59,163 bases of DNA from Bacteroidota bacterium. GTDB lineage: Bacteria; Bacteroidota; Ignavibacteria; Kapaibacteriales; UBA2268. How positions within the stretch are numbered: position 1 is the first letter of the stretch; each line of letters opens with the position of its first letter. The notes below the pieces were generated by a model. It was not told the origin of the DNA. It did not search any database and saw only the letters and a list, made by a program, of their open reading frames with translations. Location of the stretch: positions 1-59,163 of the forward strand of contig JAKAKE010000008.1 in NCBI GenBank assembly GCA_021824625.1, read 5' to 3'. Both the position numbers and the translations under genes were made by a program. Below, one piece after another: positions 1 to 59,163 of the stretch.

Positions 1-401
1 GAATTAACAAACCAAAATACTGTAAGAGCCGCAGAGAATGATTCCGTATTGGTCAGGTATAATGACTTCTATGGTATCAAAGGAAATAAATTCTTCTATT
101 TCGGCAGCGGCACAAATCCAACTGCCGGTGTTGACCAGAACTGGTTAAGTAAATCAGAGTTTGGAAATAACTTTGCAAATGGTTCCGGTATGGTTGATGC
201 AGTTGCTCATATTACTAATGCTTTTAATATGTCAACATTCAATCCATTACCAACAGTTAATGCACCTTTCTTAACGACTGCAAAATTCGATTACGGAAGA
301 TTAACTGACCCATTCCTCGAGAAAGTCAATTATCGTGGTGCCTTTGGAACAGAAAGATGGGATTTGGGCTGGACTGAATATGACCCGGTTAATAAAGAGT
401 A
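1..401 (+). repeat. Intragenic direct repeat, copy 1 (copy 2 at 1657-2057)
   Basis: Manual alignment gives 8 mismatches in 401 nt at an offset of 1656 nt (552 codons). Confidence 0.95.
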
Positions 402-2355
402 TAAAGTATCAGTACCACAACTCACATTAAAGACACCTCAAGTTAATGATAAAATCAGATATGGCAGGAGTGTGTTAGTAAGCTGGGATACAAGCAATAC
501 ATATAATAAGACATTCAAATTTACATGGAGCCAGTCTCAGTCAGGTACATGGAATCAATTACCCCTGCCAAAAGGCAAGACAACTTTTAAAGATAGTACG
601 AAAAATCAAGCTGCTGTCGGCTCTGTCCTGATTACATTTCCAAATCAACAAACTCTTTGGCTGAAGATGGAGGATGCAAATAATCCTGCATTCTCATCTA
701 TAGTGGGTCCTTTATCAGTTGTCGTATCAAACCCATCTCCCATTGATGAATATATCCAGGGAATAATTACTTCCAATAAGACTTTAACAGCAAATAAGAT
801 TTGGGGTCTTAAAGGAGTTGTATTTGTCGCCAATGGAGCAACTCTTACAATAGAACCGGGTACAATTATTATGGGAGAAGTTGGAGCTACATCAGCATTA
901 TGTATTAACCGTGGCGGTAAAATAATAGCAGACGGAACTCCCACAAAACCAATAGTATTTACAAGCGGAGTAGTTGCAGGAAGCAGAGACAGGGGAGATT
1001 GGGGCGGCTTGCTAATTATGGGTAAAGCACCGACAAATTTAGTAGAAGCGCCAATCGAAGGCGGTATTGCAGATGATGCAAGTACAAAAGTAAACGGATG
1101 GTATGGCGGTAATGACCCTAATGATAACAGCGGTATTCTTCGTTACGTCAGAATAGAATTTGCCGGAATAGCCGAATCACCTGATAATGAATTAAACGGA
1201 TTAACTTTAGGTGCCGTTGGTTCGGGAACTATTATTGACCATGTACAAGTGTCGTATTCAAATGATGACAGTTTTGAATGGTTCGGTGGTACAGTCAATT
1301 GTAAACACCTGATTGCTTACAACGCAATTGATGATGATTTCGATACTGATAACGGATATAGAGGAATAATTCAATTTGGATTAGAAAAAAGATTAACAGA
1401 TGTTGCCGACCAGTCCAACAGCGAAGCATTTGAGAGCGATAATGATGGTTCATCATCAGAAAAACAACCATTTACGGGTCCCTTATTCTCAAATATGACA
1501 GTAATCGGGCCGGTTCAGGATACAAGCTGGGCAAAAGGCTCAGGATTAAGCGGAACAAACACATTCCATTCAAAGTTTTTAACAGCAGCTCAGATTAGAA
1601 GAAATTCAAGGATGGGATTAGCTAATTCCGTCATACTCGGCTGGCCCGGTGGTGTTGAATTAACAAACCAAAATACTGTAAGAGCCGCAGAGAATGATTC
1701 TGTATTGGTAAGATACAATGACTTCTATGGTATCAAAGGAAATAAATTCTTTTATTTCGGCAGCGGCACAAATCCAACTGCCGGTGTTGACCAGAACTGG
1801 TTAAGTAAATCAGAGTTTGGAAATAACTTTGCAAATGGTTCCGGTATGGTTGATGCAGTTGCTCATATTACTAATGCTTTTAATATGTCATCATTCAATC
1901 CATTACCGACAGTTAATGCACCTTTCTTAACGACTGCAAAATTCGATTACGGAAGATTAACTGACCCATTCCTCGAGAAAGTCAATTATCGTGGTGCCTT
2001 TGGAACAGAAAGATGGGATTTGGGATGGACTGAATATGACCCGGTTAATAAAGAGTACAGAGTAACTGACGTTAATGAATCACCGATTTATGAACAACAA
2101 AATGTTATGATTTACCCACAACCGGCAAGTAAAATCCTGAATGTGAAAATTAATAATGTAAAAACACAAAATGCGATATTAAAAATTATTGATATTAATG
2201 GTAACGAAATAAGAAGTACCACATCTGAAAATTTATTATTTGGAAAATTATATGAATATCAAATAAACATTGAAGACATTCCAAATGGAATTTATTTGTT
2301 AGAGATTATTACAACTGATAAAATTTCCACCCAAATGATTAACGTTATAAAATAA
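1..2355 (+). CDS. Large secreted protein with a tandemly duplicated beta-helix-like domain and a T9SS C-terminal sorting domain (5' truncated by the window)
   Basis: Frame is open from base 1 (ELTNQNTVRAAENDSVL...). Motifs GDWGG, YGG..DNSG.LRYVRIEFAG, DDSFEWFGGTVN and DDDFDTDNG are present. The C-terminus IYPQPA...IPNGIYLLEI is typical of a T9SS type A CTD. Confidence 0.8.
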   Translation, partial: ELTNQNTVRAAENDSVLVRYNDFYGIKGNKFFYFGSGTNPTAGVDQNWLSKSEFGNNFANGSGMVDAVAHITNAFNMSTFNPLPTVNAPFLTTAKFDYGRLTDPFLEKVNYRGAFGTERWDLGWTEYDPVNKEYKVSVPQLTLKTPQVNDKIRYGRSVLVSWDTSNTYNKTFKFTWSQSQSGTWNQLPLPKGKTTFKDSTKNQAAVGSVLITFPNQQTLWLKMEDANNPAFSSIVGPLSVVVSNPSPIDEYIQGIITSNKTLTANKIWGLKGVVFVANGATLTIEPGTIIMGEVGATSALCINRGGKIIADGTPTKPIVFTSGVVAGSRDRGDWGGLLIMGKAPTNLVEAPIEGGIADDASTKVNGWYGGNDPNDNSGILRYVRIEFAGIAESPDNELNGLTLGAVGSGTIIDHVQVSYSNDDSFEWFGGTVNCKHLIAYNAIDDDFDTDNGYRGIIQFGLEKRLTDVADQSNSEAFESDNDGSSSEKQPFTGPLFSNMTVIGPVQDTSWAKGSGLSGTNTFHSKFLTAAQIRRNSRMGLANSVILGWPGGVELTNQNTVRAAENDSVLVRYNDFYGIKGNKFFYFGSGTNPTAGVDQNWLSKSEFGNNFANGSGMVDAVAHITNAFNMSSFNPLPTVNAPFLTTAKFDYGRLTDPFLEKVNYRGAFGTERWDLGWTEYDPVNKEYRVTDVNESPIYEQQNVMIYPQPASKILNVKINNVKTQNAILKIIDINGNEIRSTTSENLLFGKLYEYQINIEDIPNGIYLLEIITTDKISTQMINVIK
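1657..2057 (+). repeat. Intragenic direct repeat, copy 2
   Basis: Matches 1-401; 7 of the 8 differences are synonymous. Confidence 0.95.
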
Positions 2356-2369
2356 ACCTAACTCAAAGT

Positions 2370-2402
2370 AAGGTGTGCTATTGTTATATAGCACACCTTT
2401 TT
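2370..2402 (+). terminator. Intrinsic terminator
   Basis: AAGGTGTGCTAT-tgttat-ATAGCACACCTT is a perfect 12-bp stem running into a T tract, 14 nt after the stop. Confidence 0.85.
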
Positions 2403-2486
2403 CTTAATCCTATACCCTGAATGTTTTTTTAACTCTTTTCATTATTGCATAATGAATACTAATAGTAAATTTCTTATTATAAAATC

Positions 2487-2525
2487 TTAACACAATCTTA
2501 ACAATTCTTTAACATTCCCTTCATA
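2487..2525 (+). promoter_or_regulatory. Pho-box-like direct repeat array
   Basis: TTAACA at 2487, 2498 and 2509 and TTCATA at 2520 give an exact 11-bp period upstream of the porin-pst operon. Confidence 0.75.
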
Positions 2526-2534
2526 CAATGATGT

Positions 2535-2542
2535 TAATTTTG
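2535..2542 (+). promoter_or_regulatory. Bacteroidota-type -7 promoter element (TAnnTTTG)
   Basis: TAATTTTG lies 9 nt after the last Pho-box-like repeat. Confidence 0.65.
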
Positions 2543-2692
2543 TAAATGAATTTCTTAACACAAAATTTATTATATGTTAATTATAACTTCACATATACGG
2601 GGTAATTTTGTTTGCTGTGGTCAATTACCTCTTTATAAAATTGCAAATTCAAATTATTTCAGATTTGTTATATATAAACAAAGGGGAATTGT

Positions 2693-3814
2693 ATGATTAA
2701 ACGGACTGTGCAAAAGTTTGCATTCATTTCATTAGCTTTTATTATTATTATGTTTTATTCGGTTCAAATAACAAAAGGAGAGGATAAATCAAAGAGTGAT
2801 GCCTTTGGTTTTAATGTTTTAAGTTATTTGTCCTACGAAGCAAATATTAATGATGGGGAATTGAAAGATAATCAATTTAAAGTTACCAGGGCATACTTTA
2901 CGGTTAAAAAAAATGTATTCGATTGGTTAAGCTACAGAACAACTATTGATGCTTACCAGGATGAATTGGGAGATTTTAATGTTAGATTGAAGTACATATA
3001 TGCAAATGTAAAATTCGGTGATTTTGCATTCTTCACCAAGCCTAATATTGAATTCGGACAGGTTCACACGGCTTGGCTGGATTTCGAGGAACATTTGAAT
3101 TATTACCGTATGCAGGGAACTATGTTTATGGAAAGAGCAGGCCTTTTTAATTCTGCCGATTTTGGTTTAACAGCCGCATGTTTACTTGGTGGGGAGATGG
3201 ATGATAATTATAAGAAAACAGTAAACAAAGAATATGCCGGTAAATTCGGAAGTTTTGCTTTAGGTGTTTATAATGGCAGTGGTTATCATGGCTTAGAAAA
3301 AAATACAGGAAAGACATTGCAAACAAGATTAACTATTCGTCCAGTTGCTGAAATTCTTCCCGGTCTTCAATTTTCATATCTTGGAATTTTTGGAAGTGGT
3401 AACCAAGCGAAAATTGATACATTAACTAATTGGGAGGCACCTGATTTCAATGTAAATACAGGAATGGTTTCCTATGAGCAAGAGTATTTTACAGTAACTG
3501 GCCAGTTCGAATCCGGTGAAGGTAATTATAAAGGTTCAATGATAAATTCAGAAAATTCAGCTTTAAAGCACCAGGGATATTCCGTTTTTGTCGAAGGTAA
3601 AATTGATGAAAATTTCAGGCTTATTGGCAGGTATGAACACTTCGACCCTAATACTGATAAGGAAAATGATGGTAATAACAGGGTAATAATTGGTGTTGGA
3701 TATAATTTCGGCAACCAAAATATATTGATGCTTGATTTTGATAAAAAGTTTTATGATGATAAAAGCAAGGCAGACGTAAACCTTGTGAAATTGACAATGC
3801 AGGTAAATATTTAA
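2693..3814 (+). CDS. Outer-membrane porin, probably phosphate-selective (OprO/OprP-like)
   Basis: Signal peptide and amphipathic beta-strands (FKVTRAYFT, RLKYIYA, GVYNGSG, RYEHFDPN); first gene before pstS. Confidence 0.65.
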   Translation: MIKRTVQKFAFISLAFIIIMFYSVQITKGEDKSKSDAFGFNVLSYLSYEANINDGELKDNQFKVTRAYFTVKKNVFDWLSYRTTIDAYQDELGDFNVRLKYIYANVKFGDFAFFTKPNIEFGQVHTAWLDFEEHLNYYRMQGTMFMERAGLFNSADFGLTAACLLGGEMDDNYKKTVNKEYAGKFGSFALGVYNGSGYHGLEKNTGKTLQTRLTIRPVAEILPGLQFSYLGIFGSGNQAKIDTLTNWEAPDFNVNTGMVSYEQEYFTVTGQFESGEGNYKGSMINSENSALKHQGYSVFVEGKIDENFRLIGRYEHFDPNTDKENDGNNRVIIGVGYNFGNQNILMLDFDKKFYDDKSKADVNLVKLTMQVNI

Positions 3815-3847
3815 TTACTAATTAATAATTACTAATTACTAATTTTT
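3813..3847 (+). repeat. Heptamer tandem run (AATTACT-type) at the porin stop
   Basis: aattact aattaat aattact aattact aattttt. Confidence 0.85.
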
Positions 3848-3858
3848 AAGGGAAAAAT

Positions 3859-4926
3859 ATGAAAAATATTAGCTTAATGATTTTGGCCGTAATTATATTA
3901 ACAGCGTGCGGTGAAAAGAAGGATATGAAATCATTGAAGGAAGGTGTAAGCGGCACTACCGAAATATTAGGTGCAGGGGCTACTTTCCCGTTTCCATTCT
4001 ATTCAAAGGTTTTTGATGAGTATAATAAAATTAAAGGTGTGAAAGTTAATTACCAGGCAATCGGCTCTGGAGGCGGTATCAAGCAGCTTGTTAGTAAAAC
4101 AGTTGACTTTGGTGGAACGGACGCATTCATGGATGCTCAAGAACTTGCCGAAGCAGGGAAACCAATTGTTCACATTCCTACCTGTCTTGGTGCTGATGTT
4201 ATCACTTACAATTTACCCGGTAATCCCAAACTAAAATTCACAGGCGAGGTCATTGCCGATATTTTTCTTGGAAAAATAAAAAAATGGAATGATAAAAAAA
4301 TTGCAGAATTGAATCCCGATGTCAAACTTCCATCTCAGAAGATTGTTGTTGTACATCGTTCCGATGGAAGTGGCACTACATTTATTTTCAGTGATTATCT
4401 AACCAAAATTTCAAAAGATTGGGAGACAAAAGTTGGTACCGGCAAATCTCTTGACTGGCCTGTCGGTTTAGGCGGAAAAGGTAATCAGGGGGTTGCAGGG
4501 CTTGTTCAACAGACACCCGGCTCTATCGGATATGTCGAACTTGTTTACTCAAAGAGCAATAATATGCCTGCCGCTTTAATAAAAAATTCATCGGGCAATT
4601 TCATAGACCCAACAATTAGTTCAGTAAGTTTGGCAGCAAATTTTGAACTGCCTGCCGACACAAGAGCATCAATTACAAATACATCATCTGCAGACGGCTA
4701 TCCCATCAGTAGTTTCACCTGGATTATTTTATTTAAGGAATTAAATTATAATAACAGAGACGAAAATCATGCTAAAGAAATAGTGGATTTAATCTGGTGG
4801 CTTATTCACCAGGGGGAACAATATGCTGAACCTCTTCATTATTCACCTTTGCCTCAGCAGGCACTTTTGAAAGCTGAAACAATTCTGAAGTCAGTTACTT
4901 ATAATGGGAAACCCATAAAAGAATGA
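3859..4926 (+). CDS. pstS: Phosphate ABC transporter substrate-binding lipoprotein
   Basis: LTAC lipobox; GAGATFP, YQAIGSGGG, HRSDGSGTT and GKGNQGV motifs. Confidence 0.97.
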   Translation: MKNISLMILAVIILTACGEKKDMKSLKEGVSGTTEILGAGATFPFPFYSKVFDEYNKIKGVKVNYQAIGSGGGIKQLVSKTVDFGGTDAFMDAQELAEAGKPIVHIPTCLGADVITYNLPGNPKLKFTGEVIADIFLGKIKKWNDKKIAELNPDVKLPSQKIVVVHRSDGSGTTFIFSDYLTKISKDWETKVGTGKSLDWPVGLGGKGNQGVAGLVQQTPGSIGYVELVYSKSNNMPAALIKNSSGNFIDPTISSVSLAANFELPADTRASITNTSSADGYPISSFTWIILFKELNYNNRDENHAKEIVDLIWWLIHQGEQYAEPLHYSPLPQQALLKAETILKSVTYNGKPIKE

Positions 4927-5804
4927 GAAAATTATTTAGTGGCGATAAAATCTACAGAGGCATTTTATATGCCTCTGCTTTTTTTCTCATAGTTCTTTTA
5001 TTCGGATTTTTTATAACATTTATTTTTGAATCTTCCGAATCATTATCAAAATTCGGATTCGGATTTATCACAGGAACTCAATGGGACCCTATAGATAGTC
5101 AGTTCGGTGCCTTGCCTTTTCTTATTGGAACTTTGATTACATCTTTCTTAGCTTTAATAATTTCATTTCCATTATCCTTAATGATTGCGGTATTTTTGAG
5201 CGAATACTTTCACAAGGGATTTTTCCATAACATAATAAAAACAGCCGTAGAACTGCTCGCAGGAATACCATCAATTGTATTTGGATTTTGGGGTTTGTTT
5301 GTGCTTGTACCTGTGATTAGGGATTTTCAGACAGCAATTGGAATCGAGGCTTATGGAGTTGGTATTTTCTCATCTGCTATTGTTTTATCAATAATGATTA
5401 TACCTTATACTGCTTCTATATCGAGAGAAGTAATTACAATGGTACCTTCGGATGTTAAAGAAGCGGCATATTCACTTGGTGCAACAAAGTATGAAGTGAT
5501 TAGAAGAATTATTTTGCCATATTCAGGTTCGGGTATTTTTGCAGGTGCATTGCTGGCTTTGGGTAGAGCATTGGGAGAGACAATGGCAGTAACAATGATA
5601 ATCGGAAATTCCAACATAATGCCCACATCAATTTTTTCTCCCGGCAATACAATGGCTTCCGTTATAGCTAATGAATTTACTGAAGCTACTGACAGCACTT
5701 ATTTATCTGCATTGATTGAAATAGGACTTTTGTTGTTCATTGTAACAGCTTTTATTAATTTAATAGGGAAATATATTATTAAGAAAACTGCACGGTTTAG
5801 TTAG
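4923..5804 (+). CDS. pstC: Phosphate ABC transporter permease
   Basis: ELLAGIPSIVFGFWG, EAAYSLGAT and GRALGETMAV motifs; overlaps the pstS stop. Confidence 0.97.
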   Translation: MRKLFSGDKIYRGILYASAFFLIVLLFGFFITFIFESSESLSKFGFGFITGTQWDPIDSQFGALPFLIGTLITSFLALIISFPLSLMIAVFLSEYFHKGFFHNIIKTAVELLAGIPSIVFGFWGLFVLVPVIRDFQTAIGIEAYGVGIFSSAIVLSIMIIPYTASISREVITMVPSDVKEAAYSLGATKYEVIRRIILPYSGSGIFAGALLALGRALGETMAVTMIIGNSNIMPTSIFSPGNTMASVIANEFTEATDSTYLSALIEIGLLLFIVTAFINLIGKYIIKKTARFS

Positions 5805-5817
5805 GGAATAAGGAATA

Positions 5818-6729
5818 GTGAATAACGAGATAAATAATAATATTGAAGTAATATCAAATCAGAATTTTGATGTTGACTATTTTAAGGAGAAAAAAATCAA
5901 TTTCAGAATTTTTAAAGATAAGTTTTTTAAATATTCAACCATAGCCGGAGCATTATTCATATCACTTTTATTAGCTTACATACTATTTTACATTGCAAGA
6001 CAGGGAATCAGTTCAATCAATTGGAATTTTCTTACAGAGTTGCCAAAGCCACCCGGAGAAATCGGCGGAGGAGTTGCAAATGCTATTGTTGGAACTCTGA
6101 TAATGATTTTGCTTGCATCAATCATTGCAATTCCTGTTTCAATTGCAATTGGTGTATATTTATCTGAGGACAAGCAAACAAAATTATCTTATTGGGTAAG
6201 AACAGGTTTGGAAATTTTACAGGGAATGCCCTCAATATCAATAGGTATTGTTGTGTATGTATGGGTCGTGCTTCAAATGGGCAGTTTCAGCGGCTTGTCA
6301 GGTGGTATTGCTTTAGCCATAATGATGTTGCCTGTAATTGCCAAATCAACCGAAGAAACATTGAAGATGGTGCCTTATTCGCTTAAAGAAGCATCAATGG
6401 CACTTGGTGTTCCTTATTATAAGACAATTCTGAAAGTCGTTCTTCCTTCGGGTTTAAGCGGGATATTAACCGGTATTCTCATAGCTGTTGCACGTATAGC
6501 AGGGGAGACAGCACCACTTCTTTTCACATCTTTCGGCAATCCTTTTATGAGTGCTGATGTGATGAAGCCTATGAACTCGCTCCCGCTTGTTATATTTAAT
6601 TATGCGAGCAGTCCCTACAAGGAATGGCATAACCTCGCATGGGGAGCATCTTTTTTATTGGTTTTAATTATTTTAATTTTGAACATTACAGCAAAGATTA
6701 TATCGAGAAAATGGAAAATCAAGTTTTAA
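5818..6729 (+). CDS. pstA: Phosphate ABC transporter permease
   Basis: [17 protein letters not shown] and [10 protein letters not shown] motifs. Confidence 0.97.
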
Positions 6730-7469
6730 ATATAGAAAATTTCAGTTTTTATTATGGTGATTCACAAGCATTGAAAGATATCAATCTTTCAATAAATAAG
6801 AATCGTGTAACAGCAATTATGGGACCATCCGGCTGCGGTAAAACTACTTTGATTCGTGCTATCAACAGGATGCATGAACTTACAGAAAACACAAGGACTG
6901 AAGGGAGTATCAAACTATACGATGAAAATATTTATGAACTTGACCCAATCATTGTAAGACGAAGAATAGGTATGGTCTTTCAAAAACCGAATCCTTTTCC
7001 GACAATGAATATTTATGATAATGTTATAGCAGGATATAATCTGAATGGTATAAAACTGAAAAAAAGCGAAAAGGATATCATTGTTGAAGAATCTTTAAGG
7101 AAATCTGCTTTGTGGGGTGAAGTGAAAGATAATCTGTACAAAAAAGGGACATTCCTTTCAGGAGGGCAGCAGCAGAGACTATGTATAGCACGCGCATTAG
7201 CCATGAAACCGGAAATCCTATTACTTGATGAACCCACGTCTGCATTAGACCCCAAAGCAACGGCTCATATCGAAGAGCTAATCAGCGAACTGAAAAATTA
7301 TGTAACTATGCTCATAGTTACTCATAATATGGGCCAGGCGGCAAGAATTTCAAATGACGCAGTTTTTTTATATCTTGGCGAGTTGATTGAACATGGAAAA
7401 ACCAAAAAGTTGTTTACAACTCCTCAGGATAAAAGAACTGAGGAATATTTAACCGGAAAATTCGGTTAA
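6711..7469 (+). CDS. pstB: Phosphate ABC transporter ATPase
   Basis: [31 protein letters not shown] and DEPTSALDP motifs. Start moved to the in-frame ATG at 6711 (MENQVLNI). Confidence 0.97.
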
Positions 7470-7620
7470 TTAATTGACAATTTATAATTAAAAATTGATA
7501 ATGAAAAGTGTTGAATTCAAAATGGAAAATTAATTTGTTGGGGTCTAAAATTTTAAACCACTACAAATAATTAATATGAAATAATTAATATTGATAGTTG
7601 AAAATCAAAGGAGAGATTGG

Positions 7621-8322
7621 ATGTTGGAAGACCAATTAAATAAATTAAAAGCAAAAATAGTGGGCTATGCTTTTCATGTTGAATCAATGCTAAATAAATC
7701 CATCAAAGGATTGTTGGATAAAGACAGTGATTTATTGGACGAAGTTATTAAACATGATGAAAAATCTGCAAATAAATTAGAGATGAACATTGATAAAAAT
7801 TGTGTCGTTATAATTGCTCAATACAGCCCTCTTGCCGTCAACCTGAGAACCATTCTCATGATAATGAAGATGAACAATGACCTCGAAAGGATGGCTGACC
7901 ATTGTGTGAACATCAGCAGGTGTGCTTTGGATCTAACTGATGAGCCAAATCAATCGAAAATTCTGACATCAATTCATATTATTTCTGAACATGTAGTGAA
8001 AATGCTGAAAGACAGTATTAATTCTTTTATTGAAAATGATATTGATTTAGCTAAGGATGTTTGCAATAGAGATAAAATTGTGGATGATTCAAAGAATAAT
8101 CTTATGACTGAATTGATTGGAGTAATGTACAATGATAAATCCATGATTAATGTCTCTATGCAATTCATTGATATAACCAGAAACCTTGAACGAATTGCCG
8201 ACCTTACGACAAATATTGCTGAGGATGTCGTGTTTGCCATTGACGGTGAGGTAATAAAACATCATAAAAAAGAAAAACAAATTGATAGTAATATCGAAGA
8301 TAGTTCAAATGAACCGGAATAA
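7621..8322 (+). CDS. phoU: Phosphate signalling complex protein
   Basis: Two PhoU repeats (DLERMADHCVNI, NLERIADLTTNIAE). ATG at 7621 is preceded by AAGGAG. Confidence 0.95.
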   Translation: MLEDQLNKLKAKIVGYAFHVESMLNKSIKGLLDKDSDLLDEVIKHDEKSANKLEMNIDKNCVVIIAQYSPLAVNLRTILMIMKMNNDLERMADHCVNISRCALDLTDEPNQSKILTSIHIISEHVVKMLKDSINSFIENDIDLAKDVCNRDKIVDDSKNNLMTELIGVMYNDKSMINVSMQFIDITRNLERIADLTTNIAEDVVFAIDGEVIKHHKKEKQIDSNIEDSSNEPE

Positions 8323-8336
8323 GTAAAAAGAAAGAA

Positions 8337-10061
8337 ATGAGTAAGATTTTCCTTAAAATTTTCAGTGGATTTTTGATTGTAATTGTTGCTTTATCAACTT
8401 TATTAATTGTTTTTACATATTATACTGTCCGTGAGCAATACCTTGACACTTTGACAAATCATCTGAAAAATTTAAATATCAGTATTAAAAGTACAGTTGA
8501 AGCAAAAGTTGAAAATAAAAATTATCGTGAGCTTGATGAATATATAAAGAAGTTAGGGAGGGAAATTCATGCAAGAATCACTGTCATACTACCTGACGGC
8601 TTAGTCGTAGCTGACGCTGAACGAGACCCTGCTAAGATGGAAAATCACGGAACCAGGACGGAAATTGCTCAAGCAATTAACAATGGATTTGGTACTTCGC
8701 TTAGATATAGTCATACAATTCAGGAAGACATGCTTTATGTCGCATTTCCAATTTATATAGATGGGAAAATTATTGCTGTTTCACGTGTAAGCATGCACAC
8801 AAAAGATATTGATATTTTATATACACGGTTAAGAAACAGTATTATTACATCTTCTGTAATTTTATCATTGATTACACTTCTTGGTGTATTCTTCTTTTCT
8901 TTGAGTTTTACAAAACCGATTAAATCTTTGGCAGAAGCTTCAAAAAAATTATCCTCGGGTGATTTCGATTCAAAAATCTTTCACAAACGCAATGACGAAC
9001 TTAGAGAACTTGCAGACAGCTTTAATGAAATGACTGCAAAACTCAGTTCATCATTTAAGGAAATTAAAGAGCAGAAGGAGGAACTTAGCAGTCTTATCTC
9101 GGGATTACAAGAAGGTTTCATAGTTATTGATAAACACGGAAAGATTATTTTATCGAATAAGAGTTTTAATAATCTTGTCAGTAAGGAAAATCTTATTGGA
9201 ACTGATTATTGGTCTGTGCTTCAAGATTCTAAGGCATCAAAACTTATCAAACAATTAAAATCTCAATACAGAAGCATAACTAAGGAAATCCAGATTGCCG
9301 ATGGATTTTATATGTGCAGCGGCAGTTATATTGAAGCAAAAGAAGAAATCATTTTGATTTTTTATAATATCACAGAAATGAAAAAACTTGAGCTTGTGAA
9401 AAAAGACTTTATTTCAAATGCTTCACACGAATTAAGAACTCCATTGACTTCTATCAAGGGGTATGTCGAGACTTTGCAGATGGAAATTGATGAAAAGCAC
9501 AAGCCTTATCTTAATGTTATTGAAAAGAACACCGACAGAATTATAAGAATCATTGAAGATTTAACAATCTTGTCGGAACTCGAAGAAAAGAAACTGGAAC
9601 CGGAATTCCAGGAAGTAAATCTTACAGAATTATCCAAAAATATATTGAAGTATTTTGAGCAGTCGGTTTCTGTGAAAGGTCTAAAACTTCAATTTAATTA
9701 TTCAGAAAATCAGCTGCTAATCAAAGCAGACCCATTTAAGATAGAGCAGTTGCTAATCAATCTTATTGACAATGCAATCAAATATACAAACGAAGGTACA
9801 GTCGAATTAAATATCAATGAATCTGATGATAAAATAATCATTGAAGTCAAAGACACCGGAATAGGCATCATCAAAGACCAGCAGGAAAGAATATTTGAAA
9901 GATTTTATACTGTTGATAAATCCCGTTCAAAAAAGTTGGGTGGTACAGGCTTAGGCTTATCAATAGTCAAACACATAGTTCAATTGCACAACGGAGAAAT
10001 TAAAGTAGAAAGTGAGTTGGGTAAGGGGACAAGATTTATAATCACATTACCGGCGGCATGA
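8337..10061 (+). CDS. phoR: Sensor histidine kinase, PhoR-like (HAMP-PAS-HisKA-HATPase)
   Basis: NASHELRTPLTSIKGY, NLIDNAIKY, RIFERFYTVDKSRS and GGTGLGL motifs; last gene of the pst operon. Confidence 0.9.
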   Translation: MSKIFLKIFSGFLIVIVALSTLLIVFTYYTVREQYLDTLTNHLKNLNISIKSTVEAKVENKNYRELDEYIKKLGREIHARITVILPDGLVVADAERDPAKMENHGTRTEIAQAINNGFGTSLRYSHTIQEDMLYVAFPIYIDGKIIAVSRVSMHTKDIDILYTRLRNSIITSSVILSLITLLGVFFFSLSFTKPIKSLAEASKKLSSGDFDSKIFHKRNDELRELADSFNEMTAKLSSSFKEIKEQKEELSSLISGLQEGFIVIDKHGKIILSNKSFNNLVSKENLIGTDYWSVLQDSKASKLIKQLKSQYRSITKEIQIADGFYMCSGSYIEAKEEIILIFYNITEMKKLELVKKDFISNASHELRTPLTSIKGYVETLQMEIDEKHKPYLNVIEKNTDRIIRIIEDLTILSELEEKKLEPEFQEVNLTELSKNILKYFEQSVSVKGLKLQFNYSENQLLIKADPFKIEQLLINLIDNAIKYTNEGTVELNINESDDKIIIEVKDTGIGIIKDQQERIFERFYTVDKSRSKKLGGTGLGLSIVKHIVQLHNGEIKVESELGKGTRFIITLPAA

Positions 10062-10067
10062 AATTTT

Positions 10068-12437
10068 CTATAATATATCAATAAAAGTTACTCCCGCTCC
10101 TCCCTCAACTAATGTCCCTTCCCGAAAACTAAGGTTTGATGGATGATTTGCAAGAAATTCATGTATTGCCTGTCTTAAAGCACCTGTGCCTTTTCCGTGA
10201 ATGATTTGTATCGTGCTGATGTTTGACATTATGGCATTTGATATAAATTCATCTAATTTGCGTAAAGCCTCTGCGGCTCTTTCACCTCTTAAATCAATTG
10301 ATGAGCTGATGTCAAATCTTATATGCTCTGAAATTGTCGTTGACTTGGTTTGCTTTGGTGCTTTGACAGGTATTAGGTTTTTTAAAGGCATTTTGAATTT
10401 CACACCATTGAAATCGCATTGTGCTGTCTGGTTTTCTGTGTATATTTCAAGAATAAAACCTGTAACATTTGAATCGGAAGACACAACATGCTCACCAACA
10501 TGAAATTCATGTTTTCCTTCATCTACTTCGTATAATTTCTCAGATTCCTGAATTTTCTTCTCTATTGATTTCTTAGACTTTGCAAATGCCTGTTTTATTT
10601 CTGTTACCTGTTTCTTTTCTTCACGTATTTCCTTTATTGTATTTTCAATAAGGGCATTTGCAGAGTCAATTATTTGATAAGCCTCTTTATGGGCATTATC
10701 AATAAGTGATTGCCTTTTTTGCTTAATATCTTTCAGTTTCTCTTCGTAGTTAATTCTTATCTTTTCCGATTGTATTTTCTCGCTCTCAGCCATCATTCTT
10801 AGCTCTTCGGCTTCTGACTTGAATTTCTGCAAAATAGTTATACTTTGTTCAAGTTCTGACTGCTTTGTACCAAGGTATTTTTTTCCCCTGTTCAATACCA
10901 ACTCGGGAAGTCCCAAATTTTCTGCTAATTGGAATGCATAACTATTACCGGGGACACCCTGTAAAAATTTATAAGTTGGTTTTAATTGTTTCTCGTCAAA
11001 TTCAAGTGAATCGTTTTCGATTTCAGAACGTGTCAATGCATAGCTTTTTAATGATGATTGATGTGTGGTTGCAACGAAATATGAATTAACTTCAAGCAAA
11101 CTGTCTAATATACCGGATGCAAGAGCTGTTCCTTCCTGAGGGTCTGTGCCTGAACCGATTTCATCAATCAGAACCAGGGCACTTTTTTCAGCATAAGAAA
11201 GTATCTTTTTTAGTTGAAGTATCTGTGAACTGAATGTACTTAGGTCATTTTGAATAGATTGATGGTCGCCAATCGCAGAAAAAATTCTTCTGAAATTCGT
11301 TTTACAATATCCCATAGGATAGATTCCGCTTAGAGCCATTGCTATGTTTAATCCGATACTTTTCAGTGCAACAGTTTTACCACCTGCATTTGGGCCTGAA
11401 ATCAGATGTCCCATTCTTGACGAATCAAAATCAATTGATAAGGGAATAACTTTGCTTGTTCCTTTTGATTGAACCAAAATCGGATGCCTTATATTACTTA
11501 GGAATATCTCACTTTCTTCTGTGATAATCGGTTTCATTCCTCCGAATTTAATTGAGTATTTGGCTCTGGCATTGATCGAATCAATGTGAGCAATAATATC
11601 AACTGATGATAAAAATTGTTTGGCATCATCTCCGATTTCTGCAGTTAGATTAGTAAGTATTTTATGTATTTCTCTTTTTTCTTCATTCATTAAAAGGGCA
11701 AGTTCGTTGTTCATCTCGATAACTTCAGCAGGTTCGATAAATACAGTTGAACCCGTTTGAGACATCCCATGAATGATGCCGGTCAGGTGACGTTTGTGTT
11801 CTACCTTAACAGGGAGGACGAATCTTCCTTCCCTTAATGATACGAAGTCATCCTGGAGTAATTCTTCATCACTTACTTTCTTCAAAATAGCCTGTAATCT
11901 ATGCCTAAGCATTTCGGATTTACGCCGAATTTCTTTCCTGATTCTGGCGAGTTCCTTTGTGGCATTATCTTTCACCTCGCCGGTTTCACTTATAGTATCA
12001 TCTATATGTTTTTCAAGCAGCCTGTTCTCATGCAATAACTCTGTTTCTTGATTAGCTTGAGGGTATTTTTCTTTTCTATGAATAAAGAAACTTTTAATTA
12101 ATCTTGATGTTGTAATGGTGGACAGAACATCAAGAATTTCCTCCGGTAATAGAATAGCATTTTGAACGAGAGATTTATAAAGCCTTTGCCTGATGTCCTT
12201 GAAACCCTCGAATGGCAGTTTTTCATCAGCCATCTGAAGACTAATTAGTTCTTCAATTAAATCATGCTCTTTTCTCAGCCAAAATGTTTCCTCGGAAGGT
12301 TTAAGCTTCCGAATAACTTCTTGTGCCGGCTCGGAAAAACAGAATTTTGAAATTGAATCGAGTATAAGAGGAAATTCAAGCTGATTTAAAGTATTGTCAA
12401 TTATATTTTGTTCTTCTTCAAATAAATTTTCGGTCAT
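10068..12437 (-). CDS. mutS2: Endonuclease MutS2
   Basis: SGPNAGGKT, LSTFSS and DEIGSGTDPQEG motifs; C-terminal Smr domain (IDLRG...IIHGKGTGALR). Confidence 0.96.
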   Translation of the reverse strand: MTENLFEEEQNIIDNTLNQLEFPLILDSISKFCFSEPAQEVIRKLKPSEETFWLRKEHDLIEELISLQMADEKLPFEGFKDIRQRLYKSLVQNAILLPEEILDVLSTITTSRLIKSFFIHRKEKYPQANQETELLHENRLLEKHIDDTISETGEVKDNATKELARIRKEIRRKSEMLRHRLQAILKKVSDEELLQDDFVSLREGRFVLPVKVEHKRHLTGIIHGMSQTGSTVFIEPAEVIEMNNELALLMNEEKREIHKILTNLTAEIGDDAKQFLSSVDIIAHIDSINARAKYSIKFGGMKPIITEESEIFLSNIRHPILVQSKGTSKVIPLSIDFDSSRMGHLISGPNAGGKTVALKSIGLNIAMALSGIYPMGYCKTNFRRIFSAIGDHQSIQNDLSTFSSQILQLKKILSYAEKSALVLIDEIGSGTDPQEGTALASGILDSLLEVNSYFVATTHQSSLKSYALTRSEIENDSLEFDEKQLKPTYKFLQGVPGNSYAFQLAENLGLPELVLNRGKKYLGTKQSELEQSITILQKFKSEAEELRMMAESEKIQSEKIRINYEEKLKDIKQKRQSLIDNAHKEAYQIIDSANALIENTIKEIREEKKQVTEIKQAFAKSKKSIEKKIQESEKLYEVDEGKHEFHVGEHVVSSDSNVTGFILEIYTENQTAQCDFNGVKFKMPLKNLIPVKAPKQTKSTTISEHIRFDISSSIDLRGERAAEALRKLDEFISNAIMSNISTIQIIHGKGTGALRQAIHEFLANHPSNLSFREGTLVEGGAGVTFIDIL

Positions 12438-12462
12438 AATATCTAATAAATAGAAAATTGAT

Positions 12463-13683
12463 TTAGACTTTTTCTTTCAATAATTTTTCTGATTTAATTT
12501 TATTTATTTCCTTTTGAATTTCTGTTTTTAATTCTTTTTCTGTCGGTAAATATAACATGTATTTGGAAGCAAATAATTGTTTACTGCCTTTCAGCACAGA
12601 GTATTTGACAATTGTTTCACTTTTTTCACTACATAAAATTAAACCGATTGTCGGGTTATCGTCTTTACCTTTTTTTAAATCTTCATACATCCTTACATAC
12701 ATGTCCATTTGTCCTATATCCTGGTGAGTTAACTTGCCGATTTTTAAATCTATCAACACAAAACATTTTAATAAATAATTATAAAATACAAGGTCAATAT
12801 AAAAATTATCATGTTCTGTAGTAATTCTTTGTTGACGCTCAACAAAAGCAAAACCTCTTCCAAGTTCTAATATAAATTCCTGAAGTTTGTCAATCAATGC
12901 TGTTTCAAAATCTTTTTCAAGATATTCAGATTTTGCTTTAAGATTCAAAAACTCGAGTATATAAGGATTTTTTATGAAATCATCGTTTTGTAATGTACTA
13001 CCTGTTTTCTTTACTTCTTTTTTTACTTTCTGTTTCTTTTGGCTTGCAAGTAATCTTTCAAAGTAAAAGGTTTGGATTTGGCGTTCTAACTGTCGAGTTG
13101 ACCAGCTATTTTCAATTGATTCTTTAACATAAAAATCTCTTGCCTTCTTACTTTCAACCCTCATCAATAAACGGTAATGTGTCCATGTCAATTCATTGCG
13201 TAAATCATTATTGATAACGAAACCAGATTGGCTGTTCAACACATAGCTATTTGTGTTTCTCTCGGATTGGTCACGCATCGCGTGACTTTTTGTTCTTTTT
13301 TTAGATTGTGAACGCACTGCGTTCACTTTTCCATTGAGCAACAACATAGATTGTGAACGCAGTGCGTTCACAATTGGGAAAGTTAAATAAAATTGTTTCA
13401 TATAGAAAAGGTTCCTACTATCAAATCCTTTCCCATACTCATTTGTAAGTTTTACTGATAATTCATTGATTATAAAGTCTCCATAATCTGCCTTGGTTTT
13501 CCCTTTTTGTTCTTCTTCAACTATTTTTCTTCCAATATTCCAATAAGCCTGAACCATAGCGAAATTAACAGCGTTGTATGAGTAGTTACGGGCTGTTTCG
13601 ATTATATATTTAATATTTTTATATAATCCCGAATCTATTATCTTATTATTTGGTCTTGATACAGATTTATTTTTACTTTTCAT
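12463..13683 (-). CDS. YhcG/DUF1016 family PD-(D/E)XK nuclease with an internal repeat insertion
   Basis: YWNIGRKIVEEEQ, LTWTHY, WSTRQLERQI, LELGRGFAFV, IDLVFYN and DIGQMDMYV motifs. Confidence 0.92.
   Translation of the reverse strand: MKSKNKSVSRPNNKIIDSGLYKNIKYIIETARNYSYNAVNFAMVQAYWNIGRKIVEEEQKGKTKADYGDFIINELSVKLTNEYGKGFDSRNLFYMKQFYLTFPIVNALRSQSMLLLNGKVNAVRSQSKKRTKSHAMRDQSERNTNSYVLNSQSGFVINNDLRNELTWTHYRLLMRVESKKARDFYVKESIENSWSTRQLERQIQTFYFERLLASQKKQKVKKEVKKTGSTLQNDDFIKNPYILEFLNLKAKSEYLEKDFETALIDKLQEFILELGRGFAFVERQQRITTEHDNFYIDLVFYNYLLKCFVLIDLKIGKLTHQDIGQMDMYVRMYEDLKKGKDDNPTIGLILCSEKSETIVKYSVLKGSKQLFASKYMLYLPTEKELKTEIQKEINKIKSEKLLKEKV
13226..13375. repeat. Array of four palindromic units inside the yhcG-like CDS
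   Basis: Units of GATT-[19-nt palindromic core]-(T/A)-rich start at 13226, 13265, 13304 and 13349 (periods 39, 39, 45). Confidence 0.85.
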
Positions 13684-13701
13684 ATTATGAATTAATCAAT
13701 T

Positions 13702-14160
13702 CTATGATTCATTAGATGATAACATTTCACGAACAAACTGTTGAACCTTACCTCCATCTGCCTTGCCCTTTAGTTCCTTCATAACCGGACCCATCACCTT
13801 GCCAAGGTCTTTAATATCTGATGCACCAACTTCTTCTTTTATTTTCTTTATTATGTTTTTTACCTCATCATCACTCAATTGTTGAGGAAGAAATTCCTCG
13901 ATTATTTTCAATTCTTGTTTCTCTTTATCAGCAAGGTCACTCCTATTTCCTTGTTCATATAATACAATTGCATCTTTTCTTTTCTTTGCATTTGAATTTA
14001 ATATTTTCAAACCGTCTTCTTCGTTCAATTCTCTTCCGGCACCGCTTTTATTGAACTCGATTATTGCGGCTCGTATCGAACGAAGTGTTTCCATCCTGAT
14101 TTTATCACCAGATTTGATTGAGTTTTTCAACTCCTCATTTATTTTTTCTTCAAGGTTCAT
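13702..14160 (-). CDS. yqeY: GatB/YqeY domain protein
   Basis: KKRKDAI, E..IIEEFLPQQLS and GKVMG...KGKADG motifs; ATG at 14160 has a GGAG SD. Confidence 0.93.
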   Translation of the reverse strand: MNLEEKINEELKNSIKSGDKIRMETLRSIRAAIIEFNKSGAGRELNEEDGLKILNSNAKKRKDAIVLYEQGNRSDLADKEKQELKIIEEFLPQQLSDDEVKNIIKKIKEEVGASDIKDLGKVMGPVMKELKGKADGGKVQQFVREMLSSNES

Positions 14161-14276
14161 AATAACTCCCAAAAAAGTTAAGATTTAATTTTTATAACGA
14201 TTTATATTATCAATTCATGTTGATTTTAATACTCTTAATTTTATTTATTAGAACTGAAATTCAATAACCTGTCTTT

Positions 14277-15389
14277 TCAATTTATTTTATTTATTAAATA
14301 CTCTGTTTTATATTCATCCAATAATGTATCAATAAGTTCTTTTACGCTGATGATTTTATCAATTCTATATGCATTTGCCCCCGCAAAAGAGAATCCTTCA
14401 TCATGAATTCCCTTTTTAGCATTTATAAGTGCGAGGGCAATACAGTAAGGTGCAACTTTGAATTCACAGGTTTTCAGGCATTTCCAGGGGCATGTAAACG
14501 GTTTCCTGTAACCGTCTGTTACGTCTTCCAGAAATTGATTTTTTATTGCTCTACCGGGCAATCCAACAGGACTTTCGATTATGACAATATCCTCTTTTTT
14601 TGATTTTACATAGGTCTCTTTAAATTTAATAGAAGCATCACACTCATGAGTTGCAACAAATCTTGATGCCATTTGCACACCATTAGCTCCCAACTTTAAA
14701 AATTTATGAATATCAGCTCCGGTGAAAATTCCTCCGGCTGCAATTACTGAAATATGTTTATTAAATTGTTTCTCGAATGGTTTTAAAACAGAAATTACTT
14801 CACCCAGTAATTTTTCCAGTGTAAAGTCAGGATTCTTAATTTGTTCTATTTTAAAACCAAGATGGCCGCCCGCCAGTGGCCCTTCCACAACAATTGCATC
14901 AGGCACAAAATTATGCTCATTCACCCAATGTTGGAATAAAATCTTTGTTGCTCTTGCTGAAGATACTATTGGGACAATCTTGTTCGAATATTCCTTAAAT
15001 TTATTCGGAAGGAACTTTTTTAGAATTCTAAGTGGAAGCCCTGCTCCTACAAAAATTAAATCCACTCCTTCTTCTAATGCAATTAATGTAAGTTCATCAA
15101 AGTCTGTAAGAGCTAACATAATATTTGCTCCAATTATTCCATCAGACTTTTCCCTTGCTAATTTTATTTCTTTTCTCAGAGCCCTGTGGTTTGCTTTTTT
15201 TAAATTTTTGATATAATCGGGTTCCAACATTCCAATGCCCGCTGTACCAATAACGCCAATACCGCCTTCGTTTGCTACTGCGGATGCTAATCCAGACAAT
15301 GAGATTCCGACGCTCATTCCCCCCTGAATGATCGGAACTTTAACCTCTATTTCACCTATCTTTAAACTTGGTATATTTATATTATCCAT
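14277..15389 (-). CDS. Nitronate monooxygenase/FabK-like FMN oxidoreductase
   Basis: PIIQGGM, VVEGPLAGGHLG, IAAGGI and GVQMASRF motifs. Confidence 0.88.
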   Translation of the reverse strand: MDNINIPSLKIGEIEVKVPIIQGGMSVGISLSGLASAVANEGGIGVIGTAGIGMLEPDYIKNLKKANHRALRKEIKLAREKSDGIIGANIMLALTDFDELTLIALEEGVDLIFVGAGLPLRILKKFLPNKFKEYSNKIVPIVSSARATKILFQHWVNEHNFVPDAIVVEGPLAGGHLGFKIEQIKNPDFTLEKLLGEVISVLKPFEKQFNKHISVIAAGGIFTGADIHKFLKLGANGVQMASRFVATHECDASIKFKETYVKSKKEDIVIIESPVGLPGRAIKNQFLEDVTDGYRKPFTCPWKCLKTCEFKVAPYCIALALINAKKGIHDEGFSFAGANAYRIDKIISVKELIDTLLDEYKTEYLINKIN

Positions 15390-15646
15390 TAATTATCTAC
15401 TTTTAATAATTGTGTTACATCTCTTGATTTAAGCCGCATTTCAATTTAATTTAATTCTATTATAATACATTCGTGTACATTCGAAAGGAATATGCGAATA
15501 AATAAAATATTTTAAATGAAAAACCAAAAAATCAAATTTACCAAAAGAATTTGTTTAATCGAATAGTCATTCTTAAATTACAGTTAAAATATTTTCATCA
15601 AATATAATTTAAATTGTTTTTTCAAAATTGAAGAATGATTAAAAGT

Positions 15647-15682
15647 TTCCACCTTTTTAGAAAGGTGATTTAAAGGGGATTT
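15647..15682. repeat. REP-like hairpin element, CCCCCTTT family, locus a
   Basis: CACCTTT-ttag-AAAGGTG followed by the tail ATTTAAAGGGGATTT, which abuts the yfhO start. Confidence 0.7.
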
Positions 15683-15684
15683 AA

Positions 15685-18033
15685 ATGGATAAAAGGGCAA
15701 AAAAGCAAACCAATAAAAAAGTAACACAACAGAAGCAGAAAGCAAAAATCACTATTGTTTCTCCTCCCCGTATTCAATTCTGGTTGATTTTACTATTCTT
15801 TATAGGTACTACATTGCTCTTTTTCTGGGACCAATTGACCTCTAAAGCATTTTTCTGGGAAGATATAACCGAACTTTGGTATCCATTTCAAACATTTGCA
15901 GCAAGGGAGTTTTCAAAAGGCGTACTTCCATTCTGGAATCCTTACATCTTTTCGGGGATGCCATTCCTTGCAGATATTGAGGTTGGATTTTTCTATCCTC
16001 TTAACAGATTATTATCATTATTTGTTGATTCTAATGGACATGTAGCCATTTGGTTCATCCAGATTGCAATTATACTGCATTTTCTTATTGCCCAGCTTGC
16101 AATGTACTCTTTATCCCGTTACTGGAAAATCAGCCATATCGGCTCGATTATAGCTTCAGTATCTTATGCTTTTTCATTAATTCTCGTTTGCCATGTGATT
16201 CACCCTATGATTCTTTTCCATTTCGCATGGTTCCCGTTTGTGCTGATGTTATTTATTAAAGGAATCGAACAGAGAAAAATCAAATATTCTATTTTATCGG
16301 CATGGTTCCTTGCTATTTCCATGCTTGCCGGCCACCCCCAGTCAACATTATACGAATCTATCATGCTGGGAATCGTTCTGTTATGGTATTATTTCTTTGC
16401 TGTGAAAAATAAAGAATTGAAAGGCAGAGCCAATATAAAATTTATTTTCTGTGGAGTTATTCCATTTATAATTTCAATCGGCATTTTTTCAATTCAGCTT
16501 TTACCATCACGTGAATTGGCATCACTTGCACAGAGGCAGAATATAACTTATGAAAAAGCAACTGAAGGTTCACTCGAAATGAAACAGATTTTCACTTCTG
16601 TCGTGCCTAATCTGTTTGGTTCGATTGACGGAAAAAGCTTCAAGGCAAGAAATTTCGATTATCATCTCGAAGATTCTGCTTATTATAACTATTGGGAAAC
16701 TGCTTATTACTTCGGAATTGCCGCATTAATACTTGGTTTCATAGGTTTACTATACAGATTTAAAACAAAAGAAGGGCTTCTGTTTTTAATTGTTATCGCT
16801 TTCAGTCTTCTATATTCATTTGGAAAGAATTTCTTTTTATTCGAACTTTTTTACAAGCTTCCTTTATTTGAATATTTCAGAATGCCTGCAAGAATGATGT
16901 TCTATTTAGTTCTTATTTTCTCTGTATCGGCAGGGTTCGGATTCGATGTCCTTTGGAGCAAGCCTAAAGATTCAATTACATTCAGAAAAATCATATTGTC
17001 GTCATCAATTCCATTGCTCATTGCAGTTCTGACTGCCATAGGGGTAATGCTGGGTATTCTCAACACACCCGAACAGTTCCAGGGTGCAGTGAAAAATGCA
17101 GGACTTGTGGCTCTCGCTTTTATTGTTGCTGTTTTTGTACTGTCTGCCCTAATCAATCAGCAAATATTGAAGCCGGGTGTTGGCGGAGGTTTATTAATAT
17201 TAATTGCTGTGCTTGATTTGTTTATAGCAGGTTCGCCATTCAACCGTGGACCTGACAATCCCGAAAAAGCTTACGCCATAAATGCAGAAACAAAAAAGTT
17301 ATTTGTTGCCAAGCCACCAAAGGATTTATTCAGAGTATCAATCAGGCTCTACAAGGAAGGTATTATCGCCATGACACGCAACCAGGGGATGATGGATAAT
17401 ATTATGACTACCGACGGCTATAATCCGCTTGTTTTGAAAAGGGGAGGTGCACCTGCACCAAGACTCAAAACCGTGCATGAGCTCAACAATGTCAGGTACG
17501 CTATACTCAAGGATTCTATTTCAAATGACTATCGGTTTTTCGAGTATGGTCCCTATTTCCCGCGTGCCTGGGCTGTTCATAAAGTAATTGTCATGAATCC
17601 TAACGAAGTGTTCGATGCTATGAAAACCCGTGAGTTCGATTATAAAAATGAAGTTATTTTAGAAGAAACAACACCTTTTACTTTATCAGGTGTCAAAACC
17701 GACAGCATACCTGAAAAAGTGCAATGTATAAAATATGATAACAACAAATTTGAATACCAGGTAAGTCTCAAACAACCATCAATTGTATTTTTCAGCGAAA
17801 TCTGGTATCCCGCATGGAAAGCTTATATTGACGGAAAACCAACAAAAATATATCGTGCTAATTATTGCTTCCGGGCAGTTGCAGTTCCTGCAGGTAATCA
17901 CAACATAGAAATGAAATACGAATCTGACACTTTCTTTGCAGGTATGTACATATCTGTAATAACAGTACTTCTAAGTATAATTACATTTATTATTTGCCTA
18001 ATTGCAGAAAGAAAGAAAGAGAAGGAGAGTTGA
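15685..18033 (+). CDS. YfhO-family polytopic membrane protein (GT-C-like glycosyltransferase)
   Basis: PFWNPYIFSGMPFLA, LAGHPQ and FRMPAR motifs; C-terminal SEIWYPAWKAYIDG...AVAVPAGNHNIEMKY. Confidence 0.85.
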   Translation: MDKRAKKQTNKKVTQQKQKAKITIVSPPRIQFWLILLFFIGTTLLFFWDQLTSKAFFWEDITELWYPFQTFAAREFSKGVLPFWNPYIFSGMPFLADIEVGFFYPLNRLLSLFVDSNGHVAIWFIQIAIILHFLIAQLAMYSLSRYWKISHIGSIIASVSYAFSLILVCHVIHPMILFHFAWFPFVLMLFIKGIEQRKIKYSILSAWFLAISMLAGHPQSTLYESIMLGIVLLWYYFFAVKNKELKGRANIKFIFCGVIPFIISIGIFSIQLLPSRELASLAQRQNITYEKATEGSLEMKQIFTSVVPNLFGSIDGKSFKARNFDYHLEDSAYYNYWETAYYFGIAALILGFIGLLYRFKTKEGLLFLIVIAFSLLYSFGKNFFLFELFYKLPLFEYFRMPARMMFYLVLIFSVSAGFGFDVLWSKPKDSITFRKIILSSSIPLLIAVLTAIGVMLGILNTPEQFQGAVKNAGLVALAFIVAVFVLSALINQQILKPGVGGGLLILIAVLDLFIAGSPFNRGPDNPEKAYAINAETKKLFVAKPPKDLFRVSIRLYKEGIIAMTRNQGMMDNIMTTDGYNPLVLKRGGAPAPRLKTVHELNNVRYAILKDSISNDYRFFEYGPYFPRAWAVHKVIVMNPNEVFDAMKTREFDYKNEVILEETTPFTLSGVKTDSIPEKVQCIKYDNNKFEYQVSLKQPSIVFFSEIWYPAWKAYIDGKPTKIYRANYCFRAVAVPAGNHNIEMKYESDTFFAGMYISVITVLLSIITFIICLIAERKKEKES

Positions 18034-18182
18034 TTTATTTTTCTCAGCAGTTTTTCAATATTCAACTTTGTGAAACACTAAGTTAAACTCTTTGAAGTTA
18101 TGTGGTAAGATTATCTTTATTTTCCATTATCAATTTTCATTTCTCAATTAATATAAATACACCTTTCATAATTCGTAATTGA

Positions 18183-18213
18183 TTTGATAAATACTTTGAA
18201 TACCTTATATTTG
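18183..18213 (+). promoter_or_regulatory. Bacteroidota-type promoter (-33 TTTG / -7 TATATTTG), probably giving a leaderless mRNA
   Basis: TTTG at 18183-18186, a 19-nt spacer, TATATTTG at 18206-18213, and ATG 4 nt later. Confidence 0.6.
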
Positions 18214-18217
18214 CATT

Positions 18218-18424
18218 ATGATTATTGATACATTTAAAATGGATAAATCGGCTTTTTCAGTCTGCTCATTCGAGGAGGCAGAAGAACAAGACAAAGCCTA
18301 TTGGTTAAGTAAAACACCGCTTGAAAGATTAGCAGCTCTTGAATATATGAGGCAAATGGTATATGGCTATGACCCTGATACCGCAAGAATTCAAAGAATT
18401 CTTACAGTTGTTGAACCAACATAA
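18218..18424 (+). CDS. Small conserved-looking protein, partner of the nucleotidyltransferase (antitoxin-like)
   Basis: 68 aa with YWLSKTPLERLAALEYMR; overlaps the downstream gene. Confidence 0.65.
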   Translation: MIIDTFKMDKSAFSVCSFEEAEEQDKAYWLSKTPLERLAALEYMRQMVYGYDPDTARIQRILTVVEPT

Positions 18425-18812
18425 TGTGGATTACATTCTCCTTGGAGGATTTGCCGTGTGCTATCATGGTTATCCAAGGACAACGAATGATATTGACATT
18501 TGGATTTCTTTTAAAAAGGAAAATATAGAGAAAGTCCGTCTTGTTTTGAAGGATTTCGGATTCGGTTTACCTGAAATTTATAAGGATGAATTTTGGGAAT
18601 ATGGAAAAATCATTAGAATGGGACAGCCGCCTTTACGAATTGAATTGATATCTGTAGCTTCCGGAATTGAATTTGATAACTGCTTTAGTCAGTGTGTACA
18701 GGAAGAGATTGATGGTATTCCAATTAATATTATATCAATTGAACATCTTAAAATCAATAAAAAAGCAAGCGGCAGAAAAAAAGATTTGAATGACCTGGAA
18801 AATCTACCCTAA
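18363..18812 (+). CDS. Small nucleotidyltransferase-fold protein (DUF6036-like), putative TA component
   Basis: LGGFAVCYHGYPRTTNDIDIW and KKASGRKKDLNDL motifs. Confidence 0.8.
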   Translation: MAMTLIPQEFKEFLQLLNQHNVDYILLGGFAVCYHGYPRTTNDIDIWISFKKENIEKVRLVLKDFGFGLPEIYKDEFWEYGKIIRMGQPPLRIELISVASGIEFDNCFSQCVQEEIDGIPINIISIEHLKINKKASGRKKDLNDLENLP

Positions 18813-18868
18813 ATATTTCCATAATTTCTCAATTAATATTAATGCACTTTTCATAATTCGTAATTGAT

Positions 18869-19753
18869 TCAATCATTATCTTTAGATTTAACTTCAAACT
18901 GTACAAGAATAGGGCAGTGGTCTGAAATTTTTTCAATTTCTGATTCAGACATTGAACTGTAAAAATCATAAAGCCTGAGACTTCCGGGAATAAATCTTTT
19001 TACTGCATTTTCCGATGCAATAATGTGGTCAATTCCATTCAGTATGGGAAATTTACAGCTTTTCAAATCCTGTGTTAGAAAGCTGAGATGAGTATTTTCT
19101 GCTATTGAAGATAGTGTCGGATTAGTTACCCTATTGGGATAGTCATTAAAATCACCAAGAATAATAATATCTTTTTCTGATTTGCGTGAAAGTACTGAAT
19201 CAGCCCAGTATGAAATGATATCAGCTTGTTGTTTTCTTAATTCCCTACTGTATTGTTCCAATTCGGCAGTAGAATCATACCGGGATGTAGATTTAAGATG
19301 CACGATAAGCATTATAAAATCGAAATTTCCTTTACGAACCTTGGCAATAAGTCCGGGTCTTGTTTTGTTAGGTTCGACAATCAGGGAAGTATATTCACCT
19401 TGATAAGTAATAACAATTCCTTTTTTATAAATTATGCAGGGATTCTGGTTTCCTCCATTAGTACCAATGTAAAAATCATAGCCGGGTAAATAATTTAATA
19501 ATTTATTTATTGCCGCACCATTCTCAATTTCCTGCAAACCCATTATATCAGGATTTAATTGCGATATAATACCTGAAATTCTTTGATAATCCGCTTCTGT
19601 TCTTGGTTTGGTATCATCAATACCATCACCTAACCAGGCGATGTTGAATGTTGCGATAGTTATGGTATGGGGATTATTTGATGCTTTTCCTGCCTGTTCG
19701 CATGCAGAAATGAACAGAATAAGAATGAGCAATATGTTGATTATGTATTTCAA
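18869..19753 (-). CDS. Endonuclease/exonuclease/phosphatase family lipoprotein
   Basis: ISAC lipobox; IATFNI, GLQEIE, HLKS, ILGDFND, IDHI and SDHCP motifs. Confidence 0.9.
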   Translation of the reverse strand: MKYIINILLILILFISACEQAGKASNNPHTITIATFNIAWLGDGIDDTKPRTEADYQRISGIISQLNPDIMGLQEIENGAAINKLLNYLPGYDFYIGTNGGNQNPCIIYKKGIVITYQGEYTSLIVEPNKTRPGLIAKVRKGNFDFIMLIVHLKSTSRYDSTAELEQYSRELRKQQADIISYWADSVLSRKSEKDIIILGDFNDYPNRVTNPTLSSIAENTHLSFLTQDLKSCKFPILNGIDHIIASENAVKRFIPGSLRLYDFYSSMSESEIEKISDHCPILVQFEVKSKDND

Positions 19754-19845
19754 TCCGATAAAATAATATTTTTTTAAAACTCAGATTATCTTTATTTGTT
19801 TTTTTAACTCAACACTTAACACTCAAAACTTAAAACTTTCAAGAA

Positions 19846-20745
19846 TTAATTCTTAAAAAAGATTGCTTTGAAAATCATTCCTGCCATTTTAGGATTTTCT
19901 TTCAGCCGTCTTGTCGAATAACCATACCAGTCCTTGCCGAATGGGACATATACTCTCAGCCTGTGTCCCTGCGAAAGAATTTCTTTTCTTTTTTCATCCC
20001 GCACCCCAAGAAGCATTTGAAACTCGTAGTCCTCTTTTTTGAGTTTAATTTTATCAATGTATTCACGTGCATCATTAATGAGCGGGTCATCATGTGTTGC
20101 GATGCCAATATAAAGGCCATTATCAATTATTAGCCTCAATAGCTTTTTATAATTGTTTCTGACATCCTCTTTTGCCTGATATGCAATCTCCGGCGATTCT
20201 CTATAGATACCCTTGCAGAGCCTTATTGAAGGGTTATAAGGTAGCAAATCTTTTATATCATTTTCACTCCTGAAAAGATAAGCCTGTATCACAACACCTA
20301 CATTATTCAAACCTTCTGCTCTCAGTCTTTTATATAGATTTAAAGTTTTTGTTGTGTAAGGTGAGTTTTCCATATCTAATCTTACGAATATATTAGACTC
20401 CGCCGCCTTTTTTATGATGAATGAAATATTATCGAATGCAAAATTTTCATCAATACCCAAGCCTAATGAAGTTGGTTTAACCGAGAGATAAGTATTAAGA
20501 TTGTTTTCTTTGATTGCATCCAAAACCCTTGAACTTTCTTCCTTTTCATGTAATGCACGTTCTTTTGTCGTTACAAATTCACCGAGAACATCAACCGTAG
20601 TCATTGCACCGCCGTTTGAGAGCAGTTCCTTTGAAACCCGCACTGCATCACTTAATTCATCACCTGCTATATATTTTTTTGCCACCTGATGGATAATACC
20701 TTTCGGAACAAGAGGCATCATCTTAACAATTATCTGATTAAACAT
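19846..20745 (-). CDS. Monofunctional proline dehydrogenase
   Basis: VDVLGE, RLDME, IQAYLFRS, RLCKGIY, IATHD and RVYVPFG..WYGYSTRRL.E motifs. Confidence 0.93.
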   Translation of the reverse strand: MFNQIIVKMMPLVPKGIIHQVAKKYIAGDELSDAVRVSKELLSNGGAMTTVDVLGEFVTTKERALHEKEESSRVLDAIKENNLNTYLSVKPTSLGLGIDENFAFDNISFIIKKAAESNIFVRLDMENSPYTTKTLNLYKRLRAEGLNNVGVVIQAYLFRSENDIKDLLPYNPSIRLCKGIYRESPEIAYQAKEDVRNNYKKLLRLIIDNGLYIGIATHDDPLINDAREYIDKIKLKKEDYEFQMLLGVRDEKRKEILSQGHRLRVYVPFGKDWYGYSTRRLKENPKMAGMIFKAIFFKN

Positions 20746-20779
20746 AGCTTAAAATTTTTATTAATTAATATTATAATAT

Positions 20780-21415
20780 TCAATTTGGATTAATAATTTT
20801 CAATTCTTCATTTTGCAATTTACATTTAACTTTTTCTTTTATTATTTCAAATATTTCTTCTTTTGTTTTTGCTCCGTCAATACTGACAATACGCTCCGGT
20901 TCTTCCTTAGCAATTTGTTTGTATCCTTCGATTACTCTATGAAAAAATGAATCACCTGATTTTTCAATTTTGTCAAGTTCCCTATGATTAGACCTTTCAT
21001 AAGAAATCTCAAGTGGAATATCCAAAAAGAATGTAACATCAGGTTTCACACCTGATATAGCTATCTCATTAGAAGCTTTAACAAAAGAAAGGTCAATAAG
21101 CCTGCCATACCCTTGATAGGCTGTTGTCGAATCATAAAATCTGTCAAGTATAACTATAGTACCCTTTTCGAGAGAAGGCTTAACTACTTTTTCAACTAAA
21201 TCAGTTCTTGCAGATTCGAAAAGGAATAATTCACTTTGTGGAGTAAGCCTATCTTTTGAATGAAGTAGTAAATCCCGAATTTTTTCGGAAAATTCTGTTC
21301 CTCCCGGCTCTCGTAATGTAAGTACATCCTTACCAATTTCCTTCATAAGAGCCGACAGAAGCCCTATTTGAGTTGTTTTCCCACAGCCGTCTATTCCTTC
21401 AAAAGTTATAAGCAT
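20780..21415 (-). CDS. tmk: Thymidylate kinase
   Basis: ITFEGIDGCGKTTQ, REPGGT and DRFYDSTTAYQG motifs. A TAACTTTG promoter element lies at 21445-21452 on the minus strand. Confidence 0.96.
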   Translation of the reverse strand: MLITFEGIDGCGKTTQIGLLSALMKEIGKDVLTLREPGGTEFSEKIRDLLLHSKDRLTPQSELFLFESARTDLVEKVVKPSLEKGTIVILDRFYDSTTAYQGYGRLIDLSFVKASNEIAISGVKPDVTFFLDIPLEISYERSNHRELDKIEKSGDSFFHRVIEGYKQIAKEEPERIVSIDGAKTKEEIFEIIKEKVKCKLQNEELKIINPN

Positions 21416-21550
21416 ATTTCGATAATCAAGCAATAATCAAACTACAAAGTTATGATTTTTTTCAGAGATAATTGATATTGTGTAAATGAATATTTATTTG
21501 AATTGGTTATTTGATAATTAGTTTTAATGAATTAATTATTTTGAATAGTA

Positions 21551-21648
21551 TTAACTAATTCCTTCTACAATAATAACAAACTCTCCCTTTATCGAATATT
21601 TGCTTTGTAGTTTCTGCTTATATTCTTCGAGTGTGCCCCGGATGTATT
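21551..21648 (-). pseudogene. Displaced second copy of the rsmI 3' end
   Basis: Reads YIRGTLEEYKQKLQSKYSIKGEFVIIVEGIS*; 21576-21648 matches 22223-22295 at 66/73 nt. Confidence 0.9.
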
Positions 21649-21673
21649 TCTGAAATACAAATTGAAAAATTAG

Positions 21674-21925
21674 CTAAGCAATTACTAAATCCTTTTTCGG
21701 TTTCTTGTTTAATTTAAGACTCACGAACTCGGCATATTTTACCATGGAATTAGGTATTTCCATGCCTTCTTCGAGTAACCCTTCAATATGGAATTCAAGT
21801 GCCTCTTTCATATTTTCTTCTGTACTTTTTTTTGTGTTACCAGTAGCTATGCACCCGGGTACATCCGGAGAGTATGCTGAATATCCTGTCTTTGTTTTTT
21901 CGATTATTATTAAGTATTTATTCAT
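21674..21925 (-). CDS. hicB: HicB-family antitoxin
   Basis: YLIIIEK...YSAYSPDVPGCIATG.T......MKEALEFHIEGL..EG..IP. Confidence 0.92.
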   Translation of the reverse strand: MNKYLIIIEKTKTGYSAYSPDVPGCIATGNTKKSTEENMKEALEFHIEGLLEEGMEIPNSMVKYAEFVSLKLNKKPKKDLVIA

Positions 21926-22109
21926 TACTAATTCCTGATTGTTTCATTATGCTTTTCAAGGTTCCAATGGCAATATCATCATTTATTTTGCCTGATACAG
22001 TAACCAACCCTTTTTTTTTGTTATGTTTTTATTGACGATGGCTTCCTCTAATTCTTTTTAAGTACCATCCATCTTTTTCAATGAGTCTGATTATTTCTCT
22101 TACTTTCAT
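21918..22109 (-). pseudogene. hicA: HicA-family toxin with an in-frame nonsense codon (absent from the ORF track)
   Basis: Manual translation gives MKVREIIRLIEKDGWYLKRIRGSHRQ*KHNKKKGLVTVSGKINDDIAIGTLKSIMKQSGISNE*, with TAA at 22029-22031. Confidence 0.9.
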
Positions 22110-22194
22110 TAAAATATTTCAAATTTGTATTTTTGAAGTTAATGAAAATAACTAAATTTTGAAAATAAAATTAGTTAATGGTAAATTTTTTACT

Positions 22195-22878
22195 TTACTT
22201 ATCTATGCTTCTTAATATCACCACAAACTCTCCCTTAATCGAAGATTTGCTTTGTAGTTTCTGCTTACATTCTTCGAGAGTACCTCGAATGTATTCTTCA
22301 TATACTTTGCTGATTTCACGTGCTATGCAGGCTTGACGCTGTGAGCCGCAAAGTTCAATTAACTCATCAATGAGTTTCAGAATTTTATAAGGTGATTCAT
22401 ATAATATGGATGTGGCTTTTTGTGAAGCTACTTCCCGCATGAATGTTTTTCTTCCTTTTTTAGCGGGAGGAAAGCCATAGAAGTGAAATTCATTAACAGG
22501 CAATCCGCTGGCTACCAGTGCGGGTATAAATGCTGTTGGACCCGGAAGTGATATAATCTTGATATTATTTTCGATTGCTTTTTTAATTATTCTGTAGCCC
22601 GGGTCTGAAATGCCGGGTGTTCCTGCATTAGTAACGAGTGCCACAGACTTTCCTGACAGAACCTCATTGACAAGAATAGCCGATTTAGATTCTTCATTAT
22701 GTTCGTGGTAGCTCTCAAGCTTTTTATGAGGTATATTGAGTGTTTTAAGCATTATACCTGTATGTCTTGTGTCCTCACAAGCAATTATATCGGCTGAGGA
22801 GAGGATTTTCATAGCACGGATTGTTATATCATCCAAATTCCCAATAGGAGTAGGAACTATAAATAATCCTATTTCCAA
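22195..22878 (-). CDS. rsmI: 16S rRNA C1402 2'-O-methyltransferase
   Basis: VPTPIGNLDDIT.RA, CEDTR, AGTPGISDPG, YESPY and AREISK motifs. The start is uncertain (TTG 22878 or ATG 22914). Confidence 0.93.
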   Translation of the reverse strand: MEIGLFIVPTPIGNLDDITIRAMKILSSADIIACEDTRHTGIMLKTLNIPHKKLESYHEHNEESKSAILVNEVLSGKSVALVTNAGTPGISDPGYRIIKKAIENNIKIISLPGPTAFIPALVASGLPVNEFHFYGFPPAKKGRKTFMREVASQKATSILYESPYKILKLIDELIELCGSQRQACIAREISKVYEEYIRGTLEECKQKLQSKSSIKGEFVVILRSIDK

Positions 22879-22903
22879 ATTAGTAATTACGATTTCCAAA
22901 TTC

Positions 22904-23380
22904 CTATTTCCCATTTCCCTTTTTCCTCAGCTTTTTAAAGAAATCTTTCAACAATTGAGAACATTCCTCTTCCAATACACCTTTTACAACTTCACACCTG
23001 TGGTTAAGCCGCTTATCTTGAACTATGTTATATAATGAGCCACAAGCTCCTGCTTTTGTGTCTGATGCTCCATATACAATTTTTTTTATTCTTGTTAATA
23101 CAATGGAACCTGAACACATAGAACATGGTTCTAAAGTAACATATAAAATCGCATTTATTAAATGTTTATAATTTATATGTTTAATCGCTTTTTTTATTGC
23201 AATTTTTTCAGCATGAGCAGTTGGGTCACTTAGCTTCTCAACCTGATTATATCCTCTTCCAATAATTTCATTATTGAGAACAATAACAGCACCAATCGGA
23301 ACATCTTCATACTTCGAGCATTTCTTAGCTTCCTTCAAAGCTTCTTTCATAAAGTGAGTATGTTTATTATTTTTATTCAT
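22904..23380 (-). CDS. tadA: tRNA adenosine(34) deaminase
   Basis: VPIGAVIV, DPTAHAE, YVTLEPCSMC and GACGS motifs. The start was moved out of the palindromic element. Confidence 0.92.
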   Translation of the reverse strand: MNKNNKHTHFMKEALKEAKKCSKYEDVPIGAVIVLNNEIIGRGYNQVEKLSDPTAHAEKIAIKKAIKHINYKHLINAILYVTLEPCSMCSGSIVLTRIKKIVYGASDTKAGACGSLYNIVQDKRLNHRCEVVKGVLEEECSQLLKDFFKKLRKKGNGK

Positions 23381-23394
23381 TTTTTTTCCTTTAC

Positions 23395-23465
23395 TGTCAT
23401 GCTGAACTCGGTTCAGCATCCAGTTTTATTTGGTTTATGGATTCTGAACCAAGTTCAGAATGACA
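23395..23465. repeat. Intergenic nested palindromic element
   Basis: TGTCATGCTGAACTCGGTTCAGCATCCA-N15-TGGATTCTGAACCAAGTTCAGAATGACA has 28-bp arms (25/28 complementary), and each arm is itself a hairpin. Confidence 0.85.
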
Positions 23466-23490
23466 AAATCCATTTCCAAATTCCTATTTC

Positions 23491-24675
23491 CTATTTAAAC
23501 TTTCTCAAATTCTTTGCACCTGCAATCAATGTTTCATTGCTTTTTGCAAAGCAGAGGCGAAGCATTGATTTTCCTTCATCTGATTTTCCATAAAATACTG
23601 ATGGAGGAATAGTAGCAATTTTATAATTTTTCACAAGATTGATTGCAATCTCTTCATCATTAACCATGTCAGGAGTTACTCCTGACATGATATTTAATTT
23701 AGGTATGTCCACCATCATAAAATAACTACCTTTTGGTTTGTGAGCAGAAAAGGATGTTGATACCAATTCTTTCAGGAGCAAATCCCGCCGTTCAAGATAT
23801 TCCTTTTTAAACGCAGGAAGATATTCATCCAATCTTGAGAATGCATTTGCTATCGCATGTTGTCCCGGTGTATTCACTGCAAAAGTTGTCCATTGATGTA
23901 CTTTTCTAATGGATTCAGTAATCTTATCAGATGCAATAGCCCAACCTATTTTCCAGCCGGTCATACTGAATGTTTTTCCTGCTGATGAAATAGTAATAGT
24001 CCTATCCTTCATCCCCTCTAATGTTGCAATTGGTATATGTTTAGCATTATCAAATGTCAAAAACTCGTACACTTCATCGCTTACAACCAGAAGATTGTGT
24101 TTTATAGCTAACTTAGAAATAAACTCTAATTCCTCAAAAGTATATACCTTTCCTGTCGGATTGTGAGGAGTATTTATCACAATTATTTTTGTTTTTTCTG
24201 TAATTGATTGTTCCAGTTCATCGAAATCGAAATTGAAATCAGGTTTTTTAAGCGTAACATACTTAGGGATTCCACCTGCAAGAATAACATCAGCCTGGTA
24301 TGAATCATAGAATGGCTCGAACATAATTACTTCATCACCTTCATTGATTAATGCCTGGAATGTTGAGTAAAGAGCCTCAGTTGCACCGGCAGTTATAGTT
24401 ATTTCGCTGTCGGGATTCCGATCCATTCCATAATATTTTTTCTGTATATCCGAAATTGCTTTTCTCAGAGATAAAATCCCCTGAGTGGGAGCATATTGGT
24501 TTTTTCCTTCTTTCATTGCTTTGAAGGCTTCTTCCATTAACCATAGAGGACCGTCGAAATCGGGGAATCCCTGTCCGAGATTGACTGCATTGTTCTCGAA
24601 TGCAAGCCTGCTCATTGTGGAGAAGATTGAGGTTCCCATCCCTTTTATTCTATTCGCTGAAAATTCTTTGTTCAT
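23491..24675 (-). CDS. Class I/II PLP aminotransferase (YbdL/methionine aminotransferase-like)
   Basis: NLGQGFPDF, GATEA, NTPHNPTGKV, SDEVYE and SAGKTFSMTGWKIG motifs. Confidence 0.9.
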   Translation of the reverse strand: MNKEFSANRIKGMGTSIFSTMSRLAFENNAVNLGQGFPDFDGPLWLMEEAFKAMKEGKNQYAPTQGILSLRKAISDIQKKYYGMDRNPDSEITITAGATEALYSTFQALINEGDEVIMFEPFYDSYQADVILAGGIPKYVTLKKPDFNFDFDELEQSITEKTKIIVINTPHNPTGKVYTFEELEFISKLAIKHNLLVVSDEVYEFLTFDNAKHIPIATLEGMKDRTITISSAGKTFSMTGWKIGWAIASDKITESIRKVHQWTTFAVNTPGQHAIANAFSRLDEYLPAFKKEYLERRDLLLKELVSTSFSAHKPKGSYFMMVDIPKLNIMSGVTPDMVNDEEIAINLVKNYKIATIPPSVFYGKSDEGKSMLRLCFAKSNETLIAGAKNLRKFK

Positions 24676-24815
24676 TAATCTTATAGAAAATGAGTATCAT
24701 CATAAAAAAACTAAATTAGTGAAAAGTCGAACAACGGTAAAATTGAAAGTAATAAGGTATTTCTAATTTGATATACAAACCATTCAAAATTAAGTTTAAT
24801 CAAATTAAAGTCGTA

Positions 24816-24867
24816 CTTCGACAGGCTCAGCATAACAAACCGTAATGTCACTCTGAGTTTATCGAAG
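24816..24867. repeat. Intergenic imperfect inverted repeat (CTTCGAC..GCTCAG type)
   Basis: CTTCGACAGGCTCAGCATAAC-N10-GTCACTCTGAGTTTATCGAAG. Confidence 0.65.
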
Positions 24868-24976
24868 AGTGATAAGAAAATGTAAATGTTTTTACCAATA
24901 CCAGTAATAAAACTTTGAAATGACAAAATTAATTGCAATATTTGGGTATTATTTCATTAACAATCTTAAGTCTGCT

Positions 24977-26170
24977 ATGAAAATAATTTATTTAAAAATA
25001 GCTGCTATTCTAATATTAGCTTGTCTGTTTTACGGATGCTCCGAAACGACCGAGTCAACAAATGCAAATAAAAGATATATTTATTATTCTATGAGCGTAT
25101 CTGACGGAGCTACGAGTGCAGAAGCCGGTTTATATAGATATGATGTTTCCAGTGGCGAAACAGTAAGATTGGCTAATAATTCGGTTATTCATGTAACAGG
25201 TGTATCAAAGGATGGTACAATAGGATTTGAATATGAAGGTTTGGAAAAATTACGTTGGAAATATAATCTTGAATTGGGAAGTGTCCCAATTTCATATCCT
25301 GTATCTTTTGAGGATAATTATAATTATTGGATTTATGATTTACCATATTTTACCAATTCGTATAATGGAAATCACTTTGTGTATTTTGTTGGATACAGAC
25401 ATGTCGAAACATCGGATAAATATAAGGATAAACCAAAACTTGTCATTTTAGATTATTTGCATTCTTCATCAAAAATAATCGAAATTGATGAAATTAGTAA
25501 GTCATTTATAAATGATACAAGTATTGATGGTGTACAACTATTTAATGATTATATATTAACAAGTAATGATGGCAAGAGTGTATGGTTTTTAATGAATAGT
25601 TTTGAATTTTCAGGACATGATGACGTAGGATTTATGGCAATAAGTGATTTTATGCTTTTAGAATTTAATAATGATAAAATAGTTCCTATTATCAAACCTG
25701 ATTATAGAATTAAACAGATTTTAGGAGCAGATTATCCTAATGAAAGAATTTTGGTATTAATAGTATCTTTGATAGATTCAACAATATTTGCATATAATGA
25801 AACTGATTCAATACCTGTGAATATTCCTTATGAAAATTTCAGTAATCCCGAGCAATTTGCAAAAGAGAAATCAGAAATGGCAGGGTGGAGCGACGATGGT
25901 ATAGCCATTTATGATTTGACAACAATGACAATTAGGCAAAATGTAATTAGTTGGGGTAGGATTGATTCACTCTATCCAGGATTAGCTCACCAAAAGAATA
26001 AAAGGCTTTCTTTTTCTCCTGACGGTGAGTATATCACTTTTGCTTTACCCAAAATCAATGAATTGAATAATTTTGATTTATTTATTGTCAAAAGTGATGG
26101 TTCTGAATTCAAAAGGATATTGAAGAATGCACCTGTTGGAATACCTGTAATATCAAGTGTGATTGAATAG
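24977..26170 (+). CDS. Lipoprotein with TolB/PD40-like beta-propeller motifs
   Basis: LFYGC lipobox; SFSPDGEYITF...DLFIVKSDGS motif. Confidence 0.65.
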   Translation: MKIIYLKIAAILILACLFYGCSETTESTNANKRYIYYSMSVSDGATSAEAGLYRYDVSSGETVRLANNSVIHVTGVSKDGTIGFEYEGLEKLRWKYNLELGSVPISYPVSFEDNYNYWIYDLPYFTNSYNGNHFVYFVGYRHVETSDKYKDKPKLVILDYLHSSSKIIEIDEISKSFINDTSIDGVQLFNDYILTSNDGKSVWFLMNSFEFSGHDDVGFMAISDFMLLEFNNDKIVPIIKPDYRIKQILGADYPNERILVLIVSLIDSTIFAYNETDSIPVNIPYENFSNPEQFAKEKSEMAGWSDDGIAIYDLTTMTIRQNVISWGRIDSLYPGLAHQKNKRLSFSPDGEYITFALPKINELNNFDLFIVKSDGSEFKRILKNAPVGIPVISSVIE

Positions 26171-26204
26171 TGAAAAATGAAAATTAAATAAATTTTGGTG
26201 TCTT

Positions 26205-27710
26205 ATGAAAAAAGTTATTTTAATACTTCTTTCAGTTTATAATATTAGTTTATTTGCTAATATTCTTAATGTTGGAGCGGGTTTTACTTATTCTACATTG
26301 TCTGATGCGGCTCAGGTTGCACAGCCGGGAGATACTATTTTAGTCAGGAATGTCGTTCAGGATGATACTCAATTTATTTCGGAATTGAAAGGTACACAGG
26401 AAAACTGGATTTACATTCTCGCTACCGATGAACAGGAAATACTATATGACGGCAACTCAGAAGCGTGGCACCTAAGCGATTGTGAATATCTTTATATACA
26501 TGGCTTTAATTTTGAAAACCAAACCGGTAATGGAGTGAACATTGACGATGGAGGGACTTTCGATTCTCCTTCACACCATATAAATATCGAAAATTGCCAA
26601 TGGAGAGTGATGAATGCAAGCGGTAACAATGACCAATTAAAAATGTCGGGAGTTGATGATTTTGTTATTCGTAATTGCAATTTTTCACGTGGTTCTGCAG
26701 GTGGAAGCATGGTTGATATGGTCGGATGCCACAATGGAAGATTTTATGATAATTATTTTTATAATGCAGGTTCAAATGCCATTCAGGCAAAGGGAGGCTC
26801 TAAGGATATCCGGATTGAAAGAAATTGGTTTACTGAAGCAGGGCAGAGGGCTATTAATATTGGAGGCTCGACGGGTATTCAATTTTTCAGACCACAGGGA
26901 ATAAATTATGAATCATCTAATATCTATGTTCATTCTAATATTTTCGTGGGTTCTCAGGCTCCGATTGCATTTGTTGGCACTGTTAATTCTGAAGTCATAA
27001 ACAATACAATAATAAATCCCGGCAAATGGGCGATTCGCATTTTGCAGGAAACAGTTGATAGTATGCTGGAATGTTCAAATAATATTTTCAGGAATAATAT
27101 CGTTTACATACAGGACGTTGCTTCAAATCCAACTATTAATATTGGTCCGAATACACTTCCCGAAACATTTGAATTTAGTAATAACCTGTGGTATAACCGG
27201 CAAAATCCTTCATGGCAGGGGCCCAACCTTCCTGTTGCTGAAACAGATGGAATCATTGGACAAGACCCGCTTTTCGTGGATTATGCAAATTACGGATATG
27301 AATTAAAACCAGGTTCACCTGCAATAGGTAAGGGCAAGGGACCTGTAACATGGAAAGATTTTCATAATAACGATTATAAGAATCCGCCTTCTCTTGGTGC
27401 TTATGAAGACACATCAACAACCGATGTCGAGGTATTTATTTATGAGAATAATTATTTTATTATTTCTCCAAATCCTGTGAATGGCTCTTTCAAAATTTCT
27501 TTTAATTTGCTCAAATATGATGATGTCAAAATATCAATCCTTGATATGCATGGTGAAGAAACTGTTGTTTGGGAACAGGGATTGGGGGCTGGGGAATATA
27601 ATATTGAGTGCAGTTCATCTCAATTAGCTGAATTATCGAAAGGAATTTATTTTGTGAAGATAATGACAAGTGATGGTGTTAGAGTTAAGAAAATAATTTT
27701 GTTGAGATAA
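26205..27710 (+). CDS. Secreted right-handed beta-helix (pectin-lyase-like) protein with a T9SS CTD
   Basis: Signal peptide, AQPGDTILV, repeated I.N..F rungs, and C-terminal ISPNPV...LSKGIYFVKI. Confidence 0.82.
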   Translation: MKKVILILLSVYNISLFANILNVGAGFTYSTLSDAAQVAQPGDTILVRNVVQDDTQFISELKGTQENWIYILATDEQEILYDGNSEAWHLSDCEYLYIHGFNFENQTGNGVNIDDGGTFDSPSHHINIENCQWRVMNASGNNDQLKMSGVDDFVIRNCNFSRGSAGGSMVDMVGCHNGRFYDNYFYNAGSNAIQAKGGSKDIRIERNWFTEAGQRAINIGGSTGIQFFRPQGINYESSNIYVHSNIFVGSQAPIAFVGTVNSEVINNTIINPGKWAIRILQETVDSMLECSNNIFRNNIVYIQDVASNPTINIGPNTLPETFEFSNNLWYNRQNPSWQGPNLPVAETDGIIGQDPLFVDYANYGYELKPGSPAIGKGKGPVTWKDFHNNDYKNPPSLGAYEDTSTTDVEVFIYENNYFIISPNPVNGSFKISFNLLKYDDVKISILDMHGEETVVWEQGLGAGEYNIECSSSQLAELSKGIYFVKIMTSDGVRVKKIILLR

Positions 27711-27776
27711 AGATTAAATTCTCCAATAAAAATTTTAAAACGACGTAACTTAAATTAAAATTAATTGATTAATAAC

Positions 27777-27811
27777 AACCCCTGAATCCCCCCCTTTGAT
27801 AAGGGGGAATT
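27777..27811. repeat. REP-like hairpin element, CCCCCTTT family, locus b
   Basis: AACCCCTGAATCCCCCCCTTTGATAAGGGGGAATT, between convergent genes. Confidence 0.8.
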
Positions 27812-27827
27812 ATAGGAGTAATTAAAA

Positions 27828-28598
27828 TCAAAATCCAATAGCTTTTGATTCAATATCGAAATATTTTTCTAAATCATCATGATAATTATTGATGAATCTT
27901 TTTGTTAACTTCAATACATTCGGGTCGAGACAGCATAAATTCTTTGCTGACTGAACGCAAAGCTTTTCAAAATCTTCGTTTGGAATAATTTCATTGACTA
28001 TGCCACTTGTTAAAGCTTGTTCTGAGTTAATATCACGACATGTATATAATATTTCAGTAGCCTTGCTTTGTCCTACAAATCGTGGCAGGAAGAAAGGGAG
28101 TGCACCGGTCGGGTGCATTCCATATTTATTGTGATTCAATACAAAGCGAAGGTCTTCGGCAGCAAAGCGGAAGTCTGCACAGAGGCTCATTCCGAAGAAT
28201 GGAGTTACTATATTTCCCTGCAAACCCTGTATGAACAGCTTTTTATATTCGACCATTTTCATGATGAAATTTCGGAAAGTATTCATCTGCCTCGCACGTA
28301 TCAGTTTCTTTTCTGTTGTTATATGATTTTGTGAGAATGAATCTTCTCCAGTCTGCAATCCGAGCATGAAATTATCATAAGCTGTCTCATCAAAAGCACC
28401 TTCGTCATTAAGTATCAAAAGACAGTTGATTACCGGGTCTTCTTCAAGCCATTCACAAACTGAAAGAACCTGACCGCTTTTTTCCATATTGGATAAGGTT
28501 TCAAACGTATTGCTGTGAAATACCATCACAGCCACATTAACATCAGTATAAAATCTAATTTCATCATTTTGAAAAGCAAATCCTTTTTCTTTACTCAT
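27828..28598 (-). CDS. Divergent enoyl-CoA hydratase/isomerase (crotonase) family protein
   Basis: GMSLCADFRFAAED, FFLPRFVG..KA.EIL and AL..GIVNEI motifs. Confidence 0.78.
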   Translation of the reverse strand: MSKEKGFAFQNDEIRFYTDVNVAVMVFHSNTFETLSNMEKSGQVLSVCEWLEEDPVINCLLILNDEGAFDETAYDNFMLGLQTGEDSFSQNHITTEKKLIRARQMNTFRNFIMKMVEYKKLFIQGLQGNIVTPFFGMSLCADFRFAAEDLRFVLNHNKYGMHPTGALPFFLPRFVGQSKATEILYTCRDINSEQALTSGIVNEIIPNEDFEKLCVQSAKNLCCLDPNVLKLTKRFINNYHDDLEKYFDIESKAIGF

Positions 28599-28614
28599 TT
28601 TATTTTCTCCTTTT

Positions 28615-28683
28615 CTGATATATAATCCCTACGGAATAAGAGCCGGTAAGGATTTTCTTAACTACTGATATATAATCCCTACG
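28615..28683. repeat. 19-bp perfect direct repeat pair
   Basis: CTGATATATAATCCCTACG at 28615 and 28665. Confidence 0.9.
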
Positions 28684-28730
28684 AGATAAATTAAATACTA
28701 AATTATCAATTATTCATTTTGCATTTTACA

Positions 28731-31700
28731 TTATTCATTTACTAAAACCGCTTTTTTCTTTCTCCTGGATGCAAAATAATACAAAGCAGGTATAACATAC
28801 AAAGTTAAAACCGTTGAAACCATTAATCCCCCGATACTAACAATTCCCAATGGTGTCCTCATCTCTTTTCCTGCATCACCGATTCCGAGTGCCATAGGAA
28901 GCATTCCCATAATTAATGCAAGGGTGGACATTATTTGCGGCTTCATTTTTATTGGTGCTCCTTCAATTAGTGCATCCTTTACACTTAATCCTTCTTCCTT
29001 CTTCAATTGATTGACATGGTCGAGCATTAATATAGCATTATTCACAACTATCCCTATTAGCATAATGATACCCATCAATGAAGTAATACCCAATGAAGTA
29101 TCTGTATAATATGATGCAACCACAACTCCAATCAATGCAAGTGGTAATGTCATCATTATATACAAAGGCTGTATAAAGCTCTCGAGCATTGCCGCCATAA
29201 GCATATATGTAAGAATTGATGCAAGAATGAATGCAAAAAACATATCGGCAAACATCTCATTCATCATTTTTGTACTTCCGCCCCACTTGAAACTATAACC
29301 GGTCGGTAACTTTATTTCCTGAATTCTCTTATCAACTTCATTAGTTACCGTTCCTAACGGGTAACCTGCGGCATTAGTACCTGAAAATTGTATAGCAGTG
29401 TATTTATCTCTTCTCAGAATCCTAGTATAACCCGTTGTAAATTTCACTTCGGCAAGCTGAGAAAGCCTATACGTACCATAAGGTGATACTATAGGTATAT
29501 TTCCTATTTTCTCGGGTGAATCAACAGAATTATCTGACAATGTAACAGTTATATCATATTCATTACCTGATTCCCTGTATTTGGACGATTCTAATCCTTC
29601 GATGGAAGAACGAAGTGTCAATGCAACATCCATGATTGTTAATCCGGCTTCAGATAACTTCACTCTGTCCGGGTAAACGGTTATTTCCGGTTTACCTGCT
29701 CTTGAGCTATGGTCGAGGTTTATTAAACCGGGAGTATCTTTTATTTTATTTATAACAATATCTTTTAGTTCATCAAGCTTCGATAATTCCTGTCCTAAAA
29801 GATAAAATGTTATCGGTGCAGTGCCATCACCCATTCCGGCACCAAGGTCAACTTTGATTTTTGCATTTGGTATATCTGCGAGTTCAGAAACAAATACAGT
29901 AATCATGTCCTGAATTTTAATATTTCTTTTTTTGACATCAACAAGCCTGACGTCCATTTTTGCCATATTTGTTCCAATATCAAGATTGCTCTTTTGTCCG
30001 AGATTTGTCAATATGTATTTAACTTCCTTATGTCTTTTTACTCTTGTTTCAATTTCATTCAGGACTTTAGCAGTTGCTTCTAAGTTGTATCCATCCGGAA
30101 GTTCTACTTCTATTTTGATATTACCGTCATCTAATACAGGAAGAAATTCTCCACCAAGCTTTGGTCCATAATAACCCATCGAAGCTATAAAAATAATCAT
30201 AGTTATAAGCAATGTGCCAAAACTAACCCATTTGTTTTTTAAAATTAACCTAAGTGAATTTCTATATAAATCAATTAATTTTCCTTCCATTTTCTCAAAC
30301 CAAGCCGTTACTTTACCACGTTTGATTGTTTTTGGTAAAACCATCGAAGCAAGCATTGGAGTAAGAGTGAAAGAAAACAAAAGCGAAAATAAAGTAGCGA
30401 ATGATGCTGCTAAAGCAAGTTCTCTCATCCATCTTCCAACAAGTGAACTCATATTTGCAATTGGTAAAAAGATAACGAGGTTTGTCAGGGTAGAAGCTAA
30501 AACAGCAATCATCACTTCCTGAGTCCCTTTCATAGCAGCCTGCTTATTTGATTCCCCCATAGACTTATATCGGAAAATATTCTCAATCACAACGATTGAG
30601 TTAGCCACAAGAACACCTACAGTAACCGACAAGCCCATCAATGTCATCATATTAAGTGTAAGTCCAAATGCCTTTAAAAGAAAGAAGGTTGAAATAATGG
30701 ATGCCGGCATAGATAACGCAACTATAATAGTTGAACGTATATTGTAAAGGAAGAAAAACAATACGAGAGATGTTATTAATACACCCTGTATAACATTTCC
30801 CATTGTGTCATCAACACTGCTTTTGACAAATATAGACTCATCATTTACTATTTCAAGTTTACAACCCTGTGGTAATGACTTTTCAATATCGGGAATGGCT
30901 GCTTGAATTGCTTCTGCTACTTTTACAACGTTGCCATCAGGACTTTTTATTATACCAAGCCTGACGACATTTTCATTCCGGTATTTTTCTATATTATTAT
31001 AATAAATTGAACGCTGTCTGACATCTTTACCTGAATCCTGAACATCGGCAATTTGTCCGAGTTTTCTGGGTCCGAATGCTGTTGGTATTTGAAGGTTTTT
31101 CATCTCTTCGATATTTGAGAATTCACCTTTGAGTCTGACAGTGTATTCCTGGTCTTTGACTTTGAAATATCCTCCGGGGATATCCATATTATTTGCTTTT
31201 AGGATTTGTAGAAGTTGCGGGAGAGAAATTGAGTTTTCAAATGCCACCCTGTTATCGAGAACAACACGCACTTCGCGTTCCCTTCCTCCTGACATATCTA
31301 CTTTTGCAACTCCTGAGATTTGTGAAAACCTGTCCCTTAAATTTTTATCTGCTATTTCATATAATTCTCTTGAATCGAGATTACCGCTAAGTACAACATC
31401 AACTACCGGGAAGGCATTAAAGTCAACCTTTTGAATAATCGGTTTCTTAGAATCCGTTGGTAAATCATTGACGATAGCATCAACCTTATCCTTCACTTCC
31501 TGGCTTGCAATATTAATATCTTTACTCAATTGAAATTCTATCATAACGATTGACAATCCGTCAAGCGAGTATGATTCTACTCTTTCAATTTGGCTAACTG
31601 TGGTAACGGCATCTTCGATTTTTTTACTTACCAGTGTCTCAACTTCTTTTGGGCCTGCACCGGGATAAGGAGTAACAATTGTAATAAACGGAATCTCTAC

Positions 31701-31817
31701 ATCAGGATTCAAATTCAGGTTTATATTGAACCATGCAATGGTTCCGAAAATAATAAAAACTAATATGATAACGGTCGTAAGTACAGGACGATTAATTGAT
31801 ATTTTAGCTAATTGCAT
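28731..31817 (-). CDS. RND efflux permease (AcrB/AcrD/AcrF family)
   Basis: 1028 aa with INRPV, YPGAGPKEVE, SIVVIENI and GIVVNNAILMLD motifs. Confidence 0.95.
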   Translation of the reverse strand: MQLAKISINRPVLTTVIILVFIIFGTIAWFNINLNLNPDVEIPFITIVTPYPGAGPKEVETLVSKKIEDAVTTVSQIERVESYSLDGLSIVMIEFQLSKDINIASQEVKDKVDAIVNDLPTDSKKPIIQKVDFNAFPVVDVVLSGNLDSRELYEIADKNLRDRFSQISGVAKVDMSGGREREVRVVLDNRVAFENSISLPQLLQILKANNMDIPGGYFKVKDQEYTVRLKGEFSNIEEMKNLQIPTAFGPRKLGQIADVQDSGKDVRQRSIYYNNIEKYRNENVVRLGIIKSPDGNVVKVAEAIQAAIPDIEKSLPQGCKLEIVNDESIFVKSSVDDTMGNVIQGVLITSLVLFFFLYNIRSTIIVALSMPASIISTFFLLKAFGLTLNMMTLMGLSVTVGVLVANSIVVIENIFRYKSMGESNKQAAMKGTQEVMIAVLASTLTNLVIFLPIANMSSLVGRWMRELALAASFATLFSLLFSFTLTPMLASMVLPKTIKRGKVTAWFEKMEGKLIDLYRNSLRLILKNKWVSFGTLLITMIIFIASMGYYGPKLGGEFLPVLDDGNIKIEVELPDGYNLEATAKVLNEIETRVKRHKEVKYILTNLGQKSNLDIGTNMAKMDVRLVDVKKRNIKIQDMITVFVSELADIPNAKIKVDLGAGMGDGTAPITFYLLGQELSKLDELKDIVINKIKDTPGLINLDHSSRAGKPEITVYPDRVKLSEAGLTIMDVALTLRSSIEGLESSKYRESGNEYDITVTLSDNSVDSPEKIGNIPIVSPYGTYRLSQLAEVKFTTGYTRILRRDKYTAIQFSGTNAAGYPLGTVTNEVDKRIQEIKLPTGYSFKWGGSTKMMNEMFADMFFAFILASILTYMLMAAMLESFIQPLYIMMTLPLALIGVVVASYYTDTSLGITSLMGIIMLIGIVVNNAILMLDHVNQLKKEEGLSVKDALIEGAPIKMKPQIMSTLALIMGMLPMALGIGDAGKEMRTPLGIVSIGGLMVSTVLTLYVIPALYYFASRRKKKAVLVNE

Positions 31818-31827
31818 ATTTTTCCTC

Positions 31828-32880
31828 TTATTGAATCACTTTAATTTTTTTGCCTGATGCTAATAAGGATAATCCTTCAGATATTAGCCTGTCTCCTGCA
31901 TTTAATCCGTTTAATACCTCAACAGATATACTGCTTTCATTACCCGTTTGTATAAATCTTTGTTCGGCTTTTCCGCCGTTTTCAACGAATACATAATTTT
32001 TATTACCTTCGGATTTAATTAGGTTTCTGGGAACAACGATAACGTTTGGATTTGTGTATGTTATGATTTTTACATCTGTTGTAACACCCGATTTAAGTTC
32101 TCTTTTCGGATTAGGGAACTGGATTTCAACACCAAAAGCTCTTTTCATATCATCCATTGCAAGAGAGATTTCAGATACTTTTCCTTTGTATTCTTTACCA
32201 CCAAATTCAATTGTTGCCGACATTCCATTTTTCAATTGATTGACTTCAGATTCAGAGACCCAAATTTTTGCCTTCATCGTTTGAAGCTTTGCTACGGTGA
32301 AAAGTTTTACATCCCTGAATACATCATCTCCGGGTTTTACAAACATCTCAACAATTGTACCGCTTATGGGTGACTCTACAAACAGCATTTGTTTAAGCGA
32401 TTCATAATTCCTTTTTGAAACCAGGTATTGTGTCTCCGCATTATCAAAGTTCTGTTGTGCTGTCTCACCAGCTTTTAATAACTCACTCATTCTCTTATAC
32501 AATTTTTCAGCATTTTCTAATCCTATTTTTGCCTGGGAGAATTGGAGTTCAGGATTGTCTGTCGGAAAAGTCATAACCACTTTACCTTCTCCTACGCTTT
32601 GTCCCACTTTTGCTCTTACACTTACAATCCTGTCTGCTACAGTTGAAAACTTAGTGCTTTCTTCAATACCGGAAAGCTTTGAAAAGAAGCTAAGTTTTTT
32701 ATCAAATCTTGTTGGTTGAACAACCTCGATTTTTACAGGAACACCCTGTTCCTCTCTTATTTTCTCCATACTCTTAGCTTCCTTTTTTTCTTCTTTTGCA
32801 CAGCCAAAAAGCAGAAGTATAGAAGATGCCGTTACAATAATTAGCAGTAAACTCAATATTCTTTTTTTCCTCGATAACAT
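31828..32880 (-). CDS. RND periplasmic adaptor (membrane fusion lipoprotein)
   Basis: LFGC lipobox, lipoyl-like VESPISGTI and GLNAGDRLI motifs. Confidence 0.92.
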   Translation of the reverse strand: MLSRKKRILSLLLIIVTASSILLLFGCAKEEKKEAKSMEKIREEQGVPVKIEVVQPTRFDKKLSFFSKLSGIEESTKFSTVADRIVSVRAKVGQSVGEGKVVMTFPTDNPELQFSQAKIGLENAEKLYKRMSELLKAGETAQQNFDNAETQYLVSKRNYESLKQMLFVESPISGTIVEMFVKPGDDVFRDVKLFTVAKLQTMKAKIWVSESEVNQLKNGMSATIEFGGKEYKGKVSEISLAMDDMKRAFGVEIQFPNPKRELKSGVTTDVKIITYTNPNVIVVPRNLIKSEGNKNYVFVENGGKAEQRFIQTGNESSISVEVLNGLNAGDRLISEGLSLLASGKKIKVIQ

Positions 32881-32929
32881 TTTATTTGTACTCCTTTATA
32901 ATTATTATTATTATTTTCATTTTCAATTT

Positions 32930-34360
32930 TTAATTTTCAATGTAAGGTTTAACAAATCTCTCTTCTAATTTTCCGAGAAGCTGGTCTAACTCAAATTTTG
33001 CGAGCATAAAATCATATTCGGATTGTAATTTATTTATTCTTGCCTGTCGCAAAGCCATATCAGCATTTTGAATTTCTAATTGGTTTCCGGTACCTTCTTT
33101 GTACCTTACCTGTGAAATCTCATTTGCTCTTTCAGCAAGTTTTACATTTCTTTCCTGGGCTTCAATGTTACTTTGCACTCTTTCCAAGTCGAGTATTTTA
33201 GTTTTTACCTGCATTGTAACAAAATCTTTCAATTGGAAGAACTGTTCTTCAGTCTGTTGAGCAGTTATTTTAGCTTGCTGTTCCCTATGTGATGTTCTTA
33301 ATCCTTTAAATAAATTCATAGAGAAACTCAATCCAACCATTGCTGATGAATAATTCTGGAATTTGAAATCTTCTGCAGAACCTGCTCTCGTATAATTTCC
33401 GAATGCTGCGAGTGTAGGCCAGTAATCGGCTCTCTCAAGGTCAATAAATGCTTTGTCAACATCCTTTTTGAGTTCAAGAACACCTATCTCAATATTTGTA
33501 GTTAAAGCCTTATTGATTGTTTCTCCCTTTTCAGGTAATTCTTCTTTTGTATAAGATATGCTTCCATCCACTTCAATATCTTCTGATTGGTCAAGTCCAA
33601 GAAGGATTTTTAATCCTTCTTTTGCAATTTTATATGTATTCTCCATTTGCATAACAACAGGCCTGATGTTTTCTACCCTGACTTCTGCCTGCAGTGCATC
33701 AAACTCGGAAACTAATCCCTGGCTTAAATAAGCCTTTACATTTTTAAGATTTTCTTCGCCATTCTGCAAGCTTGCCTTTGTGATTTCCAATAATTCTTTT
33801 GTTAGAATTACTCCATAAAAAGATTTCTGAACATTCAGAATTGTTTTTGATGCCGAAGACCTGAATGCTTCTTTAGATAAATTGGAATATTTTTTTGATG
33901 CTCCGATACCTGTCAACACTGCCGAATTAAATAAAACCTGCGAAACATTTATCTGAGCCTGGTAATTATTAGCCAATGAGAAAGATTGAAGTGTGTAATT
34001 GACAGGCTTAAATTTACTTTCGTCTCTCGGAATAACATTTTCATCAAATAAAATCCCGTAAGTTGCATTTCCGAGCAATGCTGCAAAATCAGGAAATGGC
34101 ATTTTCTGTTTTTCGACGAAACGGCTGTAATTTGCCGAAACATCAACAACCGGGAGTGCATAGCCGAATGCTTCATCAACTGCCTCATCTGCTTTCTCTA
34201 CATTCAACAAAGCTATTTTATTTTCCTTATTGTTTTCGATTGCAATTTTTATTGCTTCATCAATCGTTATTTTTTTAGTTTGTGCATTAAGATGGAATGA
34301 TGTAATTATAAATAATAAAACAGTCATCAATCCTAATTTCTTTAATGTTCTTATTTTCAT
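32930..34360 (-). CDS. TolC-family outer-membrane efflux protein
   Basis: Signal peptide, two OEP repeats and RYKEGTGNQLE motif. Confidence 0.92.
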   Translation of the reverse strand: MKIRTLKKLGLMTVLLFIITSFHLNAQTKKITIDEAIKIAIENNKENKIALLNVEKADEAVDEAFGYALPVVDVSANYSRFVEKQKMPFPDFAALLGNATYGILFDENVIPRDESKFKPVNYTLQSFSLANNYQAQINVSQVLFNSAVLTGIGASKKYSNLSKEAFRSSASKTILNVQKSFYGVILTKELLEITKASLQNGEENLKNVKAYLSQGLVSEFDALQAEVRVENIRPVVMQMENTYKIAKEGLKILLGLDQSEDIEVDGSISYTKEELPEKGETINKALTTNIEIGVLELKKDVDKAFIDLERADYWPTLAAFGNYTRAGSAEDFKFQNYSSAMVGLSFSMNLFKGLRTSHREQQAKITAQQTEEQFFQLKDFVTMQVKTKILDLERVQSNIEAQERNVKLAERANEISQVRYKEGTGNQLEIQNADMALRQARINKLQSEYDFMLAKFELDQLLGKLEERFVKPYIEN

Positions 34361-34420
34361 AATAATTAACTCTATTATTAATTAACATTCTTATATTCAA
34401 TTCTTCATTTTCTATTTGCA

Positions 34421-35065
34421 TTATTCATTTGATTTCATACGTTTCTTTGTCTTCTCATAATCATGCCTGCCTTTATCAGTCAAAACACCGGTAAACATAA
34501 CATCATATATTATTCTTACGGCATCTCTTGCCGTCAAGGGTAGTGTAGCAAGAATATTCGGGTCGAGCATGTTTTGAAAGATAAAATCGTGCATTAAAAA
34601 AACGACATCATAATTGATATCATCTTTGAAATACCCCTGTCTTTTTCCGTATTCTGCTATTTTGGATGTATTTGCTTTCTTCAGCTCTTCATCGAAGCAA
34701 ATAATTTTTTTCCAGGCATGGGGAATATATTTTTTGACATCTCCGAAGAACTCCTTTGAGAAAGTATAAGATGAAGATAAACTTAAATCAAGCAAATTCT
34801 GAAGTTCTTCTATGAAGTTAACTTTTTCTTCATGTTCTATTCTATAAACAATTGCATCCAGCTTGCTTTTGGTTTCCTGTAATTCCAGATTTATTACTTC
34901 TTCAAAAAGTGATTCTTTTGAAGGGAAATGTTCATAAATAGTTCTCTTACTAATACCAAGCTGATTTGCAAGGTCGTCGGTTTTAACCCTGTTGAAGCCA
35001 TATTTAGCAAACAAATCCTTAGCTCCTTCGAGTATTCGTTGTTTTATTTCCTCTTTATTTGACAT
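34421..35065 (-). CDS. TetR/AcrR family regulator
   Basis: N-terminal HTH (LANQLGISKRTIYEHFPSKESL). Confidence 0.93.
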   Translation of the reverse strand: MSNKEEIKQRILEGAKDLFAKYGFNRVKTDDLANQLGISKRTIYEHFPSKESLFEEVINLELQETKSKLDAIVYRIEHEEKVNFIEELQNLLDLSLSSSYTFSKEFFGDVKKYIPHAWKKIICFDEELKKANTSKIAEYGKRQGYFKDDINYDVVFLMHDFIFQNMLDPNILATLPLTARDAVRIIYDVMFTGVLTDKGRHDYEKTKKRMKSNE

Positions 35066-35115
35066 AAACTAATGGTACTGAATAAACGAAATTAGTTTTT
35101 TATGATACAAAAATA
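35066..35115 (-). promoter_or_regulatory. Putative tetR promoter (-7 TATTTTTG) and operator inverted repeat
   Basis: TATTTTTG on the minus strand at 35108-35115; AAACTAAT-N17-ATTAGTTT at 35066-35098, between the promoter and ATG. Confidence 0.45.
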
Positions 35116-35165
35116 CAAAATAGTAAATTACTACAATATTAATTTTTAATTAAATTTTACCTTTA

Positions 35166-35203
35166 TTTTCTCCCTTTCATAAAGGGATATATAAGAGGGA
35201 TTA
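35166..35203. repeat. REP-like hairpin element, CCCCCTTT family, locus c (degenerate)
   Basis: TCCCTTT-cat-AAAGGGA followed by a ...GAGGGGATT tail. Confidence 0.65.
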
Positions 35204-35358
35204 TTAGACTCTATTTCCTTTTCACAATTCTTCATAACATATTTTCAATCATTTATTGAACAATTATCTCATCAATTTTCAACACAAAATAACTTTAATA
35301 CGAAAAAAACGTAATTTTGTTAAGGAGTTTTTTAATTTTTTAAATTTTTATATTTCAG

Positions 35359-37590
35359 ATGAGTTTATTTTCGGAAGTAGAAGTTACATTACAGACAGCC
35401 TTCGAGGTCGGATTAACAGAAGAAGAGTATAATAAAGTTATAGAATTTTTGGGAAGAATACCTACTTACACAGAATTAGGTGTTTATGGTGTAATGTGGA
35501 GTGAACATTGCTCTTATAAAAATTCAATTAAACAATTAAAAACATTACCGCGTTCAGGAGGAAGACTTCTTGTTGAAGCAGGAGCAGAGAATGCCGGATT
35601 AATAGATATTGGCGATGGGTATGCGATTTGCTTCAAGATAGAAAGCCACAATCATCCATCGGCAATTGAACCATTTCAGGGTGCTGCCACAGGAGTAGGA
35701 GGAATTCTTAGGGATATATTTTCCATGGGTGCCAGGCCTATTGCGGCATTAAACTCACTCAGGTTTGGAGAATTAAATTCAGAAAGGACAAAATATCTTA
35801 TTCGTGGTGTTGTCGGTGGAATAGGGCATTACGGAAATTCATTCGGGGTTCCTACTGTTGGCGGAGAAATTTATTTTGAGGATTGTTATTTTGATAATCC
35901 CTTGATTAATGCTATGGCTGTCGGAATAGTGAAAGTAGGAAAGACCGCATCTGCCACAGCCTCAGGAAATGGTAATCCGGTATTCATTGTCGGCAGTAGT
36001 ACAGGCAGGGATGGTATTCATGGTGCATCTCTTCTTGCTTCCCGTGAATTTGATGATGAGACCGAAAATATGAGGCCTACTGTACAGGTTGGTGACCCTT
36101 TTGCAGAAAAACTTCTGCTTGAAGCAACACTCGAACTAATTAAATCTGGTTCTGTTGTTGGTGTTCAGGATATGGGTGCTGCCGGAATTTGCTGTTCCAC
36201 ATCAGAAATGAGTGCAAGAGGTGAAGTCGGAATGTTTGTGGACTTGGATAAAGTTCCTTTACGTGAGAAAGGAATGAGTGCTTATGAAATTATGCTTTCC
36301 GAATCGCAGGAGAGGATGTTATTTATTATTGATAAAGATAAAATTGAGATTGCAAAAGATATTTGCAGGAAGTGGGATGTTCCAATTACTCAAATTGGCG
36401 TAGTAACAAATGATGGTTTGTTGAAAGTATATAGAGAAGGAAAACAGGTTTGCGAACTGAATGCTGATACTCTTGTATTAGGAGGTAAAGCACCACAATA
36501 TGACTTACCGGCAACCATGCCTTCCTATCTTGACATTGTCAATAATGTAAATGTTGATTCACTTGATTTGAAAATTTCATTAGATGAATCTTTTATTAAA
36601 ATACTATCATCAGCAACGATTGCATCCAAGAGATGGATTTTTGAACAGTACGACTCACAGGTCAGGACTAACACAGTTAATATCAAAGGTGATGCAGCAG
36701 TTCTCAGGCTCAAAGAACTACCAAATAAAGGAATTGCAGTCTGCACTGATTGTAATAGTAGATATGCTTACCTTGACCCATACAAAGGTGCAATGATTGC
36801 TGTTGCAGAGGCGGCACGAAATGTTGTTTGTGTTGGTGCCGAACCATTGGCAATAACAAACTGTCTCAACTTTGGCAATCCTTATGACAAGGAAGTTTAT
36901 TGGACGTTTAAAGAAGCAGTGAGAGGTATGGGTAACGCATGCAGGGAATTGAATACACCTGTTACGGGGGGTAATGTCAGCTTCCATAATGAATCGAGAG
37001 ACAGGGCTGTATTTCCAACACCAACCATAGGAATGTTGGGCTTAATTGAAGACATTGGCCATATCTGCAGTGCAGGATTCAAAAATGAAGGAGATTCAAT
37101 TTATTTTCTCGGAAACGACAGGCATGAGCTTGGCGGTTCGGAATATATTAAATTATTTTATGGCGAAGTTGTAGGTAAATGTCCTGACATTGACATCGAT
37201 GAAGAGAAACGGCTGCAAAAAGTATTATTGACTATTATCAGGAAAGGATTAATTAATTCAGCACATGATTGCAGTGAAGGCGGTATAGCTGTGTGTCTTG
37301 CAGAAAAGTCAATTCTTAGTAACAATAATATTGGTGCGGAAATAATACTACCCTGGGATTTATCTGCTTCTTCACTTTTCGGAGAATCTCAATCAAGGGT
37401 AATTGTGAGTTTACCACAATCAAATGAATCGAAATTTGAAGAAATTTGTAAAAAAGAAAATGTTTCATTTTTTAAAATTGGTAAAACCCAAAAAGAGAAG
37501 TTTACCATCAATAATACTATTTCTTACAATGTTGAAGAATTAAGAAACATTTATGAAAATGCAATTCCGTCAATAATGAATAAAGCTTAA
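35359..37590 (+). CDS. purL: Phosphoribosylformylglycinamidine synthase subunit PurL
   Basis: MWSEHCSYK, KIESHNHPS, GAATGVGG, QDMGAAG and LSESQERM motifs; TAATTTTG at 35312-35319. Confidence 0.98.
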   Translation: MSLFSEVEVTLQTAFEVGLTEEEYNKVIEFLGRIPTYTELGVYGVMWSEHCSYKNSIKQLKTLPRSGGRLLVEAGAENAGLIDIGDGYAICFKIESHNHPSAIEPFQGAATGVGGILRDIFSMGARPIAALNSLRFGELNSERTKYLIRGVVGGIGHYGNSFGVPTVGGEIYFEDCYFDNPLINAMAVGIVKVGKTASATASGNGNPVFIVGSSTGRDGIHGASLLASREFDDETENMRPTVQVGDPFAEKLLLEATLELIKSGSVVGVQDMGAAGICCSTSEMSARGEVGMFVDLDKVPLREKGMSAYEIMLSESQERMLFIIDKDKIEIAKDICRKWDVPITQIGVVTNDGLLKVYREGKQVCELNADTLVLGGKAPQYDLPATMPSYLDIVNNVNVDSLDLKISLDESFIKILSSATIASKRWIFEQYDSQVRTNTVNIKGDAAVLRLKELPNKGIAVCTDCNSRYAYLDPYKGAMIAVAEAARNVVCVGAEPLAITNCLNFGNPYDKEVYWTFKEAVRGMGNACRELNTPVTGGNVSFHNESRDRAVFPTPTIGMLGLIEDIGHICSAGFKNEGDSIYFLGNDRHELGGSEYIKLFYGEVVGKCPDIDIDEEKRLQKVLLTIIRKGLINSAHDCSEGGIAVCLAEKSILSNNNIGAEIILPWDLSASSLFGESQSRVIVSLPQSNESKFEEICKKENVSFFKIGKTQKEKFTINNTISYNVEELRNIYENAIPSIMNKA

Positions 37591-37627
37591 GAAAATTAAT
37601 TCGTACTACATAATTAGTAATTAAATT

Positions 37628-38191
37628 ATGATTATTCCAATATATAGTTGTTTTCATCCAATATTGAAGAAACAAACATCTCCTGTCAAAGAAATAAATG
37701 GAGATTTAAAAACGCTGGTTGAGAACATGTTTGAAACAATGTACAAAGCAGATGGCATTGGTTTGGCGGCGAATCAGGTTGGAATTGATAAATCTCTCAT
37801 CGTTATTGATATAAATGCAAGCAAGGAGAAACACAGAAATGAACCTCCTATTACAATGATAAACCCTGTAATCGAAAAATTCTCCGATGAAGAAATTGAA
37901 TATGAAGAAGGTTGTCTAAGTGTTCCGAAATTCTATGAAAAATTAATGAGGCCCGAAATTATTCAGATTCGGTATAGTGACCTCGATATGAAAGAACATG
38001 TTGTCGAAGCAACAAATCTTTTATCACGAGTAATGCAGCATGAAGTTGACCACCTTAATGGAATAATTTTTACTGAAAGATTATCCCCGTTAAACAGAAC
38101 ATTAGCAAAAAGTAAATTGAGGAAAATACAGAAGGGGCAAATAGTACCTGATTATCCTTTTGTAAATTCAGATGGGAAATTACTCAATTAA
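37628..38191 (+). CDS. def: Peptide deformylase
   Basis: GIGLAANQ, EGCLS and QHEVDHLNG motifs. Confidence 0.97.
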   Translation: MIIPIYSCFHPILKKQTSPVKEINGDLKTLVENMFETMYKADGIGLAANQVGIDKSLIVIDINASKEKHRNEPPITMINPVIEKFSDEEIEYEEGCLSVPKFYEKLMRPEIIQIRYSDLDMKEHVVEATNLLSRVMQHEVDHLNGIIFTERLSPLNRTLAKSKLRKIQKGQIVPDYPFVNSDGKLLN

Positions 38192-38290
38192 TTAAGAATT
38201 ACTAATGGTGGTTATATGATTTTATGAATTGATAAGGTCTAAAAATTCATTTGAAATTTATATTATCAATTATCAATTATTAATTATTAA

Positions 38291-38944
38291 ATGTATCCCG
38301 ATAAATTAAAAGAACTGATTCTTTCAGGGGAATCCTCTACAATAGAATTTAAAAGAAAATTCACTACACCCGAGAAAATTGCAAAAGAGATTTCAGCTTT
38401 TGCAAATACACTTGGAGGCTATCTGATTTTTGGTGTCGAGGATGACGGAAAAATCACAGGTGTAGAAAGTGAAAAGGGTGAAATTGATTTAATTGAGAGA
38501 GCTTGTGGATTTTATCTTGAACCGCAAATTGAACCCCAAATTGAAATAGTTAATTTGAACAACAAAGATGTTGTTGTTATTTACATCAAAGAGAGCAAAA
38601 CAAAACCTCATAAAGTTTTATTTAATCCAGATGAAAAAAAATCTGAAAGAGTCGCATACATAAGAGTTGGCGAGCAGTCTGTCATAGCAAGCCCTGAGAT
38701 GGCAAGAGTATTATCATCACAAAATGCTGACTCAACTCCTGTCAGATTAATTGTCGGAGATAAAGAAAAAAGATTATTCTCTTATTTCGAAAGACATCAA
38801 CGATGTACAGTAATGGATTTTGCTAACCTTGTTAATATATCGAGAAGAAGAGCAGAACGTCTAATGGTTCGTCTTGTCAGAGCAGGTGTATTACAAATTC
38901 ACCAGGATTCAAATTCAGATTATTTTACACTAATTGGGAAATAA
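38291..38944 (+). CDS. AlbA_2/Schlafen-like domain protein with a C-terminal winged HTH
   Basis: GESSTIEFK and ISAFANTLGGYLIFGVEDDG motifs. Confidence 0.85.
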   Translation: MYPDKLKELILSGESSTIEFKRKFTTPEKIAKEISAFANTLGGYLIFGVEDDGKITGVESEKGEIDLIERACGFYLEPQIEPQIEIVNLNNKDVVVIYIKESKTKPHKVLFNPDEKKSERVAYIRVGEQSVIASPEMARVLSSQNADSTPVRLIVGDKEKRLFSYFERHQRCTVMDFANLVNISRRRAERLMVRLVRAGVLQIHQDSNSDYFTLIGK

Positions 38945-38978
38945 TCCCCATTAATCCCCATCTAATAATGGGGGAAAA
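38943..38978. repeat. REP-like hairpin element, CCCCCTTT family, locus d; possible terminator between convergent genes
   Basis: AATCCCCATTAATCCCCATCTAATAATGGGGGAAAA fills the convergent intergenic gap. Confidence 0.65.
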
Positions 38979-38979
38979 A

Positions 38980-39978
38980 TTAATTGTTGAGAGCTCCATT
39001 TGTTACCCATATTTCAAGCTGCCTAAGATTACAATCCGATAATTTCATGTTATTATCAGGCATTGGTACAAATTTAGGTAGATGTTTAATAGCTCCCATG
39101 AACTTTCCATTATCTACAAGTTTTTTTACATTGGGATATCCCTCAAGAGTGATTTTCCCTTGTGGGTCCACATTACTATGACATCCGATACAATTCAGTT
39201 CAAGGATAGGAATTATTGTTTTACCATAAGTGACTGTTGTCGTATCGCATCCTCCTATAGGAGTATCAGAGCAATCCTTATCCAAAGCACCTTCGGCAAT
39301 CCATCTTGCAATCATTGAAATTTGTTGAGATGTAAGACGTTTTTTTGGGGGTGGAGGCATCCTGTCGTCCTCTTCATCACTAAGATTGGTTATGATCTTA
39401 TATATTTTACTTTCTCTGGTATTACCGGGCTTTATTCCTTTTCTGACAATGTTCATATATGAATCTAAGATATAATCTTCCTTAGCAGTACCTTTATTAT
39501 GGCATCCGCTTACGGCACAATTTGAATTAAAGATAGGCAATATATCTCTTCTGAAACAAATACCTGTATCTGTTGAAGGATCATAATTAAAGATATTAAT
39601 TACTGCATATCTTTGATGACGAACATCTATTTTAGGAAAAGCTTTAATCATGGCAGTTACTTTTTGCTGTTTTATTCCGGGATTTGAATAGTATGTAACA
39701 TTTTCACCTTCGGTTTTTGACAATGAACCGCCTCCCATAATTACCTGCCATATAATTGTTTTGTTCGGTAATGGTACATTGTTCCTGCTTGTGAGAAGAG
39801 TATCTTTTAATAATCCCTTCAGTTGTACTGTATCACCGGCACGGATATTTACAGTATCCGGAGAAACTCTAAAAACTATTTTATATGAATCGGTGTTTGG
39901 ACCTTGTATGTCCTCACTACATGAATAAAGTATAATTGCTGCTATTATACTTAAGAATTGTGTAATATATTTGAGCAT
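38980..39978 (-). CDS. Lipoprotein with an Ig-like domain and two planctomycete-type cytochrome c domains
   Basis: LYSC lipobox; ILPIFNSNCAVSGCH...RMPP...WIAEGA and IIPILELNCIGCH...PMP...WVTNGA. Confidence 0.82.
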   Translation of the reverse strand: MLKYITQFLSIIAAIILYSCSEDIQGPNTDSYKIVFRVSPDTVNIRAGDTVQLKGLLKDTLLTSRNNVPLPNKTIIWQVIMGGGSLSKTEGENVTYYSNPGIKQQKVTAMIKAFPKIDVRHQRYAVINIFNYDPSTDTGICFRRDILPIFNSNCAVSGCHNKGTAKEDYILDSYMNIVRKGIKPGNTRESKIYKIITNLSDEEDDRMPPPPKKRLTSQQISMIARWIAEGALDKDCSDTPIGGCDTTTVTYGKTIIPILELNCIGCHSNVDPQGKITLEGYPNVKKLVDNGKFMGAIKHLPKFVPMPDNNMKLSDCNLRQLEIWVTNGALNN

Positions 39979-40083
39979 TATTCATTTCAATATTAATATC
40001 AAAAATATTTTTTTAAATTAGTTAAAGCTAATTTTTAATTTTATTCGTTATTGTATAAGAATACCAAATCAAAAAAATATTTT

Positions 40084-40452
40084 ATGCTAATAAAAATAAA
40101 TTTTATTTTATTGTTTTTTTTCTTGTTGTCATTATTTTCATGTGAGGATGATTTCCCATTTGAAGCAAAAAAGAATTTACCTGAAGGGCATAATGAAGAT
40201 TTTGGGATAGCATATCATAAAAAAGGCTATAAATATCCTTATGAATATGATAGTTCAAGAGGTGAACCGAACTGTGCAGGTGCAAAGTGCCATCATAGCG
40301 ATTTAAGGGGAGGCTTGGCTGAATCAGACAGCTTGCGGGCAGTGTCACCATCATGCTATCAATGCCATGGAAAATTATGGATTGAAATAGACACAGCATT
40401 TAGAAAAATTACAAATTTAAAATTACGAATTAATGTTAGGGATTCAACATGA
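40084..40452 (+). CDS. Small putative di-heme cytochrome c lipoprotein
   Basis: LFSC lipobox; CAGAKCH and CYQCH motifs. Confidence 0.72.
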   Translation: MLIKINFILLFFFLLSLFSCEDDFPFEAKKNLPEGHNEDFGIAYHKKGYKYPYEYDSSRGEPNCAGAKCHHSDLRGGLAESDSLRAVSPSCYQCHGKLWIEIDTAFRKITNLKLRINVRDST

Positions 40453-40970
40453 AAAATATATTTATTTTATTTATTCTAACAATGAATATATTATTTTCAA
40501 ATATTCTTTTATCTGTTCCGAATGAAAATTCTGCTGATATTAAAGTTGGGAATTTGGCACCGGATTTTAAAGGAGAAATTTTGGACGGTAAGGAATTGAA
40601 ACTATCGGATTATAAAGGAAAAGTAATTTTACTGGATTTTTGGGCGAGCTGGTGCGGGCCTTGCCAGAAGGAACTGCCTTTCTTATTTCAAATGTATGAT
40701 GATAATGAAGACAGAAATTTTATTACTATTGCCGTTAATATTGATAAGAAATTAAATTCGGCACAGAAATTTTTGGATAAACTTACGGAGAAAGCTCATT
40801 TCCCGATAGTGTGGGACAGTAAATCGGAAATCCCTGCTTTATACAATATCGAATCAATGCCTACTACAATTTTTATTGATAAAAATGGTGTAATCAGGTT
40901 TATACATACCGGATTTACTGATTCATCAAAGGATTTGCTTAGGCAGGAATTAGAAGAACTGCTGAAATAA
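40449..40970 (+). CDS. TlpA/ResA-family thiol-disulfide oxidoreductase
   Basis: LDFWASWCGPCQKELP and MPTTIFID motifs. Confidence 0.93.
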   Translation: MKNIFILFILTMNILFSNILLSVPNENSADIKVGNLAPDFKGEILDGKELKLSDYKGKVILLDFWASWCGPCQKELPFLFQMYDDNEDRNFITIAVNIDKKLNSAQKFLDKLTEKAHFPIVWDSKSEIPALYNIESMPTTIFIDKNGVIRFIHTGFTDSSKDLLRQELEELLK

Positions 40971-40992
40971 TTATGAATTGTGGATATGTATT

Positions 40993-41208
40993 ATGAAAAA
41001 AATTAGAATATTAATATTTGTTTTGTTGATTGGATTGTGTGTTGGGTGTTCGACAGTTCAGCCCTGGGAGAGGGAAAGCCTGTCGAGTCCTATCATGATA
41101 TTTGATAAAAACCCGATAGAGAAAGGCATTAAAATTCATCATATAGAATTTCGTGAAGGCTCTGCAGGTGCTACCGGCTCACAAAGCGGCGGATGCGGTT
41201 GCGGGTGA
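40993..41208 (+). CDS. DUF4266-family small lipoprotein
   Basis: VGCSTVQPWERE, FREGSAG and C-terminal GGCGCG. Confidence 0.88.
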   Translation: MKKIRILIFVLLIGLCVGCSTVQPWERESLSSPIMIFDKNPIEKGIKIHHIEFREGSAGATGSQSGGCGCG

Positions 41209-42449
41209 AATTAATTACGGATTACAAATTACGAATTGTGCTTAAGAATTTTAATCTTAGATTGTTATTAAGATTTACTTTATTAATAATATTAATTACT
41301 AATTTTCAAGTGATTGTAAGTAAATCTCAGGAACTTCCGCCGGATGCAATTCAGGTGGATTTCAATAGTTATTTTGATAATTTTGGTGTTTCAATTATAT
41401 ATCCTGAAGTTTCATTTTCAAAATCATTATCCGAAGGTACAAGTATTAACGGGAGAGTATTAGTGGACGTAATTACTACTGCTTCGATGAAAAGTCATTT
41501 CGACAGTGTTTATTCATTTGTAAATACAAAGCAAGGTTTGGATGCATTCACTTCGGCAAGCAAAAGAACACACGGAGGCAGTGATAATATACCCGATGAA
41601 TTAAGAGGTGAATTTGGTTTCGGCATTGTGCAGTTACTTGGTGATGCAACTGCTTCATTGACAAACTTATATAGTATCGAACACGATTATTCATCAGAAA
41701 CAATTGCAGGAAGCCTTTCAATTCCATTCGCAAAAAAGAATACAACAATTCAACTTGGAATAGTGGAAAGCTGGGATAAAAATTATCCCCAAACAAGAAC
41801 ATGGACAGCAGATAAATCAGTTTTATCGTCAACTCTGACATTTACACAAATATTCAGCACTGATTTTATTGCACAATTGGAATTGTTTTACAGCAATTTA
41901 TCGGGATTTTTATCCGACCCTTATCAAGTAGTAACTGTTGTAAATTATGACTCATCTTATTTGCAAAAATTTGAACCGGTTTATCCTGATTACAGGAATA
42001 GAGCCGCCGCCGGTTTTAGAACCCTTATAAGACTGGCTGATATATCTTCACTTCAGTTAGGATATAGATATTATACAGATGATTGGGATATTAAATCTCA
42101 CACATTATCAGGTTTATATCAACACCAATTGTTCGAGGATAAATTACTTCTGGGTGCAGGTATCAGAACTTATTTTCAGAGTAAAGCAAAATTCTTCAAA
42201 GCTGAATATGATAAACCGGAAGAATTTATGAGTGTCGACCCGAAATTGAATGGAATTTTCTCAAATGAATTTGAATTTAATTTATCTTTGAATGGTTCAT
42301 TAATACCAATTATAGAAAATGAAAAATTAGAATTGAATGGAAGATTTAATTTATATATAAGGAAAACAGATTCTCCTGACTGGCACTCAAGATATGATAA
42401 GCTTTATGCATTTCTTATGAGTTTCGGTTTCAGGTTTATTTTGAATTAA
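41193..42449 (+). CDS. DUF3570-family outer-membrane beta-barrel
   Basis: Overlaps DUF4266; DVITTAS/DAFTSAS, EHDYSS, LSDPY and YRYYTDDWDIKSHT motifs. Confidence 0.82.
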   Translation: MRLRVKLITDYKLRIVLKNFNLRLLLRFTLLIILITNFQVIVSKSQELPPDAIQVDFNSYFDNFGVSIIYPEVSFSKSLSEGTSINGRVLVDVITTASMKSHFDSVYSFVNTKQGLDAFTSASKRTHGGSDNIPDELRGEFGFGIVQLLGDATASLTNLYSIEHDYSSETIAGSLSIPFAKKNTTIQLGIVESWDKNYPQTRTWTADKSVLSSTLTFTQIFSTDFIAQLELFYSNLSGFLSDPYQVVTVVNYDSSYLQKFEPVYPDYRNRAAAGFRTLIRLADISSLQLGYRYYTDDWDIKSHTLSGLYQHQLFEDKLLLGAGIRTYFQSKAKFFKAEYDKPEEFMSVDPKLNGIFSNEFEFNLSLNGSLIPIIENEKLELNGRFNLYIRKTDSPDWHSRYDKLYAFLMSFGFRFILN

Positions 42450-42462
42450 ATATGGAGGACTT

Positions 42463-43146
42463 ATGAATAGAAGACAATTTGTCGGAGGAAGCATATTGAC
42501 AGCAGGCGGTTTTATTGCATTTAATAAGATTTTTGCAAAAAACAGTTTAAATATAAATTCAAATAAAATAAATTTCAATTCAATAGATATCGAAATATTA
42601 TGCGATGAACCAAATATCGCATATGATTCCTTATCATCATTTTTGAAATTATTAAATGTTTCGAATGTGAAAATCGAAGAACATCAGCTTATCGGGAATT
42701 ACACAGGTGATATTGTTTTTATTTATAATAATTGCCTTGTGAATTACAAAGCCGATAATACAAAACATTCTCATCTTGTGAAAAACATCAGTGAAAATCT
42801 TCGGCTTCCAAGGAAAATTAAGAATCCAACACTCATTAAAGCCGTAACAAATACAAAAAATACTTCACCGAAATTTGTCAATGTATTTATAGATAATAAA
42901 ATTGTTGACAAATTAAAAATTGATGAGAATAAAAAGGATATACATGTTTCAACTAATAATGGTGATTTATATTTTTCAATAAATAATCATAATGTGTTTG
43001 CAACACATAGTTCCTGCAAACATAAGACCTGCATACACGCAGGGGCTATAAACAAAGCAGGACAGAATATAATTTGCGTTCCGAATAATATCAGGATTGC
43101 TTTAGATGGGAATCATGAACAGAGTATGGATGCGATTACTTTTTAA
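42463..43146 (+). CDS. Tat-signal protein with a C-terminal NusG domain II (Lin0431-like)
   Basis: MNRRQFV twin-arginine motif; SSCKHKTCIHAGAI...IICVPNNI...DAI. Confidence 0.8.
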   Translation: MNRRQFVGGSILTAGGFIAFNKIFAKNSLNINSNKINFNSIDIEILCDEPNIAYDSLSSFLKLLNVSNVKIEEHQLIGNYTGDIVFIYNNCLVNYKADNTKHSHLVKNISENLRLPRKIKNPTLIKAVTNTKNTSPKFVNVFIDNKIVDKLKIDENKKDIHVSTNNGDLYFSINNHNVFATHSSCKHKTCIHAGAINKAGQNIICVPNNIRIALDGNHEQSMDAITF

Positions 43147-43155
43147 TTATGAATT

Positions 43156-44187
43156 ATGGTTATTAAAATTATACTGTTTTTCATTGTATTCGTTTTACCA
43201 TATACATTTTATTCACAGAGTGACAGTGATGTCAAACCTCTTTATGAAGTGAATGTATCTAAAAATTTATTAGGCACTGTTATCGAGGCAAAAGTAATTC
43301 ACGAAGATATAAACAAAGCAAAATCATCCCTGTATTTAGCTTTCAAAGAAATTGAAAGAATTGACAGTGCCTATAATCTATATCATACAGGAAGTCCTGT
43401 TTACCTCATTAATTGTAATGCTGGAATAAAAAGCCGGAAAATACCTTATGAAACATTTCAACTAATCAAAAGAGCAACAGAATATTCAAAAAAATACGAA
43501 CAGTTGTTCGACATTACAATTGGCCCAATTTCTGACTTATGGGGATTCAATTCAGAAAACGAAATACAGATTCCTTCAAAATATATTTTGGATTCATTAT
43601 TAAAACTTGTTGATTATCGAAATATTATTTTAAATGACAAAGACACATCTGTATTTCTTAAGAACAAAAGAATGATGCTCGATTTGGGAGGTATAGCAAA
43701 AGGTTTTGCTGTAGATAGGGCATCAGCAATAATTAAGGGATTAGGTATAAACAACTTTTTAATAAATGCAGGTGGCGATATTTGTGTTCATGGTAAAAAC
43801 AGAAAAAATGAGCCCTGGGCAATTGGGATAAAACATCCAAGAAAGACTGATTCTCTGCTTGCAAGTTTTAATGCAACTAATACCTGCATTGCCACAAGCG
43901 GCGATTACGAAAGATATATTGATATTGATGGAATAAGGTATCATCATATATTATATCCAAAAACCGGAATGCCCGGATGGAAGAGCCGGAGCGTTACAGT
44001 ATTGTTTAACACAACAGAAGAAGCAACCGTACTTGCGAAATATATTTTTTTAATCGGATACAAAAAATTCGAAAGGTTGAGTTTATCAAAAGAAATTAAA
44101 TATTTCATTGTAGATAATGAAGGAAAAATCAGTTACAGCAATTCACTACTCAAAGAAAATTCAATTAAAATATTTGAGAAAAAATAG
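43156..44187 (+). CDS. apbE: FAD:protein FMN transferase
   Basis: FDITIGP, LDLGGIAKGFAVD, NAGGD, ATSGDYERY and RYHHI motifs. Confidence 0.95.
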   Translation: MVIKIILFFIVFVLPYTFYSQSDSDVKPLYEVNVSKNLLGTVIEAKVIHEDINKAKSSLYLAFKEIERIDSAYNLYHTGSPVYLINCNAGIKSRKIPYETFQLIKRATEYSKKYEQLFDITIGPISDLWGFNSENEIQIPSKYILDSLLKLVDYRNIILNDKDTSVFLKNKRMMLDLGGIAKGFAVDRASAIIKGLGINNFLINAGGDICVHGKNRKNEPWAIGIKHPRKTDSLLASFNATNTCIATSGDYERYIDIDGIRYHHILYPKTGMPGWKSRSVTVLFNTTEEATVLAKYIFLIGYKKFERLSLSKEIKYFIVDNEGKISYSNSLLKENSIKIFEKK

Positions 44188-44189
44188 CA

Positions 44190-45518
44190 CTACGATGCTT
44201 GAAGCAAAGTATCAGCACTGCTTCTCTTTCCATGAACTATGTTAGGTGCGATGAATGTTCTTTTCTCTTTAACTGCTTTTTCAAATTCATCTCTGAACCT
44301 GGTAACAAAGCCGCGAACGGGCCATGCGGCGGCATCACCTAATGCACAAATAGTATTTCCCTCGATATTATTTGCAATAGAAACTAATAAATCAAGGTCT
44401 TTAGATGTTGCATCACCGGATTCGATTCTGCGTAAAACATTTTCCATCCAGCCGCATCCTTCACGACAGGGTGTGCATTGTCCGCAGGATTCATGATGAT
44501 AGAAATGTGCTATTCTCAATGTTGCTTTTACAATGTCAGTGTCTTCATCCATGACAATAATTCCACCTGTGCCGATGTGTGTCCCGAGAACCTTCAATGA
44601 CTCTTCATCCATCTTGACACCTTCAATTTCATCTCCCCGCAGTGGAGGCATTGATGAACCGCCCGGAATTACTGCTTTAATTTTTTTATTATTTTTAACT
44701 CCGCCGCAATAATTAAAAATAATATCAGTAAGAAGTGTACCTGTTGGAAGTTCAAATACCCCTGGTTTATTCACATGTCCACTTACACCGAAAAGAAGTG
44801 TTCCCGGATGTCCCGGTGCTCCTATTTTTGCGAAATTATCTCCGCCCATTTTTAAAATAGGTGTAACAGTAGAAATAGTTTCAACATTATTTACTGTTGT
44901 CGGCATATCCCAAAGTCCGCGTTGTGCAGGGAAAGGTGGTTTAACACGCGGATAGCCTCTATCGCCTTCGATGGATGTCATCAACGAGGTTTCTTCACCG
45001 CAGATGTATGCACCTGCACCTTTGTGAACATATATATCGAGACAATAATTATTTCCGAATGTTTCCTTCATTTTTTGTCCGATAAATCCTTTTGAATAAG
45101 CATCATCAATTGCATTTTGCATTAGATTTATCCATTTGTGATATTCACCGCGAATATAAATATATGCGGCATTGATTCCCATTGCATAACCTGATATTAA
45201 AATACCTTCAATCAATTGATGAGGATTGCGTTCGAATATTTGCCTGTCTTTGAATGAGCCGGGTTCTGATTCATCGCCATTGACAGCGAGATATTTCGGT
45301 TTATCCGAGCCTTTAGGCATGAATGTCCATTTCAAGCCTGTTGGGAATGCGGCACCGCCTCTGCCTCGAAGCCCTGACTTTCTTACTTCATTTGTAACAT
45401 CATCCGGTGACATTTTAATGGCTTTGCGATATGTCTCATAGCCGCCGTTGGCTAAGTAAACATCTAACTTATGATAATCAGGTATATCGTGCAATATCAA
45501 TCTTAGCGTATCATTCAT
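44190..45518 (-). CDS. nuoF: NADH-quinone oxidoreductase subunit F
   Basis: SGLRGRGGA.FPTG.KW, NGDESEPG, GAGAYICGEET, ESCGQCTPCREG and TICALG motifs; TAATTTTG on the minus strand at 45548-45555. Confidence 0.95.
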   Translation of the reverse strand: MNDTLRLILHDIPDYHKLDVYLANGGYETYRKAIKMSPDDVTNEVRKSGLRGRGGAAFPTGLKWTFMPKGSDKPKYLAVNGDESEPGSFKDRQIFERNPHQLIEGILISGYAMGINAAYIYIRGEYHKWINLMQNAIDDAYSKGFIGQKMKETFGNNYCLDIYVHKGAGAYICGEETSLMTSIEGDRGYPRVKPPFPAQRGLWDMPTTVNNVETISTVTPILKMGGDNFAKIGAPGHPGTLLFGVSGHVNKPGVFELPTGTLLTDIIFNYCGGVKNNKKIKAVIPGGSSMPPLRGDEIEGVKMDEESLKVLGTHIGTGGIIVMDEDTDIVKATLRIAHFYHHESCGQCTPCREGCGWMENVLRRIESGDATSKDLDLLVSIANNIEGNTICALGDAAAWPVRGFVTRFRDEFEKAVKEKRTFIAPNIVHGKRSSADTLLQAS

Positions 45519-45626
45519 ATTTCATTATCCATTTTAAACACAATATTCAAAATTAATTTTTTTCTCATCAATAATAAAATACTTTAAGGTTTTTTATATT
45601 AATTCATCATTCATAATTCAAAATTT

Positions 45627-46310
45627 TTATTTTGGAATTGGAACCGAATTCATCCTCCCCTGAATGAACCTCACTCTATTCTCAATATAATTAGTTGGAG
45701 CGGCTGGTGACCACCTCCTTGGATTAGGAAGCACAGCACCTAATAAAGCCGCCTGACGTCTTGTCAAATCTTTTGCAGATTCATGAAAATACTCCTGTGA
45801 TGCCGCTTCAACACCATAAATACCGTCGCCAAATTCAACAATATTGACATATACTTCGATGATTCTCTTTTTTCCCCAAATGAATTCAATCAAATACGTA
45901 AAGTAAACTTCCAATCCTTTTCTCACATAATTTCTTCCATGCCATAGAAATGCATTCTTTGCAGTTTGCATTGTTATCGTACTTGCACCGTGTGTCTTTT
46001 TCCCTTTATGAATTTCATTATATCTTTGTGCGGTTCTGACAGCTTTCCAGTCAATCCCTTCATGCCTCATAAATCTTGCATCCTCGCCTGAAATCACAGC
46101 CCTGAACATATTCGGTGAAATATCATCATATGATACCCACGAGTATGTAATTCCAACAATTTTTCCTTCAAATAATCCTTCAAACACCCTGATAATCATA
46201 ACAGGTGTAACGGGTGGAGGCACAAATTTATAAATTACAACAATTAAAATTGAATAAATAAAAAAACTTACAACACACCAAAATAGAATTTTAAATAATC
46301 TCTTAATCAT
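45627..46310 (-). CDS. mtgA: Monofunctional peptidoglycan transglycosylase
   Basis: EDARFMRHEGID, GASTITMQTAKN, RKGLE and LPNP motifs. Confidence 0.95.
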   Translation of the reverse strand: MIKRLFKILFWCVVSFFIYSILIVVIYKFVPPPVTPVMIIRVFEGLFEGKIVGITYSWVSYDDISPNMFRAVISGEDARFMRHEGIDWKAVRTAQRYNEIHKGKKTHGASTITMQTAKNAFLWHGRNYVRKGLEVYFTYLIEFIWGKKRIIEVYVNIVEFGDGIYGVEAASQEYFHESAKDLTRRQAALLGAVLPNPRRWSPAAPTNYIENRVRFIQGRMNSVPIPK

Positions 46311-46386
46311 AATTGAACTGATAAATTAAACTTATCCATGAATATTATTTCAAAATTAAACATTTCTTTCATTAATAATTAACTAC

Positions 46387-46418
46387 AATTCGTAATTCAT
46401 AATTCGTAATTCGTAATT
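46387..46418 (-). repeat. Heptamer tandem run overlapping the queA stop
   Basis: The + strand reads aattcgt aattcat aattcgt aattcgt aatt; it encodes the terminal ITNYEL*. Confidence 0.85.
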
Positions 46419-47728
46419 AAAGAAGAGTCTCCGTAGCTCAGGAAACGGTAATCATTATTTAATGCGTAATCATAAATCTCTTTCCAGAACTCTTTACCGG
46501 CAAATGCAGCTACGAGCAGTACCAGAGTGCTTTTTGGAAGGTGATAATTTGTTATCAAACTATTAACAATTTTAAATTTATATCCTGGTAAGATGAATAA
46601 ACTTGTTTTTGCTGTAAATTCTTTCAAATTATTTTCTGATATATAAAGTAATATCGCTCCTAATGCTTCAATTTCAGTAGGAAGCTTAATATTATTTGCA
46701 ATTTCATAAGATTCCCATTGCTCCAATGTTTGAATGTCATCAGCATTTATATTTTTGTTTAATATTAATTTGCATCCGAACCAGTACAAAGATTCCAATG
46801 TTCGCAGAGTAGTCGTACCGGTCGCAATAATTCTATTATTTTCCGATTTACTATAGTTGGATATTGAATTATTCTCTGTATTTTTCAAATATTGAATTAT
46901 ATTTTCAAGTGTATGTTTGGTTACCGATATTCTCTCTGAGTGCATCTCATGTTTATTAACATCATCAACATCAATTGGTTTAAAGGTACCGGGACCAACA
47001 TGTAAAACAATATTTTCTGTTTTAATATTTTTCTTGTTGAGTTGCTTTATTATTTCATCAGTAAAATGGAAACCGGCAGTTGGTGCAGCTACCGAGCCAT
47101 TCGATTGCGCATATACTGTCTGATACCAATGTTTATCCTCTAATTTTATGTTACGGTTGATATAGGGTGGTAAAGGTACATTTCCGATTTTAATTAATAC
47201 ATCCGAGAATGTAAGATTTTCAGGTAACCAGTAAAATTTAACTATGGCTTCGTTTTGTCTTCTGTTAATAATCGCAGCTTTTAAAATAATTTCATTCTCA
47301 AAATTTACAGATAAATTCATTCCTTCTTTAATTCTTTTACCACCCACAAAACATAGCCAACAACATTCGCCCTTTAAGCTAAGTGCAATCTGCGGGCCTG
47401 TATTTTTTCCCGCTTTATTAAAGTGGGATTCAGCGAGATTTTCAATAACAGGTTCAATCAAAAGCAGCTCAACCAATCCACCCGTTGCTTTATTTAATAA
47501 TAGCCTTGCCGGAATAACTTTGGTTGTATTAAATACAAGTAATGAATCAGCTGGTATTAAATCAGGTAATTGTAAAAATTTGTGGTGTGAAATTTTCTTA
47601 GTTTTTGAATCAGCAAATAACAATTTACTACTTGAACGTTCTTCTAATGGATATTCAGCAATTTTATTATGCGGCAATTCATAATTATAATCATCAATAT
47701 TTATTTTTGGTATATATTCAGCCTGCAT
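46397..47728 (-). CDS. queA: S-adenosylmethionine:tRNA ribosyltransferase-isomerase
   Basis: VFNTTKVIPARL, VPLPPYI, SVAAPTAG.HF, LHVGPGTF and YRFLSYGDS motifs; start uncertain. Confidence 0.95.
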   Translation of the reverse strand: MQAEYIPKINIDDYNYELPHNKIAEYPLEERSSSKLLFADSKTKKISHHKFLQLPDLIPADSLLVFNTTKVIPARLLLNKATGGLVELLLIEPVIENLAESHFNKAGKNTGPQIALSLKGECCWLCFVGGKRIKEGMNLSVNFENEIILKAAIINRRQNEAIVKFYWLPENLTFSDVLIKIGNVPLPPYINRNIKLEDKHWYQTVYAQSNGSVAAPTAGFHFTDEIIKQLNKKNIKTENIVLHVGPGTFKPIDVDDVNKHEMHSERISVTKHTLENIIQYLKNTENNSISNYSKSENNRIIATGTTTLRTLESLYWFGCKLILNKNINADDIQTLEQWESYEIANNIKLPTEIEALGAILLYISENNLKEFTAKTSLFILPGYKFKIVNSLITNYHLPKSTLVLLVAAFAGKEFWKEIYDYALNNDYRFLSYGDSSLITNYEL

Positions 47729-47834
47729 AATTAGTCCCATTATTGTTCCCCATATCAAAGAGCCTGTCCTGAGTATATGGAAGGAGGGGAAGGTGGTTGT
47801 TTGGGATAGAATTATTTAATAAATATAAAACCTC

Positions 47835-47869
47835 AATTCGTAATTCGTAATTCATAATTAGTAATTGAT
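47835..47869 (-). repeat. Heptamer tandem run directly after the secA stop
   Basis: The + strand reads aattcgt aattcgt aattcat aattagt aattgat. Confidence 0.88.
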
Positions 47870-50800
47870 TTACTGGTTTCTTCCGTGACAATGTTTATAT
47901 TTTTTCCCACTTCCGCAGGGACAAGGTTCATTCCTGCCAATCTCTTTTTCTGTCTTCTTGAAAGTTCTGACTTTCTGTTGAGAATCAACACTCTGGGTTC
48001 CGCCGTCTCTACCGCCTCCCTGCTGTAAAAAAGCGGGTGTTTCTGTTGGATGAGAGAATTGCATTGCCGCAGTATTTACCATGCTTGACCTCCTCAATCT
48101 AGGGATGCCGTCAGCTCCCACTTCTGCATCTCTTGGTGCCGCTCCCTTAACTCTGACTTGTCTTTCGACAACCTGAGGGAAGTATTTGAATGCAAAATTC
48201 ACTGATGCTGTATTAATATCTTTTATTAATTCCATGAATTGTGAAAATGCTTCTCCCTTGTATTCCAGCAATGGGTCTTTCTGTCCGTAAGCACGAAGGT
48301 GAATACCTTCCTTGAGTTCATCCATCACTCTCAAATGCTCGCGCCATTTCTCGTCAATTGTCTGAAGAACAGCTACCCGCTCGAGGTGTCCCATAAATTC
48401 CGAGCCAAGTGTATCTTCTTTTCTTTTGTAAAATTTATCAGCAGATTCAAGAATTTTATTAACACAATCTTCCGCTTTCATGCTTTCCAATTCATCGGCT
48501 GAAATATTAACATCACAAAGCAAAGTTGTTCTGACTGTTCTTTTCAATCCATCAATATCATTTTCAGGGTGGAATTCCTCATACCAGATTTGGGCTAATT
48601 CTTCAATATAACTGAATAGTTCACCTTTCATTCTTTCACCTCTCAAAGCGGCACGTCTTCTGTTATATATCACCTCCCTTTGCTGATTCATTACATTGTC
48701 ATATTCAAGAAGCCTTTTCCTGATACCAAAATTATTTTCTTCAACTTTTCTTTGAGCCCGCTCGACAGATTTAGACATCATTGAATGTTGTATCGGCTCT
48801 CCGTCGGGTATCTTCATCCTTTGCATTATTCCTGCAACCCTGTCTCCTCCGAAAAGCCTCATCAAATTGTCTTCAAGAGAGATAAAAAATTGAGATGAGC
48901 CGGGGTCACCCTGCCTGCCTGAACGTCCCATCAACTGCCTGTCAATTCTCCTTGCATCATGCCTTTCTGTTCCAACAATGGCAAGTCCTCCGTTTTTCCT
49001 GACATCATTGTCAAGCTTAATATCTGTTCCCCTGCCAGCCATGTTTGTTGCAATTGTAACTGAACCCTTTTTACCCGCCTGGGCTATTATTTCTGCTTCT
49101 CTTTGATGTTGTTTTGCATTTAGTACATTATGATGGATTCCTTTTCTTTTTAACATCTTGCTGAGCAGTTCAGAAACTTCAACTGATGCCGTACCGACAA
49201 GTGTCGCCCTGCCATCCTTAAGAAGCTTCTCTATTTCATCTATAATAGAATTATATTTTTCCCTTTTTGTCTTATATATATAATCATCATGGTCAGTCCT
49301 GACTATTGGTTTGTTTGTTGGTATAACAATTACATCGAGGTTGTAAATTTTAATAAATTCTGAGGCTTCGGTTTCTGCTGTACCCGTCATGCCTGCAAGC
49401 TTTTTGTAGAGTCTGAAATAATTTTGCAGGGTAATGGTAGCAAGTGTTTGAGTGTCTCTTTCGACTTTTACATTTTCTTTCGCTTCAATTGCCTGATGTA
49501 ATCCTTCTGAATATCTTCTTCCGTCAAGAATTCTACCTGTATGCTCATCCACAATCATGATTTTATCATCCTGGATGACATACTCGACATCCTTTTCGTA
49601 AAGTGAGTATGCCCTCAGTAATTGTGAGATAGTATGAATCCTATCACTTCTTTCGGCATACAGAACATTTATTTCATCAATTTTTTTCTGCTTTTCATCT
49701 GGAGTTAATTCTGTTTCGTTTTCAAGCATGCTCAATTGGGATGCAATATCAGGTATGACAAACATATCCGGTTCTTCTTGAGCAGAGCACATAAGTTGTC
49801 TGCCTTTATCATGAATATCAATGTTGTGGTTCTTTTCATCAATTGTATAAAATAGTTCCTCATCTATCTCATGCATCCTTTGTCCCTGGTCCCGGAGATA
49901 AAGGAGTTCGGTATTTCTCATCAGCTTCAAATTGTCAGGTTCCTGGAGAAGCTTCATCAACTTTTTATGTTTTGGCAAACCTCGGAATGAGCGTAATAAG
50001 TTAACACCGGCCTGGTCAATGTCTTCCTTTTTTTCGCTTTTTAACAACTCCTCAGCTTCTTGTGCAATTTTGTTAATAAGCTTCGTTTGTGCATCAACCA
50101 ACCTTTTTACTCTTGGATTCATCTCATCAAATTTTTGGTCAGACTGGCCGACAGGCCCTGATATTATCAAGGGTGTTCTGGCTTCGTCAATCAGAACAGA
50201 ATCAACTTCGTCAACTATTGCATACCAATGCTCACGCTGAACCATCTGTTCAGCTTCGACAACCATATTATCCCGAAGGTAATCGAAACCAAATTCATTA
50301 TTGGTTCCATAAGTAATGTCCAAATTGTAAATCTTTGCTCTTTCATCATTGTCCATATTCGACTGTATAGCACCCACAGTCAGTCCAAGAAAATCAAAAA
50401 TTGGCTTCATCCATTCGGAATCACGTTTTGCAAGGTAATCATTTACTGTTACAAGGTGAACTCCCTTCCCTGCAAGAGCATTCAGGTACATTGGCAGTAC
50501 GGCAACAAGTGTTTTACCTTCACCTGTAGCCATTTCTGAAATGAAGCCTTTATGCAATACAACTCCTCCGATAAGCTGGACATCATAAGGTACCATGTCC
50601 CAGACAGCCGGCTGACCTGCATATTCATACCTGTACATTCTTTCTTTTAATCTGCGGCATGTTTCTCTGACTACTGCAAATGCTTCGGGAAGTATATCAT
50701 CCAAAACAGAATTAATAGTCTTAAAAAGCTCTTTATTAAGTTGCTTTATTCGGTCATTAATGTCCTGAATTTCATCTCCAATCAGGGCTTCATTTCTTAA

Positions 50801-51013
50801 TTTATTATGTAAAGTCTCTATTTCGTCTTCTATTTCCCGGGTATTTTCTTTGATAATTGCTTTAAATTCAAAGGTTTTACCACTTAATTCCTCGTCATTC
50901 AATTCACTTAAACCGGCATATATTTCATTGATTTGCTCAATAATTGGTACAATTTTTTTTAAATCTTTTTCGCTCTTAGAACCAAATAATTTTGTTAATA
51001 TAGTGTTTATCAT
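47870..51013 (-). CDS. secA: Preprotein translocase ATPase
   Basis: MATGEGKTL, VDEVDSVLIDEARTPLIISG, ATNMAGRGTDI and SEC-C GRNEPCPCGSGKKYKHCHG motifs; start set at ATG 51013. Confidence 0.98.
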   Translation of the reverse strand: MINTILTKLFGSKSEKDLKKIVPIIEQINEIYAGLSELNDEELSGKTFEFKAIIKENTREIEDEIETLHNKLRNEALIGDEIQDINDRIKQLNKELFKTINSVLDDILPEAFAVVRETCRRLKERMYRYEYAGQPAVWDMVPYDVQLIGGVVLHKGFISEMATGEGKTLVAVLPMYLNALAGKGVHLVTVNDYLAKRDSEWMKPIFDFLGLTVGAIQSNMDNDERAKIYNLDITYGTNNEFGFDYLRDNMVVEAEQMVQREHWYAIVDEVDSVLIDEARTPLIISGPVGQSDQKFDEMNPRVKRLVDAQTKLINKIAQEAEELLKSEKKEDIDQAGVNLLRSFRGLPKHKKLMKLLQEPDNLKLMRNTELLYLRDQGQRMHEIDEELFYTIDEKNHNIDIHDKGRQLMCSAQEEPDMFVIPDIASQLSMLENETELTPDEKQKKIDEINVLYAERSDRIHTISQLLRAYSLYEKDVEYVIQDDKIMIVDEHTGRILDGRRYSEGLHQAIEAKENVKVERDTQTLATITLQNYFRLYKKLAGMTGTAETEASEFIKIYNLDVIVIPTNKPIVRTDHDDYIYKTKREKYNSIIDEIEKLLKDGRATLVGTASVEVSELLSKMLKRKGIHHNVLNAKQHQREAEIIAQAGKKGSVTIATNMAGRGTDIKLDNDVRKNGGLAIVGTERHDARRIDRQLMGRSGRQGDPGSSQFFISLEDNLMRLFGGDRVAGIMQRMKIPDGEPIQHSMMSKSVERAQRKVEENNFGIRKRLLEYDNVMNQQREVIYNRRRAALRGERMKGELFSYIEELAQIWYEEFHPENDIDGLKRTVRTTLLCDVNISADELESMKAEDCVNKILESADKFYKRKEDTLGSEFMGHLERVAVLQTIDEKWREHLRVMDELKEGIHLRAYGQKDPLLEYKGEAFSQFMELIKDINTASVNFAFKYFPQVVERQVRVKGAAPRDAEVGADGIPRLRRSSMVNTAAMQFSHPTETPAFLQQGGGRDGGTQSVDSQQKVRTFKKTEKEIGRNEPCPCGSGKKYKHCHGRNQ

Positions 51014-51112
51014 TATTGTAATATGTTTTATTTTAATGAATAATTTTAATTTATTGTTGACGTAAATCTTTATTATGTATTTAGACAATATTTTATTTTG
51101 TTAATTAAATCT

Positions 51113-51811
51113 ATGAAACAGGCTGATTTCAGACAAGTAGAAAAAAGTATCACAAGATTGATTAGAACAAATCGCAAGACGATGGTTATTGTCATTGAGA
51201 ATGATGCATCGGTAACTGTCAGAGTACCCAAAAGAGTATCAAAAAAAGAAATATTTGATTTCGTAAAAAGCAAGCGGGACTGGATTGCCGAAAAACAGAG
51301 GGAAGCCGCTCATAAAGCACGTCAGGCAAGGGCAAAGCGTTTTATTGAAGGTGAAATGTTTTTATATTTAGGTAAATCATATCCTTTGGTTATTACCGAT
51401 GAAACTTCTTATGCTTTAAGATTCGGTAAATCTAATTTCATCCTTCACACTAAATGCCGGCATGATGCAAAAAATATTTTTATAAAATGGTATAAAAGAA
51501 TTGCTCTGAAATATTTTACCGATAGAATTAATTATTATTCTCAATTGATGGGAATTCGTTATAAATACATAAAAATTAATAATGCTCAAAGCAGATGGGG
51601 TTCCTGTGGATTGAAAGGTACTATCAATTTCACATGGCGGCTTATTCTTGCTCCTCCTGATGTTGTTGATTATGTCGTTGTTCACGAATTAGCACATTTA
51701 AAAGAATTAAATCATTCACCCCGTTTTTGGAATATTGTAAAATCTATATATCCTGATTTTCTGTCAGCAAGGAAATGGCTGAGCGATAACGGCCATATTT
51801 TAAATATTTAA
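51113..51811 (+). CDS. M48/YgjP (DUF45) zinc metallohydrolase
   Basis: SRWGSC and DYVVVHELAHLKELNHSPRFW motifs. Confidence 0.9.
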   Translation: MKQADFRQVEKSITRLIRTNRKTMVIVIENDASVTVRVPKRVSKKEIFDFVKSKRDWIAEKQREAAHKARQARAKRFIEGEMFLYLGKSYPLVITDETSYALRFGKSNFILHTKCRHDAKNIFIKWYKRIALKYFTDRINYYSQLMGIRYKYIKINNAQSRWGSCGLKGTINFTWRLILAPPDVVDYVVVHELAHLKELNHSPRFWNIVKSIYPDFLSARKWLSDNGHILNI

Positions 51812-51882
51812 GAGCTATTAAAATTTAACTAAAGTGTTTGCCGTTACTCTGTTTTTTCATAATGTATTTTGATTATTGATTT

Positions 51883-52194
51883 ATGTTTATTAAGCATTTA
51901 TACGGTAAATTCATTGAAAAGGATTTACCTTTGGGGGACCAGCTTGCTGCTGCACGTTCTATTTTGGCTAACGAAAGGACATATCTTTCATATCAGAGAA
52001 CTGCTATAACCATATTGATTGCAGGCTTGACTTTTATCCGGTTTTTTGAAGTTATATGGATTGTAATAATAGGCTGGCTTTTTTTACCGGCAGCTGTCCT
52101 TACAATGATTCTTGGTTCATACAGATATTTGAAAATGAGGGATTTAATAGAACATATAGAACATAATTCTGTTGGAAATAATATTAAAAATTAA
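51883..52194 (+). CDS. DUF202 (YidH-like) membrane protein
   Basis: LANERTYLSYQRTA followed by two TM helices. Confidence 0.88.
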   Translation: MFIKHLYGKFIEKDLPLGDQLAAARSILANERTYLSYQRTAITILIAGLTFIRFFEVIWIVIIGWLFLPAAVLTMILGSYRYLKMRDLIEHIEHNSVGNNIKN

Positions 52195-52298
52195 TAAATA
52201 AATGAACTGCAAAGAAGCAAGTTTCGGAGTATCTAAATATTTTAGTAAATTCTATTTTTTCGCAGTAAACTGCAGGGAATTAACCCACAATCATGGGA

Positions 52299-55200
52299 TT
52301 AAATTTGTTCAATTCTTATTTTATCTGCGATTTTATTAATTTCTCTTTCAATATTATTCAAATCATCTATTGTCCAGTTAAAGGTATAAACCCAATCTTC
52401 ACTATTTTCCCCCTTCTTTAAAAGGGGATTCAGGGGGATTTCAGAAATTTTTGCTAATCTCGTAAATAACAGTCTTGCTTTAAAATTCTTTTGTTCAGGA
52501 TACAATTTCATTAGAAAATAAATATAAATTTTCATCTGCAATTCATAGTATTTTATTAAAGTATTTTTTACTTCATTAGACCCCACTCTATTTGTTTTCC
52601 AGTCCCAGACTTCCCATTCTCCACTCGCATTTTTAATTAATAAATCTGTTTTAACCAGAAGTAAATCATTTTTGTAAACCATTTGCAAGGTCTGTTCAGG
52701 TATAGATTCTTTAATATGCTTAGCATATAATTTTATTAATGTTGTATTTGCTACTGAACTACATTCACTGAAAATTCTACCACTTAATTTATTACTTATT
52801 TTTTTATTTGAATCGCTAATCACATTCTCAATTACTTTCCTCAAAATTTTATCATCAATACCGGCATCGCTTTTCAACCAATCCTTTATTCTTTCGAGAA
52901 CCGAATGAATCAGCGTTCCGGCAAGGCTTCCAACTACATCTTCATCTCTGGTTTTATCAATATGATTAATTGAATCATAATTTATATCATCAACGGAAGG
53001 CAGTCCGAATAAATATCTTTTTGCATATTCTTCTGAGTCATTTTGAAAAGTCATCAGTTTTGTTGCAGAGAAAACTTCATTATCAATATCTGATTTCACT
53101 CCAGTTAGAAGCATACACGGTTCAGGTTTTTGGTTTATTCTGCCATTTAATTCAAAGTCTGTTTTTTCTGAATAATTAAATAAGAATTTCACTGTATATT
53201 TAATTTTGAGAATATGAAATTGATTGTTGTGATAACTTTTCAATGAATCACAAATGCTCATTTCCTTTAAATCTCCGCTTAATGTTAATTTATCATCAAG
53301 TGATTTCATTATCATATAGAGTTCACTCTTTTGAAATCCTGTTTGTCTTTTTTTATTTATTGAACCACTAATAATTATATTATTTTCAGCCCTTGTCAAA
53401 GCAACATATAATAGTCTTTTAGATTCTGCCCATTCGGCTTTATTTTGTTTATCATTTGCTAATAAATAAGTGGGCGTAATTATTTCTTTATTTATGTCAA
53501 TAGTCTCATCCCTGGCAATCATTTTGAAAGAAAATCCAAAATCATCGGAAATTATATAAGGTGTATTCCTGGTATGTGAATTATCAGAATTATATAAGCA
53601 TACCGTATCGAATTCCAATCCTTTGGATGCGTGTATTGTCATTATATTCACAGCATTTTCATCTGATAAGAAAACTGCTTCGCTTTCAGTTAAATCTGCC
53701 GAAATTGTCCCCTTGACTTGTTCAACAAAATCATAAAGATTTTTAAAACCTCTTTTTTCAAAATCCCTGGCAATCTGAATCAACTTGTTGATGTTAGCTT
53801 TCATCTGTTTTTCTGAAGGCAATTCGGATATGACTGAATTCCAACTGCATAAATCAATTATTTTGTGAATTAACTGCGGTATGGAAATCCTCACAGCACG
53901 GTAAGAAAGCTCAGTTAATATTTTCAAAGCTCTTAGACAATTTTGTTCTTCTTTTGAAACAATATCTTTGCTAATTACTTTTTCTTCTATTGAATCACAG
54001 TACTTTTTGAACTTACTCCAAAGTGAATAACAATTTTTTATTTCGCCGGCTTTAAATAATATTTCATCAGAGATTTTGAAATATGGCGACCTCAATGCTG
54101 CTGCCAATGCTTTGTTGTCGTCATGATTGTGCAAAAAACTTAGGATTGAACATACATCGACAACTTCCTGAGACTTATAGAATCCTTTACCTGAATGTAA
54201 TATATAAGGTATGTTTTGCTCCTGAAATTCCGAAATTAATTCATCAAATCCTTTCCTTGACCTCCCGAGTATTCCGAAATCACTCCAATCCTTTCCTTGT
54301 TTAATAGCAAGATTCTTTATATATAATGCAAGGCTCTTAGCTTCACTTATTACTTCGCTTTCTTCACCTGAATTTTTAAAATCAGTAATTAAAAAAGTAA
54401 CATTGCCAAAATCTTTATTTGCCAAGTCAATTTCATTATTTATGTTTTCCTTTTCAATGATTCTTGATATCTCTTTATGGCAAACAAGAGAAGAATAGCT
54501 GACATCATATTCGGATTCAACTTTTTCGAATAATTTTCCGCACACTTTATTAACAAATGCCGCAGGGACAGGTGCCAGCCTGAATGTAACTGTAAGATTC
54601 AGATTACCAAATTTATTATTTACCCCATTTACCGTAGGGGTACTATTATCTTTATTTTCCCCCTTTTCTAAAGGGGGATTATTATCTTTATTTTCCCCCT
54701 TTTCTAAAGGGGGATTATTATCTTTATTTTCCCCCTTTTCTAAAGGGGGATTAAGGGGGATTACTAATTCTTCATAATCCCTTCTATTTGTTTCTGCAAT
54801 ATCCTTTTTTGCTTTTTCAAAAACCCTTACATCTGCATTTCTGAAGCCATAAATACTTTGCTTTTCATCTCCCACAACATAAAAATTCAGAGTTCCGTTT
54901 ACTTTCTTTCCTGTTAGTTCGGGTATCAGTTTTTTAACAATGTCATACTGAAGTTCATTTGTGTCCTGAAACTCGTCAATCATCAGATATTTTATTTTCC
55001 TTCTTATTTTTCGTACGACTTCATCATTATTTAACAATTCCGATGTTTTGATTAACTGGTCATCGAAGTCTATGCCTGCTAAAACTTCTTTTTCATCATT
55101 TATTATATCAATAACATCAGAAGTAATTTCAGTAAACAGTTTTGCAAAATGAAAGAGCTCTTTGTCTGACTCGCTGTAATCATAAGATGTGCAGATGGGT

Positions 55201-56189
55201 GCAATATCCTGAAGATTAATTAAATATTGATTAAAATAAAATATCTCATCTTCTTCTAAATATTTTTTTGCTGTTGTTAAATTAATGCTATATCCCGCTT
55301 TTATTACATTTTCATTAAAAAGTGTTTTTATTAATACTCCGGTTTTTAATAAAATATTTCCAATTATCCCGGTTTTCAAAGAAGATTTTATATCATTTAT
55401 AAATTTTTCAAATTCAACAATGATATTTCCAATTTCATTACTTGATAATTTAAGATTAGAAAATTTCTCGGGATTCCTTTTTACTAATAAATCTACTAAT
55501 TCAGATGCTTTTTCCAAGGTAATAATAGTATTCTCAGTCAATTTCCGAATTATTAATTCATCTCTGATTTGTAGAAAATCTTCTTGGCTATTTTCTTCAT
55601 AAAATCTTTTCAGCCATTCAAATCTTTCTCGTTTAAATAACAAAAACCTGATTCCATCCTCAACATTTTTTCTTCCGAATGTGAAAATTAATTTTCTTAT
55701 TCTCTCCCTCCTATCAATATTACCGTTTTCAAGCCATTCCTCCATTGCTTGGACAATTGAATTGGAATAAATTTCTTTCTTTTCATAATTGGTAAGTTCA
55801 CCGAAATTTGGCGGTAAATTCGTCTCGATTGGAAAACTTCTAAGTAGTGAAGAGCAAAAAGAATGAATGGTAGATATTGGAGTATTGTTCAGTTTATCTC
55901 TTATTCGAGCAAGTCTGATTTTTTTTGGAAGATGTGTTTCTTTCTCAATTCTATCTTCAATATTTTTTGAAACTTTTGCTAATATTTCAGATGCGGCTTC
56001 TCTCGTAAATGTAATCGCAACAACATTTCTTGGTTCAGTAGCTTTCTCATTGCTCATCAGAATATTAACATACCTTTGCTGTAAAACACTTGTCTTACCT
56101 GAACCTGCATTTGCTGTTAATGCAATATGCCTGTCAAAACTTAATGCTTCTAATTGTTCCGGAGTTAACTCTTTTTTCATCGTTTTCAT
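52299..56189 (-). CDS. addA: AddA/RecB-like UvrD helicase-nuclease
   Basis: ANAGSGKT, AITFT, TIHSFC, IDEFQDT, VGDEKQSIYGFRNAD, MTIHASKGLEF and YVALTRA motifs; C-terminal nuclease DLLI...WDWKT. Confidence 0.85.
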   Translation of the reverse strand: MKTMKKELTPEQLEALSFDRHIALTANAGSGKTSVLQQRYVNILMSNEKATEPRNVVAITFTREAASEILAKVSKNIEDRIEKETHLPKKIRLARIRDKLNNTPISTIHSFCSSLLRSFPIETNLPPNFGELTNYEKKEIYSNSIVQAMEEWLENGNIDRRERIRKLIFTFGRKNVEDGIRFLLFKRERFEWLKRFYEENSQEDFLQIRDELIIRKLTENTIITLEKASELVDLLVKRNPEKFSNLKLSSNEIGNIIVEFEKFINDIKSSLKTGIIGNILLKTGVLIKTLFNENVIKAGYSINLTTAKKYLEEDEIFYFNQYLINLQDIAPICTSYDYSESDKELFHFAKLFTEITSDVIDIINDEKEVLAGIDFDDQLIKTSELLNNDEVVRKIRRKIKYLMIDEFQDTNELQYDIVKKLIPELTGKKVNGTLNFYVVGDEKQSIYGFRNADVRVFEKAKKDIAETNRRDYEELVIPLNPPLEKGENKDNNPPLEKGENKDNNPPLEKGENKDNSTPTVNGVNNKFGNLNLTVTFRLAPVPAAFVNKVCGKLFEKVESEYDVSYSSLVCHKEISRIIEKENINNEIDLANKDFGNVTFLITDFKNSGEESEVISEAKSLALYIKNLAIKQGKDWSDFGILGRSRKGFDELISEFQEQNIPYILHSGKGFYKSQEVVDVCSILSFLHNHDDNKALAAALRSPYFKISDEILFKAGEIKNCYSLWSKFKKYCDSIEEKVISKDIVSKEEQNCLRALKILTELSYRAVRISIPQLIHKIIDLCSWNSVISELPSEKQMKANINKLIQIARDFEKRGFKNLYDFVEQVKGTISADLTESEAVFLSDENAVNIMTIHASKGLEFDTVCLYNSDNSHTRNTPYIISDDFGFSFKMIARDETIDINKEIITPTYLLANDKQNKAEWAESKRLLYVALTRAENNIIISGSINKKRQTGFQKSELYMIMKSLDDKLTLSGDLKEMSICDSLKSYHNNQFHILKIKYTVKFLFNYSEKTDFELNGRINQKPEPCMLLTGVKSDIDNEVFSATKLMTFQNDSEEYAKRYLFGLPSVDDINYDSINHIDKTRDEDVVGSLAGTLIHSVLERIKDWLKSDAGIDDKILRKVIENVISDSNKKISNKLSGRIFSECSSVANTTLIKLYAKHIKESIPEQTLQMVYKNDLLLVKTDLLIKNASGEWEVWDWKTNRVGSNEVKNTLIKYYELQMKIYIYFLMKLYPEQKNFKARLLFTRLAKISEIPLNPLLKKGENSEDWVYTFNWTIDDLNNIEREINKIADKIRIEQI
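52404..52441. repeat. REP-like hairpin element, CCCCCTTT family, locus e (in-frame in addA)
   Basis: ATTTTCCCCCTTCTTTAAAAGGGGATTCAGGGGGATTT encodes IPLNPLLKKGEN. Confidence 0.85.
54620..54762. repeat. REP-like hairpin element, CCCCCTTT family, locus f: 36-nt tandem array in-frame in addA
   Basis: Three perfect TATTATCTTTATTTTCCCCCTTTTCTAAAGGGGGAT units at 54644-54751, a tail to 54762, and a degenerate fourth unit at 54621-54642. Confidence 0.92.
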
Positions 56190-56325
56190 AAAAATTGAAA
56201 ATCAAATATAATAATTTCAAATTTCTAATTCTCAACTCATTATCATTCAATTCCTCTATTTTCACTATTTTTGTATTTGTAAAATGATTCAGTAAATTCA
56301 GAATTCATCATTCATAATTCTTTAC

Positions 56326-56357
56326 TCGTAATTCGTAATTAGTAATTCGTAATTGAT
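56326..56357 (+). repeat. Heptamer tandem run just upstream of ftsY
   Basis: tcgt aattcgt aattagt aattcgt aattgat. Confidence 0.85.
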
Positions 56358-56362
56358 TTAGT

Positions 56363-57337
56363 ATGGGCTTTTTCGATAAATTTAAAGATAAAGTAACATC
56401 AGCACTTGGTTTCGATAAACTAAGAGACGGTTTGTCAAAAACAAGGTCTTCGTTTGTTGACCGGATTCAGGGCGTTCTCGGTATCGGCAGAAAAATTGAC
56501 GATTCACTCATAAATGACATTGAGGATATTCTGATTTCTTCTGATATCGGTGTTACCACAACAGACCAGATTATATCATCAATAAAATCCCGTGTCAAAA
56601 AAGAAGGATATGAGAATGCTTCAGATGTTTATTCAATCCTGAAAGAAGAACTGCATAAAATTCTGCTTGAATCATCATCTGCTCATAATGATTCGACTTA
56701 TTCAATAGATAATACAAAAAGACCACACTGTATTCTTATTGTCGGTGTTAACGGTGTTGGCAAAACAACAACCATAGGTAAGCTTGCATATAATTACAGG
56801 AATGCCGGGAGGACTGTGCTTATCGGAGCCGCCGATACTTTCCGCGCCGCCGCTAACGAGCAGCTTGAGATTTGGGCAGAACGTGCAGGAGTAGCCATCA
56901 TACAACAAAAGCCCGGTGCTGACCCTGCCGCAGTAGCTTTCGACACTCTTAATTCAGCAATTTCAAAAAATACCGATGTTGTAATTATTGACACGGCAGG
57001 CAGGCTCCACAATAAAGCCTATCTTATGGCAGAGCTTGAGAAAATAAACCGCGTAATGAAAAAGCTAAAAGATTATGCTCCTAATGAAGTCTTTCTCATA
57101 CTTGATGCAACTACCGGACAGAATGCGATTCAACAAGCTAAAGAATTTATGAAGGTCGCCGATTTGACAGGTATAATTCTTACCAAACTTGACGGTACCG
57201 CCAAAGGTGGTGTCATTGTTCCTATAGCTAATGAATTAAAACTGCCTGTCCGCTACATAGGAGTAGGGGAGAAAATAGATGACCTGCAAGTCTTCGACCC
57301 GACTGCCTTCATAGAAGCACTTTTCAATAGTGAATAA
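56363..57337 (+). CDS. ftsY: Signal recognition particle receptor
   Basis: GVNGVGKTTTIGKLA, DTFRAAA, DTAGRL and TKLDGTAKGG motifs. Confidence 0.98.
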   Translation: MGFFDKFKDKVTSALGFDKLRDGLSKTRSSFVDRIQGVLGIGRKIDDSLINDIEDILISSDIGVTTTDQIISSIKSRVKKEGYENASDVYSILKEELHKILLESSSAHNDSTYSIDNTKRPHCILIVGVNGVGKTTTIGKLAYNYRNAGRTVLIGAADTFRAAANEQLEIWAERAGVAIIQQKPGADPAAVAFDTLNSAISKNTDVVIIDTAGRLHNKAYLMAELEKINRVMKKLKDYAPNEVFLILDATTGQNAIQQAKEFMKVADLTGIILTKLDGTAKGGVIVPIANELKLPVRYIGVGEKIDDLQVFDPTAFIEALFNSE

Positions 57338-57390
57338 TGAAGAGTGAACAGCGAATAATTAAGGTTAAAAACTTCATTTTTATTTTTTTT

Positions 57391-57429
57391 CATTAGTAAT
57401 TAGTAATTAGTAATTGGTAATAGGTAATT
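57391..57429 (-). repeat. Heptamer tandem run after the stop of the DinB-family gene
   Basis: The + strand reads cattagt aattagt aattagt aattggt aataggt. Confidence 0.88.
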
Positions 57430-57928
57430 ATTGCTCAGCTTCCATTCCAAAGGCAGCCCATTCTTCCTTCGATGGCCCAAAAACGCCGGGAACTTTGAGT
57501 CCGGCTTGTCTCATCAATACTGTTATTTGGGCTCTGTGATGAATCTCGTGTCTTATGAGTGAATCAAGAATAAATCCTTTTTTCCATTTCTCACCATACA
57601 TATCAACTTCTTCATCGAGAGAATCATCTGTCCATCTTTTCTTAACTTCATCGGCAATATTTTTACTTGCTGCATTATAAGATTCAACGATTTCCTTCAC
57701 AGTCTTTGGAACGGCAGATTTATCAATCATTATTTTATCTACCAAACCGGCTTTTTCAGGCATTTCATATAATGTCCAAACTATGTGCCATGCAAGAGTG
57801 CCGATTGACCTTCCTTCGGAATAGACCTTTTGACTTAGTGATTCATCTGTCAGACTATTGAAAATATTTAATGTACTTTCACTTTCATTTTTCCAGTCTT
57901 CAATAAAGTCTTGTACTTTCCTTACCAT
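57428..57928 (-). CDS. DinB/YfiT-family protein
   Basis: RSIGTLAWHI and HEIHHRAQITVLMRQAGLKVPGVFGPSKEEW motifs. Confidence 0.9.
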   Translation of the reverse strand: MVRKVQDFIEDWKNESESTLNIFNSLTDESLSQKVYSEGRSIGTLAWHIVWTLYEMPEKAGLVDKIMIDKSAVPKTVKEIVESYNAASKNIADEVKKRWTDDSLDEEVDMYGEKWKKGFILDSLIRHEIHHRAQITVLMRQAGLKVPGVFGPSKEEWAAFGMEAEQ

Positions 57929-58036
57929 AATTAAACCCTTCAATAATTTTCCAAAATTTATTATTTATTTTTGTTTTCAAAAATTTAATTTAATAAATGC
58001 TAATTTAGGAAAATAATTTTCTATAAAAATTTTAAA

Positions 58037-59163
58037 ATGAAAGATAAAATTGTATATATCTGCCAATCCTGCGGCACTCAAAGCATGAAGTGGCTCGGCC
58101 GCTGTAATGAGTGCGGCACTTGGGGTTCATTTGTCGAGGAAGTAATTAAGTCCTCATCAAAGAGCAAAGGGCATACCTTAAAAAAAGCAGATATTGTTAA
58201 GCTTGGTTCAATAAGCAATGAAAAGGAATACAGGCTCAAATCGGGAATACCTGAATTAGACAGGGTTCTCGGTGGCGGGATTATTCCCGGTTCTTTGGTA
58301 TTAGTAGGAGGAGACCCCGGAATTGGCAAATCCACACTAATGCTCCAAATGTGCGGCGGTTTAAAAAATAATAATCCACTATATGTTACAGGTGAAGAAT
58401 CTCTCGAGCAAATAAGGTACAGGTCGCAGCGATTAGAAAATATATCTGATGACTTATTGCTTCTTGCCGAAACAAACATTGAGCAAATAAATTATGTTAT
58501 AAAATCAGAAAATTGTAATGTTGCTGTCGTAGATTCTATCCAGGCTGTTTTTTCTGACAGGATTGACTCAGCACCGGGTTCCGTTGTGCAGGTCAGAGAA
58601 TGTGCTTCACTTCTAATGCAGACAGCAAAGCAAACAGGAAAATCAATTTTCATAATCGGACATGTAACAAAAGAAGGTATAATAGCAGGACCCAAACTTC
58701 TTGAGCATATGGTTGACACTGTCCTTCAGTTTGAAGGAGAAAAGAATTATTCATACAGGATTTTGAGAGCGGCTAAAAACAGGTTTGGCTCCACAAATGA
58801 AATCGGGATTTTTGAAATGATCCAATCGGGTCTTAAAGAAGTTAAAAATCCTTCTGAAATATTTCTTGCTCACCGGAATAATGAATCTTCAGGTATAGCT
58901 ATTGTAGCGGCTCTCGAAGGAACTCGCCCGCTTCTGCTCGAAGTGCAGGCATTGGTTACTCCCTCATATTATGGAATGCCTCAGAGAACTGTGAACGGAT
59001 ATGATTTGAGACGTGTTCAGATGCTTCTTGCAGTGCTTGAGAAAAGGCTTGGTCTAAGGTTTAGCCAGCATGATGTTTTTGTAAATGTTGCCGGTGGATT
59101 ATACCTTGAAGACACATCGGCGGATTTGGGAATAGCCGCGGCATTGGTAAGCTCCCTGCGGGA
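58037..59163 (+). CDS. radA: DNA repair protein RadA/Sms (3' truncated; absent from the ORF track)
   Basis: Manual translation gives MKDKIVYICQSCGTQSMKWLGRCNECGTWGSF, then GGDPGIGKSTL and KNRFG. Confidence 0.97.
   Translation, partial: MKDKIVYICQSCGTQSMKWLGRCNECGTWGSFVEEVIKSSSKSKGHTLKKADIVKLGSISNEKEYRLKSGIPELDRVLGGGIIPGSLVLVGGDPGIGKSTLMLQMCGGLKNNNPLYVTGEESLEQIRYRSQRLENISDDLLLLAETNIEQINYVIKSENCNVAVVDSIQAVFSDRIDSAPGSVVQVRECASLLMQTAKQTGKSIFIIGHVTKEGIIAGPKLLEHMVDTVLQFEGEKNYSYRILRAAKNRFGSTNEIGIFEMIQSGLKEVKNPSEIFLAHRNNESSGIAIVAALEGTRPLLLEVQALVTPSYYGMPQRTVNGYDLRRVQMLLAVLEKRLGLRFSQHDVFVNVAGGLYLEDTSADLGIAAALVSSLR

Follow-up and report, generated by a model that had tools for sequence, protein, structure and literature searches.

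A palindrome at one codon position of DUF1016/YhcG-family genes, repeated in frame in a Bacteroidota gene

Introduction

Palindromic DNA within reading frames is known in several forms. A parS site lies inside the parB/spo0J gene and is bound by dimeric ParB via its HTH; the sequence of parS hardly varies across bacteria, and several chromosomal loci carry it. Auxiliary operators inside genes, of which lac O2 within lacZ is an example, act together with a partner site at the promoter, and Rickettsia palindromic elements (RPE) are dispersed mobile repeats lying in frame in many unrelated genes. Coding inverted repeats of up to 284 bp are known from organelles, where they are numerous within one organelle lineage and are tied to no single protein family. 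To our knowledge, perfect palindromes are rare in protein-coding sequence, and those that stay perfect while the sequence changes across phyla are rarer still. The DUF1016/YhcG genes, a very common and uncharacterised nuclease gene family, carry such a palindrome at one codon position.

Homogenisation of inverted repeats and inversion of their spacers by template switching is a known mechanism, as set out in passages of PMC8604942 and PMC5941160. A passage of PMC9881135 describes enrichment of the DUF1016 family next to restriction-modification and BREX loci. The palindrome in these genes seems not to have been described before; it is absent from the passages on yhcG or DUF1016 in PMC9881135, PMC4316617, PMC11341870, PMC7967276, PMC13734603 and PMC11148124, and those of PMC4316617 mention palindromes and DUF1016 separately. 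The element, which is present in yhcG of E. coli K-12, offers a concrete handle on a family without a known mechanism.

Results

The window, the whole stretch of DNA analysed here, comprises 59,163 nucleotides from a Bacteroidota bacterium (assembly GCA_021824625.1, contig JAKAKE010000008.1). A DUF1016/YhcG-family gene (12463..13683, minus strand), identified by its ORF and by Pfam and PADLOC, codes for a 406-aa protein for which Pfam and the AF2 model indicate an N-terminal helical and HTH-like domain followed by a C-terminal PD-(D/E)XK nuclease domain. DUF1016_N (PF17761; E 1.5e-41, 142.1 bits, cut-off 32.8) matched residues 23-210, with about 50 residues inserted compared to the 137-position profile, and YhcG_C PDDEXK (PF06250; E 1.3e-55, 188 bits, cut-off 32.5) matched residues 235-389. 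Family membership is indicated by both domains scoring above their gathering cut-offs in the correct N-to-C order. PADLOC matched residues 14-400 to PDC-S02 (PDLC04807; E 3.4e-143), which is a candidate defence system only, and the antiphage role of the protein is putative. The PD-(D/E)XK strand-helix core lies at residues 278-376 of the AF2 model, and the best Foldseek matches of the C-terminal domain were the AdnAB nuclease, Hjc resolvases, NucS/EndoMS and Cas4-like proteins (E 3e-4 to 1e-2, with low TM-scores). Just after the array described below, a ParB-type HTH (PF17762) matched weakly (E 5e-4; 20.5 bits, under the cut-off of 22.6), and TIGR04285 (Noc) reached 16.8 bits against a cut-off of 315. 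A profile search of the PDB found no solved relative (best E-value 0.27). The protein was predicted to form a symmetric homodimer with a score of 0.74, compared to 0.03 for the best of three controls; the runs share at least 85% of contacts and the partner pLDDT was 66. In the benchmark of this score, 20 of 30 proteins solved as one-chain pairs attained the mark, as did 1 of 23 solved as single chains; these counts are only rough because the alignment used was our own. The gene stands by itself between yqeY and mutS2, inserted as a clean single-gene indel.

Within the gene lies an in-frame array of five units (13183..13379, minus strand) with periods of 39 to 45 nt, coding for residues about 102-167. 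The AF2 model predicts the array peptide to be a disordered or low-confidence insert that separates the helical bundle from the HTH-like part, with pLDDT below 50 at residues 106-146. Unit A (13350..13374; unit positions are given without strand) is the 5'-most in gene orientation and a perfect 12-1-12 palindrome with the core GTGAACGCA-S-TGCGTTCAC, coding for IVNALRSQ; its 12-nt arms (13350-13361 and 13363-13374) are 100% complementary around a 1-nt spacer. Unit B (13308..13326) is a perfect 9-1-9 palindrome with the arms of unit A and a flipped centre that gives Val for Leu. Its core is the exact reverse complement of the unit A core, since the two differ solely at the centre (C versus G on the plus strand). 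Unit C (13270..13286), GTCACGC-ATC-GCGTGAC in a 7-3-7 arrangement, codes for SHAMRD and shares the centre of units A and B, with three arm pairs altered on both sides compared to them. Unit D (13230..13248; SYVLNS) is a decayed copy. Alignment with single-unit homologs placed a fifth unit, outside the four first listed, at the canonical position of the family; this unit E (13189..13217; INNDLRNEL, preceded by V) is a decayed palindrome whose centre, 13203, lies 18 nt ahead of the Trp codon of LTWTHY.

When 35-mers were folded as single-stranded DNA and compared to 200 shuffles each, units A, B and C gave z-scores of -8.8, -5.1 and -4.2, with 0/200 shuffles folding as well for each. Unit E (z +0.2) folded no better than chance, and neither did unit D, given its z of -0.55 with 54/200 shuffles folding as well. 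At up to 3 mismatches the 19-mer core occurred at 2 places in the window compared to 0.01 expected, and 0/100 shuffles reached 2. The preliminary description of this DNA had reported four palindromes, of which A, B and C stand and D falls to chance level. It had also given the reverse-complement relation of B to A, the compensatory changes in C, the spacing of the units (39, 39 and 45 nt), the frame they keep and the peptides of all four, and each of these statements holds.

As sense-strand RNA, the array reaches a folding energy of -62.4 kcal/mol compared to -33.7 +/- 3.6 in shuffles (z -8.0). No T-run was found 3' of the stems, and no Rfam model reached its gathering score on the array, the only hits being miRNA-precursor models at 17-28 bits compared to 56-73. 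A same-genus ortholog (L005) has five units as here, with an identical unit A core, an unflipped unit B centre and a unit C that is not palindromic. Within units A and B, 16/17 conserved degenerate codons are identical between the two genes, compared to 193/292 in the rest of the gene.

The preliminary description had presented the array as a system peculiar to this locus; the palindrome is instead general to the DUF1016/YhcG genes sampled. The sample held 105 full-length homologs, 25 of them paralogs from the window's bacterial family and 80 the best of at least 598 GTDB-wide matches; it is non-random for the family and its related sequences are non-independent. In this sample, best 80 of at least 598 included, the palindrome encodes the motif preceding L(S/T)W(S/T)HY in homologs of many phyla, the longest perfect arm in the linker reached at least 8 nt in 61/105 genes, at least 10 in 38/105 and at least 12 in 31/105, and 74 of 98 distinct genes had at least one unit with at least 10/12 pairs. 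The element seems dispensable in some lineages, as the remaining 24/98 have no such unit. Elsewhere in each ~1 kb gene of the 105-homolog sample the median maximum arm was 6 nt. Nearly all single-unit genes with a clear palindrome have its centre 18 nt ahead of the Trp codon (19 for 3-nt loops). Judged from these alignments, most YhcG/DUF1016 genes, that of E. coli K-12 among them, carry the palindrome at one fixed spot of the reading frame, and the element is kept across deeply diverged subfamilies and many phyla.

Mean best arm was 8.39 nt compared to 4.44 in synonymous-codon shuffles (98 genes, 200 shuffles each); the observed best arm was reached by 0/200 shuffles in 38/98 genes and by at least 20% of shuffles in 27/98. 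Covariation was scored on 97 canonical 35-mers taken with no selection for palindromicity. Paired cells made up 78.4% compared to 63.1% in shuffles and 23-38% with the partner slid, double-side changes occupied 192 cells compared to 69.8 +/- 6.3, and the covariation score was 0.340 compared to 0.137, with 0/500 shuffles as high and several pairs showing all four Watson-Crick types. Synonymous sites of one arm track non-synonymous sites of the opposite arm in the homologs, and between paralogs the arm sequences differ with full compensation. The codon-shuffle excess, the covariation and the cross-arm tracking together indicate that symmetry is kept at the DNA level, beyond what protein selection would explain, as had been proposed from the single gene. 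Canonical 9-mers permit a mean of 10.3/12 pairs and 12/40 permit 12, compared to a mean of 7.1/12 and none permitting 12 among 200 9-mers drawn at random from the same proteins. The peptide at the canonical site is, by this comparison, shaped by the DNA. The residue two positions past the centre varies among the homologs (H, P, R, L, S). Mismatches in 66 well-formed units comprised 40 G.T, 28 A.C and 65 of transversion type, and an RNA wobble signature was absent.

The central base opens a Leu or Val codon. It was C or G in 74/78 well-formed units and A or T in 4/78, in the sample that includes the best 80 of at least 598 matches, and among Leu-NTG centres TTG occurred in 2/41 compared to 20.9 expected from codon use in the same genes. 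At an odd centre, C and G represent one duplex read from opposite strands, and flipped C/G centres with identical arms were found in separate genes as well as in units A and B. At the level of sequence, the symmetry of the DNA, the joint change of the arms and the restriction of the centre to C or G are thus all shown.

Unit number differs among relatives, as the preliminary description had anticipated. At least two in-phase units were present in 12/25 long-linker genes examined, and most long-linker genes retain at least one good unit. The proposed polarity of the array held weakly; of the 12 multi-unit genes, 8 had their best unit at the 5' end, 2 showed a tie and in 2 the 5'-most unit was worse. 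The yhcG gene of E. coli K-12 has three units, one of them a perfect 15-3-15, and E. coli strains carry 1-unit and 3-unit alleles, with breakpoints at a truncation inside the U3 right arm, an IS1 junction inside the U3 left arm and a deletion between units. Judging by such comparisons, tandem arrays arose repeatedly and units were duplicated and lost repeatedly. Pseudogene fragments retain near-perfect palindromes, one with a stop codon inside an arm and the opposite arm still matching. Among the few truncated N-terminal fragments in relatives, 4 of the 12 with a match to the palindrome (L119, L120, L121, L133) ended no more than ~20 codons past it, and the other 8 ended elsewhere. In this gene and several others, fresh perfect units lie next to a decayed canonical unit.

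A genome search for further copies of the core had been proposed, and an invertible or hypervariable site at the locus had been suggested; neither further copies in this genome nor signs of such a site were seen. At up to 2 mismatches only units A and B matched the core in the 3.58-Mb genome, and in three further genomes the units were unique or had one extra place with 1 mismatch. A partner site within 400 nt upstream of 65 genes gave no excess (11.40 of 21 compared to 11.37 and 11.34 in controls). With no partner upstream or elsewhere in the genomes searched, a classical looping operator is unlikely. No inversion or unit-number variant was found at the locus in contigs of four metagenome runs, which hide rare variants. 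The array is spanned by contigs from each of X2, X3 and X4, all with 0 differences, and X2 may be the source; in run X5 some stretches of the locus have no contig cover. Neither a recombinase nor flanking inverted repeats were seen beside the array, where the neighbours are MutS2-like and YqeY-like ORFs. Arm distance between homologs correlated similarly with the distances of three protein regions (0.46-0.51), and the partial correlations (0.27 for the HTH-like region, 0.11 for the helical bundle) favour the former only slightly and are confounded by phylogeny.

Discussion

We tentatively favour the reading that the palindrome is a selected dyad-symmetric DNA site read by the gene's own predicted dimer. 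The array would hold a 'hinge palindrome' five times as in-frame tandem copies, three of them intact and two decayed; this palindrome is a dyad-symmetric DNA element whose arms can reach 14-16 nt and which sits at a fixed DUF1016/YhcG codon position. The element may be a selected cis-acting site read with two-fold symmetry, either as duplex or as an extruded hairpin or cruciform. Its most likely reader would be the putative dimeric product of the gene itself, the sole factor always coinherited with a site that has different arms in different paralogs. Such binding might serve to park the nuclease or to load it, or might throttle the nuclease's own expression. Concerted changes of the arms, and the flips of the centre, would come from intrastrand template switching, units would be created and removed by slippage or unequal exchange, and in this gene the newer 5' units A and B would have replaced the decayed canonical unit. 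The C/G-only centre and the predicted symmetric homodimer would fit a self-target reading, and the lack of a second copy upstream or genome-wide limits the operator version of it. A stronger version, which we regard as rather doubtful, is a self-addressed nuclease whose symmetric dimer would bind, or when triggered cut, the hinge palindrome of its own gene as duplex or cruciform, with site and specificity co-diversifying between paralogs and extra units tuning dose.

The main rival, somewhat unlikely in our estimate, is a neutral and self-perpetuating coding palindrome, an ancient inverted repeat without function in a weakly constrained hinge. Template switching during replication would correct or copy arm mutations and invert the centre, and hairpin-promoted slippage would make and delete in-frame units. 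Template switching by itself would be expected to yield perfect Watson-Crick symmetry, flips of the centre and rearrangement breakpoints, and much of the evidence agrees with it, namely the mismatches without wobble preference, the identical arms whose C/G centres are flipped, both between separate genes and between units A and B, the predicted disorder of the array peptide with its variable residue two past the centre, and the absence of other genomic copies. The structural instability of the E. coli array, with its two allele sizes, breakpoints in U3 arms and inter-unit deletion, also agrees, as does survival of palindromes in pseudogene fragments even with a stop codon inside an arm. Homogenisation of arms with spacer inversion is on record in a passage of PMC8604942, and a passage of PMC5941160 reports that imperfect inverted repeats are preferentially corrected to perfect ones in Proteobacteria. 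However, an unpaired centre should drift under this explanation, since CTG to TTG is synonymous, yet TTG (2/41 compared to 20.9) and A/T centres (4/78) are scarce. Retention across deeply diverged subfamilies and many phyla, and the new perfect units beside a decayed canonical unit in this gene and several others, also argue against neutrality.

An mRNA hairpin appears improbable as an explanation. A coding-region stem could slow ribosomes, be a processing site or bind the protein itself, limiting output of the nuclease domain, and arrays would strengthen the effect; the stability of the array RNA (z -8.0) and the fixed position just ahead of the HTH and nuclease part are consistent with this. 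Against it, G.U is not favoured over A.C (40 compared to 28) and transversion-type mismatches are commoner (65), Rfam gave only sub-threshold miRNA-like hits, no T-run follows the stems, and a centre where C and G are interchangeable and U and A avoided is easier to reconcile with a duplex than with an RNA loop. The short in-frame palindromes and the unrelated spacers of near-constant length would match in-frame insertion of a dispersed mobile palindromic element (REP, MITE or RPE), or a CRISPR-like or invertible cassette. This reading is very improbable given that no further place in the 3.58-Mb genome matches the core at up to 2 mismatches, that the palindrome sits at a homologous codon in homologs of many phyla, that neither recombinase nor flanking inverted repeats were seen between yqeY and mutS2, and that variant forms are absent from contigs of the four runs. 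CRISPR-like arrays, type III toxin-antitoxin RNA repeats, integron attC sites and IS200/IS605 or REP hairpins were rejected for lack of their defining features, an intrinsic terminator for lack of a T-run, an internal start codon since CTG and not ATG or GTG dominates the centre codon, and a homing endonuclease as an idea drawn only from the clean single-gene indel and silent on the palindrome.

One synonymous base change at the centre, CTG to TTG, separates DNA-level recognition from protein and hairpin effects. If the self-addressed reading is true, a widespread defence-island family would consist of nucleases whose hinge-coding DNA is also their target. If the symmetry is purely mutational, the family would be an unusually clean natural record of template-switch homogenisation against coding constraint, and the frequent split or truncated annotation of DUF1016 near the palindrome would be explained too.

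Among known systems, lac O2 is likewise a dyad-symmetric site tolerated in a reading frame a few hundred nt from its start, YhcG binding being putative; it differs in its partner, for which no counterpart lies within 400 nt upstream in 65 YhcG-family genes. The parS site in parB/spo0J is also a palindrome inside the coding sequence of an HTH-protein gene (here again with putative binding), whereas the YhcG arms differ between paralogs, the site is unique in the genome and the ParB/Noc matches are below cut-offs. Like the YhcG unit, RPEs are palindromic DNA translated as part of a protein; the YhcG unit, in contrast, is unique within its genome and keeps a homologous position throughout the family. 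With template-switch repeats the palindrome shares arms that stay complementary as the sequence changes and a 1-nt or 3-nt centre in both orientations, although template switching leaves the fixed position in a protein family and the avoidance of T/A at the centre unexplained. The organelle repeats are alike in being perfect repeats in protein-coding sequence whose two arms both encode functional protein, keeping structure potential and coding together; the DUF1016/YhcG palindrome is instead single and short, and recurs at one homologous codon in many phyla with arms that vary and a centre of C or G.

The palindromic array of the window gene

The array lies within an ORF of 406 aa (12463..13683, minus strand) with Pfam matches to DUF1016_N (residues 23-210) and to the YhcG_C PD-(D/E)XK nuclease domain (residues 235-389), both far over the Pfam cut-off. 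The DUF1016_N match extends over 188 residues compared to the 137 positions of the profile, indicating an insertion of ~50 residues. Unit A (13350-13374) is a perfect 12-1-12 palindrome with a z-score of -8.8 for folding as single-stranded DNA, the measure used for all units. Unit B (13308-13326; z -5.1) is a perfect 9-1-9 palindrome that has the arms of A with the complementary centre base, and unit C (13270-13286; z -4.2) is a 7-3-7 palindrome with the centre of A and B and three arm pairs altered on both sides. The preliminary description of four palindromes held for these three units, including the relation of B to A, the matching changes in C and the periods of 39, 39 and 45 nt with their frame and peptides; unit D, however, folds no better than chance (z -0.55). 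A fifth unit (centre 13203), coding for VINNDLRNEL and placed where single-unit relatives carry theirs, was also at chance level (z +0.2). The 19-mer core of A and B occurs twice in the window compared to 0.01 expected. Conserved degenerate codons in the same-genus ortholog (80% identical) were identical in 16 of 17 cases in units A and B, compared to 193 of 292 elsewhere, and units C and D are non-palindromic in that ortholog.

The gene forms a clean ~1.27-kb single-gene insert (12438-13701) between yqeY and mutS2, at which no terminal repeats were noticed. Besides the window genome, one of three further species of the genus has the insert; the remaining two lack it, the empty site being a yqeY-mutS2 spacer of 45-56 nt (loci L114-L116). 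It is the only DUF1016 gene of its genome, with up to 21 matches in relatives, and it matches the PADLOC candidate PDC-S02. DUF1016 is reported to be enriched beside genes that undergo programmed inversions, within type I R-M and related loci (PMC9881135).

Twelve palindromes with arms of at least 9 nt were counted in the window, compared to 0-8 in 20 shuffles. Three exact 36-nt in-frame tandem repeats (54658-54750), each with a 9-3-9 palindrome (TCCCCCTTT tct AAAGGGGGA), code for NPPLEKGENKDN three times in a 1296-aa ORF (52299..56189, minus strand) that looks like a UvrD/AddA-type helicase-nuclease, a second instance in this window of a DNA-enzyme gene with in-frame repeats of a palindromic unit. 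Two related 9-3-9 palindromes 42 nt apart (23399-23461; ATGCTGAAC..GTTCAGCAT and ATTCTGAAC..GTTCAGAAT) sit at the start of ORF 22904..23419 and in the gap before the next ORF, and a perfect 12-1-12 palindrome (23665-23689) lies inside an aminotransferase-like ORF (23491..24675).

A palindrome at one codon position across the family

Homologs were sampled from 60 genomes of the window's order and from the best 80 of at least 598 matches in GTDB species genomes, the latter spanning Bacteroidota, Proteobacteria, Firmicutes, Actinobacteria, Planctomycetota, Verrucomicrobiota, Acidobacteria, Spirochaetes and others, resulting in 105 full-length genes with 98 distinct linkers (the stretch holding the unit or units). 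The palindrome is a feature of the DUF1016/YhcG gene family rather than of the window locus. In single-unit genes it encodes a short motif (e.g., IVNALRSQL, IRDALRHEL, IFQTLSGKL, IVHTLCAQL, IVPQAVAQL) preceding L(S/T)W(S/T)HY, and its centre is nearly always the first base of a Leu/Val codon, 18 nt 5' of the Trp codon. The best perfect arm in the linker was at least 8 nt in 61 of the 105 genes, at least 10 in 38 and at least 12 in 31 (maximum 16), compared to a median of 6 for the longest perfect arm per gene outside the linker. With mismatches allowed, 74 of 98 genes had at least one unit of at least 10/12 Watson-Crick pairs. The palindrome is present in the IPWGHN subfamily too, and E. coli K-12 yhcG carries three units, the third a perfect 15-3-15.

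That symmetry is kept at the DNA level, as had been proposed for the array, was borne out far beyond the window locus by codon shuffles and by covariation. The mean best arm was 8.39 nt compared to 4.44 nt in within-gene synonymous-codon shuffles. The observed arm was reached by none of 200 shuffles in 38 of 98 genes, and by at least 20% of shuffles in 27, these being the genes without a clear palindrome. Covariation was measured on 97 canonical 35-mers chosen by position only, ignoring symmetry: 78.4% of cells were paired compared to 63.1% with shuffled partners and 23-38% with slid partners, 192 cells were altered on both sides compared to 69.8 +/- 6.3, and the covariation score was reached by none of 500 shuffles. 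Some covarying pairs show all four Watson-Crick types. The arms are read in offset phases, so that left-arm codons pair through their third positions with the second positions of codons in the right arm, and the Arg codons CGT, CGG, CGC and CGA go with His, Pro, Arg and Leu, respectively, on the other arm. Where codon -1 specifies Ala, GCA is used in 35 of 39 cases, compared to 23% of Ala codons in the remainder of the same genes. The DNA also shapes the peptide: canonical 9-mers could be encoded with a mean of 10.3 of 12 pairs, compared to 7.1 for random 9-mers from the same proteins.

The centre base was C in 48 of 78 units, G in 26, T in two and A in two, and Leu-NTG centre codons were TTG in 2 of 41 cases compared to 20.9 expected from codon use in the same genes, numbers that overstate independence since the sequences are related. 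At an odd centre, C and G are one duplex seen from either strand. A C/G centre is what reading of double-stranded DNA with two-fold symmetry would be expected to leave, and it follows neither from coding nor from simple hairpin stability.

Arrays and structural change

Linkers longer than 30 aa were found in 25 of the 105 genes, 12 of which carry two or three in-phase palindromic units. Units of one gene often have a core in common, suggesting that units were duplicated recently and independently in different phyla. The 5'-most unit was the best in eight of the 12 multi-unit genes, tied in two and worse in two. The suggestion of a growing cassette array was only partly right, in that units are both gained and lost, their number varying among relatives and E. 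coli alleles.

The alleles of E. coli reveal the units as places of structural change. The 271-nt array segment was found in 3973 of 5426 complete genomes (at least 80% covered in 2858 of these); the junction of a one-unit allele, 78 nt shorter, in frame and with a single perfect 13-1-13 unit, was found in 209, and a truncation joined within the right arm of unit 3, beyond which comes a small ORF with a transposase annotation, in 722, these counts representing inherited forms and not as many separate events. An 80-nt, frameshifted form occurs in one strain; in other individual records, IS1 is joined within the left arm of unit 3 or the sequence from unit 1 to unit 2 is deleted. The annotated transposase (WP_000639208.1; 101 aa) replaces the 3' part of yhcG in the palindrome-truncated alleles (L135:3265-3570; L138:3140-3445), and could not be related to any insertion-sequence family. 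In unit 1, K-12 yhcG (L134:12828-13955) has His in place of the Arg, and Met in place of the Val, of the other alleles compared (L137, L139-L143), breaking the palindrome of that unit. After the array, Arg replaces the conserved Trp (CCCAGG compared to CCCTGG), and K-12 yhcG may be an impaired copy.

Contigs of two metagenome runs (X3 and X4) aligned to 13115-13330 carry a second DUF1016 gene (~85% similar) that has the unit-B palindrome with one difference and 73 letters compared to 112 in the window gene (units C and D); it looks like a relative with different unit content. Truncated DUF1016 fragments in relatives (L133, on G010:C28; L119 and L120, in G028) retain near-perfect palindromes: L133 has a TAG stop inside the right arm with pairing to the left arm preserved, and L119 and L120 end a few codons past the palindrome. 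Several PDC-S02 profiles have only 107-133 positions and match residues ~17-111 of the window gene, i.e., up to the palindrome, which suggests that many database members are split or truncated there.

Predicted protein

In the AF2 model (mean pLDDT 68.6) the array falls in a loop modelled with low confidence (residues 106-146), with a helical bundle on one side and, on the other, an HTH-like part that has a sub-threshold ParB-HTH match. The modelled nuclease domain is similar, at modest scores, to Hjc, NucS and AdnAB nucleases. Modelling of the complex speaks for a homodimer, with a score of 0.74 compared to 0.03 for the best of three controls; among proteins solved as pairs of one chain, 20 of 30 reached the mark, compared to one of 23 solved as single chains, counts that are only approximate because of the use of our own alignment. 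Runs had at least 85% of contacts in common (partner pLDDT 66), and the predicted interface is symmetric, following the long N-terminal helix and a portion of the nuclease domain.

Selected site or template switching

Our tentative reading is that selection keeps a dyad-symmetric site, whose reader would probably be the predicted dimer encoded by the gene itself. Several results count against a binding site: no other copy of the palindrome was found in four genomes searched, nor any look-alike in the 400 nt preceding 65 genes; differences between arms do not follow the HTH-like region in any clear way; and approximately a quarter of genes have no good unit. Neutral maintenance by template switching is the main alternative and only somewhat less favoured. 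All else is consistent with template switching: arms that are perfect, arms that recur in different genes with the centre flipped, and palindromes that persist in pseudogene fragments (one with a stop codon in a still-complementary arm). Intrastrand template switching on inverted repeats is described in two papers (PMC8604942, PMC5941160) and is taken as the likely route of arm and centre change. The selected site is nevertheless preferred over pure drive, if only tentatively, because of the centre constraint and the deep retention. An explanation outside those considered seems unlikely, and an mRNA hairpin slightly more so: mismatches in 66 well-formed units (40 G.T, 28 A.C, 65 transversion-type) gave no sign of wobble-pair tolerance, which argues against selection acting on such a hairpin. 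A dispersed mobile palindromic element or an invertible or CRISPR-like cassette is very improbable, and the invertible or hypervariable site proposed earlier is unsupported here, contigs of three runs bridging the array unchanged at the window's own locus.

Neither experiments on any family member nor a description of this palindrome were found in the literature searched. The element is directly testable in E. coli K-12. It resembles known coding palindromes and inverted repeats kept by template switching, and it is unusual in being fixed to one codon position in one widespread protein family.
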